Part shown: piece by piece, positions 1-64,000 of the stretch
How positions within the stretch are numbered: the first letter of the stretch is position 1
Layout of the letters: the number at the start of each line of letters is the position of its first letter
Translations under genes and position numbers: made by a program
Virus record (IMG/VR): IMGVR_UViG_3300045256_000050
Location: 180,987-244,986 of that record
Length of the DNA stretch: 64,000 nucleotides
Reading direction: 5' to 3' (one strand)
Notes under the pieces: generated by a model
What the model saw: the letters and a program-made list of their open reading frames with translations, nothing else
What the model was told of the DNA's origin: nothing
Database searches by the model: none

Positions 1-149
1 TTGCCCTCGTTCCACCAGTAGGTGTTTTTCTGGTCGTCTTCGGTCTTGGCGTTCGTTGTCTTCACCAACTTGTTCAGACAGAGACAGCCGACGATGACGG
101 TTCCCAGAATCCCGCAGACGATCCCCATCCAGAAGTCCGGCGAGTTCAT
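1..149 (-). CDS. Small membrane protein, partial (runs off window start)
   Basis: Read manually: ATG at 149, MNSPDFWMGIVCGILGTVIVGCLCLNK..., one hydrophobic helix, follows the thg1 stop. Confidence 0.4.
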   Translation of the reverse strand, partial: MNSPDFWMGIVCGILGTVIVGCLCLNKLVKTTNAKTEDDQKNTYWWNEG

Positions 150-183
150 GACCCCGCCGGACCCGTAGGTTGCGAACAGCATC

Positions 184-791
184 TCACTCCTCCTGAGTAA
201 CTGGTTCCGACTCCGTTTTGAGAACCGGGGTGGCCCCCTCGAACATTACCTCTTCCCGGTTGGCGATCCGCTTGAGCGGCGGGATGTCCAACGCCACCAC
301 TTCCTGACGGGTGATGGTGAGGTTCGGGTTCTTCCGGGCGGCGTGCATCGGCGGGAGCTTGTCCAACTCCTCGGTGCTGAACGGCCGCTCGGTCTTCCGT
401 CGAGCGAGGTAGGTGCCCCGCTTGAAGAAGTCCGGGTAGTTGTTCCAGTTGACCCCGTGGGTCTGGAACATCATCTCCTGCATCATGCTGCTCGACTTGT
501 TCTGCAACTCCTTGTGCGAGAACATCGACTGAGCCGCCATGCTGACGCTGTTCCGGGTGGCATCCATCTCCCGCCAGATCAGGTAGTTGGTCGCCTCCCA
601 ATCCGTCGGCACGTTGTACACCCGTGCGTCGAACAGGGGCATCCGGTCGGCCTTCTCTGGGAGGTAGTCCTTCAGGTTGCGGTTGAAAAACGCCGTGGTC
701 ATCGACGCCAACACGGAAGTCATCTTCAACAACTTGGCGTCGAAGAAGTGTTCGGCGTCGATCTCGTCGGAGTACCACACGAGCGAGATTT
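184..791 (-). CDS. thg1: Thg1-like tRNA(His) guanylyltransferase, exon 2
   Basis: EISLVWY...KMTSVLAS...FDARVYNVP...NYLIWREMDATRNSVS...GVNWNNYPDFFKRGT are Thg1/TLP motifs; frame joins exon 1 across the intron (G|AA = Glu). Confidence 0.92.
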
Positions 792-3150
792 GTCGGGTAA
801 GGGCGGAACATCGCTGCCCGCCCTCCCCTAAGAACCGTGCGTGTAAGTTTCCCTTCACACGGCTCAAGCAATCGGCTTAGCCACCAATCACGCCTTCTTC
901 CCGTGCTTTGCCAGATGGCAGTACAAGTGAAGAATGCGGAGGTTTGCGAGGCTGTCGTCCCCACCTTCCGAACGAGGCTTCACATGATGCTCATGTAACT
1001 CCTCGCCGTTGTTGAGGCTTTCGCCGCACTCAGGACACAAGAAGTTCTGTTGTTTGGCGACCTGACGCTTCTTGACAGTCAAGAGGTCGGACGCCTTTTC
1101 AGCGTCCCGCTCCTCCCAATACTGTTCAAGGGCGGGGTCGTCCCAGCAGGCGAACCGCTGGACAACAACGTGCCTCTTGATGAGAACCCAAGAAGGTTTC
1201 ATCATGTAGCATTCGGACGTGCCGAACACCCATTTTGCACCCTTCCGGTAGTTCCCCCAATACCGCTTCAGCCACCCCCAACTCTTGTTGGCGTGACGCC
1301 GCCTGACCCAACGGTATTGCAGTTGGACCAGATAGTTGTCGAGGCCGTCAAAAGTTCGGGACGCCACCGAGCATCGGAAGTAGTTGCACCACCCACGGAT
1401 GATCGGGTTCACTCTGGAGATCAGTTCTTCCAAAGGTCGCCCGTCATACTTGCGGAAGGTTTCCTTCAGCTTCTGCTTGATGGCCTTCACGGACTTCTTG
1501 CTGGGCTTGATGAAGAGCTTGTCGCCCTTCTTCGAGGTCAGCGTCTTGTACCTCCTGATGTTGAACCCAAGGAAGTCGAAACCTTCGTCCAGATGGGTGA
1601 TACGGGTCTTTTCCTCAGAGAGTTCCAGACCACGTTCCTTCAACCAGACAACTAGCTTCGCCCGAATTGCTTCGGCTTCCTCCTTGGAGTGACACAACAC
1701 CACGAAGTCGTCGGCGTACCTGACCAGCCCAACCGAGTTCGGAGCCAGTTCGTAGGTGGTCTTCCCGGTCCCCTTGCGGGTGTTTTTCCGGTACTTGACG
1801 CCCAGAACCTCCTCCATTCCGTGAAGAGCGATATTCGCCAACAAGGGACTAATCACTCCACCTTGCGGCGTACCCGCATGGGTGTCGTGGTAGCTGCCGT
1901 CGAATTCGACGTAACCCGCCTTCAGCCATTGCCGGATCAATTCCCTTGCGGGAAAATTCCCGATCAACTGCATCAGCTTGTCGTGGTCGATGTTGTCGAA
2001 GGCTCCCTTGATGTCAGCGTCCAGCACCCACAATTTCCCACCTTGGCTGGTGAGTTTGAAGATGCGAGCGATGGCATCTTGGCAAGAGCGTTTCGGTCGG
2101 AAACCGTAGGACGAGTCCTCGAACTTCGCTTCCCAGAACGGTTCCAGTGCGTTAAGCACCATCGCCTGAACAGCACGGTTCGTGATGTCAGGGATGCCCA
2201 AAGGACGGAGCTTGCCGTTGGCTTTCGGTATATAAATCCGTCGTGCGGGACACTTCTTGGCGAGTTGGTATTCAGCCAACTCGTCCACGAGGCGTCCCCT
2301 TGCTTCGGGGGTTTTGACAACGATCTTGTCCACCCCCGGCGTCGTCCTCCCTTTGTTCAACTGCGTCACCCGTCGAACCGCCAGACAGCGGTTCTCGTAG
2401 CTCCGCAGCATAACATGCTGAAGACTTCGCACCCTCTTGAGGTTTCCCTCTTTGGCGGCACGGAAAATCTCTTGGCGAAGGCGGCGTACAAAAGTGACGA
2501 CGTGGGACCAGTCAATGCTGTTCCAGTCGCACTTTTGCTGGGAACTTACGCTTTGCTTTTCGTTCTCCATTTATCCCTCCTTCCCTTGAAATCTTCCGTC
2601 CGATCACCTGTCGGAATTCAGCACCCTTTCGGGTCGGGCATTACCCTATCCAGCCGGTTATGGATTCCCGTTGCCTTTCGGCTGCTGGCATTCGCTTGAT
2701 CCGACATCCTTTACCTGCTGGGGAGTCCAGTGTTGCTCACGCTTCACTTGCTTTCGGGCCGAAACCTTCAAGACCCCAACAGGCTTAACACGTTCCGCAG
2801 AACCGAAGGTACGACTGCCGTAGGTAGTTCCTATACGCCGGGGATCGGAGGGGTGTTACTGGCCGTTGCCAGACGAAGACAGCCAGCCCTTCTGTGATCC
2901 CAGATAACCCGGCGTCAATTGCATTGCCGAGCCTACTCATCACGACGCTTCAAATGGAACTTCGCTTTCGCTTACCGTAGCAGTCTTTCCCCCGCCCCGG
3001 CTTTCTCCCGCAATTTGGGTACTCGCCGTTGGGCATTCTTGCTCCCAGCTTCACACGCCTCCGTTGCCAGAGACGCATGTGGGATGGGGAAAAGGTTTAA
3101 CACAAACCTTGGAGTTACCTCCACTTCAGTTCAGCGACCTCGTGTCGCAC
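792..3150 (-). mobile_element. Group II intron (IIB-like), 2359 nt, inserted in thg1
   Basis: 5' end GTGCG at 3150; domain V/VI GAGCCGTGTGAAGGGAAACTTACACGCACGGTTC...CCCTTACCCGAC with terminal AC at 792; encodes an RT ORF; removal restores an uninterrupted 279-aa Thg1 frame. Confidence 0.95.
888..2570 (-). CDS. Group II intron reverse transcriptase/maturase with C-terminal HNH endonuclease
   Basis: RPLGIP, SYGFRPKRS, DADIKGAFD, GTPQGGVISPLLANI, RYADD, FDFLGF, maturase X (NPIIRGWCNYF), CPECG...HEHHVKPRSEGGDDSLANLRILH. Confidence 0.97.
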   Translation of the reverse strand: MENEKQSVSSQQKCDWNSIDWSHVVTFVRRLRQEIFRAAKEGNLKRVRSLQHVMLRSYENRCLAVRRVTQLNKGRTTPGVDKIVVKTPEARGRLVDELAEYQLAKKCPARRIYIPKANGKLRPLGIPDITNRAVQAMVLNALEPFWEAKFEDSSYGFRPKRSCQDAIARIFKLTSQGGKLWVLDADIKGAFDNIDHDKLMQLIGNFPARELIRQWLKAGYVEFDGSYHDTHAGTPQGGVISPLLANIALHGMEEVLGVKYRKNTRKGTGKTTYELAPNSVGLVRYADDFVVLCHSKEEAEAIRAKLVVWLKERGLELSEEKTRITHLDEGFDFLGFNIRRYKTLTSKKGDKLFIKPSKKSVKAIKQKLKETFRKYDGRPLEELISRVNPIIRGWCNYFRCSVASRTFDGLDNYLVQLQYRWVRRRHANKSWGWLKRYWGNYRKGAKWVFGTSECYMMKPSWVLIKRHVVVQRFACWDDPALEQYWEERDAEKASDLLTVKKRQVAKQQNFLCPECGESLNNGEELHEHHVKPRSEGGDDSLANLRILHLYCHLAKHGKKA

Positions 3151-3382
3151 CGTCGCTCTGGGTGTAACCGACCCGTGCGTTCGTCTCTTGGACGAGGAAC
3201 TTGGTGGTCGCCACCATGAGCCGGGACAGCCGCTCGTCGAACGGCCGCTTCAGACCCGCAGTGAAGGTGTGGAACGCCTTGCCGTCCATCCGGGCCACGA
3301 TGGGAATGAGCGGAAGGAGTTGTTGGCCTGAGTATTGGAACTCGTAGCCCTTCATGCGGTCGCCGAGACTGTCCTTCTTCAT
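3151..3382 (-). CDS. thg1: Thg1-like tRNA(His) guanylyltransferase, exon 1
   Basis: LGDRMKGYE...IVARMDGKAFHTFT...PFD...GYTQSD is the conserved Thg1 N-terminus with both metal-binding Asp. Confidence 0.92.
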
Positions 3383-3495
3383 GTCTTCTCCCTGTTTCAG
3401 TTCGATCAGTCTACCTCGGAGTTTTCCCGCTGTAAACCACTTCTGTCCTAAAATTGCGTCCGAAATGCCAGTACATACGGGTGGAGGAACTACCC

Positions 3496-3792
3496 ATGAT
3501 TATTTGTATTCTGGCACCCAACGACAAGGTTGAAGTGGTGCGGGAGCGGGCTAAGCAAATCCCCAAGTTTGCCAACCACACCGCCCTGTCGGTCCCCGTT
3601 TCGGCAACCGGCGATCTCCCGGCGACTCATTGGTTCTGCACTTTCAGCACAGACGAGGAGTTGTACGCACAGATCAAAGCCCTACAGGAATTCAGTGAGG
3701 TTGTCGAGGCCGACCCGAAGGCGTTCCTCGAAGGCAAGAAGCTTAAGCCAATTCCGCTACGCAAGGTCATCGCCGCTGGAAAGGTACAGTAA
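3496..3792 (+). CDS. Hypothetical protein
   Basis: ORF with GGAGG SD before ATG 3496; TAATG coupling to next gene. Confidence 0.7.
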   Translation: MIICILAPNDKVEVVRERAKQIPKFANHTALSVPVSATGDLPATHWFCTFSTDEELYAQIKALQEFSEVVEADPKAFLEGKKLKPIPLRKVIAAGKVQ

Positions 3793-4409
3793 TGAAGTTT
3801 GTCGTGCAGCCCGACTTCATCACGCAAGATGAAGTCGGGATCATCAAGTCGTATGAGAAGCCGCAGATCGGCGAAATCCAGAACTACCACATCAAGTCTG
3901 TGAACGATGCGGCTCGGGGCTGGACGATCATGAAGGACTTCAGCCGGACCGACGCCTCGAAGGAAGTCACCCGCTTCCAGGGCGACGGCACGCTCGTCGA
4001 AGAAGTGCCGGTCTACTTCAAAGACCTGGGCCACAGGATCGCTCGGGCCGTTGGCGTGAGCGACGAACACATGTTCTTCCAGTACATCGTGATTGGTCCC
4101 GGCGGCGAGATTCGCAAACACTACGACGCCGGGAAACCGGGTTACATCACTTACAAGTGCAACGTGTGCGTCGAAGGCCCAGCCGACGACTTCATCTACG
4201 TCGGCGACGACGTGCTGTCGGCCAAGCCACTCGGCCTGTACTGCTTCGAGGCCAACCTGTATAAGCACTGGATGGACACGAGCGACGTGACCCGCATCGT
4301 CTTAAGCTACGGGTTCCTCGTCCCCTACGACTCCCTGGGATGGGCCGAGGACAGCCCCCGCATCCGGTTGAGCAACCGCATCTGGCAGGCTTACATCGGT
4401 CGGGGCTAA
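3792..4409 (+). CDS. 2OG-Fe(II) oxygenase superfamily protein
   Basis: HxD (KHYD), distal His (KHWM) and Arg (RIVLS) in jelly-roll order. Confidence 0.7.
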   Translation: MKFVVQPDFITQDEVGIIKSYEKPQIGEIQNYHIKSVNDAARGWTIMKDFSRTDASKEVTRFQGDGTLVEEVPVYFKDLGHRIARAVGVSDEHMFFQYIVIGPGGEIRKHYDAGKPGYITYKCNVCVEGPADDFIYVGDDVLSAKPLGLYCFEANLYKHWMDTSDVTRIVLSYGFLVPYDSLGWAEDSPRIRLSNRIWQAYIGRG

Positions 4410-4712
4410 GAACTTGGTCTTGAACTCGTGGTAAGCAAGGATGGCGGGGTTGAGGATGGCACAGTCCGCCCCCGTCAGGTACTTGCAGGTCATGAACGTC
4501 GGGTAGTCCTTGACCTTGTGCCTAGACGCCTTGTCGATGTACTCGTACATGCACCAAACGTCTTCTGGCAGCTTCTCTCCCGCCTGCTTGAATGCCAGGG
4601 GCAGGAAGATCACCGCCAGGAGACGCTTGTCGTCTTCGGGAATCATCCAACTCCCGAAGACCTTGCCGTCTACGACATCAACCGCCAGTTGTTTGAGTTC
4701 CGCTTCGGTCAT
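4302..4712 (-). CDS. Hypothetical protein
   Basis: ORF from MTEAELKQLAV with AGGA SD; 3' end overlaps the oxygenase tail-to-tail. Confidence 0.6.
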   Translation of the reverse strand: MTEAELKQLAVDVVDGKVFGSWMIPEDDKRLLAVIFLPLAFKQAGEKLPEDVWCMYEYIDKASRHKVKDYPTFMTCKYLTGADCAILNPAILAYHEFKTKFLAPTDVSLPDAVAQPDAGAVLGPSQGVVGDEEPVA

Positions 4713-4956
4713 CCGATTCCTTCGGTAGTGGCGGGCACGGGTTGCCGTCCTCGTCCACGAATCCTGTCTTGTAAAAGTCGTACTCGATGTAGCCGCAGAA
4801 GCCAAGTCCGCAGAACTTCCAGTCGTCCTTGAACTGCTGGGGCACGTCCACCTTCACCCCATTCTCGTACAACTCAACCTCATGGACATTGAGGTTCTGC
4901 ATCTCCCGGTACTTCTGGATCAGTGCCCGGACTTCTTCTACGTCTACTCGGATCAT
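4678..4956 (-). CDS. Hypothetical protein
   Basis: Start MIRVDV overlaps the Nudix stop (ATGA). Confidence 0.6.
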   Translation of the reverse strand: MIRVDVEEVRALIQKYREMQNLNVHEVELYENGVKVDVPQQFKDDWKFCGLGFCGYIEYDFYKTGFVDEDGNPCPPLPKESDDRSGTQTTGG

Positions 4957-5606
4957 GTGGGTGGCAACATGTAAGAGGTTGAGATACGGCCCATCTGCCG
5001 GATCATGTACAGCATGGGCCACGCCTTCGCAGCGATCACCACGCCCTCGAACTCGTCGGTCCGGTCGCAGAGCCGCTTGACGCCCTCGTAGTCGAGTAGC
5101 ATCGGCTCGATGATTTCTTCTTCTTCGTGGCCTTCCACGTCGAGCTTGCCGCTCGCCAGACAGAAGACCATCTGCACCGACTCGTCGCTCAGCCCGGCGG
5201 ACGACACGATGGGCGGGCTGACTTGCAGCACACGCTCCAGCGTCAGCCCGGCCTCTTCTTTCAGTTCACGACGGGCGGCTTCGACCGGACCCTCGTCGCC
5301 GTCGATCAGTCCCGCAACGAACCCATACTCGAAGTTCTGGATCGGGTGCCGCCACTCCTTCGTGACGAGCAGCTTGAGTTCGTCCTGGCCTTCGACTGCG
5401 ACGAAGGCCATGCAGATCACGGCGTCCGGTTGGATGTTCTGGAAGCTCTTGGAGAGGGCCGGGAGCTTCTTGCGGGAAGCCATCAGCCACGAACCCTTCT
5501 TCAACGTCCCGTTGCCTTCATCCCCGGTCTGGTAGTCCATCCGGTAGACGTTGAGCCAGGGGGTGTTGAGCAGGGTTTCCATCCCGGTGAGGGTCGTCGG
5601 CTTCAT
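4953..5606 (-). CDS. Nudix hydrolase (ADP-ribose pyrophosphatase-like)
   Basis: Nudix box GLIDGDEGPVEAARRELKEEAG; SAGLSDE downstream. Confidence 0.9.
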   Translation of the reverse strand: MKPTTLTGMETLLNTPWLNVYRMDYQTGDEGNGTLKKGSWLMASRKKLPALSKSFQNIQPDAVICMAFVAVEGQDELKLLVTKEWRHPIQNFEYGFVAGLIDGDEGPVEAARRELKEEAGLTLERVLQVSPPIVSSAGLSDESVQMVFCLASGKLDVEGHEEEEIIEPMLLDYEGVKRLCDRTDEFEGVVIAAKAWPMLYMIRQMGRISTSYMLPPT

Positions 5607-5607
5607 C

Positions 5608-5835
5608 TCAGTCGTCTCCGAAAAGTTTGCGGGCATTAGCGATGGCGGGCACGAGGAGATCGAAAGCCTTCTTCTGGCTCTCGATCTCACGCTCGTGCCC
5701 GTCAGTGACGACCCCCGTCGGCGTCAGTACGCCGACGGTGCCGTAGGTATCAAGGTGCTTGTAAGCGTGTTCCGCCGCCTCCAGCAGCTTCAGGAACACA
5801 ACGTCGTCACCCACGTTCTTCTGTTGCTTAGGCAT
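5608..5835 (-). CDS. Hypothetical protein
   Basis: ORF in same-strand operon with SD. Confidence 0.55.
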   Translation of the reverse strand: MPKQQKNVGDDVVFLKLLEAAEHAYKHLDTYGTVGVLTPTGVVTDGHEREIESQKKAFDLLVPAIANARKLFGDD

Positions 5836-5850
5836 CCTTGCCGCTCCTTC

Positions 5851-6948
5851 TTAGTGGAACTCGGTCCCACCCTTCCGCTCGTGGTAGTCCACCGAGATCG
5901 ACTTCAGGATAACACGCCCGAAGTTCGGCAGCAACTCGGAATACCGTTCCTTAACAGGCGTGACCACCACGCCCTCCCGGCCCTTGAACTTACTGGTGTT
6001 CTCCTCGGCCGAGCAGACGGTCGTCGTGCCGTCCGTGTGCTGCGTCAGCACGTCCATACTGAACGGCCCACGGTACAGGATCGGCACCATGTCGATCCCG
6101 TGCTTCTTGAACAACTCCACTTTCACGTCGAAATCCAGGTACTTGCCGTTCACGGCGATGTCGAACGCCCGGTAGGCGGCGGTCTTCACCCCGTAGGCCA
6201 TGTCCTGAATGCCCGGTCCGTAGATTTCTCCGTACACCACCACGTTGTTCTGGTGGGCACAGAGTTCCACGAGCAGGTTCTTCATGTTGTCGGTCATCGG
6301 CAGCCAGTAGAGCGACTTCACGCCCTTGTCGTTCTGCGGCTTCCGACGGGTGCCGTGCGAACCGGCGACGAACGTCCACTCCATGCTGCCGTCCGTGTCG
6401 TTCGGCTGCTGGACGATCCCGACCCGGCTGTTGGTGCCGTGCAGCTTCTCCGTGAAGATCACTTCCTCGCCGTCCACCAGCACGCCGGGGAAGTTCCCGA
6501 TGTTCTCGATGTCGGTGTAGGCGTGGAACGTCCCGATGGGCGGGGCGGCATCGCCGTCCATCGCCTTGACCGGCGGCTCGTACTTCTTCACGCCCCAGGC
6601 TTCGACCATGCTCGTCCCGACGGGGAGGCTCTGGTCGTCGAGCGGGGCGAGGAACCCCTGCGACCGCTCACCCCGGAGGCGGGCCGCACGGATACGCTGG
6701 CCCGGTGGCCGGGTGCCGTCGATCTGCTTGGCGAGCGGGGCGGTGTACTTCGTGATGCCCCACTTGTCCGTCAGAGCTTCACTGACGACAGAATCGGGCG
6801 GCAGGTACACGCCTTTCTGGCCGACCTGCCAGTTGCCGGTCCCGCTGATGACCCACCAGTTTTTGACCCGAACGAGTTCGAGTCGGTCGGCACCGGGGTG
6901 CTTCTTGACTTCTTCGACCTGAACTACGTCAACGATCAGGGTACTCAT
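5851..6948 (-). CDS. ATP-dependent RNA ligase (DRB0094/Rnl2-like family)
   Basis: N-terminal KHPGADRLELV domain; nucleotidyltransferase motifs TEKLHGTN, YGEIYG, YRAFDI, REGVVV, LKSIS. Confidence 0.88.
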   Translation of the reverse strand: MSTLIVDVVQVEEVKKHPGADRLELVRVKNWWVISGTGNWQVGQKGVYLPPDSVVSEALTDKWGITKYTAPLAKQIDGTRPPGQRIRAARLRGERSQGFLAPLDDQSLPVGTSMVEAWGVKKYEPPVKAMDGDAAPPIGTFHAYTDIENIGNFPGVLVDGEEVIFTEKLHGTNSRVGIVQQPNDTDGSMEWTFVAGSHGTRRKPQNDKGVKSLYWLPMTDNMKNLLVELCAHQNNVVVYGEIYGPGIQDMAYGVKTAAYRAFDIAVNGKYLDFDVKVELFKKHGIDMVPILYRGPFSMDVLTQHTDGTTTVCSAEENTSKFKGREGVVVTPVKERYSELLPNFGRVILKSISVDYHERKGGTEFH

Positions 6949-6992
6949 CGTGCCCTCCTTTCGGCAGTAAGACACTGCCCAGGAGGGCAGGT

Positions 6993-7202
6993 TCACATCT
7001 TGAAGGAATCGCCCTTGTGGCGGATTTCAAAGTCAGTGGCTTCTCTCACCAGCACTGACTCAAAATACCCTGGATATGCGTGTTGTAAAGCGTCAGAGAT
7101 GGATTCTGCGTAACGGAGGATGGGGAACTGGTCCCCATCCTCTTTCTCCAGCATGATGTACCACCACCGCCAGCGACCGACACGCCCTAGCATGCTGGTC
7201 AT
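6993..7202 (-). CDS. Hypothetical protein
   Basis: Short ORF with ATGA coupling to the upstream gene. Confidence 0.4.
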   Translation of the reverse strand: MTSMLGRVGRWRWWYIMLEKEDGDQFPILRYAESISDALQHAYPGYFESVLVREATDFEIRHKGDSFKM

Positions 7203-7735
7203 TGGCCCTCCAGCTTCTCCCCAAGCGACTTGAAGAACCCGCCCAGCACCTTTCCGGCCCGCTGGCCCAAGTCCTTCGTCCGCTCGACGGCCTGCTCGCC
7301 ACCGGCCTTGATGTTGGCGGCGACCTGCTCGGCCCCGGACTGCACCTTGCCGGTGAACTCGGCCAGTTGCTCGTCGGTGACGCCGAGACGCTTGAGGGCT
7401 TCGGCGACGGTTTCTTTCACAACCCGGACGCCCTCATCGAACCCCTCACGGACTTCGTTGAGCAGGTCGTCCTCGGCGGTGACGTAGCCCGGACGGACGC
7501 CGGTGCCGCACGACCCGCCGCAGCAGGTCGGGCCAGCCTCGGGCACGTTTTGGGCAGAAACCTGGGGCTGCTCGCCCTTCAGGTGCTTCTCCAGGTCGCA
7601 GAGCGACTGGACGGAGAGGAGGGTGGAACCCTCGTGTTGCGTGAATGCGAAAGCCGCAACGGGGCGGTCCTTACCGAAGTGTAAGACCGCCCCATCACGG
7701 ACGACTGCGTACCACAGACTCATGTTATTCCTCAC
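7199..7735 (-). CDS. Hypothetical protein with C-terminal amphipathic helices
   Basis: ORF coupled to the AAA gene; helical low-complexity C-terminus. Confidence 0.6.
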   Translation of the reverse strand: MRNNMSLWYAVVRDGAVLHFGKDRPVAAFAFTQHEGSTLLSVQSLCDLEKHLKGEQPQVSAQNVPEAGPTCCGGSCGTGVRPGYVTAEDDLLNEVREGFDEGVRVVKETVAEALKRLGVTDEQLAEFTGKVQSGAEQVAANIKAGGEQAVERTKDLGQRAGKVLGGFFKSLGEKLEGQ

Positions 7736-8999
7736 TGGTTTCGACCGGCTCTTTCTTAAGGTCTTCCTTCTCCAGCCGGTGAATCGTAAGGATATCCTCT
7801 TTGTACTTGTCGGTCAAGAGACGTTCCCCGCCGTCGAGGTACGCCAGCACGATGCGGGGGTCGTTGGTCCCCACTTCGTCGGCGATCTCCAGCGCCTTGT
7901 CCGCCCACAGCGGGTTTCCGCCGTAAAGCTTGATGTCACGCAGGAGAATCCGCCGCATCGTGTCCCGGCTCGGCCGGGGGACGTACAGGGGCTTGGTGAA
8001 CCGGCTCGACAGCGCACCGGGGTGGCCGGGACGCCCGCCCATCAACCTGTCGAACAGCACCTTGTCGTTCGCCGTGGCGAAGCACAGCACACGGGTTTCG
8101 GCCCGGCTCGCCTCGTTGTTCGTCACCTTGCGAACTTCCGCCCGCTCGTCCATCATGGAGAGCCAGACGGTCAGGATCGTCTCCAGCGTCTTCTCGATTT
8201 CCTCGATGAAGACGACGGGCGGCACGCCGGTCTGCTTGAGCCGCCGCAGGAAGATCGCCTCGATGCCCGCACGGGTTGCGGAGTTTGCATTCAGTGCGAG
8301 GTAGCCGCCGTGGCCCAGCACCGTCTGCACGCCCTTGAACAGCGACGACTTCGCACAGCCCGGCAACCCGTGCAGCAGGACGTGGTTACGCCGCATCCCG
8401 CCGGTGTCCTTCATCGTCTTGATGGAGGAGAACATGACCCGGATGTGCGCCGCCCGGCCGTAGATGCCCTGGAACGCCGGGTGCTTCTCGATGTCGGCGT
8501 CGGTGCCGTTAATCAGCACGTCCGGGATTTCGATGTCTTCGAGGGACAGTGCCCGGTCGAAGTCCACCAGTTCACTGAGATCAACGTTGTCGCCGCCCCC
8601 GCCGTCCGGCACGTCGGCCTTCGGGTTCTCGACGGCCTTCCAGCCGTGGGTCTTCGCCGGACCGCCGAGCGTCCAGGGGTAGTCCCCGAACCGGCCGCTC
8701 TGGCCGGACTCCTGAAGGACGCCGAGGATGGCGTTCATCTCGTTGGTGAGCCGGTTGGCGTCGGCGTTGCGGTTCGTCCGCCGCTCGTAGGTGAGGCTGG
8801 TCTTGTAGAGGTAGAGTCCGTCGCCTTCGGGAGCTACCGGGGCGATCACCTTGCACGGCTTGACCGTCCAGTTGCTCCGGGTTCCCGATGTACTGCGGTT
8901 GATGATCGGGGTAAGATTGTTCTGGATGACCCCCGTGTCCACCCGCTTGCCGTTCTTCCGCTGGAGGGTCACGGTGAAGCTGGGCATGCCGTCCGCCAT
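7725..8999 (-). CDS. AAA+ ATPase
   Basis: Walker A GLPGCAKSS, Walker B VVFIEE, sensor FATAN, ALSSRF arginine finger; GGAGA SD before ATG 8999. Confidence 0.88.
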   Translation of the reverse strand: MADGMPSFTVTLQRKNGKRVDTGVIQNNLTPIINRSTSGTRSNWTVKPCKVIAPVAPEGDGLYLYKTSLTYERRTNRNADANRLTNEMNAILGVLQESGQSGRFGDYPWTLGGPAKTHGWKAVENPKADVPDGGGGDNVDLSELVDFDRALSLEDIEIPDVLINGTDADIEKHPAFQGIYGRAAHIRVMFSSIKTMKDTGGMRRNHVLLHGLPGCAKSSLFKGVQTVLGHGGYLALNANSATRAGIEAIFLRRLKQTGVPPVVFIEEIEKTLETILTVWLSMMDERAEVRKVTNNEASRAETRVLCFATANDKVLFDRLMGGRPGHPGALSSRFTKPLYVPRPSRDTMRRILLRDIKLYGGNPLWADKALEIADEVGTNDPRIVLAYLDGGERLLTDKYKEDILTIHRLEKEDLKKEPVETSEE

Positions 9000-9163
9000 G
9001 TCGATCTCCCCTTGAGTACCCGGCTCCTGCCACAGAGCCGGTCTGCCTGAGAAACTACCACGAGACGCACCCCTATTATAACCGCTGCATTCTTTGTGTA
9101 AAGGGGAAAATTTATGAGAATTCGGTGTACATCCGTACACAAAAGAGAAATGTTGGAGAAAAA

Positions 9164-9187
9164 TAGGCCCGGTGTTAACCGGGCCTA
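9164..9187 (-). terminator. Rho-independent terminator
   Basis: TAGGCCCGGT-gtta-ACCGGGCCTA hairpin followed by a T-run on the minus strand, just after stop 9192. Confidence 0.75.
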
Positions 9188-9191
9188 AGAG

Positions 9192-9761
9192 TTACTTCAG
9201 AACGACGAAACCGTCATCGCTCGGCGACTCGTTGAGCAACACAGGTTCTTGGGGCTGGTTGCCAGTCTCGTTAAGCTTGACCTTGCCGGTAGCCTTGTCA
9301 ACGACGTGTTCGGTCTTGCCCTTCGTCGTGACTCGTTCCGGTTGATCCAGCAACAACTTCTGCTCGGACATGGTATTCTCCTTTTGGGACTTGGGTTTCT
9401 TCTTCGGCTGCGGGGCCACGGCCTCGCTCAACACTTCTTCTTCCTTAACTTCGCATACCGCCGTGCAACACGGTTGTGGGGCGGCTTCCACGACCGGCTC
9501 GGGCTTGGCCTGACCGTCGTCGATCACCTTGACGAGAATCAGGTCGCCGGACCGGACCATTTGGATGTAGTAATCGTCGCCCTGGAACTCTTTCTCCGGG
9601 CCGACCACCCGGACGCCGCTCGCCGTCGGGCGGGGCAGGGTGAGAGTGGCGTTCTTCGACTTGTTCTTGAAGAGGAAAACACCCTTACCGGACAAGGCGT
9701 TTTTCACCTTCGTCTGGTTGATTTCCTTCTTCTGGAACTTGTTGAACTTGGCGTATTTCAT
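9192..9761 (-). CDS. Hypothetical protein
   Basis: 189-aa ORF with SD; palindromic TATATA upstream at 9815. Confidence 0.7.
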   Translation of the reverse strand: MKYAKFNKFQKKEINQTKVKNALSGKGVFLFKNKSKNATLTLPRPTASGVRVVGPEKEFQGDDYYIQMVRSGDLILVKVIDDGQAKPEPVVEAAPQPCCTAVCEVKEEEVLSEAVAPQPKKKPKSQKENTMSEQKLLLDQPERVTTKGKTEHVVDKATGKVKLNETGNQPQEPVLLNESPSDDGFVVLK

Positions 9762-9849
9762 GGGACTCCTGTTACCTAGTTACGTCTTGCAAAATGACGT
9801 GGCTTTCGCTACCATATATAAGCAACCGCCTAATAATCTTGGAGCAGTC

Positions 9850-10236
9850 ATGAAAAAGTTGAAGAAGTGGTCTGAGGTTTACCCCCAGGGCACAAAGGAG
9901 GGGAACGAGGAGCAGAAGTTTTTCATCGCCCTCGCCCGTAACCCGAAGTTCGAATGGCGTTCTACCGGAATGATCGCCAAAGAGTCTGGCCTGACCCGTG
10001 AGCGGGTCGAAGAGATCATCCAGAAGTACGTTCAAATGGGACTCGTCATTCCTTCACCGAGTAAAGAGGAACATTGGGCCTATTGGGAGCGTGTTCCGAA
10101 CATGGTTAAGGACGACAGCAAGTCCCTCACCCAGAAGGATCAGAAGAAGCGGATCGAAAAGCAGATTCAGGGTTCGCCCGACATGTGGGAAGACGACGAC
10201 AAGGACGACACGGACCTTCTCGACGACGTGCAGTAA
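9850..10236 (+). CDS. Winged-helix/HTH-like protein with acidic tail
   Basis: WRSTGMIAKESGLTRERVEEIIQKYVQMGLV resembles a wHTH; GGAG SD. Confidence 0.55.
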   Translation: MKKLKKWSEVYPQGTKEGNEEQKFFIALARNPKFEWRSTGMIAKESGLTRERVEEIIQKYVQMGLVIPSPSKEEHWAYWERVPNMVKDDSKSLTQKDQKKRIEKQIQGSPDMWEDDDKDDTDLLDDVQ

Positions 10237-10241
10237 AGCAA

Positions 10242-10271
10242 AAAACCCTGGGGTGCGCACCCCAGGGTTTT
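10242..10271. terminator. Bidirectional terminator
   Basis: Perfect palindrome AAAACCCTGGGGTGCGCACCCCAGGGTTTT between convergent genes. Confidence 0.85.
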
Positions 10272-10293
10272 CGTATGAATGTGAAGTATGATA

Positions 10294-10521
10294 TTACTTC
10301 AACGGCGAATCGCCGGTCTTGTCCTTGACGGTCTTGACGCCCTTAGCGTTCTTCAAGTCAAGGTAGGCCGAAGCCGAAGTCGGTGCAAAGTATGCGTCCG
10401 GGTACTGGCTGCGAACGTAGCCGTCCGGGTACTGACCACGGATACCAGAGCGGTGCGTGTTTTCCACGGTCGCAGGCAAGGTCAGGTTGTTGGCATCGCA
10501 CCATTGGTGGAAATCTAGCAT
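10294..10521 (-). CDS. Small putative internal virion protein (CTS-like N-terminus)
   Basis: Starts MLDFHQWCDAN; GAGGGAG SD; TATATA upstream at 10557. Confidence 0.6.
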   Translation of the reverse strand: MLDFHQWCDANNLTLPATVENTHRSGIRGQYPDGYVRSQYPDAYFAPTSASAYLDLKNAKGVKTVKDKTGDSPLK

Positions 10522-10587
10522 GCTACTCCCTCATTGGTTTGTGTAAGCTTACCTTTTATATACGGCTCTCAGGAATTTTTTTCGACC

Positions 10588-11532
10588 ATGACCAATAATC
10601 CATCCGTTGAAATCGAGGAAATCAACGAGGAGACTCCGATCACTACGGGCTGCGTGTTCTGCGAGAAAACCGTCTCGATTTTCAAGGAAGAATACGATCA
10701 GAACCGGGCGGTCGGTCACGGCAACTTCTACTGTGCCTTCTGCATCCGTAACGGGCACCACCACGCCGACGCCCTGAAACACAAGCTGATCCTGTCCTTC
10801 CGAGGCGTCATCGGGTTTTACTACTGGCAGTTGTACCAGAACCCGAACCGCACTATCTATCTCTCTGAGATCGAATCTTGCGTGAGAGATCATGCGAACG
10901 TTGGATTACAGCACCCGGCCTTCGCCTACGACCCGGAGACGCTGAACTGGTACATCGATTTCCGCCTCGTCGGCAACACCCGGCACAAGTTCCCGATCAA
11001 AACCGTCCACGACAACATCGACTTCATTATGGAATGCTTCCAGTTGCAAAAGCGTGTCCCGCACCTGCACGTCAAGACGTTCCACGAGAAGTTCACCCAG
11101 GCCATCGACCTGTACCACCAGCAGCGACAGCGGCCGAAGGGCAAGAAGGTTCTCTGCCCGACCTTCGTCAACTGCGGCTCCTTTCGAGCCGATATGGATT
11201 TCGAAAGCACAAAGACCCTTCCCACTTTTTTTTTTAGTACAGACGTAGCGGGCGAGAACGCCGTCAACCTCACCGCCGTCAACGCCCACGAAGAGGGCGT
11301 GAAAGAGAAAGAGGCGGGCCAGCCCCGGATCGTCATCAACGTCAAAGAGAAGGACGGCTGTTTCGAGGCTCTTGTGGAACTACCCGGCCTGAAGGCTACC
11401 AAGCTCGTCCGGTCGGACGGCAACACCGTGTACCCGAACAAGGCGTCCCTGACCAGCGGCATCCGTGCCCTGGAACGCAAGATGGGGATGAAGTTGGAAG
11501 TCAGCTACCCGAAGCGGGTAGCTGCGAAGTGA
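10588..11532 (+). CDS. Hypothetical protein with CxxC pairs; internal T10 tract
   Basis: CVFC and CAFC near the N-terminus; homopolymer at 11226-11235. Confidence 0.6.
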   Translation: MTNNPSVEIEEINEETPITTGCVFCEKTVSIFKEEYDQNRAVGHGNFYCAFCIRNGHHHADALKHKLILSFRGVIGFYYWQLYQNPNRTIYLSEIESCVRDHANVGLQHPAFAYDPETLNWYIDFRLVGNTRHKFPIKTVHDNIDFIMECFQLQKRVPHLHVKTFHEKFTQAIDLYHQQRQRPKGKKVLCPTFVNCGSFRADMDFESTKTLPTFFFSTDVAGENAVNLTAVNAHEEGVKEKEAGQPRIVINVKEKDGCFEALVELPGLKATKLVRSDGNTVYPNKASLTSGIRALERKMGMKLEVSYPKRVAAK

Positions 11533-12363
11533 TTACTTGTACGCCGTCATTTCCTTGATCGCCTGAGCCATCCGCAACCGTTCCCAGCCCTTACGGCTGC
11601 CGAGGATCGCCTTGCCTTCCGGCCCCATCGTCTTCTCGAACTCTTGGATCAGGTACTCAATCGCCCAATCCTCCATCATCAACATGTTCGCCTGACCGGA
11701 GAAGGTCATGTCCAGGTGACAGGCGGCTCCCGGAATCGGCACGATCAAACTCCGACTCTTCTCCCTCAACTCGGTGAAGATTTCGTGGTCGTGCGGGTGG
11801 TCGCCGCTCGTCCACTTCTTCCAGATGTCGATGTCCTCCAGCAGCGTCTTAACCTTCACCCCGAACGTCATGCAAGTGCTGATCGTGTACCGCCAGTGAC
11901 CCAGGGCCGTGCGTAACACCCTGGACGACTCGCCGCCGCCGTAAGCCTTCGTGTACTTGTCTGGGTGGTCGTAAAGCGTAACGTAGTCGGACATCTTCAA
12001 GCCTTCTTCGATCAGCTTGACCGCCCGGCCTTGATGCAGGTAGTCGTCTTCACTGAAGTAAACGATGTCGTCGTAGTCCAGGTTGTCCACAGCGAGTTCG
12101 ATGGCGTGGAAGGCCGACCCGGCGTTGCCGAGTTGCGTTTCCTCAATCGGAAGGCCCGTCTCGTTCACCATCTTGAACGTCTCACGGGTGCAGTTGTCGG
12201 CTATGATCGTGATGGGAGGGGTTTTGCCCTTCTCCATCACGTCCTCGGTGAAGATCAGGTCGGCGAAGCATGAGAGGAAGTTCTTTAAGCAGACTTCCTT
12301 CGTGGCCCCTGGCATCTTCGGCTTGACGTAGCTCTTATCGCTTATTCTGTAAAACAAGTGCAT
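11533..12363 (-). CDS. GT-A fold glycosyltransferase (GT2-like)
   Basis: ITIIADN, GNAGS, YFSEDDYLH (DxD-like), VTLYDHPD. Confidence 0.75.
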   Translation of the reverse strand: MHLFYRISDKSYVKPKMPGATKEVCLKNFLSCFADLIFTEDVMEKGKTPPITIIADNCTRETFKMVNETGLPIEETQLGNAGSAFHAIELAVDNLDYDDIVYFSEDDYLHQGRAVKLIEEGLKMSDYVTLYDHPDKYTKAYGGGESSRVLRTALGHWRYTISTCMTFGVKVKTLLEDIDIWKKWTSGDHPHDHEIFTELREKSRSLIVPIPGAACHLDMTFSGQANMLMMEDWAIEYLIQEFEKTMGPEGKAILGSRKGWERLRMAQAIKEMTAYK

Positions 12364-13849
12364 TGAGTTCTCCTGCGATTTCTTCGGCCACACTCTTCCA
12401 GTCGCCCGGAGATGGCTGGCGGAATAGACGAACATCCTTATACCATTCCGTCTTGCTTCCTTCAAGCTGCCATCTCCAGTCCGGGTTGTAAGGGATCATC
12501 ACCCAGGTCGGGATGCCCATCGCACCGGCCAAGTGGACCGGGGCCGTGTCACAGGAGATTAACAGATCGAGGCCGGACAGGATCGTCGCCGTGTCCTCGA
12601 AGTTCTTCATGAGCGGCGTCATGTCCACCATCTTCACGTTCTCGCCACCGGCCGAGAAGTCCACGACCTTCTTACCCTTTGCGTAGATTCGGGTCGGCGG
12701 GGCGATCTGCAAGCTGAACAGCTTGACGTTAGGCACGTTGTAGATCGACTCGAAGAACCCCAGCGGGATCGAACGGTTCACGTCGTTCGGGTGGGCCGGG
12801 CTGCCCGCCCAGCAGACGCCCACGTTGAACGTGCCCCGGTACTTCTCCGGCAACTCGAACTTCACCTTCGGCGTGATGTACAGGTCGTTCGGGATGTACT
12901 TCAATGCCAGCAGGTGCGGCAGGCTCATGAGGGAACACTGGTAGTCGTACTGAGGGAACTCGTCGCCGGTGTTGTTGATGATGTCACGGACGACCACGGC
13001 GTCCACGCCTTGCACCCGCCGCACCAGATCGGCCAGGATGTCGGCACAATGTACCACAACGGTTGCCCCGTACTCCTTCAGGTAACGGCAGTAGCGGACG
13101 AACTGGATCACGTCGCCGTGGCCCTGCTCGCCGTAAAGCAAGATGGTCTTGCCCTCCAGCCGGTCGCAGCCGTTCCACCGCTTCTTCTGGTCGTAGGCCC
13201 GGAGGTAGTGCTTCAGTTGCTTGTAGTAAAGGAATCGGTGTTCGTACTCCTCGAAGCCACGACGCCAGTCGCCCATCAGGTGATAGGTGAAGGCGAGATC
13301 GACGTGGGCCGGGACGAAGCCGGGGTCCAGCACGAGGGCTTGCCGGAAACACTTCTCGGTCTTCTCCAGGTCTTTCAGGTCGCCGTAGATGCCGCCCAGG
13401 TTGCTCCACAGTTCGGGCGACGGGCTGATCTCCAGAGCCTTCTTGCAGTATTCGATGGCCTTATCGTGCCGCTTCATGTGACGGAACTGGAGGGCGAGGT
13501 TGTTCAGGAACAAGAAGTTGTTCGGGCTGAGTTCCAGGGCTTTCTCCAGGTACTCCTGGGCCTTGTCGAACTCGTCCAGCCCGGCGTGCGACAGGGCTAG
13601 GTTGTTGTAGTTGTCGGCACTGTTCGGCTCGATTGCCAGTGCCTTCAGGGCGAACTCCTTCGCCTTGTCGTACTGCTCAAGCTGCTGCTGGCAGATGGAC
13701 ATCAGTTGCAGGGCACTGTGATGCTCAGGGAAACACTTCAGGGCTTGATTCAGAATGACTTCCGCTACGACCGGGTTCGTGACAAGGGTGTCCTTAGCCT
13801 TGTCCAGAGCCTTGTTCATGATTTCATCGACGTTGATTTCCAAACTCAT
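12335..13849 (-). CDS. TPR-repeat protein with C-terminal GT9 (heptosyltransferase-like) domain
   Basis: About 6 TPR units (YNNLA, LNNLA, WSNLG, HVDLA); EQGHGDVIQF and LDLLISCDTAPVHLAGAMG motifs; GGAGGT SD. Confidence 0.88.
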   Translation of the reverse strand: MSLEINVDEIMNKALDKAKDTLVTNPVVAEVILNQALKCFPEHHSALQLMSICQQQLEQYDKAKEFALKALAIEPNSADNYNNLALSHAGLDEFDKAQEYLEKALELSPNNFLFLNNLALQFRHMKRHDKAIEYCKKALEISPSPELWSNLGGIYGDLKDLEKTEKCFRQALVLDPGFVPAHVDLAFTYHLMGDWRRGFEEYEHRFLYYKQLKHYLRAYDQKKRWNGCDRLEGKTILLYGEQGHGDVIQFVRYCRYLKEYGATVVVHCADILADLVRRVQGVDAVVVRDIINNTGDEFPQYDYQCSLMSLPHLLALKYIPNDLYITPKVKFELPEKYRGTFNVGVCWAGSPAHPNDVNRSIPLGFFESIYNVPNVKLFSLQIAPPTRIYAKGKKVVDFSAGGENVKMVDMTPLMKNFEDTATILSGLDLLISCDTAPVHLAGAMGIPTWVMIPYNPDWRWQLEGSKTEWYKDVRLFRQPSPGDWKSVAEEIAGELNALVLQNKR

Positions 13850-13901
13850 GTTACCTCCACTAAATACAGTAGTGATTTCCACTATGAATCGGAGGTAACA
13901 T

Positions 13902-14144
13902 ATGGGTTGTGGTTGCAGTGGCGGTCGTCGGACCGGCCCGTCGAGAACGCCTGCTCTCCGTCCGGCGGCGGCAACGCCCCGTCCGGTGAACACTGGTCTT
14001 ACGTCAGCGGCCAGCCCGGCTGAGATTCGGGCGTTGGGCCTTCAGCAGAACACCGCTCCGAAGTCGGCCGTCCGCATGGACGCCGAGCGTCGTCGCATCG
14101 AGAAGTTGAAGCGGGACGCCATCCGGGCGAAGTTGCAAAAGTAA
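13902..14144 (+). CDS. Small basic protein with MGCGC N-terminus
   Basis: GGAGGT SD; TAAATA at 13861; first gene of a virion-type operon. Confidence 0.7.
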   Translation: MGCGCSGGRRTGPSRTPALRPAAATPRPVNTGLTSAASPAEIRALGLQQNTAPKSAVRMDAERRRIEKLKRDAIRAKLQK

Positions 14145-14151
14145 GGTGAAC

Positions 14152-14466
14152 ATGAGCGAAGGACAACAAAAAGGCTTCCGGCCCCGGCCGGACAGCGTAC
14201 CGAGATATTTCCCCCGTGGGCTGCGGACGAAAGAAGTACAACCCACGGCTTTGCAGAAGACCACCGTCCTCAAGGGGCACAGCACCGGCGTGGTCGCATC
14301 CGCACGGCAGGAAGGTCACGTCGCCCCGAACGGCAACACCTACGCCGAGAGGATGCAGCAACGTCTCCAGGTGTGGAATAACAAGCACAGCAATGCAGAC
14401 AAGGTGAGACGGCGGGCGTTACCGCCGAGAAAGTTGAGCAACACCAACCGCTACTACATGCCTTAA
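14152..14466 (+). CDS. Hypothetical basic protein
   Basis: ORF in operon with AAGGTG SD. Confidence 0.55.
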   Translation: MSEGQQKGFRPRPDSVPRYFPRGLRTKEVQPTALQKTTVLKGHSTGVVASARQEGHVAPNGNTYAERMQQRLQVWNNKHSNADKVRRRALPPRKLSNTNRYYMP

Positions 14467-14476
14467 GTGAGGAGAC

Positions 14477-15565
14477 ATGGCCCTACTATTCATCGAAGGC
14501 TTCGACACAATGAATTCCCCGTCTACCGACCCGGCTAACCACACCGGGTTGAAGTGGGACTTCACGCAGATCAACGTCAGCACCAGCAACCGATTCACAG
14601 GTAGCGGCAATTGCATCGCCGACGGCTCTCGTGGCAACTTCGTCGCACGCAACATCGGCCAGAACCTCTCCGCAGGCGTGATTGGCTTTGCTTACAATCC
14701 GGGCATGTCCCTGAGCAACCTGTACAAAGCCAACATGGTCGTGTTCATGGACGGCGACCTGACTTCGACCGTACAGTTCGGCCTGTACATTGACAACAAC
14801 CGTAAGTTGAACTTGTTCCGGGGCGACCACAGCAACACGCTGGGTACGACCACTTATGTCTTGACTCAGAACCAGTGGCACTTCATCGAGTTGAAGTTTG
14901 CGATCAACAACAGCATCTCGACGGGAGACGTGATTCTTTACGTCAACGGGTCGAACGTCCTCCAGTTGGCGAACGGCACCAACACCCGTGCTACCGCCAA
15001 CAACTACGTCACCGGCTATCGCTTCAACGGTGCGGTGCCCGCTTTCGGCAGTGCAGGTGATTCGGTTTGGGCTATCGACGACCACTACCTCTTAGACTTG
15101 ACCGGATCGACAAACAACGCTCCGCTCGGCAACTGTCGTGTGATTACCCTTCGGCCGAACGGGAACGGGAACAGCAGTCAATGGGTCGGCAGTGACGGCA
15201 ACTCGGTTAACAACTACCAACAGGTAGACGACCCGACCGGCCCCTTCGACTTCGATTCGACTTATAATGAGTCGGGCAATGTGGGCGATAAGGACACCTA
15301 TTCGTTCGACGACCTGCCCGCCACAACCAACACAGTGTTCGGGGTTCAGTCCAACATCTTTGCTAAGAAGACCGATACAGGAACGAGGACGATCAATCAC
15401 GTCACCCGCATCGGCGGTACGGACTACGACGCCACGGCGACGGGAGATTTAACTTCGGGTTACTTGGACTACCGCACGGTCATGGACGTGAAACCTTCCG
15501 ACGGTACAGCGTGGACTGTATCTGATATCAACAATGCTGAGTTCGGAGTTAAGGTAAATAGCTAA
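14477..15565 (+). CDS. Virion protein with ConA/LamG-like beta-sandwich
   Basis: MALLFIEGFD start, QWHFIELKF, LYVNG, IDDHYLLD; N/T/G-rich composition typical of phage tail lectins. Confidence 0.7.
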   Translation: MALLFIEGFDTMNSPSTDPANHTGLKWDFTQINVSTSNRFTGSGNCIADGSRGNFVARNIGQNLSAGVIGFAYNPGMSLSNLYKANMVVFMDGDLTSTVQFGLYIDNNRKLNLFRGDHSNTLGTTTYVLTQNQWHFIELKFAINNSISTGDVILYVNGSNVLQLANGTNTRATANNYVTGYRFNGAVPAFGSAGDSVWAIDDHYLLDLTGSTNNAPLGNCRVITLRPNGNGNSSQWVGSDGNSVNNYQQVDDPTGPFDFDSTYNESGNVGDKDTYSFDDLPATTNTVFGVQSNIFAKKTDTGTRTINHVTRIGGTDYDATATGDLTSGYLDYRTVMDVKPSDGTAWTVSDINNAEFGVKVNS

Positions 15566-15567
15566 AC

Positions 15568-17340
15568 ATGACCGCCAGGATAACAGAAACTACGGTCGAA
15601 GTCCTGGCGGCTGGTGACGCTAAGGCCAGGACGACAGACGTTGCGGTCGAGATTTTGGCCGCTGGCGATGCGAAGGCACGCACCACCGAAATCACGGTGG
15701 AGGCTCTTACTGCTGGCGATGCGAAGGCACGCACCACCGAACTCTCTGTAGAAGTTCTCCTCATTTCGGAAACCCGTGCCCGTGTTACCGAGGCTACGGT
15801 CGAAGTTCTAGCCGTTACGATTAACGAATACAGCGACACTGGCTCGGGCGGTGCCGCTGTTGGCGGCGTGGCACTCCTGCCGACCCGTTGGTTCAACACG
15901 GCGTCCGGTGGTGCTGTCGTAGCCGGTGCCGCCAACGCAGAGTTCATTCTGACTGCATCTGGCGGCGTGGTCGCAAGTAGTTCGGCAACGAACACTGTTA
16001 TCCTCACGAGAACCGCTTCCGGCGGTGTCGTTGGCGGGGCTACCACTACTGTTCGACTCATCCGCCCGACGATCATTGCTTCGGGTGGTGTGGTTGGTGC
16101 GGGCGTTGCTTTCGTTAGAACCTACATCCCAGGCCGGGGCGGTGCGGTTGGCGGGGGTACGGCTCTTGTTCAATCCGCAGTTGCTTACATTAGTGCATTC
16201 GGCGGTGCCCGTCCGGGCGGGCGTGCCCTGAATGCTCAAGTCTACGGCCCCTACCGTCCCACCGGCGGTGCCCGGTTGGGTGGTACGGGCGTGCCACTTA
16301 TCTTCATCTTGGCACAGGGCGGGGCTGTCGGTGCCGGTGTTGCAAGAGTTGGCTGGTACGTCAAGCTCCGAGGCAGTGGCGGCATAGTCGCTGCCGGTTC
16401 GGCCGACAACAACATCTACGACTCTGCCCGTGGTGGAGCAGTCCTCGGCGGCACAGGTCGGGTCGCCTACCGTGCCAACGTTCAATTCGCTGCCGACGGG
16501 ATCAAAGGCGGCGGTACAGCCCGTGTTTACAAATGGGGCGATGATATCGGTCAAGGCGGTGCCCGCCCCGGTGGTTCGGCACGGGTCACTCACTTCCTTT
16601 ACCGAGTCGGCAGCGGCGGTGCCCGACCGGGTGGGGCCGCACGCTTGCTGTCTCGGACCTTCGATGTCGGGACTGGCGGTGCCGTGTGTGCGGGTCAGGC
16701 ACGAGTGGGTAAACTTTACGTCAACGTTGCCACCGGCGGTGGCGTGTGTGGCGGTATTGCGATCCAGGCTCTTACATCCGACAACGGCGTCATCAGCGGC
16801 TCGGGCGGTGTGCGTGGCGGTGGGATTAGTCGAAATACTGAGTACATGTACCGGACCGCCTCTGGCGGGGCGGTCAGCGGCAGCACGGCCACGATCCGAA
16901 AGATTACGAGACTCACGGCGACTGGCGGCGTAGTCGTTAGCGGTTTCAGTCTGTCTGAAGTAAGAATCTACGGTAAGGGCGGGGCGGTCCTGGGCGGGTC
17001 GAACGTCAACAACCACTTCATGTATGTAACGGCGAGCGGCGGGGCTGGTGTTCTGAGCGGTCAGAACATTAACACCGACATCGACTTCACCCCGAAGGCA
17101 TGCCGTCCGCCTCAGAACGAGGCTGGCATGTGTTGCAAGAAGGACAAGCGTGTATCGACACGGGTGTCGAAGCTGGAAGTGACGAATGGTCTGGCAGACG
17201 GCGTGGTGGCAGCTTCCGTCAACTGCGTCCTGCGTCGGCGGTTCAAGCTCGCCAACTCGATCTACAGTAACTCGGATAAGTTCCAGAAACGGAAGCGGCC
17301 TCCGCAGCGGTTGAGAAATACAATGACTTATTCGTCTTAA
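15568..17340 (+). CDS. Gly-rich repeat virion/fibre protein
   Basis: Five 17-aa ARxTExxVEVL repeats, then about 21 (S/T)GGAVxGG units of 18-23 aa, then a Cys-containing C-terminal domain. Confidence 0.8.
   Translation: MTARITETTVEVLAAGDAKARTTDVAVEILAAGDAKARTTEITVEALTAGDAKARTTELSVEVLLISETRARVTEATVEVLAVTINEYSDTGSGGAAVGGVALLPTRWFNTASGGAVVAGAANAEFILTASGGVVASSSATNTVILTRTASGGVVGGATTTVRLIRPTIIASGGVVGAGVAFVRTYIPGRGGAVGGGTALVQSAVAYISAFGGARPGGRALNAQVYGPYRPTGGARLGGTGVPLIFILAQGGAVGAGVARVGWYVKLRGSGGIVAAGSADNNIYDSARGGAVLGGTGRVAYRANVQFAADGIKGGGTARVYKWGDDIGQGGARPGGSARVTHFLYRVGSGGARPGGAARLLSRTFDVGTGGAVCAGQARVGKLYVNVATGGGVCGGIAIQALTSDNGVISGSGGVRGGGISRNTEYMYRTASGGAVSGSTATIRKITRLTATGGVVVSGFSLSEVRIYGKGGAVLGGSNVNNHFMYVTASGGAGVLSGQNINTDIDFTPKACRPPQNEAGMCCKKDKRVSTRVSKLEVTNGLADGVVAASVNCVLRRRFKLANSIYSNSDKFQKRKRPPQRLRNTMTYSS
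15661..15741 (+). repeat. Intragenic direct repeat, 30 nt x2, 51-nt period
   Basis: GCTGGCGATGCGAAGGCACGCACCACCGAA at 15661 and 15712. Confidence 0.9.
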
Positions 17341-18170
17341 TCCTTGCCCATGTCAACTTGGGGTTGGATGTTCGGCCTGTTGAACAGCGACGGGTCGATG
17401 GGCACATTCGTCTTTGGGTTCTTCAAGTCCATCAACATACTCAGGTTCTCTTCGGCCCAAACGTAGAGAATCTGTTTCGGCAGCCCGTCCTTGTATTCAG
17501 TAACTTCACCCGAGGCGATCACACTCCCGGCCTCGTTGCAGATGGTGAACCCGTCGATGAGCTTCGTCTTCTTGTTGATGAAGGTCATCCGTGAGATCGG
17601 CTGGCCGATGGAGTTCTTCCCCGGCTCGACCCAGATGTAGCTCTTGTTAGTCTCGACGATCTTTCCCGTGTCCACGTTGAGGTTGCTCATCCCGAGCGAG
17701 TCCATCAACAGGAACGGGCTGAACGGGGTTCGCATCCGGCTCTTGGCAAAATCTTCGTGCTTGGCGAAGTACAGTGAGGACGGGTTCATCCTTTTCGACC
17801 AGAACCAGAACTCCTTGTCGTTCGAGCCAACGTCTACCTCCTGGCCGACGATGCTCGTCACGGTGTACCGGAACTTCCGATCCTTCTCGTAGTACAAGCG
17901 GCCATTCAGACGCAGCTTGATCCCTTTCTGAAGGAAACGGATACTCACGTCTTCGCAAACAAAGGATTTGATCTGAGCGTTTCGCTCGTTAACTTCAGCA
18001 ATGACTGGTGGCGGGGCGGGCAGCGTGATCGCCGTCCGCATGTCTTCTTCGACGGCCTCGGTGGTCAGGTTGGAGTCCGGCAGGTCGCCGAACTTAGTGA
18101 AATACAAGAACCCGCCGATGAGGGGTGTCAGGATCAAGGCGAGCATTAAGAATCGCTTCGTCCATTTCAT
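17337..18170 (-). CDS. Membrane-anchored exported protein, LolA-like beta fold
   Basis: N-terminal TM helix (FLMLALILTPLIGGFLYF), beta-rich body with VGSNDKEFWFW. Confidence 0.6.
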   Translation of the reverse strand: MKWTKRFLMLALILTPLIGGFLYFTKFGDLPDSNLTTEAVEEDMRTAITLPAPPPVIAEVNERNAQIKSFVCEDVSIRFLQKGIKLRLNGRLYYEKDRKFRYTVTSIVGQEVDVGSNDKEFWFWSKRMNPSSLYFAKHEDFAKSRMRTPFSPFLLMDSLGMSNLNVDTGKIVETNKSYIWVEPGKNSIGQPISRMTFINKKTKLIDGFTICNEAGSVIASGEVTEYKDGLPKQILYVWAEENLSMLMDLKNPKTNVPIDPSLFNRPNIQPQVDMGKD

Positions 18171-18255
18171 AGTGCCTCCTTCGGGACGTAAAAAATCCCC
18201 ACGGCATAGAGAGGAGTATACCGTGGGGATTCCGAAACTACAAGCCAGTAACGAC

Positions 18256-18675
18256 TTAGTTTTCGCTGTTCAGCGTGAACTTCGGCGTCAGGTTAAGAAC
18301 GTCACCGTTAGCCAGAACACGGCTCACGGAGAAGAGTTCGGCCCACAGAGCCACACCCGACGTAGCACCGATGATCCAGTAACCGAAAATGGTCTGGCCG
18401 GTGCCCGTACACGTCCACGACTGCGGTGCGGTGCCGTAAGACGATTCGGCCTTGTTGGATACCGTAACAGCGGTGTTCCAGTTGGCACGAGAGAGGGTCT
18501 TGGCAGCGTAACCCGTGAACGTCGCTTCGACGAACGAGTTGGCACCGGAGTTCTGGTCCGGGGTGTAGTTGTTGGTGTACAACTTAAGGATGTAGTTTTC
18601 ATCGACGGACAGGGCGTCGGACAACATCTTGTCCAGAAGCTCAAGTTCGCCGAGGTTCGGTACGACTAATGGCAT
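18256..18675 (-). CDS. Phage virion/minor tail-like protein
   Basis: LKLYTNNYTP...EATFTGYAAKTL...IFGYWI...VLANGDVLNLTP pattern of small tail beta proteins. Confidence 0.65.
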   Translation of the reverse strand: MPLVVPNLGELELLDKMLSDALSVDENYILKLYTNNYTPDQNSGANSFVEATFTGYAAKTLSRANWNTAVTVSNKAESSYGTAPQSWTCTGTGQTIFGYWIIGATSGVALWAELFSVSRVLANGDVLNLTPKFTLNSEN

Positions 18676-18738
18676 ATGCAATTCTCCCAAACGAGGTTTG
18701 TAGGAATAGATATGCCTCGCTTTAATACTTTCGAAGCG

Positions 18739-18772
18739 TTTTGTAACTTGACACGCATTTTGTAACTTGACA
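18739..18772 (+). promoter_or_regulatory. Tandem 15-bp direct repeat containing TTGACA, candidate operator
   Basis: TTTTGTAACTTGACA at 18739-18753 and 18758-18772; the second copy ends on the A of the HTH gene ATG. Confidence 0.65.
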
Positions 18773-19092
18773 TGCCCAGCCCAGAAGACTTGAAGCCGTT
18801 CGTGAATGACATTGCCAATGCGGCGGTGCATTTCGGGGTTTCGGAACGGACGGTGCGTCGGTGGCTCCACGCCAGCGGGTTGACCGAGAAGAAGAGTGGC
18901 TGGGGGCCGAAGCTAAACAAGTCTCAGGTGAACGAGGTTCACCGGCTCGACCGGGAGGGCGTCAGGATCGTCGATATCGCCAAGATCATGAACGTGTCCC
19001 ACGTTGCCATCAGTAAAATCCTCAACGGCCGGACCCACACCCCGAAGGGCACGGACACGGCCATCGTTTCTGTTATCTACAACACGAATTAA
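18772..19092 (+). CDS. Double HTH DNA-binding protein
   Basis: AAVHFGVSERTVRRWL and IVDIAKIMNVSHVAISKILNG. Confidence 0.8.
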   Translation: MPSPEDLKPFVNDIANAAVHFGVSERTVRRWLHASGLTEKKSGWGPKLNKSQVNEVHRLDREGVRIVDIAKIMNVSHVAISKILNGRTHTPKGTDTAIVSVIYNTN

Positions 19093-19580
19093 CGGCCCGG
19101 CGGCTGGTACGGACCCTTGCGGGCGTCCTGTTCCGACTGCGGCGGCAGGTAGAGGTATTGGACGCAGGCGGTGATGGCCGGTAGGTACGCCCCCGTGCTG
19201 GCGAACGACTTCGGGAAGATGTTGCGCTTCGGGGCGGTGTAAAACCCGGCCTCGAAGCACTGTTGGTATTTGTTCGGGAAGCTGATCTTGCAGCCGAACC
19301 GCTTGGGGTGGCCGGTGCGTTCGCACTGGCGGTCTTTGTATACCCGGCGGACGATGGCCGTCCCGGAGATGTCGAGGACGCCGCCGTCTGTGGTGGCCGT
19401 CTTGTTGGCCGAGATCACGTTCACTTCGGCTGTGCCGCTCATATTCGCTCCCCCATCACCGTAAAAGTAGCCGTGACCGGCAAGCGAAGCGATGAGGGTC
19501 GTCCGTTGCTGTTGGGTTTGGCTCGCTGCCAAGAGGACGAGCAATTGAAGAATCGTTGCGTATTCGCTTGCGGTGGGCAT
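19089..19580 (-). CDS. Short member of the Gly-repeat virion protein family
   Basis: Two GG-repeat units plus Cys-rich C-terminus with GAYLPAITAC; TAACTA 4 nt before ATG. Confidence 0.6.
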   Translation of the reverse strand: MPTASEYATILQLLVLLAASQTQQQRTTLIASLAGHGYFYGDGGANMSGTAEVNVISANKTATTDGGVLDISGTAIVRRVYKDRQCERTGHPKRFGCKISFPNKYQQCFEAGFYTAPKRNIFPKSFASTGAYLPAITACVQYLYLPPQSEQDARKGPYQPPGR

Positions 19581-19678
19581 ACTTTAGTTACTCGGAAAAG
19601 GCAGAAATTCGGGTTGAGCGGATAAATAAACTGTCAAGCGGTATATAGAAACAGCGTCCGATGAAGGAGACACAATCT

Positions 19679-20926
19679 ATGATGAGTTACAAAGCATGGC
19701 GGACCATCAACCAGAAGTTGATGAATGAGTCTGCTCTTGGTACTTCGACCCTGGGCCTCAAGACGCCTGCTTCGTTGGGCATCACTGGAAGCAAGCTTGC
19801 TGAGATGGGTTTCCCACCACCCGAGGGCGAAGACGATGATGACCTGATGGGTCATGATGACGGCACCGAGTCGGACATCGACCCGGATGGCGACGGCGAC
19901 GTGGATGTTCCGGGTGCTGGCCCGGACCTAGACCCGGATCAAGATGCCGATGAGCTTCACGGCATGGACGACCCGGCGATGCTCGCTCTCTTGGGTGACG
20001 ACGACGGCGAACAGGGCGATGATGAAGTTGCACCGGAAGGTGACGACGCATCGGCTCTCGGCGGCGACGACGGCATGATGGGCGGCGACGAGGACGAGTT
20101 CTCGTTCGACCCGGCCGACCTGGGTGACGACGCTCACGCAGTTCCCGACATGGGCAAGTCGGCCGACCTGAGCAACCTGCTCGGCGGCATGGGCGTGTCC
20201 CCGCATGACCAAGCCCCGGACATGGGCTTCGGCGACGAAGGCGATGAGGGTGCTGACATCAGCAGCCTGTTCGGTGGTGCTGGCGACGAAGGCGATGAGG
20301 GTGGCGAAGACGCCGCTCCGGCTAAGGGTGCCAACCCGTTCGGCGGCGAAGACGAGGGCGACGATGACTCCGCTCCTCAAGGCGAAGCCGACGATGACAA
20401 CATCGAAGACGAACTCGACAGCGACATGGACGACGACGATTCCGACGACGCAGAGTCCGACGAGGGCGGCGACAAGGAGTCGGAGTCCGATGACGACAAG
20501 AAGTTCATGGGCAAGGGCTGGTGCAACAAGATGATGAAGAAGGAAGGGAAGGAGTTCCCGGCTTTCTTGAAGAAGGGTAAGGACAAGGACGACAAGAAGG
20601 GCGGTAAGAAGGCTCCCCCGTTCGCCAAGAAGGGTGAGAAGAAGAAGGACGACAAGGGTCCGAAGCCGTTCGAGTTGTTCAAGAAGGGTGGCAAGAAGAA
20701 GGAAGAGAAGGTTGACGAAACCTCGTTCTTCCGCAGCCTCACCAAGCAGGCCGCTGGCGACGTTCGCAAGCTGAAGGAAGACTCCCTGGTGGCGTCCCCG
20801 AAGCAAGCCAAGCGTGAGCCGGGTCCGGGCGAAGTGGGCTACGCCCCGAGCGGTCGGGTTGGTCAACTCCCGAGCGTTGCGTCCTACAACGAGTGGAAGG
20901 CCAAGAACTTCCCGAAGAAGAAGTAA
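19679..20926 (+). CDS. Acidic disordered protein with Lys-rich tail; putative prohead core/internal protein
   Basis: MMSYKAWRTINQKLMNES leader, long D/E/G tract, K-rich block; AAGGAGA SD; TAAATA 19623 and TATATA 19642. Confidence 0.7.
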   Translation: MMSYKAWRTINQKLMNESALGTSTLGLKTPASLGITGSKLAEMGFPPPEGEDDDDLMGHDDGTESDIDPDGDGDVDVPGAGPDLDPDQDADELHGMDDPAMLALLGDDDGEQGDDEVAPEGDDASALGGDDGMMGGDEDEFSFDPADLGDDAHAVPDMGKSADLSNLLGGMGVSPHDQAPDMGFGDEGDEGADISSLFGGAGDEGDEGGEDAAPAKGANPFGGEDEGDDDSAPQGEADDDNIEDELDSDMDDDDSDDAESDEGGDKESESDDDKKFMGKGWCNKMMKKEGKEFPAFLKKGKDKDDKKGGKKAPPFAKKGEKKKDDKGPKPFELFKKGGKKKEEKVDETSFFRSLTKQAAGDVRKLKEDSLVASPKQAKREPGPGEVGYAPSGRVGQLPSVASYNEWKAKNFPKKK

Positions 20927-20942
20927 CCTTCACCAAATGAAG

Positions 20943-20968
20943 AAGCCCGGCGAAAGCCGGGCTTTTTT
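20943..20968 (+). terminator. Rho-independent terminator
   Basis: AAGCCCGGC-GAAA-GCCGGGCTT followed by TTTT, 17 nt after the stop. Confidence 0.9.
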
Positions 20969-20992
20969 CGTTTACAGTTCTTCGGAGCCGAA

Positions 20993-21080
20993 AGCCCCTA
21001 CAGTGAAACTGCTACCCCCACAAGCGAGCGACCGAAGGGAGCGAGACGTGGGGGTAGCCCTTTAGGGTAGGGGATGAAGG
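20993..21080 (+). mobile_element. IS200/IS605-type subterminal hairpin region (candidate left end)
   Basis: Nested stems CCCCTAC/GTAGGGG and CTACCCCCAC/GTGGGGGTAG plus CCC-TTTA-GGG...GGGGATGAAG; the TTTA loop also occurs in the right end at 24161. Confidence 0.45.
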
Positions 21081-21174
21081 CGATGGGCTAAAGATGGGCT
21101 TAAAAGTTTCTATCCCTCAAAGCACAAACACAACACAGTACCACAGGACACAATCAGGACTACGACCACCCCGC

Positions 21175-21420
21175 TCAAGAGTTCCTACATTTTTCCTGAC
21201 CTTCCAGTTCGTACAACTGGAACAATACCTCCTGATACTTCCCCTCGTCCGTATCAGGGTACACGTCCTTGAAGTGCTTCATCCCCACGTCGGACTGGAC
21301 GTACTCCAACAGCCGCATCCGGGCTTCGTTCTCGTCCCTGCCAGCAGGACCGTAGAACTCACCGATAGTACCGACTACCAATTTAGGTTTTCCGACGTAA
21401 ACCGGGCAAAACTCAACCAT
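21175..21420 (-). CDS. Hypothetical protein
   Basis: GGAGG SD, lies just downstream of tnpA. Confidence 0.55.
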   Translation of the reverse strand: MVEFCPVYVGKPKLVVGTIGEFYGPAGRDENEARMRLLEYVQSDVGMKHFKDVYPDTDEGKYQEVLFQLYELEGQEKCRNS

Positions 21421-21447
21421 ATCTTCCTCCACCTTATCTTAGTGTAC

Positions 21448-21861
21448 TCAACCCTGTTCTTCGATGTACTTCTTGATCGTCTCCGTACTGGCGTCTCCAG
21501 TGGTACACACGAAGTACCCGTCACTCCAGAAGGTCTTCTCCTTCCAGAAGTGATACGCCAAGAAGTTACCAAACTTCTTCCAGATGTGGAAGGTCGATTG
21601 GCTCTTGAGCCGGGTGGCGATACTGGTCGGGGACAGGGTGGGTGGAGCGTCTACGAGAACGTGGATGTGGTCGATGTCCACTTCCATCACGTCAATGGCG
21701 AAACCGCTTTTGTAGGCGATGTCGGTGAACAGCGTCTTGATCTCGTCAGCGATGTTCTGCTTGGCGAGCAGCTTCTTCCTGTACTTGCAGGCGAAGACGA
21801 AGTGGTACTTGAGCAGGTACTTGCTGTGGCTGGCGTGGTGGTACTTATCTTCCTTCGGCAT
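21448..21861 (-). CDS. tnpA: IS200/IS605 Y1 (HUH) transposase
   Basis: YHFVFACKYRKK, DHIHVL (HUH), LKSQS, FWSDGYF, IKKYIEEQ (catalytic Tyr). Confidence 0.95.
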   Translation of the reverse strand: MPKEDKYHHASHSKYLLKYHFVFACKYRKKLLAKQNIADEIKTLFTDIAYKSGFAIDVMEVDIDHIHVLVDAPPTLSPTSIATRLKSQSTFHIWKKFGNFLAYHFWKEKTFWSDGYFVCTTGDASTETIKKYIEEQG

Positions 21862-21877
21862 GACACTCTCCAGAAGT

Positions 21878-21908
21878 GAGACAAGCCCGGCAGAGCCGGG
21901 CTTGTCTC
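21878..21908. repeat. Perfect 14-bp hairpin upstream of tnpA (IS end or terminator)
   Basis: GAGACAAGCCCGGC-AGA-GCCGGGCTTGTCTC. Confidence 0.8.
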
Positions 21909-21923
21909 TGTTCGAGAGCCAGA

Positions 21924-22304
21924 TCAGACCCGAACCGGCTTGCAGTTCAGCGGACCCATCAGACCGGCTGGCTGCGGGAAGTACCCCCACGGCTTGCTAC
22001 CCCAGATGCTCGCCCCAGCGTCCCCGTCCTTCCAGCGGATGACCACGAACTCCTCCTCCCGCTCCACCGAGAGGTAGGTGATCCTGCCCGTCATCTGGTC
22101 GTCCGAGAACTTGTCTACGAGCGACTTGGCGTTGTCCCACGACCCCTTGATCCTGAGCATGTTACACCCGGCGTCCGGGTCCGTGGCATCAGTCGCCGTC
22201 CGGCTGATGTGAATGTGGCTCTGACCCGCCACCAGTCCTGCCGCTGGAATGGCGATCCCAAAACTTGTTCCCGCCATCGCTTTCAGTGCGTTCCGTCTGT
22301 TCAT
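21924..22304 (-). CDS. Putative Tat-exported protein
   Basis: MNRRNALKAMAGTSFGIAIPAAGLVAG twin-arginine leader. Confidence 0.6.
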   Translation of the reverse strand: MNRRNALKAMAGTSFGIAIPAAGLVAGQSHIHISRTATDATDPDAGCNMLRIKGSWDNAKSLVDKFSDDQMTGRITYLSVEREEEFVVIRWKDGDAGASIWGSKPWGYFPQPAGLMGPLNCKPVRV

Positions 22305-22391
22305 CTTCTTGCTCCTGTTTCTCGCCGTATCTGAACCGGATGCCGAACACCAGTCCGAGGGGCGGTTTCAACGGCTCCACCCTGATAAGAG

Positions 22392-22877
22392 TTAACTCAA
22401 ACACTTCATGTTCTCCCAAACGTGGTACTCGTCGTCGTCTTGCACCACGCCTACCTTCCTCATCCCCGCCTTTCCGAACAACCTGTCGTAGATCGCCGCC
22501 CTCTGGTTCGTTGGCTCCTTCTCCACCCCATCCACCGTCTTTCGCTTCTCCGGGGTGTACACCATCCTCAAGCCCGCCTTCGACAACTCCCCTCCGAACT
22601 CTTGCAACTTCCGCATGAGCGGCATGGTACTCGGCTGAACCGACTTCGACACGGTACTCAGGTCTGCACCCAAATCGTCAGTGTTAAAGAACGCCACGAT
22701 GACGTAGGGGATGTTGCTGGCGTTGTCCGGTCCTCGGAGTTGGGCGTAGATGGTTTTGTCGAGGAACGGTATCCAGTACACGTCGTTTTCGGGCTGGATG
22801 TTGCCGAACACCTTCTGGACGACGGCGTGGAGTCGGTCTTGCTGCTCCTCGTTTTCGAGCCATGTCTTGAAACGCAT
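22392..22877 (-). CDS. Putative internal virion protein (CTS-like N-terminus)
   Basis: Starts MRFKTWLENEE; TAGATA 4 nt before ATG. Confidence 0.7.
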   Translation of the reverse strand: MRFKTWLENEEQQDRLHAVVQKVFGNIQPENDVYWIPFLDKTIYAQLRGPDNASNIPYVIVAFFNTDDLGADLSTVSKSVQPSTMPLMRKLQEFGGELSKAGLRMVYTPEKRKTVDGVEKEPTNQRAAIYDRLFGKAGMRKVGVVQDDDEYHVWENMKCLS

Positions 22878-22972
22878 ATCGTATCTATCCGGTCGGGTCT
22901 GTCAATCCCCGGCGAATAAAAATTTCCGGTTTTCCGTCCGAAAACAGAACCCAGCCGACTAACTAATACCAG

Positions 22973-24136
22973 ATGGCAAACCGGCATAACTACTCGTACC
23001 GTTTTCGGCTAATGCCGAACCAAGAACAACGAGTGCTTCTCGCAAAGCACTTCGGGGCGATCCGGTACGCCTACAACCACTTCCTCGCCGCCCGCAAGGA
23101 CAAGTACCTCACGGCGAAGAAGTCCAGCAACTACTACGGCGACTGCAAGGACTTGACCGAGTTGAAGAAGACCCTGCCGTGGATGAAGGAAGTGTACTCG
23201 CAGTCCTTGCAGTTCTCGCTCAAGTGCTTGGATGCTGCCTACAACAACTTCTTCGCTGGCAGAGGCAAGTTCCCGGTCTTCAAGGCGAAGCACGCCCACC
23301 AGTCCTTCCGTGTCCCACAGAACGTCAGGGTGGTCGAGAACAAGTTGGTTATCCCGAAGTTCCTTGAGGGGATCAGGATGGTCAAGCATCGGGAAGTCGA
23401 GGGCGAAATCAAGTTCTGTACTATCAGCAGGAATAAGGCGGGGCAGTACCACGTCTCGATCACCGTCGAGCGAGACATACCGCAGTTGCCGGTGGTCGAT
23501 ACGGAAGTCGGTGTCGATCTCGGCATCAAGACGCTGGCAACGTGCAGCGACGGCAAGGTGTACGAGAACAAGAAACCGTACCGGAGGTTGAGCCGCAGGA
23601 TCAAGATGGTACAGCGGCGGTTGAGCAAGAAGAAGAAGGGAAGCAAGAACAGGCAGCGAGCGAAGTGTCGGCTCGCCAAGATGCACCTGAAAGTCAAGAA
23701 CATTAGGAACGACCACTTGCACAAGACGACGACCAAGATCATCCGTGAGAACCAAACGGTGTACTTGGAGACGTTGAATGTGCAAGGCATGATGAAGAAC
23801 CGCTGCCTTGCCGGGGCTATCGCTGACGCTGCGTTCTACGAGACACGCAGGCAGTTAGAGTACAAGGCGGGCTGGTACGGGAGGGTGGTCAAGTATCTTG
23901 ACCGTTGGTTCCCGTCCAGTAAAACGTGCAGTGGTTGTGGCTTCATCAAGCAAGACCTTCGGCTGTCGGATCGAGAGTGGTCGTGTCCTCGTTGTGGCGA
24001 GGTACATGACCGTGATTTGAATGCGGCGAAGACGATCTTGCAGCAGGGTAAAATTGAGAGTAAACTACCGTTGGAACGACGGGAAGTAAAGCGTGTGGAC
24101 TCAGGAAGAACTCCGACTGAACTTTTGGTCGGCTGA
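22973..24136 (+). CDS. tnpB: TnpB RNA-guided endonuclease (IS605/IS1341 type)
   Basis: N-terminal HTH (YRFRLMPNQEQ...FGAIRYAYN), RuvC I VGVDLG, II YLETLNV, III DRDLNAA, Zn finger CSGC/CPRC. Confidence 0.96.
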   Translation: MANRHNYSYRFRLMPNQEQRVLLAKHFGAIRYAYNHFLAARKDKYLTAKKSSNYYGDCKDLTELKKTLPWMKEVYSQSLQFSLKCLDAAYNNFFAGRGKFPVFKAKHAHQSFRVPQNVRVVENKLVIPKFLEGIRMVKHREVEGEIKFCTISRNKAGQYHVSITVERDIPQLPVVDTEVGVDLGIKTLATCSDGKVYENKKPYRRLSRRIKMVQRRLSKKKKGSKNRQRAKCRLAKMHLKVKNIRNDHLHKTTTKIIRENQTVYLETLNVQGMMKNRCLAGAIADAAFYETRRQLEYKAGWYGRVVKYLDRWFPSSKTCSGCGFIKQDLRLSDREWSCPRCGEVHDRDLNAAKTILQQGKIESKLPLERREVKRVDSGRTPTELLVG

Positions 24137-24148
24137 GGTTGATACACG

Positions 24149-24181
24149 AAGCCGCTCCCCTTTAGGGGAGCGGTAGTTCAC
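24149..24181 (+). mobile_element. IS200/IS605 right end (3' end of the omega/reRNA scaffold)
   Basis: AAGCCGCTCCCC-TTTA-GGGGAGCGG-TAGTTCAC, the hairpin plus TCAC terminus typical of tnpB right ends. Confidence 0.85.
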
Positions 24182-24474
24182 CAACCCCAGCCGAAGCCGA
24201 AGCCGAAGCGATACTGGTACTGATATTGGAATCCGTAGTTGAAGCCGTAGTTGTTGTAGAGGTACGGGTTGTAGTACGGGTTGACGTATGGGGTGTACGG
24301 GTTGTACGCTGGGAACGCCGGGCGGTAGAGGTACGGGTTGACGTAGTTCGGCTGGAAGAAGTAGTTGTTCACTACGGGCCGAACTTGGGGCTGCGGGTGG
24401 ACGCCGGGACGGGGCTGGGCAGAGGCCACGAGGCCGAAGCACAGAACGGCCGCAAGAGCTACGAGATAACGCAT
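24178..24474 (-). CDS. Secreted Tyr/Asn/Pro-rich low-complexity protein
   Basis: Sec signal MRYLVALAAVLCFGLVASA; YNPY repeats; ends FGFGFGWGW; AGGAGAA SD. Confidence 0.7.
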   Translation of the reverse strand: MRYLVALAAVLCFGLVASAQPRPGVHPQPQVRPVVNNYFFQPNYVNPYLYRPAFPAYNPYTPYVNPYYNPYLYNNYGFNYGFQYQYQYRFGFGFGWGW

Positions 24475-24567
24475 TTGTTCTCCTTCTTTCTAAACGAAAC
24501 TGGCTTCCGGCCAGTCCTTCTGGTATAGTAGTACCACTCCGACCGAAGCCCTTTACAGGATAACTGC

Positions 24568-25272
24568 ATGAGCATTCTTCAGCAATACGACATCTACTGC
24601 GAACACGGGTTCAAGGTCATCCCTCTGATCGAGGGGCTGAAGCGTCCCATGTGCAAGGACTGGACGAAGTACGATGCCGACTTCAACCGGATGATGGTCA
24701 GGAAGCACCCCAAGTGCAACCTGGGCCTTTTACTCGGTGAAGTCATGGACGTGGAGGGCGACACCAAACATGCTAACGATCTAATCGATCAACTCGTTGG
24801 CGACTATCCGCACCCCGTCTACAGAAGCGCCAAATCCCGCCACCACTTGTTCGTAAATCCGGTGCCGGGTTTCCGAATCCTCAAGTTCGAGGGCGTCGAG
24901 TTCCGTGCCGAGCGGCACCAGTCGGTCATGCCACCCAGCACGGTGAAGGCCGTCCAGTACACCTGGGAGAACAGTCTGTGGCTCGACGGCATCCCCAGGA
25001 TGCCGGAACGACTGCTCGCTTTCTTTATGAAAGTGAAGAACAAGAAGCACGTCGTCAAGCCCGGCCACATGCGGCTGTACTGCGGGGCTTGTGGCGAACC
25101 GTGCTTCATCCACAAGAAACGGTTCGACCTGGAACTGGAATTGTTCAAGCAGGTCAAGCAGAAGTGGCAGTGTCAGGACTGCCGGGAGTTCGACCTGCGG
25201 GACGCCTGCCGGTCACTCCGTAAGCAGCGACGGCACGATAGCCCGTTCGTCAGTCGTCTGGCGGTTGGTTAA
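24568..25272 (+). CDS. Bifunctional DNA primase/polymerase (Prim-Pol) domain with C-terminal Zn finger
   Basis: GFKVIPL...KRP...W, NLGLLLG, MDVEGD, HHLF, EFR...QSVMPPS; CGAC...CQDC. Confidence 0.8.
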   Translation: MSILQQYDIYCEHGFKVIPLIEGLKRPMCKDWTKYDADFNRMMVRKHPKCNLGLLLGEVMDVEGDTKHANDLIDQLVGDYPHPVYRSAKSRHHLFVNPVPGFRILKFEGVEFRAERHQSVMPPSTVKAVQYTWENSLWLDGIPRMPERLLAFFMKVKNKKHVVKPGHMRLYCGACGEPCFIHKKRFDLELELFKQVKQKWQCQDCREFDLRDACRSLRKQRRHDSPFVSRLAVG

Positions 25273-25923
25273 GAAGCCCATAGACTTCAGGAACATCTCG
25301 ATCTGCTCGATGTCCTCGACGTACATCGAGTGCCCGCCGTCGTCGATCAACTCGAAGGTGTTGTAGTTCTTCAACAACAACGCCTTCTTCATCGGCACGA
25401 ACCGCTCCTCCCACTCGAAGCAGTCGTCGTTGGTGTTGTGGAACAGGATGACCGGCGTCCTGTTCCTCGCCTCGGGCACGTTCCACGGCTGGAACACGGC
25501 CCCGGAGTGGGCGACCACGGCGGCGAGCCGCTTCTGCGTCTCGAAGAGGTACTGGAGGGCCATGACGGCACCTGCCGAGAACCCGATGATCGCCACGTTG
25601 TCGTCCATGATCCCGTACTCTTGCTGGATGTCGGCCAGTTCCTCCTGAATGGAGAACACGGCCGCAGGCTGGCCGTTCACCGCAGCGTCCTGGTCTTGGG
25701 CGTTGCGGGGGAGCGGATACCAAGCGTAACCGTGCGGGGTGAAGGACACCAGCATGGTATTCTCAAACTGGCAGTGGGTGAGTAACCCCTGCATGAACTG
25801 CGTGCCGCTCTGTCCCCGGCCCGGCAGACAGAGGATGGCGTGTGTCGGGTGGTCTGGGGTAACGATCTCGATGTGATTGACGACCCCTCGGCCCCGCTTC
25901 GTGTACGTTCTCAGACTACTCAA
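25213..25923 (-). CDS. Alpha/beta hydrolase (phospholipase/carboxylesterase family)
   Basis: LPGRG oxyanion motif, GFSAG nucleophile, DDC and GGHS catalytic Asp/His; TTG start. Confidence 0.85.
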   Translation of the reverse strand: MSSLRTYTKRGRGVVNHIEIVTPDHPTHAILCLPGRGQSGTQFMQGLLTHCQFENTMLVSFTPHGYAWYPLPRNAQDQDAAVNGQPAAVFSIQEELADIQQEYGIMDDNVAIIGFSAGAVMALQYLFETQKRLAAVVAHSGAVFQPWNVPEARNRTPVILFHNTNDDCFEWEERFVPMKKALLLKNYNTFELIDDGGHSMYVEDIEQIEMFLKSMGFLTNRQTTDERAIVPSLLTE

Positions 25924-26854
25924 TTCCCCACTCCTTGTAGAAATCGTATTGCTTGTTGCTCATGGCCTTGCAGAACTTCGACCACAGTTGTCCCGGATAG
26001 CTGGACTTGATGATCGGCATGAACCGCTTGGCCGCTTCCTTGTCACACTTGTCCAACGTGTTCCTCAACACCTTCACGTCGTAGCCGTGACACTTGTACG
26101 CTTTCTGCAACTGCGTCGTCGTCCAGTACAATTCCTCGTCGAACGACCACAGCGTCTCCCACCGCTTGTCCTCCACGAACCCCACGGCGAAGTCGCACAT
26201 CTCGAAGATCAGCTTCGCCAGCGTGGGCGAGGCCAGCCAGAAGTTGCCGAGCGAGCGGTACTCCATGCCGTAAGACTTCGGCCGGTAGCGTCCGGCCTGC
26301 CCGTACACGACCCGGCGTCGGGCGGATGTCGGGTCGTGATCCATAAACAGACTCGGAATCCCCACGAACAGGTCGAGCATGTAGACGACGATCCACGACT
26401 CCCAGGTGGTTTCCTTCAGTACGCTGTCGCCGCTGGCACCCAGGTGGATGTGCCCGCCGCCGGTCCGCAGACTGGTCTTCTGGATGATGTTACCGGGCGG
26501 CTTCTTACTCTTGCCGGTGTAGACGCAATAGTCCTTCGCACACCCGGCGATGCGTGACCGCTCGTCGAGCAGTTCGCTCTCCGGGTACTCGCACGACGCC
26601 TGGGGCGTGAGCCGACACGGGGCGACGATCTCGGCGTAGGTCTTGAAGCACGACCGGAAGTTCTCGATGGCCTCGTCGTGCCCCTTGCCGGGGGCGATGG
26701 CACACTCGGCCAGCACGTTGTCCCAATAGAAGCTGTGACCGTTTTTAGTGTAACGCTCCTCGGCGGTGCCGGGGACTCGGGGAATGGCACTGACGTGCTG
26801 CCCGTTCAGCAGCAGCATGAACTCAGGGTCAGAGCCGTAGGTTTCGATTGGCAT
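25916..26854 (-). CDS. phiEco32-like COOH-NH2 (amido)ligase type 2
   Basis: GSDPEF, DNVLAE, GGHIHLG, RRVVYGQAGRYRPKSYGMEYRSLGNFW. Confidence 0.85.
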   Translation of the reverse strand: MPIETYGSDPEFMLLLNGQHVSAIPRVPGTAEERYTKNGHSFYWDNVLAECAIAPGKGHDEAIENFRSCFKTYAEIVAPCRLTPQASCEYPESELLDERSRIAGCAKDYCVYTGKSKKPPGNIIQKTSLRTGGGHIHLGASGDSVLKETTWESWIVVYMLDLFVGIPSLFMDHDPTSARRRVVYGQAGRYRPKSYGMEYRSLGNFWLASPTLAKLIFEMCDFAVGFVEDKRWETLWSFDEELYWTTTQLQKAYKCHGYDVKVLRNTLDKCDKEAAKRFMPIIKSSYPGQLWSKFCKAMSNKQYDFYKEWGIE

Positions 26855-27621
26855 GGTTCTCCCATCTTGTACCAAGTTGGCATTTCGTACTTCGGCGATC
26901 CTTCACTAAAGCCAACGATCCCGAAGCGGTTGTGCATGTCGCCAATCGGAATTTTGGCCGGGTAGTTGTCTTTGATGTTGCCGCCGAACAGCTTCCGGTC
27001 GCCAAACTTCATGATGTGGTTGATCCCAGGCATCGCATCCGAAAGCTGTTTCTTGTCGTAGATTTGGTAGGGGTTGACCCGTTCTTCAAGGATGTCCTCG
27101 ACGGTCTTCCGCCACGGCGTTCCCCGCTGGTGCATCAGCCCGGTGCGGAGGAGCAGCGTGTACATCGAGATCAGCGGGGCGGATTGCATCCACCGCTTGC
27201 TGCCCTGGAACAGCCAGATACCGGCCTTCCGGTAGATGGCCGGGGCGTCCAACCCCTCGAACACTTCCGTCTTCTTCATCTTCAGTGAAGTCTCGACTTG
27301 GTTGATGAACTCCACCGCCGCCGGGATTTTGGTTCTAAACGTCTTGTCCTTGTAATTGGATAAGATGATCCTCGTCGTGTCCATGCACAACGGAAGGTCG
27401 TTGATCGGCGAATAGATAAAGTTGTAGATTTCGACGTACTTGTTGTTCAACAAGGCGTAGATGGCGTCCTGCAAGAAGTCCTTGCAGTAGACCATCTGGT
27501 GAATCTGTTTGTTATCCTTCGTGACGAAGGCGTATTCAAGACCCTCGGAATACACCTGGGAAATGCGGGACTTCTTCGGCTTCCACTCGATCTTGATCTT
27601 ACGGATTTGGCCCTCTGGCAT
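26806..27621 (-). CDS. Hypothetical protein co-transcribed with the amidoligase
   Basis: 271-aa ORF, GAGGT SD. Confidence 0.65.
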   Translation of the reverse strand: MPEGQIRKIKIEWKPKKSRISQVYSEGLEYAFVTKDNKQIHQMVYCKDFLQDAIYALLNNKYVEIYNFIYSPINDLPLCMDTTRIILSNYKDKTFRTKIPAAVEFINQVETSLKMKKTEVFEGLDAPAIYRKAGIWLFQGSKRWMQSAPLISMYTLLLRTGLMHQRGTPWRKTVEDILEERVNPYQIYDKKQLSDAMPGINHIMKFGDRKLFGGNIKDNYPAKIPIGDMHNRFGIVGFSEGSPKYEMPTWYKMGEPCQSKPTALTLSSCCC

Positions 27622-27676
27622 CGTTACCTCTTGGGAAATCTTACTTAACTACAATAGAAGCGTCAAGGTGATTTGA

Positions 27677-28522
27677 ATGACAATAATTCCATCCGACTTG
27701 TCCCTGGTGTACTCCGGCGGCACGAACAACAACGACCCGAACGCCTCCCTGGGAGGCGAGCCGTCGTCGTTCCGTGTGGCGACGAACGTCATCAACAACC
27801 TGTTCGACGACGTGCAGCCGGAGGAGTCCACCGAGGGGGCCGAGGACTACCGCTGCGTGTACCTGTTCAACGACTCCGGGGAGACGTGTTACGACATCAC
27901 CCTTTGGATCGCCGAGGAGCAGGCTGGCGGCTCGACCATCGAAGTCGGGATCAACGGCACCGACGAGTTCCAGCGGCTCATCGTATCCGGCGGTTCTGTA
28001 ACAGGCGGGTCCGTTCGCCTCTCGTTTGCCGGGGTTGAATTTGATTCAAACTACAACCCGGACCTTGCCGTCTGGGCCACCGCTTTGCAAACTAGCCTCC
28101 GGGCCGTCGAAGTGGACGGGGCGACTGTACTGAGTGATGTCACCGTGACCGCTCAGAACTCTGGCGGTGGTACGACCATTTTCGACATCGGGTTCGGTGG
28201 CGAGGACGGCAAGCGTGCCCAGCCCCAGATCATTGTCGTCAGTAACGACCTAGAACCGCTCGGGACGATTGAGGCCACGGTCACAACCCTCCAGGGCGGC
28301 TCGCCGGTCAACACCGTGGCCCCGCAGATTGAAGTAGAGGGCAGCCAACCGCCAGACGTGGGGTTCTTCGTACCGACCCAAATCTCTCCCATTACGATTC
28401 CGAGACTTGACCCGAACGACGGGTTTCCGTTATGGTTTAAGAGAGTAACACCGGCGGGCACGGCTGCCCTCGCCAACGATTTCATCACCTTGAGAATTAG
28501 GGTAACATCCTTTGGCTCCTGA
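27677..28522 (+). CDS. Phage virion structural protein
   Basis: LVYSGG...NASLGG, NNLFDDV...EDYRCVY, LWFKR pattern; TAACTA upstream at 27646. Confidence 0.65.
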   Translation: MTIIPSDLSLVYSGGTNNNDPNASLGGEPSSFRVATNVINNLFDDVQPEESTEGAEDYRCVYLFNDSGETCYDITLWIAEEQAGGSTIEVGINGTDEFQRLIVSGGSVTGGSVRLSFAGVEFDSNYNPDLAVWATALQTSLRAVEVDGATVLSDVTVTAQNSGGGTTIFDIGFGGEDGKRAQPQIIVVSNDLEPLGTIEATVTTLQGGSPVNTVAPQIEVEGSQPPDVGFFVPTQISPITIPRLDPNDGFPLWFKRVTPAGTAALANDFITLRIRVTSFGS

Positions 28523-29282
28523 TAACATTCCTCTCTGCCCGATGACTGGAAAGCCGTGTTTCCATCAGAAAACACTGCAAGTCACCGAAGTGAAAGATAA
28601 CCAGTCCCAGGTGGTACACAACATGTGCCAGGGGTGTGCCCCGACGTACATGCAACTGTCCCAGATCGGCCAAGAGCCGATGCTGTTCTCTCCCCAAGCC
28701 CCGGTCGAACAACCGCCTCCTCCGCAAAAGAAGCAGGTGGTGGTGAAGGACAACGACAAGCCCACGTCCGTCCCGGTCAAGAAGGGGAAGAAGAACCCGA
28801 AGTACATCGAGACGGCCGAGGAGTTGTTCGAACTCTTCATGATGAAGCCGAAGAAGAAGGAAGTGGCGTGCCCGAGTTGCGGCATGACCCCGACCGACTT
28901 CCAGAAGAAGGGCAAGATGGGCTGCCCGGAGTGCTACAACTTCTACAAGGACGACGTTCCCGACGTGCTGGCCGGGTGCCAGGAGGGCGGGACGAAGCAC
29001 GTCGGGAAGAAGCCGAAGATGCCCGTCGGCAACCCGGTCGAAGTCCTCAAGATGTTGAAGCTGAAGAAGGCTCACGCCATCGAACAGCAGAAGTACGAGG
29101 AAGCCGCCGAACTGAAGAAGCAGATCGCCGCCATCGAAGAGAAACTGCCGAAGGAGAACACCGATGAGACTCAGGAAGATAATCAGCGGGGGACAGACGG
29201 GGGCGGACCAGGGGGGACTGTGGGCGGGACGGATCACGGGGATGGAGACGGGCGGGACGGCCCCGAAGGGGTGGATGACTGA
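28512..29282 (+). CDS. mcsA: McsA-like protein (CxxC motifs + UvrB/C domain)
   Basis: CPSCGMT..DF.K.GKMGCPECY, KHVGKKP, AIEQQKYEEAAELKKQI. Confidence 0.8.
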   Translation: MAPDNIPLCPMTGKPCFHQKTLQVTEVKDNQSQVVHNMCQGCAPTYMQLSQIGQEPMLFSPQAPVEQPPPPQKKQVVVKDNDKPTSVPVKKGKKNPKYIETAEELFELFMMKPKKKEVACPSCGMTPTDFQKKGKMGCPECYNFYKDDVPDVLAGCQEGGTKHVGKKPKMPVGNPVEVLKMLKLKKAHAIEQQKYEEAAELKKQIAAIEEKLPKENTDETQEDNQRGTDGGGPGGTVGGTDHGDGDGRDGPEGVDD

Positions 29283-29736
29283 AGACGGGCCGCAGAAGGA
29301 ACTCCTCCAGTCGTTCGGCCTTGTTGAACACCCGGTCCCCGGCTACCCGCCGAGGACGGAGAAGAACGTTACCGACGGCACGGCCACCATCCGCTTCGCA
29401 GTTGACTTCGGCACGGCGGGCGAGCGATGCACGCTGAACTTCTGCAAGAAGCACGACCGGCATGTACTGAGTATCAACGTCCTCGAACCCGAGCCGGTTG
29501 AGGAAGTCGTCGAGTGGCTGGAGCGCCACGACGTAGAAGTCCTCAACGTGGCGGGGAACCGGGAAAAGACCTGCCCTGGGTTGTGTAAGTTTGTCGCCGG
29601 GTATCTGGCGACGGTCATCTGGAAAATGAAAGGGATCGAGAAAGGCTTCTCGATCCCCGAATTGACTGCTCACATCAAGGCGTTAGCCGAAGGCCCGTCC
29701 GTTACTGAATCCCATTCTTCTCCTGAGACTCCATGA
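29164..29736 (+). CDS. SLOG-family nucleotide-binding protein (MoCo-carrier/cpYpsA-like)
   Basis: KIISGGQTGADQGGL, GGTAPKGW, RTEKNV, LNVAGNRE. Confidence 0.85.
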   Translation: MRLRKIISGGQTGADQGGLWAGRITGMETGGTAPKGWMTEDGPQKELLQSFGLVEHPVPGYPPRTEKNVTDGTATIRFAVDFGTAGERCTLNFCKKHDRHVLSINVLEPEPVEEVVEWLERHDVEVLNVAGNREKTCPGLCKFVAGYLATVIWKMKGIEKGFSIPELTAHIKALAEGPSVTESHSSPETP

Positions 29737-30679
29737 ACTTCCGTGGGTCGATGATCCCGAACCCGTAGTAGAACTTCGGGTCTTGGTAGTTCCCGTTCAC
29801 GACCGGAGTCGTATATTGGCGGAACAGCGTCCGATAATCTTCGGCCGTGTCCAGCTTCAACGTGTTCCCGTGAGCCTTATTGTAACTCTTCACCAGGGCG
29901 GCTACGCCGCAGGCGAACGGGCCAGCCATGCTGGTGCCCGAGAGCTTGGCGTACCAGTCGTCCGGCACGGTGGACAGGATGTCCACGCCCGGTGCCATGA
30001 AGTCCAACCGATTGCCGGTGTTACTGAACTTCGCCCGGCGCATCGACTCGTCGATGGCCCCGATGCTGATGCACTCGGGGTATGCAGCCGGGTAGAACAC
30101 TTCCTTCGTGTTACCGGCGTTGCCCGCTGCGACGAAGGCGATGCAGCCCTTCGAGGCGGCGTAGTCGATGGCATCCCGGACCTGTTGTACAGGAACCGGA
30201 GCGCCCAGCGACATCTGGATGAAGTCGCAGCCGTCGTCGGCAGCCTTGCGGACTGCGGCGGCTACGTTCTTCAAGTTGCCGTTGCCCTTGTCGTCTAGGG
30301 CTTTGTACGGCCGGACCTTCGCACCGGGGCACACGCCCACCACGCCGATGTCGTTGTTCTCGGCCACCAGGATGCCGGTGACGTGCGTGCCGTGGCCGTT
30401 CCCGTCCATCGGGTCGTTGCTGTTCTTGACGAAGTTCCAGCCCGGTAGCAGGTTGTCTACCAAGTCCGGGTGGTCGGTGTCGCAGCCGGTGTCGATGACG
30501 CCGATGACGACGCCCTCGCCCTGGCTGAACTTCCAGGCGTCGGGCAGGTTGAATGCACTGATGTGCCAACCCGACTGTTGTGTTACTTCTTGGATCGAGA
30601 AGACATCTTCCCGCTCGTAGGGGAACAACGAGCAAACGATGTCGCAGTCCCCGACTGTTCTTTTGAAACGCTTAGCCAT
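29702..30679 (-). CDS. Subtilisin-like S8 serine protease, no signal peptide
   Basis: VIDTG (Asp), GHGTHVTG (His), AAGN, SGTSMA (Ser); GAGGAGG SD; TAGATA upstream. Confidence 0.95.
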   Translation of the reverse strand: MAKRFKRTVGDCDIVCSLFPYEREDVFSIQEVTQQSGWHISAFNLPDAWKFSQGEGVVIGVIDTGCDTDHPDLVDNLLPGWNFVKNSNDPMDGNGHGTHVTGILVAENNDIGVVGVCPGAKVRPYKALDDKGNGNLKNVAAAVRKAADDGCDFIQMSLGAPVPVQQVRDAIDYAASKGCIAFVAAGNAGNTKEVFYPAAYPECISIGAIDESMRRAKFSNTGNRLDFMAPGVDILSTVPDDWYAKLSGTSMAGPFACGVAALVKSYNKAHGNTLKLDTAEDYRTLFRQYTTPVVNGNYQDPKFYYGFGIIDPRKFMESQEKNGIQ

Positions 30680-30726
30680 AGTCTTCCTCCTCACGTTAGA
30701 CTTGTCCAGCGTGTTATCTATGGCTA

Positions 30727-31857
30727 TTAACGTAGGCCCAGAGCCTCCTCGAACGAATCGGCGGCGTCCAGGTCGTAATAGACGTGGAAGGTGCGGTTAG
30801 AAACCAGGGCTTCGTCAGTGACGATACGGTCCAGTCCGACCCCTTCCAGTTCCTCCGGCTTGTCTGTGAAGAAGATGACCGACGTGTCCTTCGACTTGAG
30901 GCGGGAGGCCGCTTCCCCGGCCAAACGCACCCGGTCGTTGAGCTTCTTTACTAAGATGCGTTTCGGCCGGGTGCCGGTGAGCTTGCCGCTGGCGATCCAC
31001 TTGTTGTAGTATCTGGTCAGGTCGATGCCGTCGCACAGGCGGTAGGGCTTGCACACCGTCACGATGGCCTCCGGGTTGATGGCGATGTCCCGATTGGTGG
31101 TGTAGTCGGACAGCATGCCGCCCACGGTTTCATAACTCGTGTCCAGCCGATTCAAGTCCTCGGTGCGGAGGGTCAGGCCGTTCCAGTCCACCAGGGTGTG
31201 TTGACTCAGTGAACGGTACTCGCCGGGAAGGTTACGGATATCGTGCGGCTTGGGCATGAGCATGCCGTTCCAGAACTCCCGCCCGATGTGGACGAACTTG
31301 TTGTTGTGCCAGTCCACCCCGGCCGAGTAGACGCACTGGTCGAACACCCGGTCACGCCAGACGAGGAGCGGGGCGGACGGCTGCTTCTTCATCAACGCCA
31401 CGAGCCAATACTGGTCCGGGAGGGCTTCCGGGTGGAGGAAGGAGACGAGTTCGCTGGCGACGTTGGAGGCGACGGAGCGGATGTTCGAGCCGAAGTGGGT
31501 GATCTTGAAGATACGACCGACGGGCTTCTTGGGCTTCCGTCGCTCCCAGGTCTTCAGGACTTGGATGGCTACTTCGTCGCTAGTGACGAGGTAGTGGACG
31601 GCCACGCTGGGCTTGGGGCGTACCGGGGTCATGTCGATGGATTTCGACACGGCGGGGTTGAATTCAGTAACGGGAACGATGACGGAAATGTCACACCCGC
31701 CGCTGTGTGTAAACCAAGCCGGAGTAGGATACTCCTGGCAGGGTAAATCAACAGCGGCGGGTGTACTGAGGAGTTTGTCCAGACCCATGTCTGGTTGGCT
31801 TCTACGGTCTACCTTGAGGGCTTTCTGGGGTTGGGATCGGGTGACAGGCTTACGCAT
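30727..31857 (-). CDS. Degenerate glycosyltransferase-like protein
   Basis: DISVIVPV start of a GT-A-like domain, FLHPEA, YSAGVDW; weak similarity only. Confidence 0.45.
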   Translation of the reverse strand: MRKPVTRSQPQKALKVDRRSQPDMGLDKLLSTPAAVDLPCQEYPTPAWFTHSGGCDISVIVPVTEFNPAVSKSIDMTPVRPKPSVAVHYLVTSDEVAIQVLKTWERRKPKKPVGRIFKITHFGSNIRSVASNVASELVSFLHPEALPDQYWLVALMKKQPSAPLLVWRDRVFDQCVYSAGVDWHNNKFVHIGREFWNGMLMPKPHDIRNLPGEYRSLSQHTLVDWNGLTLRTEDLNRLDTSYETVGGMLSDYTTNRDIAINPEAIVTVCKPYRLCDGIDLTRYYNKWIASGKLTGTRPKRILVKKLNDRVRLAGEAASRLKSKDTSVIFFTDKPEELEGVGLDRIVTDEALVSNRTFHVYYDLDAADSFEEALGLR

Positions 31858-31863
31858 GCCATA

Positions 31864-32070
31864 TTAGATCAACCCCGTCTTGCTTCTTTCCTGCTTGTGA
31901 GTCAGTTTCTTGCGTAGCTTCGGGCTGAACCGCATGTTGCCGAAATACTTGTTGGCCGTGAAGTCGTCGCCCACGCCGCAGGCGGCACACGGGGCAGCCT
32001 GCGCCATCATGGCGTTCTCACGGAGGTTTTGTTGCAGAACCTTGTTTCTGTATGTGTTGAAGTCTTCCAT
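31864..32070 (-). CDS. Small protein, CTS-like N-terminus
   Basis: MEDFNTYRNKVLQQNLREN. Confidence 0.55.
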   Translation of the reverse strand: MEDFNTYRNKVLQQNLRENAMMAQAAPCAACGVGDDFTANKYFGNMRFSPKLRKKLTHKQERSKTGLI

Positions 32071-32447
32071 TATCGCCCCTTCTTTCCAAATGGACCCATG
32101 TTAGCCGTCGTGACCGCTCCGGTATCCCCGGTCGGAAGCATTTCCTGCTTTTCTTCGTTCTCCCCGTCCGGGGTCTTGTTGTGACGGTCCAGATCGCTCT
32201 GTGCGGCCCGAATCTTCTTCGGCCACGATGTCACCTGCTCCCGCCGCACCCCGAGGAGTTCGGCGAGGCCGTCGCTGTTGGCACACAACTGGATGAAGTC
32301 GTCCCAAAAGGACGGACCTTCATCCCCACGGAGGTTGTCCCCGGCACGGACCGCCTGGACAGCCTTTGTTTCCAAACCGCTGTCCATAAGGGGCGATCCT
32401 GCCGCCTCTTTATCGAGTTGTTCCCATAGCTGACAGAAAGAAACCAT
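32070..32447 (-). CDS. Hypothetical protein, CTS-like N-terminus
   Basis: MVSFCQLWEQLDKE; acidic. Confidence 0.6.
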   Translation of the reverse strand: MVSFCQLWEQLDKEAAGSPLMDSGLETKAVQAVRAGDNLRGDEGPSFWDDFIQLCANSDGLAELLGVRREQVTSWPKKIRAAQSDLDRHNKTPDGENEEKQEMLPTGDTGAVTTANMGPFGKKGR

Positions 32448-32451
32448 TATG

Positions 32452-32754
32452 TTACTCGGAAGCGTAGGTTTCCTCGACGATGGTCAGGTAGCCCAGCTTG
32501 GTGACGTATTCCGCCTTCAAGTGGTGGGCACGCAGACCGTAAGCCGTGAACTGGCCGCTCTGCTTTAGCTTAACGTTCTCGGCTGCCGTCAGACCCGGAA
32601 GCCATACGGACTTCAGGTTGTCGTGTGCGGCGGCTTGCGTAACTGCCAAGTCCTGATCCGTCTGGTGACGGTCCGGGTGCAGAAGGGTGATCTTGTCGGC
32701 CGGTACATTCACGGCGAACGTGATGATCGGGTGTTTGATGTTGGCACTGCCCAT
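32452..32754 (-). CDS. Hypothetical (late) protein
   Basis: AGGAGG SD; TAAATA at 32777-32782 on the minus strand. Confidence 0.65.
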   Translation of the reverse strand: MGSANIKHPIITFAVNVPADKITLLHPDRHQTDQDLAVTQAAAHDNLKSVWLPGLTAAENVKLKQSGQFTAYGLRAHHLKAEYVTKLGYLTIVEETYASE

Positions 32755-32802
32755 GAGTATTCCTCCTAAGATACGTTATTTATCCTCAACCGGCTCAATC
32801 TT

Positions 32803-33528
32803 CTAAGTGTATACCGCAGGTCTTTCGATTGGTTTTTCCATATCGTCCTGCACCGGGCTGGGAATCGCTTCGATCTTTTTCCACCGTCTCTTCTTCTTGC
32901 CGATGAAGTCAGCCGTTTTGATGTGCTGCTTCTGCTGGTTCTCTTCAGTCTCGTCCGGCCCCAGGAGGCGGCTCGGGATGCCCATCTTGTCGTTGGCGAA
33001 GTTCCGGGTGCCCGGCCCGAACACCTGATACGGCGTGATGTTCTCGTTGTGAACCCACGGCTCGTCGAAGTTGTCCGGCAGGGTCGGGTACTTCGGCTTG
33101 AACTCCCCGAACAACTGGTTCAACTTCTCCTTCATGTCGAGCAGGTGGTTGCAGACCGTCAGTTTGTTAATGTGGCGACTGTGGTTGCCGTAGCCCCGGA
33201 GTTCCAGGTCGGCGTCCGTGTCGATGGTCAGGTTCGGGCGGTTGTCCGGCCGGTGCTTCCAGCCCTCGCCGTGGGCGGCGGGCATCGTCTCTGAGTGGAC
33301 GGCGGTGAATTTCGTCTTCAGTACGCTGTCCAGGTCGAGGTTGTGGAACTTACGGCCCTCGTCCCGCTCCCGGTCCCACCGGCTCTGGAGGAATTTGAAG
33401 TCGGCCGGGTGTGGCTGTGCGTATGCCCAATCGAAAGCGTCCGACGGCAGCAGCATGTTGCCGTAAAACCAGTCGCTACCGGCGTCGGAGAACCCGTCTT
33501 CGAGTAAGAGCCATTCCTTGAAACCCAT
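32803..33528 (-). CDS. Putative internal virion protein (CTS-like N-terminus)
   Basis: MGFKEWLLLED; TAGATA 5 nt before ATG. Confidence 0.7.
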   Translation of the reverse strand: MGFKEWLLLEDGFSDAGSDWFYGNMLLPSDAFDWAYAQPHPADFKFLQSRWDRERDEGRKFHNLDLDSVLKTKFTAVHSETMPAAHGEGWKHRPDNRPNLTIDTDADLELRGYGNHSRHINKLTVCNHLLDMKEKLNQLFGEFKPKYPTLPDNFDEPWVHNENITPYQVFGPGTRNFANDKMGIPSRLLGPDETEENQQKQHIKTADFIGKKKRRWKKIEAIPSPVQDDMEKPIERPAVYT

Positions 33529-33541
33529 GAGGGTATCTACG

Positions 33542-34354
33542 TTAGTAGTTCATCCAAATGCACTCGATCCGGCGAGCTTTTTTCTTCCCCTGGCCCGAAT
33601 GGTTCGCCATGTCCTTCTTGGACATCCGCCACCCCTTGAAGAACTTGTTGTACAACGGGGACGGGTAGCCGCTGACGATCACCTTCGCCCGTGCGTCCTT
33701 CACCAAGTTCAACAAGTCCAGGTGGTCTTCCTCGGACATCTCGAAGTCGTAGGCGGACGTGGCGGTGCGGGTTTCCGGCAGGTACGGCGGGTCGATGTAG
33801 ATCAGGACGCCCTCCTCGTTCCACATCTTGATGGCCTTACGGAAGTCGGCGTGCAGGATGGAGACGTTCTTGATCCGCTCGGCCAACATCGGCAGGTGCT
33901 TAATCATCGTCTCCCAGGCGTTCACGTCGCCGGGCTTCCCGCCCCGCATTCGGTCGCTCCAGGCGAAGGCTTTCTTCAGCCCGCCCCGGCTCATCCGACG
34001 AAGGGTGTATTCATTAACAGCTTGATCTACATAGTCGTCAAACTTGTGTTCGGCCTTCTCCAGAGCCTTCTCGAACGACGCCTCGCTGTACTTGATCTTC
34101 TTGAGCCGGTCGATGAACTCCTGTGGCTCGTCCCGGACCGCCTTGAAGATGCACAGGAGGTTCTTGTCGATGTCTGAGATCACTTCTTCGCTGGCCGACT
34201 CCTTGTTGAACAGCACGCTCGCCGCCCCGCAACAGGGTTCGAGGTACTTGAGTTCGGTGTAGTTCTTGGGGAAGTGTTCGATAACCCACGAACTGAGATA
34301 AGCTTTGCCTCCGTGCAGCTTCACAATCGGTCTGAGTTTATTCTTGTTCGTCAT
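33542..34354 (-). CDS. dam: DNA adenine methyltransferase (Dam/D12 class)
   Basis: GGKAYL, YLEPCCGAASV, ISDID, YIDPPY, VIVSGY. Confidence 0.92.
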   Translation of the reverse strand: MTNKNKLRPIVKLHGGKAYLSSWVIEHFPKNYTELKYLEPCCGAASVLFNKESASEEVISDIDKNLLCIFKAVRDEPQEFIDRLKKIKYSEASFEKALEKAEHKFDDYVDQAVNEYTLRRMSRGGLKKAFAWSDRMRGGKPGDVNAWETMIKHLPMLAERIKNVSILHADFRKAIKMWNEEGVLIYIDPPYLPETRTATSAYDFEMSEEDHLDLLNLVKDARAKVIVSGYPSPLYNKFFKGWRMSKKDMANHSGQGKKKARRIECIWMNY

Positions 34355-34565
34355 GTTCCTCTTGAGGGCTGTGGAGAACTTTCCGACAGCTATGGCATAG
34401 ATACTGGTAGGGACCGTAGCCCTGCTCGGACCCTTCGTAGAACCAACCGGCGTCCGGGTAATGCTGATCGTGGCATTCCACGCACAGGCACCGGATCACA
34501 CGGTCTTCTTCGTTCACAACTTCCATGTCCATATCCACGAAGAAGTAACAATCCAAATCGTTCAT
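34338..34565 (-). CDS. Small Zn-finger-like protein
   Basis: CLCVEC...CHSC; AGGAG SD before ATG 34565. Confidence 0.55.
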   Translation of the reverse strand: MNDLDCYFFVDMDMEVVNEEDRVIRCLCVECHDQHYPDAGWFYEGSEQGYGPYQYLCHSCRKVLHSPQEEHDEQE

Positions 34566-34619
34566 CTTGACTCCTTGACTACCTATATTAGTCAGATTCT
34601 TACTAAATGAGAGGCCGAT

Positions 34620-35006
34620 ATGCCCCAACGATCCCGCTGTTCCGTCTTTGAAAGACTGTCCAAAAAGACCCTTCTGGCCCTGGTCAAAGCCCCGTCCGTC
34701 ATCCCCGTCACCGTCGGGGAGCGGGTCCAGTACACCGACGCCAACGGGCGGACCGGCCGCTACCGGGTTGCGGCCGTCGGGTCGGGCGGGATCACACTGG
34801 AGGTTAACGGGGATTTGCTGGTCGTGCAGCGGTCACAGATTAAGACCAACGACCCGCCGTTCCTGTTGGACAACATCCCCGAGGAGAACTGGCACATCAC
34901 GAGCTTTGATTCGAAGACGAGAGTTGCTTGCGTTACCATTCAAGACGAAGCGGGCACCAGAACTCTGTCGATCACGGTGCCCGCAGTTAGACCTACCAAT
35001 CCTTAA
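34620..35006 (+). CDS. Hypothetical protein
   Basis: ORF with GAGAGG SD. Confidence 0.55.
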   Translation: MPQRSRCSVFERLSKKTLLALVKAPSVIPVTVGERVQYTDANGRTGRYRVAAVGSGGITLEVNGDLLVVQRSQIKTNDPPFLLDNIPEENWHITSFDSKTRVACVTIQDEAGTRTLSITVPAVRPTNP

Positions 35007-35038
35007 CCAGTAAACTACTGGAGAATGACGATGCCCGG

Positions 35039-35743
35039 TCAGCAGTTGCCCGGCGGCTGCTGGCGGCGGAACGGCTGACGCCGGTCCGGTTGGGTGGGCT
35101 GCGTCGGTTGCGTCGGCGGTTGAGGTTGGGTCGGCTGTGCCTTCGGCTGGTTGTACAGACTCGGGTTGTTCAGCCAGTTCACGAACGTCCGTGCGTCCAT
35201 GTACTTGCCCTCAAACTTCAGCTTCTCTTCTTTGCTGTTCGTGATGAGGAAGCTCGGCAGGCCGGTCACGCCGAACTTGCGAACGGCGTTCTTCTCCTGA
35301 TCTGCGTCGATCATCGTGAACAGGTAGTTCTGGCAGGCTGCCTTGACACTCGGGTCAACCAGCACTTCCTTCTTGAACTTCGTACACCAGTTACACCAGG
35401 ATGCGGTGAACATCACCAGCACCGGCTTGCCTTCCTCGGCGGACTTCTTGATCGCCTCGTTGTACCCCATCAGGGTGATCTCAGCGGGCGGCGTCGGTGC
35501 CGGAGGTTGGACTTCTGGCTTGACCCGAACACCGTTCGGGCCAATGGGTTTCGATACGTCCGGGCGGGAGCCGTCGTCGAACGTCGGACCCGTCGGGTTG
35601 CTCCAGTCGTTGCTCCACTGCCAGTTGGTAGACGGGGCAGATGGGCGAACGCCCGGTAGCGCAATGTGGTTCTTCTTCGCATACCAGACTAAGCCGGTAA
35701 GGATAGCCATGACAACCATCATGGCCCCAAGAATCTTTTTCAT
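35039..35743 (-). CDS. Membrane-anchored thioredoxin-family protein
   Basis: N-terminal TM, FTASWCNWC active site, GVTGLPS cis-Pro; Pro/Gln-rich tails. Confidence 0.88.
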   Translation of the reverse strand: MKKILGAMMVVMAILTGLVWYAKKNHIALPGVRPSAPSTNWQWSNDWSNPTGPTFDDGSRPDVSKPIGPNGVRVKPEVQPPAPTPPAEITLMGYNEAIKKSAEEGKPVLVMFTASWCNWCTKFKKEVLVDPSVKAACQNYLFTMIDADQEKNAVRKFGVTGLPSFLITNSKEEKLKFEGKYMDARTFVNWLNNPSLYNQPKAQPTQPQPPTQPTQPTQPDRRQPFRRQQPPGNC

Positions 35744-35784
35744 AAGGTGCCTCCTCCTCCCGAGAAAAGACACCTTATCTATGC

Positions 35785-36282
35785 TTATCTACCGGCAATC
35801 TTCCCGAACACCTGGGTGTAGTACGGTTCGCCCTCTTCGTTAAGGGAGCAAGCCACCCCAATATGCGTGTAATTCCCGAGGATATTGCGGCGGTGGCCGC
35901 TGGAGTTCATCCACCCCTCGACGACGGCGGACGGCGGGTAATTCCAGGCGATGTTCTCGGCGATGCCGCTCCACGGGAAGCCAGTCTTGTTGACACGTTC
36001 CGTGACGGTACGCTCGCCGGGCACGTTCAGTTCGTGCGACAGCTTGCTCAGCCGGGCCATGTTGAACGACTGGATACCAGCCGCTTCCATCAGACGTGGG
36101 TCGATCTCAAGCGGTGGGAGGCCGTGGTGTGCCCGGTTCTGGTTGGTTTCACTGACGCAAGCCTCCACACTGAAGGCGGCGTTAGTCGTAACCTTGTTTT
36201 CTTTGCTTTTGCAGCCGGGGAGGACGGCCAGTGAAGTTCCCGCTGCGATCACAGCGAGAACGAGGAAGAGTTTCTTCATCAT
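35785..36282 (-). CDS. CAP/SCP-domain lipoprotein
   Basis: Lipobox-like LPGC; NQNRAHHGLPPL, AENIA, WMNSSGHRRNIL. Confidence 0.92.
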   Translation of the reverse strand: MMKKLFLVLAVIAAGTSLAVLPGCKSKENKVTTNAAFSVEACVSETNQNRAHHGLPPLEIDPRLMEAAGIQSFNMARLSKLSHELNVPGERTVTERVNKTGFPWSGIAENIAWNYPPSAVVEGWMNSSGHRRNILGNYTHIGVACSLNEEGEPYYTQVFGKIAGR

Positions 36283-36320
36283 AGAGATACCTCTTGCTAG
36301 AGTCGAGGTATCTACGCTTG

Positions 36321-36659
36321 TTAAGCGTTGAAGCTGGAACCGCACCCGCAACATCCCTTGCTGTTCGGGTTGTTGAACTTGAAGCCACGACCGTTGATGT
36401 CGTCCTTCCAGTCAACCTCGGTGCCGTTGAGGTACAGGTCGCTTCGGCCGTCCACCGTCACGGTCAGCCCGTCGATTTCGGTTGACCAGTCGTTCAGCCG
36501 GTCGATCTCCGACTTGTTCACGAACTCCATGTGGTACTGGAACCCGCTACAACCGCCGCCACGCACACGGACGGCGATGGCTTGTTCTTCCAGCTTCATC
36601 CCCTGGTCGGCGATGACGCTCTTGATTTCGGCGACAGCCTTCGGTGTTAGTGTAATCAT
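36321..36659 (-). CDS. HesB/IscA-family Fe-S cluster carrier
   Basis: GGGCSG, GFKFNNPN, CCGCGSSF. Confidence 0.93.
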   Translation of the reverse strand: MITLTPKAVAEIKSVIADQGMKLEEQAIAVRVRGGGCSGFQYHMEFVNKSEIDRLNDWSTEIDGLTVTVDGRSDLYLNGTEVDWKDDINGRGFKFNNPNSKGCCGCGSSFNA

Positions 36660-36913
36660 TGTTTCTCCTTGATGATAATGCCCGTGCGGCCGTTGGCCGA
36701 GACGCCCAGGACTTCGATGTTCACTACGCCCGTTTCATCAATGACAAGAAGGCCGCTGACGGGTTTGGCGTAGAAAATGTCGTCGGTGAAGTTAAAGGAC
36801 AGCTTGTTCTCGTTGTTGATCTGAAATCGAAGGGCGTACTTGTCCCGGTCCAGTCCGGCCTGCCGCATAGCCTCGAAGATCATGCCTGTGGCGGTTGGGT
36901 CGAATTCAATCAT
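36656..36913 (-). CDS. Degenerate HesB-like paralogue lacking Cys
   Basis: IEFDPTA...LRFQI...GLLVID echoes the IscA N-terminal fold; ATGA coupled. Confidence 0.45.
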   Translation of the reverse strand: MIEFDPTATGMIFEAMRQAGLDRDKYALRFQINNENKLSFNFTDDIFYAKPVSGLLVIDETGVVNIEVLGVSANGRTGIIIKEKQ

Positions 36914-37094
36914 GTTTTACTGGAGTATCTTTCTTCTCATTGTGCAGTGCGAGCCAGCCTCCGAGAACGAATCCCAAGACCGCTCCGCAGAACACGCACC
37001 ACCCCAGGGCGTCGAACAGGACGGCCATGCACAGCATGCCGCCCGCTCCGGTTCCGAAAACGTGCATCACTTTACAGCAGTTGCAGCTTTGCAT
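36906..37094 (-). CDS. Small membrane protein
   Basis: Two short hydrophobic segments; coupled to neighbours. Confidence 0.4.
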   Translation of the reverse strand: MQSCNCCKVMHVFGTGAGGMLCMAVLFDALGWCVFCGAVLGFVLGGWLALHNEKKDTPVKHD

Positions 37095-37357
37095 TTCTTC
37101 CTCTTCTTCACTTTGACCCAGCAGTATTCCTCGCCTGGGAACAGGCCGATGGAGTGGTACTCCCAGCGGCCTCGGCGGAAAAACTTGCAACTGAACCAGG
37201 GGAACCCGTCCACGATGCGGCTGATCCTCAGTGAACGCCGCCGCTCGATCAACTTCTTGAACACCCACTTGGTATCCCGGTGGATGTAGTAGCCCTCGAT
37301 GCCCTCGCCGGGGATGCCGACGATTCGCACACGGTCCCCGATCTTCAGCTTGCCCAT
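37067..37357 (-). CDS. Hypothetical protein
   Basis: MGKLKIGDRVRIV (KOW/SH3-like start); AAGGAG SD. Confidence 0.6.
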   Translation of the reverse strand: MGKLKIGDRVRIVGIPGEGIEGYYIHRDTKWVFKKLIERRRSLRISRIVDGFPWFSCKFFRRGRWEYHSIGLFPGEEYCWVKVKKRKKCKAATAVK

Positions 37358-38409
37358 ACCAGTTCTCCTTTCGCTCGGGAGGCCGACGTGTAGGCCCACC
37401 GCTTGTGGTCCCACAGGTCGCACTTCTGCTCGATGACCAGCACCCGCTCGAACTCGTCGCCCTGTGCTTTGTGTGCAGTAATACAGTAAGCGAAGTCGAA
37501 AGGGATCGGGTGGTCTTTACCGAAGTAGTCGAACACCGGCTTCTCGACGCCGAACCACCGCTGGTCGTACATGATGTCCGGGTACACCTGCCCGTCGAAC
37601 TCGAAGTCCAGCCGGGGGATGCCGTTCATGTCGTAGCCGACGTTCTTCACCACGCCCTGCATGCCGTTGAACAGGCCGAGCGTCTTGTTGTTCTTCAGGC
37701 AGATGATCCGCTCGCCGACGTTGGGTGCCTTGCCCTCGTACCCCAGGGCGGACCGCACCCGGTTGTTCATCTCAACACGGGTCTTGTTGAAGGCACAGAT
37801 GATCTGGTCGGTGTTCACTAAGTCATCGTCCGAGAGCCGTTTCCCCTTGAACTTCACGATGTCCGACTGGCCCCGGAACGAGGACGCCTTGTAGCCGTGC
37901 CGGAGGCGTTCGGCGAACACGGCGATGTCGCCTGCGTTTCGGTGAATCTCTTCGAGGGTGATGTCGGGCTTCTGCATCAGGTTGAAGTCGGTGCCGATGG
38001 GTTCTAGCTGCCCGTGGTCGCCGACGAAGATGCACGGGTAGTTGTAGGACAGCAGGTCGTGGTAGATTTCACTCGATACCATCGACGCCTCGTCCACGAT
38101 GAACCCCTCGCAGCCGAGTTCGGTCGGGCAGGCAAGGTCGAAGCCGACGAGCTTGCCCCACTCCATGACCGGCTTGTAGATGCGGCTGTGGATCGTGGTT
38201 GCGGAACCCAGACCTTTCTTACGCAAAACGTTCGCCGCTTTGCCGGTGTAGGCACAGACGCCGTAGTTTGGGAAGAACTTGGCGAGGTAGGTTACGAGAA
38301 CGGACTTGCCCGTCCCGGCGTACCCGCCGAGGGTCTGGCGGATGGTTCCGGCCCGGACTTTCGCCACAATCGTCCCCAGGGCCACCTTTTGTGTCTCTGT
38401 CAGTTCCAT
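37345..38409 (-). CDS. SF1B DNA helicase (Dda/RecD2-like)
   Basis: GYAGTGKS, YTGKAA, TIHS, VDEASM, GDHGQL, EIHR, YCITAHKAQG, YTSASRA. Confidence 0.93.
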   Translation of the reverse strand: MELTETQKVALGTIVAKVRAGTIRQTLGGYAGTGKSVLVTYLAKFFPNYGVCAYTGKAANVLRKKGLGSATTIHSRIYKPVMEWGKLVGFDLACPTELGCEGFIVDEASMVSSEIYHDLLSYNYPCIFVGDHGQLEPIGTDFNLMQKPDITLEEIHRNAGDIAVFAERLRHGYKASSFRGQSDIVKFKGKRLSDDDLVNTDQIICAFNKTRVEMNNRVRSALGYEGKAPNVGERIICLKNNKTLGLFNGMQGVVKNVGYDMNGIPRLDFEFDGQVYPDIMYDQRWFGVEKPVFDYFGKDHPIPFDFAYCITAHKAQGDEFERVLVIEQKCDLWDHKRWAYTSASRAKGELVWAS

Positions 38410-38506
38410 GACAAGTTATCGCCTTTTCCGTAAGGAATCTTGAGTTTGCGTCGAAAAGCTCCCCAGCAAAGTAAATAGAGTACACAGAGTTTGGAGGAGA
38501 AGCAAT

Positions 38507-39268
38507 ATGACTCGTGACGTTGCTTTGAAAATCATCGCCGCAACGACCTTACTCGTGGGGTTTGCATTTCTGGCGGTGGTCGCTGCGAAGCAGCAGTGGA
38601 AGATTAACAAGCCTTGCGAAGTATACAGCGTAACGGCTATCGAGGAAAGACCTTCACCGGCGGCGGGATCGACCGAGAATGCTGCCTTGAAAGACGACAA
38701 TCACTTTGTTATCATTTTTGCTTACGACGCCAAAGGCGTAGTGCGGAAGCCCGCCAAGTCTCACGTCTTCGCCTTGTTTTACGAAACAAGCGACGGCGGA
38801 CTCCGCAAGGACTTTGGCATCAGTTGGGGACAGGCCAGCGGACAGTTCAAGCCGGGCATTTGTAAAGGAAAGAACTTCACGGTAAAAGAAACCCTGGAGT
38901 ACGCCTCGAAGAACGACCTGGAAGTCCAGATGTGGGGGCCGTATGCAATCGACGAGAAGTTCTATAAGAACGCCGTCCTTCGGTACAACGACCTGGAGGC
39001 GGGGAAGTACGCCTACCGCACCTGGGACGCCTCGAACCGGACCGACCCCGGCTATCCCGCAGTGAACAACATCCACGCCGTCAGCGACATCGCCGGGTGC
39101 ATCGACACTGAAGGTCGGTACGGGCGGGACGCCGCACAGAAGATCGTGGAGAAGTTTGAGAACCACTCCATCGTGAGCCAGCAGAACAACGGTCGTGACA
39201 CATGCCACGACGAGATCGTTCAGAAGCTCGGGATGACGGTCAAGCCGATGAGCGCCCGGAGGCGGTAA
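38507..39268 (+). CDS. Exported/membrane-anchored hypothetical protein
   Basis: N-terminal TM; GGAGG SD; TAAATA at 38472. Confidence 0.7.
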   Translation: MTRDVALKIIAATTLLVGFAFLAVVAAKQQWKINKPCEVYSVTAIEERPSPAAGSTENAALKDDNHFVIIFAYDAKGVVRKPAKSHVFALFYETSDGGLRKDFGISWGQASGQFKPGICKGKNFTVKETLEYASKNDLEVQMWGPYAIDEKFYKNAVLRYNDLEAGKYAYRTWDASNRTDPGYPAVNNIHAVSDIAGCIDTEGRYGRDAAQKIVEKFENHSIVSQQNNGRDTCHDEIVQKLGMTVKPMSARRR

Positions 39269-39591
39269 TGCAGGGAATCCCGTTCTTCTCTCTGAAAAAC
39301 GACACGACGGTTCAAGTCGTGACTTGTAATTCAACCTACCAGATTCGCCGGGAGAACGCCGAGTTCACCTGGATGCTGGGCGGGACGAGAAAGGACGGGA
39401 GTACCCGTTACCCGATTTGGTCGCCGATCATGCTCATGGGTTCCACCTGGGGTGGGAGCGATCTGAAGATCGGTTACATCGGCAAGGCGATGCTGTTGGA
39501 CTTCTACGACATCGAGCGGGATCGGACCATCACCACGAGTCCGATCCGCCAGATTGCCTTAATCTACCCGACGGGTCCGCTCTACCTTTAG
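39268..39591 (+). CDS. Hypothetical protein
   Basis: TAATG coupling to the upstream gene. Confidence 0.55.
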   Translation: MQGIPFFSLKNDTTVQVVTCNSTYQIRRENAEFTWMLGGTRKDGSTRYPIWSPIMLMGSTWGGSDLKIGYIGKAMLLDFYDIERDRTITTSPIRQIALIYPTGPLYL

Positions 39592-40016
39592 AAGCCAGCG
39601 TTCCAGTTGCTCCGCTCACGGTCCTCGGCGATCTGGGCACCGATGTGGCGTTCGTGTTCCTGAATCAACGCCCTCTTTTCCGGCGTGATCTTCGGTTTGC
39701 CCACATCCTTCTCGGCATCGTAGTGGTAGAACTCGGTCTTATTGGCGAATCCGCCGAACTCGCCGATGGTGTTCAAATGCTCCGGCGGCAGGTAGTCCGG
39801 GTCGAACCCCCACTTCTTCGAGAACGCACGCAAGTCCTTCAACTCACGTTCCGTCACCGGCTGGTTGATCGTTTTGAAGTTGGACTCCATCTCTCGCAAC
39901 TTCTGGACGTGTTCGCCGGTGAGAACCTTTGCACTGTTCTCGACCTGCGTCCATTCCTGGGCGTGGGCACCGTCGTTGTGGAAGATGACCCACCCTTTCT
40001 CTCTTTTTTCTGACAT
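39588..40016 (-). CDS. Hypothetical protein
   Basis: ORF with GAGGT SD. Confidence 0.6.
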   Translation of the reverse strand: MSEKREKGWVIFHNDGAHAQEWTQVENSAKVLTGEHVQKLREMESNFKTINQPVTERELKDLRAFSKKWGFDPDYLPPEHLNTIGEFGGFANKTEFYHYDAEKDVGKPKITPEKRALIQEHERHIGAQIAEDRERSNWNAGF

Positions 40017-40146
40017 GGGACTTTACCTCTGTTACCTGTTGTGTTATAAAGTAGTGCAAGCAGGGACGCCTGTTCCTGCACTAATGACGCATGTTGCTAT
40101 GGTTCGGGCGCACAAGGGGGTGACACCAAATGCCTGACCGCCAGCG

Positions 40147-41034
40147 TTAAACCCTGCCCAGGTACTCGACGTACTCTGGAATAGCAGTTTCCACAAACCG
40201 CTTGGGAGTGTAACCCAGGCGGTTTGTTATTTTATCTAGGCCGCAGCAGGTAAAGCTCTGATACTTATCTGCGAATGGACATTCGACCCATTCCACTTCA
40301 TTCCCGATCAATTCCGCCAGTCTTCCGAAACTCACCGGGCTTCCGCTGCCCAAGTTGAACACGTCGTTGTGATCGTAGGTCATCGCCAGGATGTTCGCAT
40401 CCACCACGTCCTGAACGTGGACCCAATCCCGCCGCTGCGTGCCATCAGTGAACAATTTCACCTTTCGACCCATCAGCTTGTGCCGGATCATCTGGTGGAT
40501 CATGCTTGCCCGCCGACCCTTGTACTCCTCGCCCGGCCCGTACACGTTGCAGTAACGGAAGCCGATGAACGTGGCCTCCGGGTAAGTGTGTCCGGCCGCA
40601 GCCATCTCGACTTCCATCTGGGCTTTCGACTCGCCGTAGACGTTCAGCGGGTTGATCGCCGTCTGCCCCTCGACGTAAGGTGCGGGTTCCGCCCCGTAGA
40701 TGGCGGTGGAACTGGCGTAAACGAAGTGGCGGCACTCGTACTCGTCGTGCAGTTTCTTCACAACCCGCATCGGCTCGTAGACGTTGGTCTGGAACATCTG
40801 GTCACGGTCGTGACAGAGCGTGTCGTTGTTCGCCCCCTGGTAGAAGACGCAATCAATCCGGCTGGGGAGGACGTTCCAGTTGAGGCCGAAGTTGGATCGG
40901 TACACGACCCGGCAGCCCTTCAGGTCGTTGCCGCCGCCCGAGGACGTGGCCCACACCTGATGACCCAACTCAACGAGACGTGCAGCAAGGTTGCTGCCCA
41001 CGAATCCCGATCCGCCAAGTACCAGTACGTTCAT
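40147..41034 (-). CDS. NAD-dependent epimerase (extended SDR; HldD/RfaD-like)
   Basis: GGSGFVGS, YASSTAIYG, PLNVYGESK (YxxxK), FRYCNVYGPGE.YKG. Confidence 0.88.
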   Translation of the reverse strand: MNVLVLGGSGFVGSNLAARLVELGHQVWATSSGGGNDLKGCRVVYRSNFGLNWNVLPSRIDCVFYQGANNDTLCHDRDQMFQTNVYEPMRVVKKLHDEYECRHFVYASSTAIYGAEPAPYVEGQTAINPLNVYGESKAQMEVEMAAAGHTYPEATFIGFRYCNVYGPGEEYKGRRASMIHQMIRHKLMGRKVKLFTDGTQRRDWVHVQDVVDANILAMTYDHNDVFNLGSGSPVSFGRLAELIGNEVEWVECPFADKYQSFTCCGLDKITNRLGYTPKRFVETAIPEYVEYLGRV

Positions 41035-41035
41035 G

Positions 41036-41683
41036 TTACATCTTTCTGAAAGCGTAAGCGTAGATGCTTTCACGTCCCGCCAGGGTTTCGTTGTCGCTCA
41101 TCGCTTCCAGCTTGAAGCCGGAGTCGGTCATGAACCGGATGAACCCTGCGGAGGTAAAGTAGTAATAGTGTTCGTTCGGCTTGTAGTGTTTGCTCTGCCG
41201 CACGGCCAGGATGTTTTCGAAGATCGGCAGCGAGATGAAGAGGTACTGGCCCGGCCGGACGTGGACGAACATCTCCTGTGGTTCCGGGACGTGTTCCAGC
41301 GTGTCCCACAGCGTCCAGCCTTCGATGTCGTCGGGCTGGGAGACGTAGGGATCGACGTACATGTTCCGGGCCTTCAGCCACTCGACGGCCACCGGGTTGA
41401 TGTCGAAGCCGTACATCTTGGCGTGCGAACTCTCGATGAACTCACCCGACCCGATACCCACGTCGAGCAAAACCTTACAGAACTGGTGCGAGAACGCAAC
41501 CCGGCCTTTGTTCAGCTTGATTGCGATGTCGGAACCCTTCCGGTGAATGTAGTTGTCGAAGTATGACTGGTCGTAATCGACCGAGACGTTCATGTCGGCT
41601 TGGTACATGATGCCCTGCTGCGGGCAGTAGCGAAGATCGGAGCCATAGGGAACGCTCCAATACGATTTAACGACGTTTTGCAT
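41036..41683 (-). CDS. SAM-dependent methyltransferase (glycan-associated type)
   Basis: LLDVGIGSG, GFDIN, WDTLEHV. Confidence 0.85.
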   Translation of the reverse strand: MQNVVKSYWSVPYGSDLRYCPQQGIMYQADMNVSVDYDQSYFDNYIHRKGSDIAIKLNKGRVAFSHQFCKVLLDVGIGSGEFIESSHAKMYGFDINPVAVEWLKARNMYVDPYVSQPDDIEGWTLWDTLEHVPEPQEMFVHVRPGQYLFISLPIFENILAVRQSKHYKPNEHYYYFTSAGFIRFMTDSGFKLEAMSDNETLAGRESIYAYAFRKM

Positions 41684-41712
41684 GATACCCCTTTTGTGTA
41701 GAGGTATATAGC

Positions 41713-42651
41713 TCAACCCGTCGTTTCGTGTGCCCTCAGCCGTTGATAATCTACGCTCCGAGAGATGAACGAAAAGTCCGTTTGCGGGGCGTAGTAGATG
41801 TCCTGGTTGCTGTAACAGTGGGCGTTCCTGCTCCGAACCGCAAGTCTGTCTTTGGTGAAGACTTTAGCGGCGATCACGCTCACCGACGAGTCGATTCCCA
41901 CATACCCGCACCCCTTCTTAAGCACTTCCAGGGCTTGCACTACGGACGTTTTACCGCTCAGGTCCGTAACGAGCGGATCGGTCGGAACCTTCTCCTGCTT
42001 GTCGTTCAGGACGACGAGCGGGAGGCCGTGCAACCGAGCATAACGTAACAAGTCGTTCCAGTCGGCTTCCTTGAAGTCCCGCTCGCTGTTCCTCTTGTCA
42101 GAGGAGTAAGGGGCAACGGTCAGGTATCGGCCGGGGAGTGCAAGGTGGCTGATATCGGCGAGGGTGTGGTTCACGAAGGACGACCCGTTGTAGGCCAAAT
42201 CCCCTTTGCGGATACGAGGGAACACCACGTTGATGCTGTAGTCCTGGGCCATGTAAAACTCGACAGGTGCCCGCTTGGGGCCGAGTTTGGCCTGGACTTC
42301 CGCCTTGTTGTAGAAGCACCAGAAGTTTGTGAAGTCGGACCAGACGACGAGCGGCACTGCCTTGTAGGTCGGGACGGCCTTGAAGCAGGTCTGGATCAGG
42401 TTCGACTTGTGGGTTGCGTAACAGATCGTTTGGAGTTTGTTACGCAACCCGTCGGAGAAGAAAGCCTCGATGGCGAGAACGTCGCCGAGTCCACCTGTAA
42501 GGAGAATCGAAGTTGAAGAAGTCTTGGTTTCGTCGAAGACGACGTTCTGCCGTCGAACACGCTGCGGCCGGACGTTCGGGTTACGAACTACGGTCGCCCG
42601 CTTGGCCTCCTTCATCTGAAGGAGTCGTTGCTTGTAACGCTCGCTTTGCAT
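41713..42651 (-). CDS. GT9-like (GT-B) glycosyltransferase
   Basis: GGLGDVL, YLTVAP, DLSGKTS, YVGIDSSVSVIA. Confidence 0.7.
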   Translation of the reverse strand: MQSERYKQRLLQMKEAKRATVVRNPNVRPQRVRRQNVVFDETKTSSTSILLTGGLGDVLAIEAFFSDGLRNKLQTICYATHKSNLIQTCFKAVPTYKAVPLVVWSDFTNFWCFYNKAEVQAKLGPKRAPVEFYMAQDYSINVVFPRIRKGDLAYNGSSFVNHTLADISHLALPGRYLTVAPYSSDKRNSERDFKEADWNDLLRYARLHGLPLVVLNDKQEKVPTDPLVTDLSGKTSVVQALEVLKKGCGYVGIDSSVSVIAAKVFTKDRLAVRSRNAHCYSNQDIYYAPQTDFSFISRSVDYQRLRAHETTG

Positions 42652-42654
42652 CCA

Positions 42655-43050
42655 TTATTTAGCAGCGGCTTTGGCGGGTTTGGCTTCTTCGAGGATCGCA
42701 TTGACGTTGTGAATCTCGATCAGGGCCAGCTTCTTGTCGGTGAACTGCTTGGCTTCCTGCAAGAGCTTCGGACGGACGCCGAGGAGAACACGGTCGCCGA
42801 CGTTGAGCTTCACGTCTTCCTGCTTGACGCACGGGCCGAAGGCCACGATGTAAGCCTGCTCGCTGCCGACCTTAGCGTCTTCCTTCAGGTAGAGCTTGGT
42901 CGCCAGTACGGCTTCCGGGTTAATGAGTTCTACGAGAATCGTAGAGCCAGCCGGGCGGATGCCGGTGATCGCCGGGACGCTTGCTACGCTCGTCTCTTCC
43001 TTGTCATTCTTGCCGGGGAGGAAGACGCCACCATCTGTTTTTTTAACCAT
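42655..43050 (-). CDS. groES: GroES/Cpn10-like co-chaperonin with N-terminal extension
   Basis: IRPAGSTILVE, AYIVAFGP, LNVGDRVL, VNAILE match the Cpn10 strand order. Confidence 0.7.
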   Translation of the reverse strand: MVKKTDGGVFLPGKNDKEETSVASVPAITGIRPAGSTILVELINPEAVLATKLYLKEDAKVGSEQAYIVAFGPCVKQEDVKLNVGDRVLLGVRPKLLQEAKQFTDKKLALIEIHNVNAILEEAKPAKAAAK

Positions 43051-43118
43051 GTTGCATTCCTTTCTTTAGGGTCGGACGTAACTAATATAAGTAAGGCGAA
43101 CAGCATTTAGGAGACGGC

Positions 43119-43991
43119 ATGCCATTTTATCTGAATCCATTTTCCTCGGACTTCACCGGAGCTTGGGTGTTGTCCGACAGGAAATACAGCATCGACTTCA
43201 AGGTTCCACGGAACTCCGGGCGGGGCGACGAGTACGTTGTTTCGTATGCCGGTCCCGGCCCGTTCGATCTGAACGGCAACGACCGGGACGGCAACAGCAA
43301 GGACGTTCTGGTCGTCGTGTTCGCCCTGAACGACCCGAAAAACTGGACCGAACATTCGGTCACGATCTCGGCTACCGACCTGAGTGCCGTCACCGCAACC
43401 GAGGTTGTTTCTTCACTGAACACCGACCCGCTGTTCTCCGACTTCTTCACCGCCTCTCTGAAGGACGACCAGGGGAACGGGGTCTTCCGTGTTGTGATTC
43501 GCCAGAAGAAGCCGATCCAACAGTTCCGGTTCTACATCAAGCCGGGCCGGGCTGAGGAGACGCTGAAGTTCAACAAGTTCGTAGGCGTGAGTGAGATTCC
43601 GTCGTTCTTCGCCCGCCACACGATTGCCAACCGCTTTACTTACGCTGACAGCCAGAACATGTTGATCGAACTCGTGCCGGGTTCGTCCGACGTGGACGCC
43701 GATGTCATCACCAACGCCGTTGACGCTTACGGCGTCAGCAAGGGCTACGACAGCGGCACGGTTCAGGCCGACTGGCAGTTGCTCCGTGGTCGGGCCGGTT
43801 TGTTCAACTTCCAGAAGATTACTGTTGACGGAAGCGACCGAATCACGCAAATTATTGAATACCCGGCAGGTGCAGTGGCCGGTGACATGGCTCGGTTGAT
43901 CGGTTACACCTACACGGGTGGTAACACCAAGCCGGATACTATTACGGAAATCCCGTACACGCTGCAAACTGGTGATCTCGTAACGCCGTAA
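43119..43991 (+). CDS. Putative virion protein
   Basis: beta/Thr/Gly-rich; AT-rich TAATATAAGTA upstream; AGGAGA SD. Confidence 0.6.
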   Translation: MPFYLNPFSSDFTGAWVLSDRKYSIDFKVPRNSGRGDEYVVSYAGPGPFDLNGNDRDGNSKDVLVVVFALNDPKNWTEHSVTISATDLSAVTATEVVSSLNTDPLFSDFFTASLKDDQGNGVFRVVIRQKKPIQQFRFYIKPGRAEETLKFNKFVGVSEIPSFFARHTIANRFTYADSQNMLIELVPGSSDVDADVITNAVDAYGVSKGYDSGTVQADWQLLRGRAGLFNFQKITVDGSDRITQIIEYPAGAVAGDMARLIGYTYTGGNTKPDTITEIPYTLQTGDLVTP

Positions 43992-44001
43992 GGAGTTTAA
44001 C

Positions 44002-44196
44002 ATGAAGAAGGTATTGTTCGCTGCCCTGTTCCTCGTCGTCGGTTTCGTCGTCGGGGCACACGCCGGGAAGTGCCCGGTGATGAAGGGTCTGTGTCCGTTC
44101 GCTAAGGCCGCTTGTTGCGACAAGGCTGGCTGTTGCGTTGGGAATTGTAGCTGCGGCGACCAGTGCTGCTGCTGCGAAGCCTGCTGCAAGAAGTAA
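44002..44196 (+). CDS. Secreted Cys-rich (metallothionein-like) peptide
   Basis: 21-aa Sec signal ending AHA; 14 Cys in the 43-aa mature part; AAGGAG SD. Confidence 0.75.
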   Translation: MKKVLFAALFLVVGFVVGAHAGKCPVMKGLCPFAKAACCDKAGCCVGNCSCGDQCCCCEACCKK

Positions 44197-44238
44197 TAAC
44201 GCCTGACCTAGATAGTCTAGGTAACAAAAGGCGTTCAA

Positions 44239-44985
44239 ATGGATTACTACACAACATTGGGTGTGGCGAGAACCGCCACACCCGAAGAGATTCACAAAGC
44301 ATATCGCAAGCTCGCCATGAAGTACCACCCGGACCGCAATCCGGGTGATGACGAGGCCGTCGAAAAGTTCAAGGAAGTCGCCAACGCATACGAAGTCCTC
44401 GGGGACGACGTGAAGCGTTCGACCTACGACCGTCAGGGCTACTACGGGCGGCGTCCGCCCTCTCCCCCGCCCCCTCCCAAGAAAGACAACAAAAAGAAAG
44501 AACCTCCTCCGAAGACGCACGTCCACGTCAACCCGGATGAGATTCAGTGCAGCTACTTCGGGGGTACGACCACGGGGCGGAACGTGATGACGCACCTGTA
44601 TCTGACCAAAGAGCAGATGAAGATGGGCGGCAAGCACGAAGTCCACGTCAAGAAGCGGGAGATGTGTTCGAACTGCAACGGCGACGGGAACAGCAACCGT
44701 GTCTGTCAAATCTGCCGGGGTAGCGGTCGGCTCACGCACTTGGTCTACGGCGGGTTTCGGGAGATGGCTCCCGAGTGCCAGATGTGCAAGGGCGAGGGTA
44801 TCATCTACGTCCCATGCCGTCAGTGCAGGGGCGATGGGGTGAACCTCTGGGGCATTCGTTCTGTTACCGTATCCGTGCCGTCGAACTGTCAGAGCGGGCA
44901 ACAGATCACGGTCGCCGGAGAAGGGGAGCTTGCCCCGCTGAAGTCACCGGGCTACCTGAGAGTTGTTGTTTTAGAGAAGCCATGA
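44239..44985 (+). CDS. dnaJ: DnaJ-family co-chaperone (J domain + Zn finger)
   Basis: [21 protein letters not shown]; four CxxCxGxG repeats. Confidence 0.93.
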
Positions 44986-45015
44986 AAAAACAGTTCCGTA
45001 TTACTGTTATATCAC

Positions 45016-45486
45016 ATGGAAAACAAACGCTGCTCCAAGTGTGAAAAAACACTTGCACTGAATGACGAGAACTTCGTGCCGAGGAAGATCGGGAAGATTG
45101 GCTGGTATGCCGAGTGTCGAGCTTGTCGTAACAAGAACATGGCTCGTTACATGAAGAAGAAAAGACAACAAGAACCCGGCATTTGGGCTGAGTCCGACAG
45201 AAAAACCAAAGAGAAGCTTAAGGCCGAAGTGTTCGAGCATTACTGCCCGGACGGAATTAAGTGTGCCAAGTGCCCATTCACTGATCTCAGGGCTTTAACC
45301 ATAGATCACATCAACGGCGATGGTTACAAGCATACCTTCCCAAGTGGCAAGCGAATGACGGGGGCACCACTGTATCGATGGATTAAGAAGCACAACTACC
45401 CTAAAGACCTACAAGTGTTGTGCATGAACTGTCAGTGGATCAAGCGTCACGAAAACCAAGAACACAATCACAAACAGCGGACATAA
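45016..45486 (+). CDS. HNH-type homing endonuclease
   Basis: CSKC/CRAC N-terminal Zn site; LTIDHING...LQVLCMNC; lower GC than flanks. Confidence 0.8.
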   Translation: MENKRCSKCEKTLALNDENFVPRKIGKIGWYAECRACRNKNMARYMKKKRQQEPGIWAESDRKTKEKLKAEVFEHYCPDGIKCAKCPFTDLRALTIDHINGDGYKHTFPSGKRMTGAPLYRWIKKHNYPKDLQVLCMNCQWIKRHENQEHNHKQRT

Positions 45487-45490
45487 AAAA

Positions 45491-45520
45491 TCATAGCCGC
45501 ACCTTGCGGTACGGCTATGA
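45491..45520. terminator. Hairpin between convergent genes
   Basis: TCATAGCCG...CGGCTATGA stem with flanking A-run. Confidence 0.65.
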
Positions 45521-45599
45521 AATAGGTAACAGTGGTATCAGGCGTCTATGATACACCGCCACTTGGGGCGTCCGACCCCAGGTGATTTGGAAAAAGGGC

Positions 45600-45932
45600 T
45601 TAGAGAGCCAGACCCTTCTTGACGATAGCGTACTGGATCACGTCGCTGGACGTACCTGCGAAGGTGATCGTGGTGTCGTTTGCATTGAAGGTCAACACGG
45701 CCTTGACGGCTGCGGCAGCGGTCTTGTCGGTTGCGACTACGATGTAGTCACCAACAACGCCGGACAGAAGCGGAAGCTTGACGGTAGCAGCGCCACCCGA
45801 CAGCGTAACTTCATCAGCAACCATAACACGAGGACCGAGCAGGCGACCAACGCCAACCGTCCAGTGCTTCGAACCCATGTTCGAGCCTTCGACAGAACCC
45901 TGGCCTACGCCAGTTACAGAAGTAGCACCCAT
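45600..45932 (-). CDS. Small virion protein (head decoration-like)
   Basis: G/T/V/A-rich beta composition; AGGAGA SD. Confidence 0.55.
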   Translation of the reverse strand: MGATSVTGVGQGSVEGSNMGSKHWTVGVGRLLGPRVMVADEVTLSGGAATVKLPLLSGVVGDYIVVATDKTAAAAVKAVLTFNANDTTITFAGTSSDVIQYAIVKKGLAL

Positions 45933-46057
45933 TGTATTCTCCTATGTGGAAGTTGGGTTAAGTTTCACAATTCTCGCCTTGCTACAATTAGATACGCACC
46001 ACTTCTAATTCTGTTCTTGTCCTGGGATAATCCCTCGCTCCCTGGATAACTACCTCT

Positions 46058-46918
46058 ATGAGAGCTTTCCGGTTGATTTTCTTTCGCTGCTCCGTCACAA
46101 AACAATACTTCGTACACCTTTGTGAAGACAGGTCGAGCGGCGTTGAAGAAGTGAAGAGATTCTGTCCCACGCCGCTCGACGTGTTGGGCGACGTGTGCCC
46201 GGCCTCGTCGATGGACTACATGAAGATATGTGAGATTTGCGAGAGCCAGCACGGCTGGTTCTTACCCAACGACATAGCGACGGCCTGGGTGGACGGGCTG
46301 ATCTCAGGCGAGCGGACGCTGGACGAGATGTACAGCGGTGGGTCCAACCCGCACGTCAAGGGCATGACTAATGCGACGAGTCAGCAGTGGCAGATCATCA
46401 CGGGAAGCCTGATGGGAGCGGGATACATACAGGAGGTTGGTTCTGGTCACTGTTTCGGAATGACCGAGAGTAAGGACAAGGACTGGCTCGGGTATAAAGT
46501 AGCAGAGCTTTGTGAGTTGGGGAATCCGACGTTCTTCGAGGACGGCGGGAGATTCCGCTGGCGGACCAGGGTGGACGCAATCTCGTTCGACCTGTTCCGG
46601 CAGAACCACTATACGAAGCGTCAAAAAACCATCAGGCCGGTCGTACTTGAGCAAATCATGGACACCGGCTTGATGGTGTGGTACATGGACAAGGGGTTCT
46701 GGCGAACCCCAACGACCATCGCATTTCGCACCAGCTATCTCGACGACAAGGGCAACCGTGCCATCGTGAACTTCCTGAACTCCGTTGACATCAACGCCGA
46801 GTTCAAGAAGTACGAGCGGTCCAAGCAGATTGTGTTAGACAAAGAGGGGACGGAGACGTTCCTGGCGACCATCTCCGGGCGGGTGCCGCACTTCATGGAG
46901 TACCGGCTAGAGTCTTAG
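46058..46918 (+). CDS. LAGLIDADG-fold protein lacking both catalytic acids, N-terminal Cys domain
   Basis: ITGSLMGAG and LMVWYMDKG replace GxLLGDG and LAIWFMDDG; TAACTA 5 nt before ATG. Confidence 0.75.
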   Translation: MRAFRLIFFRCSVTKQYFVHLCEDRSSGVEEVKRFCPTPLDVLGDVCPASSMDYMKICEICESQHGWFLPNDIATAWVDGLISGERTLDEMYSGGSNPHVKGMTNATSQQWQIITGSLMGAGYIQEVGSGHCFGMTESKDKDWLGYKVAELCELGNPTFFEDGGRFRWRTRVDAISFDLFRQNHYTKRQKTIRPVVLEQIMDTGLMVWYMDKGFWRTPTTIAFRTSYLDDKGNRAIVNFLNSVDINAEFKKYERSKQIVLDKEGTETFLATISGRVPHFMEYRLES

Positions 46919-47435
46919 CACAGTAGTCGTACATGGCGATGCTGGAAGCACAGCCTACGTTCAGTGAACGCACGCTGCCGTACTGACGGATGTAAAGAAT
47001 CCGCTCGCACAAGTTCCGCAACTCCGGCACGAGGCCGATGTCCTCCTGGCCGAACACCATGACGACGTGCTTGTCCTTCGGCCACTGGAAAGTCTCCACC
47101 GGCACGGCGTCGTCGCCGGTGTCGAAGCCGACGACGCAGCAGTCCTTCAGGTCGAGTTCTTCAGTGAACTTCACGAACTTCAGGTTCTCGTACAGGTGCG
47201 TGCCGACGGTGCCCCGCCGGTCGAACTGCTTGCGGCCGTAGACGATCACTTCCTTCGCCAAGAAGGCGTTGGCGTTGCGGATGACCGTGCCGATGTTGAA
47301 GTCCTTGAACTGGTTGGAGATCAGGACGCTGAAGTTGTGACGCTTCGTGTCCAGGTTGCCCTTGATCGCCTCCGTCGTCCAATACTTGTAGACATCAATC
47401 ACATTCCGGTGATCGGTCGTTTCGAACTTTGTCAT
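46893..47435 (-). CDS. SpoU/TrmH-family RNA 2'-O-methyltransferase
   Basis: NIGTVIRNANAF, VFGQEDIGL, SLNVGCASSIAMY. Confidence 0.9.
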   Translation of the reverse strand: MTKFETTDHRNVIDVYKYWTTEAIKGNLDTKRHNFSVLISNQFKDFNIGTVIRNANAFLAKEVIVYGRKQFDRRGTVGTHLYENLKFVKFTEELDLKDCCVVGFDTGDDAVPVETFQWPKDKHVVMVFGQEDIGLVPELRNLCERILYIRQYGSVRSLNVGCASSIAMYDYCAKTLAGTP

Positions 47436-47607
47436 AGACCCAGACTTCCCGGTTGGTGGCCGAGTGCCGCTGGAGTTTCCAGCCCAAACACTTCAACTGC
47501 ACCCGATCCTCGATGCTGATCCTTTTACTTGCTTTGACGATCCAGTAAAGGTCGTATTCTTCTGCCTCGGCTTGGTGGCCGAGCATTCTGTACCCAGGGG
47601 GTAACAT
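47395..47607 (-). CDS. Hypothetical protein
   Basis: Short ORF upstream of the SpoU gene. Confidence 0.45.
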   Translation of the reverse strand: MLPPGYRMLGHQAEAEEYDLYWIVKASKRISIEDRVQLKCLGWKLQRHSATNREVWVYDKVRNDRSPECD

Positions 47608-47680
47608 AGAGCCTCACTTTGCTCCAAAATCATAGCACAAGAGCGATATAACTTCAACTCTTATAGATGAAAGGAAACAC

Positions 47681-48052
47681 ATGGCAGTACCAGTCCATCA
47701 CCACCTAATCGTTCGGGCAGAAGTGAAGAAACCCCTGTCCGATGTTGAGCTTACGAAAACTTGGCTGGACGAATTAGTTACGAAAATCGGGATGAAAAAG
47801 GTCAGCGGCCCGCACGCCGCCTACGTCGAGAAGGAAGGAAACAAGGGCGTCACGGGCTGCGTGATTATTGAAACCAGCCACATCGCCCTGCACGTCTGGG
47901 ACGAAACTAACCCGGCCCTCGTCCAACTCGATGTGTACACCTGCTCGTGCCTGCCGCTCGAAGCGGTCTTCGAACACCTGGACGTGATGCAACCTCGGAA
48001 GATCGAGTACAAGTTCCTCGACCGGGAACACGGCCTCAAGTTTGTAAAATGA
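47681..48052 (+). CDS. speD: S-adenosylmethionine decarboxylase proenzyme family
   Basis: GVTG..IIETSHIALHVW (pyruvoyl cleavage site), QLDVYTC. Confidence 0.9.
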   Translation: MAVPVHHHLIVRAEVKKPLSDVELTKTWLDELVTKIGMKKVSGPHAAYVEKEGNKGVTGCVIIETSHIALHVWDETNPALVQLDVYTCSCLPLEAVFEHLDVMQPRKIEYKFLDREHGLKFVK

Positions 48053-48759
48053 TCCACGTCCTCGTCACGTTGTTCAACACCGGCCACGTTTTCGGTCGGT
48101 GCTACGCCTCCCTGACAGCCCAGAAGTCCAAGTTCAAATGCTACGTCGTTGACGACTGCTCCACCGACGACTCGGCACAGGTCGCCGAGTCGTTGACCTG
48201 TTTCGACACCCGGTTCATCGTCATCCGCAACCAGAAGAAGTTGTACCAGTCCGGCTGTTACGACTTCCTGATGAACGAGATGGAAATCCGGGACGAGGAC
48301 GTGTGCGTGGCCGTCGATTCCGACGACTACCTGCTTGGGACCGATGTGTTTGACTTAGTGAAGGAACAGTACGACCGGGGGTGTGTACTCACCCACGGCA
48401 CCTTCGTTCGCACGAGTGGCGGGATCGCCACGCAGCTAGTTCCGCCCTACGACCTGACCCGACTCCGGCGTTACCCTGACGTGCCGTCACACCTGCGGAC
48501 CTGGAAGGCGTGGTTGTGGCGGAAGATGCCCGCCGACGTACTGAAAGCACCCAACGGCTACTACTGGCGTGCGGCGGGCGACTTGGCGTTCATGTACACG
48601 ATGATGGAGATGTCGGGAGGCAGGATCGGATTCATCTCGAAGCCAGTCTACTGTTACGACGACACGTTGCCGACCTGCAACCACAACAGGAACCCAGGCA
48701 TTCAGAAACACAACGACCACATCATCCGCAGTCGGTGTTCCTTGCCCAAGTTATACTAA
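48049..48759 (+). CDS. GT2-family glycosyltransferase
   Basis: VVDDCSTD, VDSDDYL, AAGDLA. Confidence 0.88.
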   Translation: MIHVLVTLFNTGHVFGRCYASLTAQKSKFKCYVVDDCSTDDSAQVAESLTCFDTRFIVIRNQKKLYQSGCYDFLMNEMEIRDEDVCVAVDSDDYLLGTDVFDLVKEQYDRGCVLTHGTFVRTSGGIATQLVPPYDLTRLRRYPDVPSHLRTWKAWLWRKMPADVLKAPNGYYWRAAGDLAFMYTMMEMSGGRIGFISKPVYCYDDTLPTCNHNRNPGIQKHNDHIIRSRCSLPKLY

Positions 48760-49707
48760 ACCACAGATCGGGGCGGACACGTTGGAGAACCAGTCGAATG
48801 CTTCGTCGGGCTTCGGGTTGGCCCACGCCCGGTAGCGGTTGTAAGCGAGGTTGCTCGGTTCGGCGTAGCTTTTCTCCAGTCCCTTGAGAATCCAGGGCAG
48901 GAGCATGAGGCCGGGCTTATTGAACACGTCGGCCAGGATGCCAATGCCGCTGGGGAAGTAGAACCCGTAGTCGATGTCCTGCATGCAGTACAGGGCGGTG
49001 CTGAGCTTTTCGCCGATCACCTTACGGCACGGTGCCCGTTGTTCCATCACGTTCGCCACCGCTTCCGTTTTGTCCCGGTCGTACTCCGCACCGAGGAACA
49101 TGAAGCTGCCTTTGCCTAAGAACCCGTAGACCTTCGTCAAGAAATCGATCCACTGCTGCTCTGACCACAGACTCCATCCGCCCGCTTTCTGTCTGTCCTT
49201 GTCCCGGTTGGAGATGTAGACGGCGATAATCGGCTTGGGCAGGTTTGCCATTAGTTTCGATCTGGCGTCGGCGTCCACGCCGGTGAACTTCAGCCCGTAG
49301 TGATAGCTGATCGGGAATGGCTTGAGCCAGTCGGCGAGGGGTCGGCCGGATTCAAGGTGTACGTTGGCTGAGAGGTTCTGGACCCACGGCTTGTCAACGA
49401 ACCCGAGTCCGCCGATGGTCATGGGCCAATCGGCGGGGAGGCACTGGCTGATGACCTGCCATGCGTTCCGGTCCTCCATGTACCCGCCCCAATGGACGTT
49501 GGGGAGCATCTTAACGAACTCGCCGCCCCGGTTCATTTCGCCCCGTGAGGCGACCGAGACGATGATCTCTTTGCCCAGCTTCTCTTTGAAGTGCATCAGT
49601 TTGGTGTAGACCCAACTGATGTCCCCGATGCCGCACGGGAGGCAGTAGTGACAGCACTTCTCGGGTCCGCCGAAGTCGGCGGGGGTGTAGATTTTGTCTT
49701 CGCTCAT
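48751..49707 (-). CDS. GT9-like (GT-B) glycosyltransferase
   Basis: CGIGDISW, FLGAEYD, FPSGIGILAD. Confidence 0.6.
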   Translation of the reverse strand: MSEDKIYTPADFGGPEKCCHYCLPCGIGDISWVYTKLMHFKEKLGKEIIVSVASRGEMNRGGEFVKMLPNVHWGGYMEDRNAWQVISQCLPADWPMTIGGLGFVDKPWVQNLSANVHLESGRPLADWLKPFPISYHYGLKFTGVDADARSKLMANLPKPIIAVYISNRDKDRQKAGGWSLWSEQQWIDFLTKVYGFLGKGSFMFLGAEYDRDKTEAVANVMEQRAPCRKVIGEKLSTALYCMQDIDYGFYFPSGIGILADVFNKPGLMLLPWILKGLEKSYAEPSNLAYNRYRAWANPKPDEAFDWFSNVSAPICGLV

Positions 49708-50723
49708 TACTTCAGGAACGGGGTTAGATCGAACTTCTTCACGACGGACTCTGGGCTGCTGCTGAACAGGTCGGCGAAGAACTTGGTTTCGATGTTCTCT
49801 TTTTTGCACCATGTATAGGTCATCGGCTTGAGGTAATCGTAATACAACATCACTTGCGGTACATCCAGGTTGTCGGCGATGATGTTCAGGCCGGACTGGT
49901 AGCCGATGAAGAGGCTGCTGTTGTTGATGATGTGACAGACCTTAGCCGGAGCCTCGTTCATGTAGGAAACCGTCTCGATCCGACGCTGGGCGAGTCCCAG
50001 GGACACTTCCTCAATCGCCTCTTTGTCGAATTTCGCTCCGATGACGACGATGGGCAGGTCCGGGTTGTACTTCGAGTAGAGCAGGTCAACGTACTCAAGC
50101 CACTGGTCGATGCTCCAACACGGCAGGTTGCGGTTCTTGGCACTCCCAGAGACGTACAAGGTCATGTAGTTCTCGAACGGCACCTTGATGGGTTCCATCT
50201 TAAGCGGCACGTCGGTCATGACCGTCAGGTCGTCGATCTCGTCCAGGCGGGTGCCGTCTTCGAGCCATTTGTTGACGGCGTAGGGCACGGAATCCAGGTT
50301 GTACGACCCCTGCCAGTTTTTGATAGTAGCGGACAGGTCGTACTTGGTCGCCGCCATTTCGTTGTACAAGTTGCCCTTCACTAAGCGAAGTTTCACTTCG
50401 CCGACCTGCGGCAGCAGTGACATCCAGGGCAGGGAGCGGTTCTGAACGTGGTCGAGGACGACCACGCAAATGTTCAGGTTGATGGTCTTAAAGTGCGGGG
50501 CAACCTTCTGGTAGACCCAGAAGATGTCGCCGAGTCCTTGCACCACGTCGAGGGTGATGTAGTCCTTCGGCGGCGGCGGTGTTGTTTTAACCCGCTTCGG
50601 CGTTACTTTTTGCTGTCTCACAGCGACCGGCTTGCGACTTACCACTTTTCGCCCCATTTGTTGTTCCTTAAGTTTTGCAACACGTCTGTGAAACAAATCT
50701 TGCCTGACCTGATTGTTGCTCAT
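49707..50723 (-). CDS. GT9-like (GT-B) glycosyltransferase, paralogue of the adjacent gene
   Basis: QGLGDIFW, VIGAKFD, FIGYQSGLNIIAD. Confidence 0.62.
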   Translation of the reverse strand: MSNNQVRQDLFHRRVAKLKEQQMGRKVVSRKPVAVRQQKVTPKRVKTTPPPPKDYITLDVVQGLGDIFWVYQKVAPHFKTINLNICVVVLDHVQNRSLPWMSLLPQVGEVKLRLVKGNLYNEMAATKYDLSATIKNWQGSYNLDSVPYAVNKWLEDGTRLDEIDDLTVMTDVPLKMEPIKVPFENYMTLYVSGSAKNRNLPCWSIDQWLEYVDLLYSKYNPDLPIVVIGAKFDKEAIEEVSLGLAQRRIETVSYMNEAPAKVCHIINNSSLFIGYQSGLNIIADNLDVPQVMLYYDYLKPMTYTWCKKENIETKFFADLFSSSPESVVKKFDLTPFLK

Positions 50724-51799
50724 ATCATCATCTTGCTGTTGAATTCCTTCACATTCTCCCGCTTGGATTGCCAGAAGTGCAGGAGTTTACGGCCGACGAC
50801 GAAGTAGCGATTCATTTTCAGTTCAGAGTCGAGGCCCATGTCCCTCAGCAGATCACGGATATGATCGTAGTCCGATGCCGGAACATTATTCGGGACGACA
50901 TAGATTAGCACTTTTCCGCCAGCTTCCTCCTGCAAAAACTGTAGGTTCATGTACGACCCCTTCAGGTCGTTCATCAGACCCGGCATGTAGAACGGCTCGC
51001 CGTGGCTGTTCCGAATCGCCTTTCGGACGTGCGGCAGGAAGTTCAGTTCGCAGGCCGTCGCCCCGCACGGACACTTGAAGAAGTTCTTCATCTCGAACAG
51101 GTCGGACCCGTCGGCGATCTCCCGGTGGAGGTTCAACATGTTGCGGTACTTGCCGCCCTCCAGGCAGGCGAAGGTCGGCAGGACGTGCTTGTTCCCGAAC
51201 CGGCAGGTACGGAAGTTCAGGCCACTCTTCCAGTCGATCATCTGGTCGTTGTGCAGGATCGACCGACGCATCAGCGGTTCCGTGTCGTAGGTCGTCAGGT
51301 ACTTGATCTTGTCGGCGTTGGCTTTGATGTAGTCGGCCAGCTTCGGGTCGGTGGTCGGGAAGATGAAGTCGGCGGGACGGCCGCTCAGCCACACCGAGCC
51401 TGGGGCGGACTCGATGGTGTCGATCAGTGAACCCGGCTTCACGCTCTCCAGGTTGATTTCCGTCTGGGCGTTCTCCGGGTTACGCAACTGGTTGGTGACG
51501 TTCTCACGCCAGTAGTTGTAGTTGCCATCGAAGGCGTATGCGGTCGGCGTCCCGCTGATCGAGCCGTTGGACATCATCATGAAGGCCGGGGCTTGTGTGT
51601 CCACCGCCGTCTTGTTCAACTCCAGGGTGCGGACCGTGGGTTCGAACAGCGGGTTGGCCTCGGCCAGTTCCCGGAGTTTTTCGATGTCCTCGTCGAACGT
51701 GGTGTAGTCGTAGTTCGTGACTTCGGCCAGCAGCTTGTCGGCGGTTTCCGGGTTGGGGTCGCCGTGGTAGTTTTCGTAAGCTTGCGTGAGATTGGACAT
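50720..51799 (-). CDS. Putative AMP-forming ligase-like (PaaK/CapK-like) protein
   Basis: SNGSISGTP resembles the P-loop SSGTTGxP; C-terminal LQFLQE...LIYVV. Confidence 0.4.
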   Translation of the reverse strand: MSNLTQAYENYHGDPNPETADKLLAEVTNYDYTTFDEDIEKLRELAEANPLFEPTVRTLELNKTAVDTQAPAFMMMSNGSISGTPTAYAFDGNYNYWRENVTNQLRNPENAQTEINLESVKPGSLIDTIESAPGSVWLSGRPADFIFPTTDPKLADYIKANADKIKYLTTYDTEPLMRRSILHNDQMIDWKSGLNFRTCRFGNKHVLPTFACLEGGKYRNMLNLHREIADGSDLFEMKNFFKCPCGATACELNFLPHVRKAIRNSHGEPFYMPGLMNDLKGSYMNLQFLQEEAGGKVLIYVVPNNVPASDYDHIRDLLRDMGLDSELKMNRYFVVGRKLLHFWQSKRENVKEFNSKMMI

Positions 51800-52023
51800 T
51801 ACTGTATTACCGCCATGTTTGGCTCGGGCCAGTAAACGGTCCCGTAGCATAAGATGTGATATTTAGTCACGCCGGGTGCTACTTCTTCCGTGATCGTCTC
51901 GCAAGGAATGCGAATGCTGATGTGGTGCGCCAGGGACTCCTGGTTGTTAATAAGTAAACGCCACTTCCGGCCCTGGGGGTCGTCGGAGTGCTTGGTGTTG
52001 AAGCGAATGAGGATTCTGTCCAT
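51799..52023 (-). CDS. Hypothetical protein
   Basis: TAATG coupling. Confidence 0.55.
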   Translation of the reverse strand: MDRILIRFNTKHSDDPQGRKWRLLINNQESLAHHISIRIPCETITEEVAPGVTKYHILCYGTVYWPEPNMAVIQ

Positions 52024-52059
52024 AAAAAAAGGAGGCCGGTTGGCCTCCTTCTCCTTTCT

Positions 52060-52281
52060 TTAGTACCAGGGCTTGCAGCAGTTCTCCATTTTCCGCTCGA
52101 TGTCCTTGAGTTTGTCAAGGATGGCGAGCAGTCCGGCCACTACGAGAACATCCGTCGAGTGCAACGGATGTTCTTTGATGAACTCCCCGACCTGTACGAC
52201 GTATTTCGCTAAGTCCTCTGCTGAGGTTGGCTCACGCAGGTGCTTGCAGCAGGGTTCGTCGCACTGGTCGTGTTCACTCAT
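52060..52281 (-). CDS. Hypothetical small protein
   Basis: MSEHDQCDEPCC; coupled to the upstream gene. Confidence 0.5.
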   Translation of the reverse strand: MSEHDQCDEPCCKHLREPTSAEDLAKYVVQVGEFIKEHPLHSTDVLVVAGLLAILDKLKDIERKMENCCKPWY

Positions 52282-53197
52282 CGCTATCCTCTTGTCGATT
52301 GAAGAAATACTGGTTGATATCGGCGTGCATCCCCGGCTTGTCGGTGGCCCATTCCCACACGTTGTTGACAAGCTTGATGTCCTCAGCAGGATTGTAATCG
52401 TACTTGAGGATGATGTCGTGCCGGTCCATGTACGCACGGTTCTTCAGGCTGCCGTGCCACAGGTGGTAGATATCAATAGGTAGATAGTCAAGAACGAGCG
52501 GTTTCTTCTGGAACTCGTCCCGCCATGCACCCATGTGCTTCTTCATGTGTTCATTAAACTTCTGAGCGTAGCCGTGGATGTCCCAGGAGTTCAGGCAGCA
52601 GTCCACCATGTAGGTGTCGCCGCTTCCGATGATGTTCCGGTCATACACGCCACCCAAGTCCTCGAAGAACTTCCGGTTCGCACCCCAGGCGAAGCCCGGC
52701 GACGAGAACGGCAAGTCCTTCTTCTTCCGGCGCTCCAGCCAGTTCTTGTGGATCAAATACTGCCAAATCACGCCCTGGAACATGAGTTCCTTCGTGCCCT
52801 GCCAAGACCGATGGCCCCGAGGGAGGTAGTTGATCCGCTTGAAAAGCTGGATGATGTGCGCCTTCTTGAACTTCTCGACCGCCTGCTCGACCCAATCGTC
52901 AGCCGAGAACAGAACATCGCAGTCCAGCCAGCCGAAATACTCACAGCTACTCGGCAGTTGGGACAGCCCGTAGTTAATCAACCGCTCTTTTTGCCACATC
53001 ACGCTGTTGCCACGCAGCCGGGCTACGTTGTGGGTGGTCGGAATCTCGAAATCGTTGTCGCCGAACGCCATCTCCACCGTCAGCAAGTTCACACCCTGCC
53101 GCTTCAGGTTTTCTGCAAACGTGAAGTAGTTTTTCAGGATGTTCTTGTACCCCGCCGGGTTGAAGAACGTAGTGATGGCCCAGAATTTGTTGTTCAT
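52274..53197 (-). CDS. GT-A fold glycosyltransferase-like protein
   Basis: ITTFFNP, WQKERLINYG, WLDCDVLF (DxD), PGFAWG, GSGD, HLWH; GAGGAGG SD; TAGATA upstream. Confidence 0.75.
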   Translation of the reverse strand: MNNKFWAITTFFNPAGYKNILKNYFTFAENLKRQGVNLLTVEMAFGDNDFEIPTTHNVARLRGNSVMWQKERLINYGLSQLPSSCEYFGWLDCDVLFSADDWVEQAVEKFKKAHIIQLFKRINYLPRGHRSWQGTKELMFQGVIWQYLIHKNWLERRKKKDLPFSSPGFAWGANRKFFEDLGGVYDRNIIGSGDTYMVDCCLNSWDIHGYAQKFNEHMKKHMGAWRDEFQKKPLVLDYLPIDIYHLWHGSLKNRAYMDRHDIILKYDYNPAEDIKLVNNVWEWATDKPGMHADINQYFFNRQEDSDE

Positions 53198-53294
53198 AGC
53201 TCCTCCTCTGTAAACAACTGCGTTATCTAAGCTTATTACGGAAACAAAATCGGAGGACGCTGACCCCTATATACCTGAACAAGAGAGGGCTTCA

Positions 53295-53720
53295 ATGAGC
53301 GTAATTCAACAACTTTTCAGTGACCCGATTTCGGTGCCGATCCCCCTGGAGTTTCAACCGACGGGTACGTTCACCGAGTCGGCTGTGGTTGACAACACGA
53401 CGGACCGATTTATTTCGGCCGACATCCAGCTTTCCGTTCAGCCGGACAACGGCAGTCCGGGCGGCGACGGATTCATTAAGGTCTACCTGATGCGGTCGCT
53501 GGACAACGTGGAGTGGGACGACCCGACGGAAGACTGCACCCTGTTGGCCGTGTGGACGGCGAACCAGGGCGGGGTGAACTTCACGCACAGCATTGACACA
53601 GACGTGGTGGGCAACCTGCCGCCGTATTGGAAGATTCTGGTCGAGAACCGGACCGGGACGGCTTTCGATGGGACTGGCAACTCGCTGAGTTTCGTCGGAA
53701 AGAAGTTCGAAACCGTCTAA
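53295..53720 (+). CDS. Putative virion beta-sandwich protein
   Basis: TATATA at 53268; beta-rich; heads a virion-type operon. Confidence 0.6.
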   Translation: MSVIQQLFSDPISVPIPLEFQPTGTFTESAVVDNTTDRFISADIQLSVQPDNGSPGGDGFIKVYLMRSLDNVEWDDPTEDCTLLAVWTANQGGVNFTHSIDTDVVGNLPPYWKILVENRTGTAFDGTGNSLSFVGKKFETV

Positions 53721-53732
53721 CCTGGAGATTCC

Positions 53733-55232
53733 GTGCGTTACCACATTCGACCACAGCACCATTACATGCCGAGCTTGGCAAACTACGGTCATTCGTGGGG
53801 CCGGAGCAACGTTGCGTCTGCTGTCCCGGACAGCATCCAGACCGGGCCGTATGAGAATCAGGCCAGATCATTCCGACCGAGAGGCGCACCCGGCAAGGCG
53901 TACTTCCTCTACGATCCGGGAGACAACGGACAACCGGAACACCGCTGGCTCGCCAAGTGGAGTATGTTACCCAGCATGTACGAAGGGACGGGTGCGACCG
54001 TCTCTTTCGGCTTCAAGTGGAGCGGGCAGCAGGGCCACGTCATGTGGTTCGGCGACGTGACTAATGAGTTTCCCCAGGGGATCGAGGCGAAGATCACCTT
54101 CGAATCGGAAATCTCTCAATTCTTCCTACGCTTCGGCATCTTTGTCAATGCTACGGAGTCTGTGGGCACTGTCACGGCTCCGCTGATCTCGGGCGAGGAT
54201 TACCACTTCACGGCTGTGTTTCTGCCGGAGATTGTAAACCTCGGCGAGTTTAGCGGCATCGGGCGGTGGAGGATATACCGAAATGGTCTGCTCGTTGACA
54301 GCAGTTCCACCACTGGCTTCAACAACATCGACATCAGCATCACGACGCCTAGCTCCTTCTACGTCGGGACTGATTACCTGGGCGACCGGCTGTTCAACAG
54401 CCCGATCTACGATTTGAAGATGTTCTACCGGCCTCTCAGCCACAACGAGGTATGGAACAGTTACTTCTACGATTACATCAAGGAACAGAAACAAGTCCCG
54501 CTGACCGCCCTGGCTGTTGAATCAGACGGCCCAGACCGGACAGCTTCCGGCGGGGCAAGGGTTGGCGGTAACGGTGACGTAACGGCCGACTATGACATCG
54601 TTGCTGACGGCGGTGCTGTACTTGCTGGTATGGCCGACGAATTCTACGTCCACAACGGCAGCGTTGTGTATGATGAGTTCGCATCGGGCGGTGCCGTACT
54701 GGCCGGTTCGGCAGTTGTAAGAAAGATCGTCCCGTTCAGTGTAACGGGTGGTGCCGTACTGGCCGGTTCGGCAGTTGTAAGAAAGACGTTCAGACACACC
54801 GCAACGGGCGGGGCGGTGGTAGCCGGGTTCGCACTGAGAACGGCCAACTACTTCGTCCAAACGACCGGCGGCATCGAGGCAGGCGGGTCGCTGACAACCA
54901 TCGCTACCGAATACGCTTCTGGCGGCGTGTCGTGCGGCGGCAGCTTTGTACTGAAGAGAGGCACGGTACGTCCGAAGCGGCAGAGCGAGTGCTTTGACGC
55001 AAAGGTGTGCAAGCTACGGATTCAACAGATTGGTTCACTCAGTCGTCGAGTTTACATTGAAGACCAATGTCGTCGGCCGTTCCGTCTGTGGGATGGTTAT
55101 GTGCCGGGTGCGGCGTCGTGCCCAGGCGAAATACAGTTCACCCGCATTCTGAAGGTTCAGACGGCAGTCGGGTACAAGAACCCGAGGGATAGAGGCAAAT
55201 TGCCTAACAGTAACTTCGGCGACGTGAGATAA
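53733..55232 (+). CDS. Virion protein: LamG/ConA-like domain + Gly repeats + Cys C-terminus
   Basis: DYHFTAVF...IYRNG...FYVG...IYDLKMFYRPLS..EV LamG pattern; TGGAVLAG repeats; GTG start. Confidence 0.75.
   Translation: MRYHIRPQHHYMPSLANYGHSWGRSNVASAVPDSIQTGPYENQARSFRPRGAPGKAYFLYDPGDNGQPEHRWLAKWSMLPSMYEGTGATVSFGFKWSGQQGHVMWFGDVTNEFPQGIEAKITFESEISQFFLRFGIFVNATESVGTVTAPLISGEDYHFTAVFLPEIVNLGEFSGIGRWRIYRNGLLVDSSSTTGFNNIDISITTPSSFYVGTDYLGDRLFNSPIYDLKMFYRPLSHNEVWNSYFYDYIKEQKQVPLTALAVESDGPDRTASGGARVGGNGDVTADYDIVADGGAVLAGMADEFYVHNGSVVYDEFASGGAVLAGSAVVRKIVPFSVTGGAVLAGSAVVRKTFRHTATGGAVVAGFALRTANYFVQTTGGIEAGGSLTTIATEYASGGVSCGGSFVLKRGTVRPKRQSECFDAKVCKLRIQQIGSLSRRVYIEDQCRRPFRLWDGYVPGAASCPGEIQFTRILKVQTAVGYKNPRDRGKLPNSNFGDVR
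54690..54786 (+). repeat. Intragenic direct repeat, 37 nt x2, 60-nt period
   Basis: GGTGCCGTACTGGCCGGTTCGGCAGTTGTAAGAAAGA at 54690 and 54750. Confidence 0.9.
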
Positions 55233-57151
55233 TGAGCGAAGAAGCCCCACTACTCGGATCGGACTCGGCCGTCTTAGGCACGATGTCCATTGGTGAAACG
55301 GATGCCCAGACGGCGTACACCGCCGCCCTGGGTACGTCCGACTCCACGTTCGGGTACATGGTGATGGGCGTCCCGCCGACCACCGACGACAACTTCACTT
55401 CGATCCTCGGTATCGAAGCGTCCCGGCCCGCCAACATTGAACCCGCAGCAGTCGAAGACGCCGCCCGTTATGACGAAGTGGCGTCCGGTGGTGTGGTCGT
55501 CGGCGGTGGCAACCGGATTTACAACGAAGTCGGTTCTGGTGGTGTTCTCGGCGGCGGTACGGCTCGCTTCGGCCGGATCATTAACTCGGCCAACATCGTT
55601 AACGCATCCGGTGTGCGTGGCGGCGGCACGGCCCGCTTCAACTGGTTCGTCTACCGCACGGCGAGCGGCGGTGCCGTCGTCGGCGGGTTCAGCCCGGCCG
55701 AACACGGCATCATTCCGAGCGGCGGGGCCAAAGTCGGTGGCAGCTTCATCAACCAGCACATTCTGGCTCGTACTGCAACCGGCGGTGCCCGACCGGGTGG
55801 TTTGTGCATTAACACCGTTCGTTTGGTGTACACCGCTACGGGTGGTGCTAAGGGTGGCGGTATCGGTGATCCGACTTACACCCCAGGCGTGTTCGTCGGT
55901 GGTACGGCCACGAACACCCAGATCATGCCCCGTGTGGCATCGGGTGGTGGTCGTGTTGGCGGTACGGCCGTTCTCGGCGGTAACACAACCTTCGTGGCGG
56001 CGGGCGGTGCCCGTCCGGGTGGTACGGCTCGGTTCAACACCATCAAACCTGCTTTCGTTGCGAGCGGCGGTGCGGTTGTATCTGGTAGCGGTAACGATAC
56101 TGAAGATCATCCGGGGTTGTTCGGCGATGGCGGCGTGGTCGTCGGTGGTTCCGCAACTCGCCAGTTCTATGCGATGTGGGTCGCTACAGGCGGGGCACGG
56201 GTCGGCGGCTCGGTGCCCACCATTGAGTACATCTCCCAGGTCGCCACCGGCGGCGTGGTGTGTGCAGGTATTGCGGTTGTGGAGGCCGGGACGTTCACCT
56301 TCGGCGGGGCCGACGTGGGCGGATCGGCTACCATCCAGATCACGTCAAACAAGACGGGGACCGGCGGGGCTGTCTGTGCTGGTGTGTCTCTTACCCGACA
56401 CTTGTTACGGTATATCTCTACGGGCGGCGGCGTGTGCAGCGGCCATGCGAATCCGTTCGGCACGGCCCGAGACTACACGGCCACGGGCGGGTTCCGGGCT
56501 GGCGGACCGCTGGTTCTGTTCTCGATCTTCAACATCCGCCCGCAAGGTGGGGCACGGCCCGGCGGCACCGCCATCCCAAACACGACCATCAGAACTTCTG
56601 GTGGAGCGGTGTGTGCAGGTACGGCCCGAGTTGTTAAAGTCCAAGTTGCCCAGACATCGGGCGGCGTGGTCTGCGGCGGTGCTACGCAGCCGATCAGTTA
56701 CATTGGCACCTACGGCGGGGCTGTGGTCAGCGGCCAAGCCACCATCAACAACTTCATGTATCGGACGGCCTCGGGCGGTGCGGTGTGTGGGGGCACGGCT
56801 GTCGCCAGCTTGGTCACTGTTTCTTATGTCGCCTCGGGTGGTGCGGTGGCTGGCGGTTCGGGCGAATTCAAACGAGACACGTCGGGTCGAATCCGGTGTG
56901 AGCCGCCTGCCCTGGCCTGCCCGATCATCAAGGTGAAGCCGCCGGGTCGCCCGTGCGTCAAGGAGAAGGTGCTGCGTGGCGGCATCGTTCTGGCGGCGAC
57001 GGTGTGCAAGTACAACAAGAAGGTCGGGAAGCTGTTGAAAGACCCGGCCAACACCCAGACCATCACCCAAACGGCCATCGGCTTCAGTTCGGGCAACAGG
57101 TCTACACCGTACCAGCCGCCGGGCACCCCGAAACCGGGACAGCCGCTCTGA
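55232..57151 (+). CDS. Gly-rich repeat virion/fibre protein
   Basis: More than 20 (S/T)GGAVxGG units; Cys-containing C-terminus; paralogue of 15568-17340. Confidence 0.8.
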   Translation: MSEEAPLLGSDSAVLGTMSIGETDAQTAYTAALGTSDSTFGYMVMGVPPTTDDNFTSILGIEASRPANIEPAAVEDAARYDEVASGGVVVGGGNRIYNEVGSGGVLGGGTARFGRIINSANIVNASGVRGGGTARFNWFVYRTASGGAVVGGFSPAEHGIIPSGGAKVGGSFINQHILARTATGGARPGGLCINTVRLVYTATGGAKGGGIGDPTYTPGVFVGGTATNTQIMPRVASGGGRVGGTAVLGGNTTFVAAGGARPGGTARFNTIKPAFVASGGAVVSGSGNDTEDHPGLFGDGGVVVGGSATRQFYAMWVATGGARVGGSVPTIEYISQVATGGVVCAGIAVVEAGTFTFGGADVGGSATIQITSNKTGTGGAVCAGVSLTRHLLRYISTGGGVCSGHANPFGTARDYTATGGFRAGGPLVLFSIFNIRPQGGARPGGTAIPNTTIRTSGGAVCAGTARVVKVQVAQTSGGVVCGGATQPISYIGTYGGAVVSGQATINNFMYRTASGGAVCGGTAVASLVTVSYVASGGAVAGGSGEFKRDTSGRIRCEPPALACPIIKVKPPGRPCVKEKVLRGGIVLAATVCKYNKKVGKLLKDPANTQTITQTAIGFSSGNRSTPYQPPGTPKPGQPL

Positions 57152-57208
57152 TTTTCCTTTACTGAGGGCAGATCGAGGGTACAATCCTCCTTAACTGGAG
57201 GGCAAGCG

Positions 57209-58267
57209 ATGCAGTTCCGCATGTACCACACGAGCTACGATTTCGCCAAGATCGTCGGCGACGTTGCCGGGCAGAAGATGCCCGCCGTGGACAACTTCTA
57301 CAAGTTCGCCATCAACTCCGAGTGGCAGCGGCGGGCCGCTCAGCAGTCGCTTCACTCCTTCCTCTCGCCCAACAACCAGAACGCCCGAGCGGCTGAAATC
57401 AATCAGTTGATCGCCGAGTCGTCCTGGTACGAGAACGGCAAGCCGTACTACAACCTGCACCCTCGCATGATCGACGTGTTCGGCCGTGCCAAGCTGAACT
57501 TCCCCAGCAAGTACATCGAGTTCCCGTTCCAGACCGTCGCCGTCAACTTCGCCCTCGAAGACGACACGTTCAAGCTCGACGAGACGCACCGTCTCCAGTC
57601 GTGCCTCGTCTTCCGTGGCAAGGTCCGTGATCCGCTCAAGCCGATCCCGGAACACGAGCCGAACTGCATCATGATCTACATGGACTGGAACGAGCGGCAC
57701 AAGTCGGAGGTTTACAGCGAACACAAGCGGCGCACGTTCACGCTGGGCGAGCCGATCATGACGTGGCGGCGGTGGACGTGGGACGCCGACGAGACGGTGG
57801 ACGACGCCCTGAACCGGCTGCCGATGGATTTGTCGATGGCGAAGGGCATCCGCATTCCCGACGCCATGATCGAGAAGGCGATCAAGCTCGTCGTCTCGGT
57901 GGCTTTCTTGCACAAAGACGAAAGCCCCATCGTCGTCCCGCACCTGCTCAACCGGGACGCCAAGCAGTTGCGTCTGCGTGAGGCGGCGGACCGGACAATT
58001 AAAGAACTCCACGACAAGGCGGCGAAGGAGCGTGGGGCACGGGGTTGGCTGGTCGGGTCGGAGGAAATGTTCGACCACGGGCACATCGGCCCGGCCCCGG
58101 AGCAAGAGGAACACAAGGTCACGGGCCGGGAGCTACAGTTCGCCCACATCGTCTCGGGTTACTGGAAGCTCTGCCGGTACGGCCCTAAGATGGAGTCCGG
58201 CCGGGTGCGGTGGATCATGCCTCACGTCCGTGGCTGGGGCAAACCCTTCAAACACGAAGAGGAATAA
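57209..58267 (+). CDS. Hypothetical phage protein
   Basis: 352 aa; C-terminal H.V.G.W...GP....RWI.PH.RG motif; GGAGG SD. Confidence 0.7.
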   Translation: MQFRMYHTSYDFAKIVGDVAGQKMPAVDNFYKFAINSEWQRRAAQQSLHSFLSPNNQNARAAEINQLIAESSWYENGKPYYNLHPRMIDVFGRAKLNFPSKYIEFPFQTVAVNFALEDDTFKLDETHRLQSCLVFRGKVRDPLKPIPEHEPNCIMIYMDWNERHKSEVYSEHKRRTFTLGEPIMTWRRWTWDADETVDDALNRLPMDLSMAKGIRIPDAMIEKAIKLVVSVAFLHKDESPIVVPHLLNRDAKQLRLREAADRTIKELHDKAAKERGARGWLVGSEEMFDHGHIGPAPEQEEHKVTGRELQFAHIVSGYWKLCRYGPKMESGRVRWIMPHVRGWGKPFKHEEE

Positions 58268-58268
58268 C

Positions 58269-58775
58269 ATGGGGGTCAGCATGCACACCTACGTCGGGCC
58301 TTACGTCGAGTGTCACACGAGCGAAGTCGAAGTGGATGCGAAGATGCGGGCCTGCACTCGTGGGCCGACTTGTTCGCAGCACGAGCGGGAAGTCCACGAC
58401 CGGCAACGGAAGTTCTGCCCTCAGTGCGGCAGCCCGATTGGTGAAGTGACGTACAAGACGAAGCAGAAGAACGTCGTGGCGAACTGGCTGCGGGAGGAGA
58501 TCAACGAAGACCTGTCGAACGTCAGCAACGACACGTTCTTCAACCAGCGGTCACGAGACAACGGCATCGACACCTGGATCGCCAACAAGAAGTTCACCGG
58601 CCGGAACTGCTGGCTGGACGAGGCGTCGTATGTCGGCGAGATCACGATTGACAACATCGTCCGGGAGACGGAAGAGTTCCGGGTCAAGTTCGCCGACGCC
58701 CTCCGGGTGTTCCGTGAGAAGTACGGCGACGGCAAGTGCATCGTGAAGTGGGGTATCGTCCACTACTGGAGTTAA
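58269..58775 (+). CDS. Zn-ribbon-containing hypothetical protein
   Basis: KFCPQCGSPI; GAGGA SD. Confidence 0.65.
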   Translation: MGVSMHTYVGPYVECHTSEVEVDAKMRACTRGPTCSQHEREVHDRQRKFCPQCGSPIGEVTYKTKQKNVVANWLREEINEDLSNVSNDTFFNQRSRDNGIDTWIANKKFTGRNCWLDEASYVGEITIDNIVRETEEFRVKFADALRVFREKYGDGKCIVKWGIVHYWS

Positions 58776-58780
58776 ACGAA

Positions 58781-58816
58781 AAAGCCCGGCCGCTCGGAGG
58801 AGAGCGGCCGGGCTTT
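58781..58816. terminator. Bidirectional terminator
   Basis: AAAGCCCGGCCGCTC...GAGCGGCCGGGCTTT between convergent genes. Confidence 0.85.
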
Positions 58817-58826
58817 CGTAGCGAAG

Positions 58827-59726
58827 TTACTTCGTCTTGGCAGGAGCGGTGACGCCCGTGTCCACGACTCGTTGCAACGCCACTGCAACATCTCGGCCGG
58901 AGGCCGACTGCAACGCTTGGGAGGCAACTTCCTTCGCATCGCTTCTTGCCTGGGCCAGTTGGGCTTGCAGGTCTTTGATCTGGTCTTGTAGGGACGTGAT
59001 CGTCTCGTCCATCGCCGATACCCGAATCTGGTGCAGGTTCTTCTCGGCGTCGAAGTCCTTCTTGAGCAGTGCCATCTCGTGATCGTACTGCTTCTTCAGG
59101 GTGTTGCTGAGGACCGCTTCGGCCTTCGCCACTTCCGTCTTCAACCGCTGATCGAAGCCAGCGACCTGTGCCTGGAGGTTGGTGAACTCCTGCTCCTTAG
59201 CCTTGATGGCGGCATCCCGCTCCTTCCAGCTACGCTCCAGGGTTTCACTGCGTAGAGCCTCGTCCCGCTTCTTCTTGTTCATCTCGGCGTCGAACTCGTC
59301 GTACTGCTTCTTCTTCAGTTGCTCGAAGTTGTAACGGTACTCGTCCTCGGCCCGCTGGAGACGGCGGTTCCGCTCGTTTTCCTCTTCGTCCCACTCCTGC
59401 TCACGCTCGTTACGCTGAGCGTTCCACTCCTGCTGCTCTGCCTCACGCTGGGCCTTCATGTCGTCCAGGGTGACGGCTTCGCTCTCGATGTTGTGGAGTT
59501 CCTTGAGCCGCTGGTTCTTGAGGGCGATTGCCGTCTCAAGGTTCTGCATCTCTTGAATCTTGCTCGACAGGGCACCGCTCAGGTTAGCCAGCGATTCTTG
59601 AACAGAAACCTGCAAGGTGCCGACTTCTGCGATCACGGACTGAAGGTTAAGACCCTTCACTGAATCAAGCACAGCCTGTGCTTCGGTTGCTTCGATCTTT
59701 TTGTTCTTGTTGCCTTTGGTAGCCAT
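58827..59726 (-). CDS. Long coiled-coil protein
   Basis: E/K/Q/R-rich heptads over most of 299 aa; GAAAGGA SD. Confidence 0.8.
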   Translation of the reverse strand: MATKGNKNKKIEATEAQAVLDSVKGLNLQSVIAEVGTLQVSVQESLANLSGALSSKIQEMQNLETAIALKNQRLKELHNIESEAVTLDDMKAQREAEQQEWNAQRNEREQEWDEEENERNRRLQRAEDEYRYNFEQLKKKQYDEFDAEMNKKKRDEALRSETLERSWKERDAAIKAKEQEFTNLQAQVAGFDQRLKTEVAKAEAVLSNTLKKQYDHEMALLKKDFDAEKNLHQIRVSAMDETITSLQDQIKDLQAQLAQARSDAKEVASQALQSASGRDVAVALQRVVDTGVTAPAKTK

Positions 59727-59800
59727 TGTAGTTTCCTTTCGGTTGTTGACAGTTGTAGGTTGTTTTCGTAACATGCGATCAGAAACTTGAGCGGGGGTTG

Positions 59801-59806
59801 TAAATA
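59801..59806 (+). promoter_or_regulatory. T4-like late promoter core (representative of about 20 copies)
   Basis: TAAATA; variants TAGATA, TATATA and TAACTA recur in intergenic gaps upstream of virion-type genes. Confidence 0.6.
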
Positions 59807-59810
59807 AAAC

Positions 59811-60443
59811 ATGACTAGCTTCAAAGAGTTCTTCGAGGCCAACGACCCGATGACGGGCATCCCGCACACCGTCAAGACGGCGACCGTGCCCGCCCCCGCA
59901 ACACCGCCCGCTCCTCGCAACACGATGACGCAACAGATGGATCAGCGTGTCCAGACGGGCAAAGGCTACGAGGCCAAGATTATTCAGAAGCTCATCTCGG
60001 GCGGGCTGAAGATCACGCCCGTGACCGGCCGACAGGACATGTTCGATAAGATCGACGGCATCTGGGAGAACGGCCCGGCCGGGTCCGGCGGGATGCAGAT
60101 CAAGTACCGTGACAGCGGCTACGACATCCTGATGGAAGTTCGGAAGGGTAGCAACCCAGGCCGGGACATGGTGGGCAAGAGCGTGTACTACACGGTCGTC
60201 CCGAAGGACGGTGAGTTCGCCTACATCTTCAAGACGGTGGACTTGAAGAAGCTGGTGCAGGACGCATTGAATGAGCTACAGCAGGACGGCGGCTTCGGCG
60301 GGAAGCGGGAGTTTCATTCGAGCGATCAGGTCGAACTGCGGCAGACCCGTGACCCGGCCGACAACACGCCGAAAATCATGGCCTTCATCCCGATTGACGT
60401 GCCTGTTCCGATTCGCCGCCAGCGAGTCAACCTGTTCAAATAA
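59811..60443 (+). CDS. CTS-like leader + PD-(D/E)xK nuclease-like fold protein
   Basis: MTSFKEFFEAN leader; GYEAKI...DKIDG...MQIKYR; TAAATA 4 nt before ATG. Confidence 0.6.
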   Translation: MTSFKEFFEANDPMTGIPHTVKTATVPAPATPPAPRNTMTQQMDQRVQTGKGYEAKIIQKLISGGLKITPVTGRQDMFDKIDGIWENGPAGSGGMQIKYRDSGYDILMEVRKGSNPGRDMVGKSVYYTVVPKDGEFAYIFKTVDLKKLVQDALNELQQDGGFGGKREFHSSDQVELRQTRDPADNTPKIMAFIPIDVPVPIRRQRVNLFK

Positions 60444-60470
60444 AAAACGCCGGGTTCAGCCCGGCGTTTT
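60444..60470. terminator. Bidirectional terminator
   Basis: AAAACGCCGGG-TTCAG-CCCGGCGTTTT. Confidence 0.85.
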
Positions 60471-60574
60471 CGTTATCATCCAGAGGATGAACAGGCTCAC
60501 CATCCAGAAGATCATTAAGCCCAAGTCCTGTTTCCACGACAGCATTCGGTACAACTCTCGGTCGAGCCAATCCA

Positions 60575-60907
60575 TCATAGCTCCGGCCACTTTTGCCGCA
60601 CGAGAGGGATGTCTATCTTTTTCCATCCTGCCTCCTGGTTGAGTGCCCTGGCTCTTGCTTTCTCCAGCCGCTCGTCTTCGATCTTCGGGACCAACTCGGC
60701 CCACAGGGCGTCCAGGTTCATCTCCTGCCAGTTCTCCACCGACACTTTGAGTAAGCGTGCGGCGTCAACGGCCCGGATGTACCTATTCCCCTTTCGCAGC
60801 ACCATTCCCCAGAGGGAGTCGTGCCACTCGGTCCAGTTCTCTGCGAGGTACTTGTCTTGCTCCTCGGGAGATAGCTTTCTGAAGTCTTCCGGGGTCATCA
60901 TCACCAA
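60575..60907 (-). CDS. Hypothetical protein
   Basis: GGAGG SD; operon context. Confidence 0.55.
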   Translation of the reverse strand: MVMMTPEDFRKLSPEEQDKYLAENWTEWHDSLWGMVLRKGNRYIRAVDAARLLKVSVENWQEMNLDALWAELVPKIEDERLEKARARALNQEAGWKKIDIPLVRQKWPEL

Positions 60908-61320
60908 CCTCCAACATGCGAGTCGTAGTATTCCACCACGACGTTGTACACCTTCTGGTGTCCTTTTAGCTCCGGGAAGCCGCTCACGTCGAACGTGGCC
61001 CGAATGAGGTAGCTCCGGTGCGGGTAGGTCATTCGCTGGTCACGCTGGATGGTGCAGTGCGGTTCGAGGAGTTTTTCCAGCCCGTCCCAATCGTCGTACT
61101 GGCAGCGACTCGTGAAGAGTTCGTAGTTGATGTGGAAGGGTGAAATGGGTGGGACGTGTCCCACGCCCCACTGGCCGTAGCCCTCGTACCTTTCACTAAA
61201 AGCAACGCCGCTAAGCTCCTTCAGCTTAGCGGCGGCTCTAATCGCCCACGCATGGTCGGCGAGTCGTTCGTGTTTCATCTGCTCGTAGGCAGCTTCCAGT
61301 TCTTGTTGCGTAAACATCAC
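60901..61320 (-). CDS. Hypothetical protein
   Basis: Coupled ORF in operon. Confidence 0.55.
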   Translation of the reverse strand: MMFTQQELEAAYEQMKHERLADHAWAIRAAAKLKELSGVAFSERYEGYGQWGVGHVPPISPFHINYELFTSRCQYDDWDGLEKLLEPHCTIQRDQRMTYPHRSYLIRATFDVSGFPELKGHQKVYNVVVEYYDSHVGGW

Positions 61321-61736
61321 TTCAAATGGCGAGCCATTGCCTTTCCAAAAGATTCGTCGCTGTACCAGCCGGTTTCACCCTTGTCGTAGTTGTGGCAGCC
61401 GAAATACTTGTCGGGGTCGCCCTCGACGGTGTACCGGGCCACCCAGCCGGATTCTTCATCCTTGTAGTCCACGTTCGGGTTGTCCCATGTCTCGTAAACC
61501 ACTTCGAGCTTGGCGATCAGGATTTCTTTGCCGTTCCGTTTCTTGAACAGCTTGTCGCCCCGCCGCTTGATCCCCTTCACGCCGTCGAACTCGGACAGAG
61601 CCTTGTCTACGGTTTCTTGGAGCGTCTTGCGACGTGCCTCTTCGTACTTGCGTGAGGCTTCTTCTCTCTCCTCACGCTTCTTCTGCTCGGCCTTCTGCTT
61701 CTTGATCTCTTCTTTGGCGAAGTCCAGTGCGCTCAT
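61317..61736 (-). CDS. Hypothetical protein
   Basis: From MSALDFAKEE; GAGG SD. Confidence 0.6.
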   Translation of the reverse strand: MSALDFAKEEIKKQKAEQKKREEREEASRKYEEARRKTLQETVDKALSEFDGVKGIKRRGDKLFKKRNGKEILIAKLEVVYETWDNPNVDYKDEESGWVARYTVEGDPDKYFGCHNYDKGETGWYSDESFGKAMARHLK

Positions 61737-61990
61737 ACGGCCCTCTTCTTTCCCAGCACTTCGCTGGTGTAGTCGAGCTTGTTGGAGTGCCCGCCGTCGC
61801 TGTGATAGAGCGACAGGAAGTTCCCCTTGATCTCGACTTCGATGTCCTCGGCGGCGAGGCGGTAGTCGGTGAACTCCGACCTGTCCGCCTCGTTGTAGAC
61901 CCGGAAGAAGTATTCCTTGCTGAAGGGGTTGTAGAGTAAGAACCCCGTCACGCCTTCGGCCGACACTTCTTGGAGAGGAATGTTGTTCAT
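61733..61990 (-). CDS. Hypothetical protein
   Basis: From MNNIPLQ; AGGAG SD. Confidence 0.55.
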   Translation of the reverse strand: MNNIPLQEVSAEGVTGFLLYNPFSKEYFFRVYNEADRSEFTDYRLAAEDIEVEIKGNFLSLYHSDGGHSNKLDYTSEVLGKKRAV

Positions 61991-62407
61991 CGTGTACTCC
62001 TGGCCCGCCCGTTTTCGACGAGCCATGCCCAGATTTCGTAGGAATCAACGCCGTTCATCCAACCCGGCACCCAATCCTCGGCAGAGCCGCCACCGGGCGT
62101 CGGGAAGTACCATAGCTGGGCGTTCTCGCCGCAGCCGCAGTATTCGTCGCAGTAGTTAAGGCCGGTTATCGCCGAGATGCTGCATTTCCAATACCGGGGC
62201 AGCACGTCCTTCCGTAAGCTGGAAGAACGCTTCGACGCCGACCTTTTCGATTTCTTGACGGACTTTTTCTTGCCAACCTTTGCGTTGGCGTTCTTTGAGA
62301 TGGTGGAGGAGTTCTTCGGCGGGGATTTCGTACTCGAAGACGACTTCATCGGGGTCCATCCCTTGCAGTGCGTCAAGCAAATCCTTTGCTTGTACTTGAA
62401 CTTTCAT
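61987..62407 (-). pseudogene. Apparently frameshifted hypothetical gene
   Basis: N-half in frame 62156-62407 and start-less C-half in frame 61987-62376; deleting one base near 62219 joins them. Confidence 0.4.
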
Positions 62408-62409
62408 AG

Positions 62410-62483
62410 TGCCGTCGGCGAGAGTTGAACTCGCAACATTCAGATTCTAAGTCTGACGACTCTGCCAGTTGGTCTACGACGGC
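62410..62483 (-). tRNA. tRNA-Leu(TAG) with short variable loop, no encoded CCA
   Basis: GCCGTCG/CGACGGC acceptor, GAC/GTC D-stem with TGG, TCAGA-CTTAGAA-TCTGA, 5-nt variable ATGTT, GCGAG-TTCAACT-CTCGC, A73; 74 nt. Confidence 0.92.
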
Positions 62484-62649
62484 AAGGGCGGCAGTTTTTG
62501 TAACCATCCGGGGCTGAACCCGGCAAGGACGTATGGGGCTTGTCTCCATCTGCCGCCTGTTCTCCCATTATCGGGTCGAGAAAAACTCGATGTTGAACAT
62601 CATTCGGAGTATAGCCGCCTACGTCAATGGCGTACCTTATATTAGCGTA

Positions 62650-62994
62650 TTAGCCGCAGATTGCAACTACAAATACGTCAGCTTCGCCTCGGTGTACTCG
62701 TCCACCAGCAGGCACCACTCCTCCAGTTCCCGCTGGACCGTTTTCTCCCACAAAGTCTGCTCGTCCTGCGACGGCATCTTCTTCTTGCGGTACTCGGCCC
62801 GGACCTGACGCATCGCCACCTTGCCCGCCAACGATGTCTCTTTGATACCGAAAATAGCCGGTCGGGAACTTGGTGCGTGCGGCCTCGCACAACCCGAGAA
62901 TCACCCGTTTGATCTCGGGTTGCTTCTCAAGCCACTCGACTCCTCGACGGAGTTCCTTGTCCAGTGAAGTGTGTTTACCTTTCTTATCACTCAT
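62650..62994 (-). CDS. Hypothetical protein
   Basis: From MSDKKGKH. Confidence 0.45.
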   Translation of the reverse strand: MSDKKGKHTSLDKELRRGVEWLEKQPEIKRVILGLCEAARTKFPTGYFRYQRDIVGGQGGDASGPGRVPQEEDAVAGRADFVGENGPAGTGGVVPAGGRVHRGEADVFVVAICG

Positions 62995-63237
62995 GGCGGC
63001 ACCAGGATGTATTGTAGGAGAAAAACCCGAAATCACAACGCTTCCTTCACCCATTCTACACGATGTTATCGTATAACATCGGCGTCGAACTTACAAAAAG
63101 GAGAGATGTTATGAAAAGGAAGGGTTAGCGAACAGTTGAACCGAAATCTGGGTAAATCTACGGAAACCTCAAGGAAAATCTTTCCAAATTCGTGATTTCC
63201 AGACCAGAAATTCAGGGTTAGCCCTCTAAATAACATC

Positions 63238-64000
63238 ATGCTCGTAGTGGAACGACACCACATTGCCGGAAATGACACGATCATCCGGCTCTGCTCAAAC
63301 TCAAAGGAATTGTACAACCAGTGCAATTTCCTCATGAGACACGCTTGGTTCGGCGGCAACCCACTACCCGACATCAACATCCTTGTCACCGCCGTCAAGG
63401 ACACCGACTGCTTCAAGAACCTCCACAATACCAAGACGGCGAAGCAGACAGTACGCAAGTGCCTGACCGATTGGAAGAACTTTAGGAAGACACTCAACGC
63501 CTACACGAAAGACCCGACCAAGTTCGTCAAGCGACCGAAACCACCATACTACAAGGAGAAGCTGGCTCAGGTCATCTTCTACAACGAAACCATCAAGGGA
63601 GGGCAAAACAAGAAGAAGGCGAAACCCAACACGATCACGCCCACCAATGACTGTTTCGGGATTCAGAGCCAGAGGCAGTACAAGCAGGTGATCCTGACGC
63701 CCAAGAGGTTCGGGTTCGTCGTGGACGTTCAGTATGAACAACCTGCACAACCGAGAAGCAAGGCAAAAGGCATAGCGTGCGTTGACATCGGGTTGAACAA
63801 CTTGTGTGCGATAACATCAGACCAGACAACGACTTCCATACTGGTCAACGGTCGCATCTGCAAGAGCATCAACCAGAAGTTCAACAAGCACAACACCAAG
63901 CGAGAAAGCAAGAAACGGTACTTTAGGTTGGAGAACTACTTTCACCACGTCAGCAAGTTCCTGATCCAATTTTGCCTGAAGCATGGTATCGGGACAATCA
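63238..64000 (+). CDS. tnpB: Second TnpB (IS605 OrfB type), truncated by window end
   Basis: Manual translation MLVVERHHI...SKELYNQCN...RPKPPYYK...ACVDIGLNNL (RuvC I)...NYFHHVSKFLIQFC; absent from the ORF track because it has no stop; TAAATA 5 nt before ATG. Confidence 0.9.
   Translation, partial: MLVVERHHIAGNDTIIRLCSNSKELYNQCNFLMRHAWFGGNPLPDINILVTAVKDTDCFKNLHNTKTAKQTVRKCLTDWKNFRKTLNAYTKDPTKFVKRPKPPYYKEKLAQVIFYNETIKGGQNKKKAKPNTITPTNDCFGIQSQRQYKQVILTPKRFGFVVDVQYEQPAQPRSKAKGIACVDIGLNNLCAITSDQTTTSILVNGRICKSINQKFNKHNTKRESKKRYFRLENYFHHVSKFLIQFCLKHGIGTI

What the first reader, a model, noticed from the sequence alone, without database searches (positions are those of the whole stretch)
59801..60470. 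Putative capsid-packaged restriction-like nuclease
Seen: a monocistronic unit with TAAATA, the best CTS-like leader (MTSFKEFFEA), a Pro/Thr linker, then E...(DKI)D...Q-I-K spacing typical of PD-(D/E)xK folds, and a terminator. The genome also has a Dam-like methylase. Inference: a nuclease injected with the DNA to attack unmodified host or competitor DNA or RNA, with self protected by modification.
Basis: inference. Interest (0 to 1): 0.65.

Follow-up and report, generated by a model that had tools for sequence, protein, structure and literature searches.

The report
Capsid-tagged phage nuclease linked to CGCG avoidance
A giant T4-like phage from a hot-spring mat encodes a small restriction-enzyme-fold nuclease that carries the short tag T4 uses to load proteins into its capsid, and phages with this nuclease family almost always lack the DNA word CGCG, which suggests an injected weapon the phage escapes by not having the target site.

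Summary

- **Fold.** The protein belongs to a large, unannotated, phage-specific PD-(D/E)xK family of 404 clusters. The AF2 core is confident, and the best fold hits are I-Ssp6803I, Hjc and PvuII.
- **Tag.** The leader matches the experimentally defined T4 capsid-targeting sequence: aromatics at positions 4 and 7, then a hydrophobic residue and Glu. It heads at least 8 unrelated ORFs here and more in related megaphages. In the five large records tested, it occurs only where a T4-type prohead protease is present.
- **Status of packaging.** Packaging is well supported but inferred, not shown.
- **Self-protection.** Protection by methylation is not supported. Instead the genome has zero CGCG sites (about 1,700 expected) and lacks 38 of 64 palindromic hexamers. 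CGCG is absent from 11 of 13 family-bearing contigs against 6 of 40 random viral contigs (p about 1e-5).

My reading is a late-made, capsid-loaded, injected nuclease, possibly directed at CGCG, with self-immunity by site absence. Overall confidence is about 0.5.

The parts
59799..59806 (+). TGTAAATA box (TAAATA at 59801-59806), 4 nt upstream of the ATG. It resembles the T4 late promoter and implies a leaderless or near-leaderless late transcript (inferred).
   Evidence: The genome-wide TA[AG]ATA-N3-6-ATG arrangement occurs at 15 ORFs, 6 of them tagged. It is also present before homologues in L015/L017 and before tagged genes of G001.
59811..60443 (+). Gene for the 210-aa tagged PD-(D/E)xK nuclease (P0001); the end coordinate includes the stop codon.
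59811..59840 (+). N-terminal tag MTSFKEFFEA (aa 1-10): F4 and F7 are the targeting pair, F8-E9 then A10 is the putative prohead-protease site.
   Evidence: T4 CTS sequence and determinants. PSSM scan of all ORF starts. Peptide-level rather than mRNA-level conservation.
59841..59933 (+). Disordered Pro/Thr/Ala-rich linker (aa 11-41). Many homologues have an 'RRGPxPGAFGK' motif here instead.
   Evidence: pLDDT below 50 for residues 14-41; variable in alignments.
59934..60440 (+). PD-(D/E)xK core domain (aa 42-210).
   Evidence: AF2 core pLDDT above 90. Fold hits: I-Ssp6803I Z 8.1, Hjc 7.7, NhoI 7.7, PvuII 7.4. Foldseek. ESM Atlas and BFVD phage clusters.
59970..59972 (+). Codon for E54 (helix 1 glutamate).
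   Evidence: 156 of 156 sequences. Aligns to the Glu of 'GssvER' in Hjc ST1444, which I take from memory to be the catalytic one.
60054..60056 (+). Codon for D82 (start of core strand 2; the 'PD' aspartate).
   Evidence: 159 of 159 sequences. Aligns within one residue of the Hjc 'PD'.
60096..60104 (+). Codons for Q96-I97-K98 (core strand 3; the '(D/E)xK' element with Q).
   Evidence: Q in 158 of 159 and K in 159 of 159 sequences. Aligns to 'EvK' of Hjc.
60444..60470 (.). GC-rich hairpin with an A-run and a T-run, between convergent genes; a likely bidirectional terminator.
   Evidence: dG -19.8 kcal/mol, z -5.8, 0 of 200 shuffles as stable.
22392..22877 (-). Another ORF with the same tag (MRFKTWLENEE..., 161 aa, no known family), preceded by TAGATA-N4-ATG.
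32803..33528 (-). Another tagged ORF (MGFKEWLLLED..., 241 aa), directly downstream of a Dam-like gene. All 25 family members carry the tag.
   Evidence: The AF2 model is poor.
33542..34354 (-).
   Evidence: G000 214618-215298.

Best explanation
The gene encodes a small metal-dependent nuclease of the restriction-endonuclease (PD-(D/E)xK) fold. It belongs to a large phage-only family that has no annotation. In T4-like megaphages the enzyme is fused, through a floppy linker, to a 10-residue N-terminal tag equivalent to the T4 capsid targeting sequence. Proposed course (all inferred): the gene is transcribed late from a TA(A/G)ATA box that abuts the start codon. The tag's aromatic pair (F4, F7) docks the protein on the scaffolding core of the prohead. 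The gp21-type prohead protease removes the tag after Glu9. The roughly 21-kDa basic enzyme stays in the head with the DNA and is injected with it. In the new host it cuts resident DNA. The phage's own DNA is spared because it lacks the target; the best candidate target is CGCG, which is absent from this genome and from nearly all genomes that carry the family. My sub-probabilities are: PD-(D/E)xK fold 0.9; active nuclease 0.7; tag is a capsid-targeting signal and the protein is packaged 0.65; CGCG-directed with immunity by site absence 0.35.
For: Fold: AF2 model with pLDDT 82.7 and core above 90. 16 of the top 17 structural matches are PD-(D/E)xK nucleases, and Foldseek's top hit is I-Ssp6803I. 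A profile of 122 members hits Hjc ST1444 at E = 0.006, with E54, D82 and Q96-x-K98 on Hjc's E, PD and ExK. Weak member hits are to PDDEXK_5, RE_MjaI and Mrr_cat. E54, D82, Q96 and K98, plus R100, D105, E109, R118, D119 and K188, are invariant or nearly so in 159 sequences.
Tag: the T4 CTS is MKTYQEFIAE, with targeting at residues 4 and 7 and processing at 8 and 10. Here F4 and F7 are followed by F8-E9 then A10. Eight ORF N-termini in the genome score at least 14 bits with the leader PSSM, against 0 of 123,482 internal 10-mers. The same tag heads at least 9 ORFs in G001 and at least 5 in G003. Synonymous codons vary, so selection acts on the peptide.
Head machinery: the genome has a T4-type portal, protease, scaffold and gp23 module. 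Tagged homologues lie in records with Peptidase_S77 (3 of 3 tested, plus G000 itself). Untagged homologues lie in large records without it (2 of 2, one of them 99% complete). Six of the 15 ORFs with a start-adjacent TA[AG]ATA box are tagged.
CGCG: 0 sites in 245 kb against about 1,700 expected. CGCG is the most depleted tetramer in 14 family-bearing lineages of 30-64% GC, while the second most depleted word varies. Zero CGCG in 11 of 13 family-bearing contigs against 6 of 40 quasi-random viral contigs, Fisher p about 1e-5.
Against: There is no direct evidence of virion presence, cleavage or activity. The second acidic position is Gln, not Asp or Glu, although it is invariant. The only binding test (scaffold with tag) gave no verdict. 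About 90 of 159 family representatives have no tag, so the enzyme does not need packaging to be useful. The CGCG link is a correlation. 15% of random viral contigs also lack CGCG, and these phages avoid many palindromes, which host restriction alone could explain. Lineages are not fully independent; a conservative count is 5 of 7 groups (p about 1e-3). Four family-bearing contigs do contain CGCG (L045, L152, L170, L171). A nuclease stored beside 500 kb of DNA needs a safeguard that has not been demonstrated.
Confidence: 0.5

Rival explanations
1. It is a cytoplasmic phage nuclease that is not packaged. The shared N-terminal leader serves some other purpose, for example efficient translation of leaderless late mRNAs, a regulatory or degradation signal, or binding to another assembly factor.
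For: Most family members work without any leader. The tagged genes share a start-adjacent promoter-like box, so the 5' end of the coding region could be under mRNA-level constraint. No virion data exist. The complex test gave no verdict.
Against: Tag codons vary synonymously and the anchor shifts by 1-2 residues, which argues for peptide-level selection. The two near-invariant tag positions are exactly the T4 targeting positions 4 and 7. The tag co-occurred with the gp21-type protease and was missing where that protease was missing, in the five records tested.
Confidence: 0.2
2. It is a structure-specific nuclease, an Hjc-like junction resolvase, that clears branched DNA during replication or packaging rather than a weapon against host DNA.
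For: Hjc resolvases are among the best structural and sequence matches (Z 7.7, 6.6, 5.9, 5.5; E = 0.006). The many invariant polar residues fit a fixed, sequence-independent substrate. A resolvase would be harmless to linear packaged DNA.
Against: Z scores are similar for homing endonucleases and restriction enzymes, so the fold does not discriminate. It does not explain the link to CGCG absence. A resolvase loaded inside the head has no obvious substrate there.
Confidence: 0.1
3. It is a catalytically dead or weak DNA-binding internal protein. It has the restriction fold with Gln at the second acidic position, and acts as a DNA-condensing or anti-defence protein like the T4 internal proteins.
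For: Q96 replaces the canonical Asp/Glu. The protein is basic (pI 9.2) like the T4 internal proteins. T4 IPI is an inhibitor, not an enzyme.
Against: E54, D82, K98 and further acidic residues (D76, D105, E109, D119) are invariant over 159 sequences at 25-35% identity, which is typical of an active site. From memory, not verified here: HinP1I and MspI are active with D...(Q/N)xK.
Confidence: 0.1
4. It is a free-standing homing endonuclease of the I-Ssp6803I type, a selfish gene with its own promoter and terminator inserted between phage genes.
For: I-Ssp6803I is the top fold match. The gene is a stand-alone unit on the opposite strand to its neighbours. Its position relative to the capsid gene varies among relatives, from 8 kb to 115 kb.
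Against: Both near-complete genomes of the clade have it. It shares its N-terminal tag with many unrelated proteins. Strong conservation of many polar residues across distant phages is not what variable long-target recognition predicts.
Confidence: 0.07

Closest known systems
T4 internal proteins (IPI, IPII, IPIII) and Alt with their capsid targeting sequence (CTS)
   Same: A short N-terminal propeptide with aromatic residues at positions 4 and 7, then a hydrophobic residue and Glu. It is shared by otherwise unrelated, fast-evolving proteins in a phage with a gp21-type protease, a gp22-like scaffold and a gp23 capsid protein.
   Different: The cargo here is a restriction-fold nuclease, not an inhibitor or an ADP-ribosyltransferase. 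The tag sequence differs (consensus MxxFKxWLE vs MKTYQEFIAE), and Glu is at position 9 rather than 10. The host phages are megaphages of about 500 kb. Loading and cleavage are untested.
[quoted passage not shown]
   Same: A virus-encoded restriction-type nuclease carried in the particle, thought to degrade host DNA within minutes of entry (PMC7019647).
   Different: Chloroviruses infect algae and have no T4-type tag system. Their endonuclease genes always sit next to a cognate methyltransferase that protects viral DNA. Here no methyltransferase is adjacent, and the suggested protection is absence of the site.
Engineered CTS fusions in T4 (staphylococcal nuclease, EcoRI)
   Same: A nuclease placed behind a CTS is loaded into the head and delivered on infection.
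   Different: Those are laboratory constructs. This would be a natural counterpart.
Minimal PD-(D/E)xK nucleases: Hjc resolvases, I-Ssp6803I, PvuII, NhoI/Eco15I N-domain, HinP1I/MspI
   Same: Same core fold and catalytic layout: Glu in helix 1, Asp at the start of strand 2, xK in strand 3.
   Different: No significant sequence membership in any Pfam family of these enzymes. Gln takes the (D/E) position. There is an extra C-terminal beta-sheet and many family-specific invariant residues.
Phage P1 Dar (defence against restriction) capsid proteins
   Same: Head-internal proteins loaded during assembly and injected to deal with host nucleic-acid conflict (titles and abstracts).
   Different: Dar proteins protect phage DNA and are not nucleases of this fold. 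The loading hierarchy is different, and no T4-type CTS is involved.

Membership tests
PD-(D/E)xK phosphodiesterase superfamily | [quoted passage not shown] | tested here: met
   AF2 core pLDDT above 90. 16 of the top 17 matches are PD-(D/E)xK nucleases, Z 5.5-8.1. The definition of the fold is taken from PMC3424549.
PD-(D/E)xK phosphodiesterase superfamily | Asp at the N-terminus of core strand 2, and (D/E)xK in strand 3, often with Glu from helix 1 | tested here: inconclusive
   E54 (helix 40-63), D82 (before strand 83-85) and K98 (strand 93-99) are invariant, but the (D/E) position is an invariant Gln. Variant motifs are known in the superfamily. Activity with Gln at this position is recalled from memory only.
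PD-(D/E)xK phosphodiesterase superfamily | Metal-dependent phosphodiester cleavage | not testable with these tools
   Needs an enzyme assay.
Any curated family (Pfam, PHROGs) | Score above the family threshold | tested here: not met
   No Pfam or PHROG hit for the protein. Only sub-threshold hits to PDDEXK_5, RE_MjaI and Mrr_cat in a few of 122 members.
T4-type capsid-targeting (CTS) cargo | N-terminal propeptide of 10-19 residues with the targeting residues at positions 4 and 7 | tested here: met
   F4 and F7 here. An aromatic pair at i and i+3 is the conserved core of 48 family leaders.
T4-type capsid-targeting (CTS) cargo | Processing site: a hydrophobic residue, then Glu about two residues later, cut after Glu by the prohead protease | tested here: inconclusive
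   F8-E9 then A10 here, against I8-A9-E10 in T4. All tagged ORFs have Glu at positions 8-13. The capsid protein's own propeptide contains WLMNE followed by A. Cleavage itself is untested.
T4-type capsid-targeting (CTS) cargo | Same tag on several unrelated proteins of one phage | tested here: met
   At least 8 ORFs in G000, at least 9 in G001 and at least 5 in G003. Most have no known family; one is tRNA-nucleotidyltransferase-like.
T4-type capsid-targeting (CTS) cargo | Phage has a gp21-type protease, a scaffolding core and a gp23-type shell | tested here: met
   Peptidase_S77 at E = 7e-27, Gp23 at E = 7e-85, and a coiled-coil ORF between them. The tag tracked the protease in the five related records tested.
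T4-type capsid-targeting (CTS) cargo | Protein found in proheads and virions, and processed | not testable with these tools
   Needs virion mass spectrometry. The predicted scaffold-tag complex gave no verdict.
Type II restriction-modification system | Cognate methyltransferase gene adjacent to the endonuclease gene | tested here: not met
   The neighbours are a coiled-coil protein and small unknown ORFs. The two D12 methyltransferases lie 26 kb and 106 kb away. No conserved partner was seen near homologues.
Type II restriction-modification system | Cleavage at a defined short sequence | not testable with these tools
   Indirect only: CGCG is absent from carrier genomes.
Homing endonuclease (I-Ssp6803I type) | Sporadic presence or absence at a fixed site, with cleavage of the empty allele | tested here: inconclusive
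   Position varies among relatives, but both near-complete genomes carry it. Empty alleles were not examined.

The most novel reading that the evidence does not exclude
A widespread, unrecognised class of phage 'restriction without modification'. Phages carry a conserved endonuclease directed at CGCG and stay immune simply by purging CGCG from their genomes. T4-like megaphages have gone a step further: they bolt on a capsid-targeting tag, so the enzyme is pre-loaded and injected with the DNA to hit host or rival DNA at the first moment of infection.
Probability: 0.3. Interest if true: 0.85.

Novelty: new variant of a known kind. Interest (0 to 1): 0.68.

Why it matters
If true, this would be the first natural bacteriophage counterpart of two things known separately: T4's capsid-targeting cargo system, and the virion-borne restriction enzymes of chloroviruses.

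It also offers a concrete explanation for an odd genomic signature, the total absence of CGCG in many environmental phages, as self-immunity to the phage's own nuclease rather than only escape from host enzymes.

In addition, it defines a portable tag consensus for a large clade of uncultured megaphages of about 500 kb. That tag lets one read off their whole set of injected proteins from sequence, and each step is testable with ordinary biochemistry.

Tried and rejected
- Direct Pfam and PHROG scans of the protein found nothing.
- tblastn and megablast against 50,697 deposited phage genomes found no match.
- The first PDB profile search with 14 sequences was not significant. The deeper profile gave Hjc at E = 0.006.
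- Predicted complex of the scaffold protein with residues 1-45: no verdict (score 0.02). This is neither for nor against binding.
- AF2 of the second tagged family next to the Dam-like gene was poor (pLDDT 50), so no fold search was run.
- Public runs: only DNA runs from hot-spring and mat samples hold the locus, and no RNA run does. Transcript ends could not be mapped, and read laying was not used.
- The metagenome scan with the deep alignment A2 failed for lack of a conserved stretch. A1 worked.
- The within-clade control had no power. Only 1 of 80 capsid-anchored loci contains the nuclease gene, and the CGCG-containing records are fragments.
- The HinP1I structure paper is not held. The D...QxK precedent therefore rests on memory.
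- An mRNA-level explanation of the tag was considered and rejected on codon evidence.

Full report
**What is at the coordinates.** The window is the last 64 kb of a 244,986-bp virus record that CheckV rates 48% complete, which implies a genome of about 500 kb. Public runs place it in hot-spring and microbial-mat metagenomes. ORF 59811..60443 (+) encodes 210 residues. It is the only + strand gene between a divergent coiled-coil gene (58827..59726, -) and convergent small genes on the minus strand, so it is a single-gene unit. TAAATA lies at 59801-59806, 4 nt before the ATG. A hairpin at 60444-60470 folds at -19.8 kcal/mol (z = -5.8). The consensus terminator scan missed it because the T-run pairs with an upstream A-run, which makes it look bidirectional.

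**The protein family.** Pfam, PHROGs and 50,697 deposited phage genomes give nothing.
- A word-seeded search found 13 hypothetical proteins.
- An exhaustive profile search found 404 cluster representatives at E <= 1e-3, of which 270 are at <= 1e-10.
- ESM Atlas clusters with the same shape are 91-97% viral, and BFVD matches are uncharacterised phage proteins.
- Across 159 sequences that share only 25-35% identity, the following are invariant or nearly so: R46, G50, E54, D76, K80, D82, Q96, K98, R100, G103, D105, E109, G117, R118, D119, Y127, D181 and K188.

**Fold and active site.**
- AlphaFold2 gives a confident model: mean pLDDT 82.7, core above 90, residues 14-41 disordered.
- An all-against-representatives structural search puts I-Ssp6803I (Z 8.1), Hjc (7.7), NhoI (7.7) and PvuII (7.4) on top. 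DpnI, MspI, HinP1I, HhaI and other PD-(D/E)xK enzymes fill 16 of the first 17 places. Foldseek agrees. The Z values are middling, so the case rests on the consistency of the hits.
- A profile of 122 members hits the Hjc resolvase ST1444 at E = 0.006. In that alignment E54 falls on the Glu of 'GssvER' (the catalytic one, by my recollection), 'KID' (D82) falls on 'vPD' with a one-residue offset, and 'QiKyR' falls on 'EvKsR'.
- This matches the published definition of the active site: Asp at the start of strand 2, (D/E)xK in strand 3, and Glu from helix 1 (PMC3424549).
- The one departure is an invariant Gln where Asp or Glu is expected. Active enzymes with D...(Q/N)xK exist by my recollection (HinP1I, MspI), but I could not verify this in the held literature.
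- A few members give sub-threshold hits to PDDEXK_5, RE_MjaI and Mrr_cat.
- I conclude that this is a new family inside the PD-(D/E)xK superfamily, probably active.

**The leader is a shared tag of the T4 CTS type.**
- About 48 of 157 representatives start with (M)x[S/T/N/D]-F-K-x-[W/F]-L-E. About 25 of these then carry 'RRGPxPGAFGK', and about 90 have no extension at all.
- A PSSM built from those leaders was run over every possible ORF start in the 245-kb genome. Eight N-termini score at least 14 bits, while none of 123,482 internal 10-mers does.
- The other tagged ORFs have no Pfam or PHROG family, apart from one protein resembling tRNA nucleotidyltransferase.
- Related megaphage records show the same: at least 9 tagged ORFs in G001 (consensus MxFKQFLxNE then G/S) and at least 5 in G003.
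- The codons of the tag vary synonymously. Leu uses six codons, and Phe and Lys codons follow each genome's GC content. The anchor also slides by one or two residues. Selection is therefore on the peptide, not the mRNA.
- The T4 CTS is MKTYQEFIAE (PMC8442874). Suppressor mutagenesis placed targeting at residues 4 and 7 and processing at residues 8 and 10 (PMC9026906).
- The leader here has F4 and F7, then F8-E9 followed by A10. The two conserved aromatic positions of the family leader are the same i and i+3 pair.

**Head machinery and co-occurrence.**
- The genome has a T4-type head module: portal, a Peptidase_S77 prohead protease (E = 7e-27), a coiled-coil scaffold and a Gp23 capsid protein (E = 7e-85).
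- The capsid propeptide contains WLMNE followed by A, which resembles the end of the tag.
- Tagged homologues L015, L017 and L018 lie in records with Peptidase_S77. Untagged homologues L023 and L024 lie in records of 317 kb (99% complete) and 238 kb that have none. This is a small sample of five records.

**The TAAATA box.** The hexamer count alone is not significant. However, TA[AG]ATA placed 3-6 nt before an ATG (4-5 nt in 13 cases) precedes 15 ORFs, against 0-4 for control hexamers. Six of the 15 are tagged. The same box, closer to T4's TATAAATA, precedes tagged genes in G001 and the homologues in L015 and L017. I infer late, leaderless or near-leaderless transcription, which fits a head component. 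No RNA data exist to test this.

**Self-protection.**
- Two Dam-like genes exist, but neither is next to this gene. GATC is not avoided (1286 vs 1489).
- The genome has no CGCG at all, against about 940 expected by a Markov model and about 1,730 by composition. It also has few GCGC and CTAG sites, and lacks 38 of the 64 palindromic hexamers.
- G001 lacks 45 of 64 palindromic hexamers. G001, G002, G003, G004 and G005 all have zero CGCG.
- In 14 lineages that carry the family, with GC from 30 to 64%, CGCG is the single most depleted of 136 tetramers after dinucleotide correction. The second most depleted word differs by lineage: GCGC, GATC, GGCC or TTAA. For example, L166 has 0 CGCG against 219 expected, while GGCC is at 228 vs 219.
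- The exceptions are L045 (GCGC absent instead), L152, and L170/171. L152 and L170/171 differ at otherwise near-invariant non-catalytic positions 46, 99, 103, 127, 146 and 181.

**Control for the CGCG link.**
- As a base rate I drew 119 quasi-random viral contigs with an arbitrary 14-mer. With corrected expectation of at least 10, 6 of 40 lack CGCG, against 11 of 13 length-matched carrier contigs (Fisher p about 1e-5).
- Collapsing related contigs to about seven groups leaves 5 of 7 (p about 1e-3).
- The link is therefore real but moderate. General restriction avoidance in these phages remains a rival cause.

**How common the clade is.** The capsid protein has 386 relatives at about 80% identity or more in IMG/VR, including records of 459 kb and 533 kb. 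Both of those carry the nuclease.

**Comparison with what is known.**
- The loading system is that of the T4 internal proteins.
- Nucleases have been loaded into T4 heads only by engineering, with staphylococcal nuclease and EcoRI.
- Chloroviruses naturally package restriction endonucleases that are thought to degrade host DNA within minutes, but these are paired with adjacent methyltransferases (PMC7019647).
- A phrase search for natural phage-packaged nucleases returned only the engineered T4 work. This is a limited search.

**Verdict.** Packaging and activity are unproven. Protection by modification is not supported; absence of a CGCG-type site is the better candidate. I rate this a new variant of known kinds (CTS cargo and PD-(D/E)xK nuclease), with a testable and more novel reading attached.

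Noticed in passing
whole genome G000 (window included); also G001, G002, G004, G005: Extreme palindrome avoidance. 38 of 64 palindromic hexamers are completely absent from 245 kb (21-146 expected each), CGCG is at 0, GCGC at 98 vs about 700-1,700, and CTAG at 101 vs 275-900. Only 60 of 4,032 non-palindromic hexamers are absent. G001 lacks 45 of 64.
   Followed up: partly
window 59799-59813, 22878-22891, 33529-33543, 42652-42661, 63227-63240; 15 places in G000: TA[AG]ATA sits 3-6 nt before the ATG (4-5 nt in 13 of 15 cases) with no Shine-Dalgarno sequence in between, which suggests leaderless late mRNAs from a T4-late-like promoter. The box is conserved in related megaphages.
   Followed up: partly
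G000 60106..61626 (-), outside the window (locus L010); a similar 503-aa gene at L045 7515-9026: A 506-aa protein resembling tRNA nucleotidyltransferase / poly(A) polymerase carries a weaker version of the same N-terminal tag (MLKKRTFREFVEE). It may be an injected RNA-repair or tailing enzyme.
   Followed up: no
window 32803..33528 (-) and 33542..34354 (-); G000 132434..133081 (-) and 134513-135082 (+): Each of the two Dam-like methyltransferase genes lies next to a tagged ORF of unknown function. The 241-aa family is always tagged (25 of 25 members). Its AF2 model was too poor to classify.
   Followed up: partly
homologues P0007-P0010, P0015, P0019, P0020, L015-L018: In many homologues from other phages, a conserved 'RRGPxPGAFGK' motif lies between the tag and the nuclease core. 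It is absent here, where a Pro/Thr linker replaces it. Other tagged proteins do not have it, so it is specific to this family. Its role is unknown.
   Followed up: no
window 63238..63999 (+), runs off the end: A TnpB/OrfB_IS605-like ORF sits at the contig end (Pfam OrfB_IS605, E = 6e-7, just under the cut-off). It is also preceded by TAAATA-N5-ATG, in a region of lower GC (0.52).
   Followed up: no
window 55232..57151 (+): A 639-aa protein built of many Gly-rich 'SGGAxxGG' repeats, downstream of a 499-aa protein with a weak Laminin_G_3 / ConA-like lectin match. They look like fibre or surface-binding proteins.
   Followed up: no
IMG/VR contigs L062-L141: The capsid protein defines a large environmental clade: 386 contigs at about 80% identity or more, GC 33-56%, with records up to 533 kb. 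CGCG absence is polymorphic within it (50 of 66 loci), and some members lack GCGC instead (L075, L102).
   Followed up: partly
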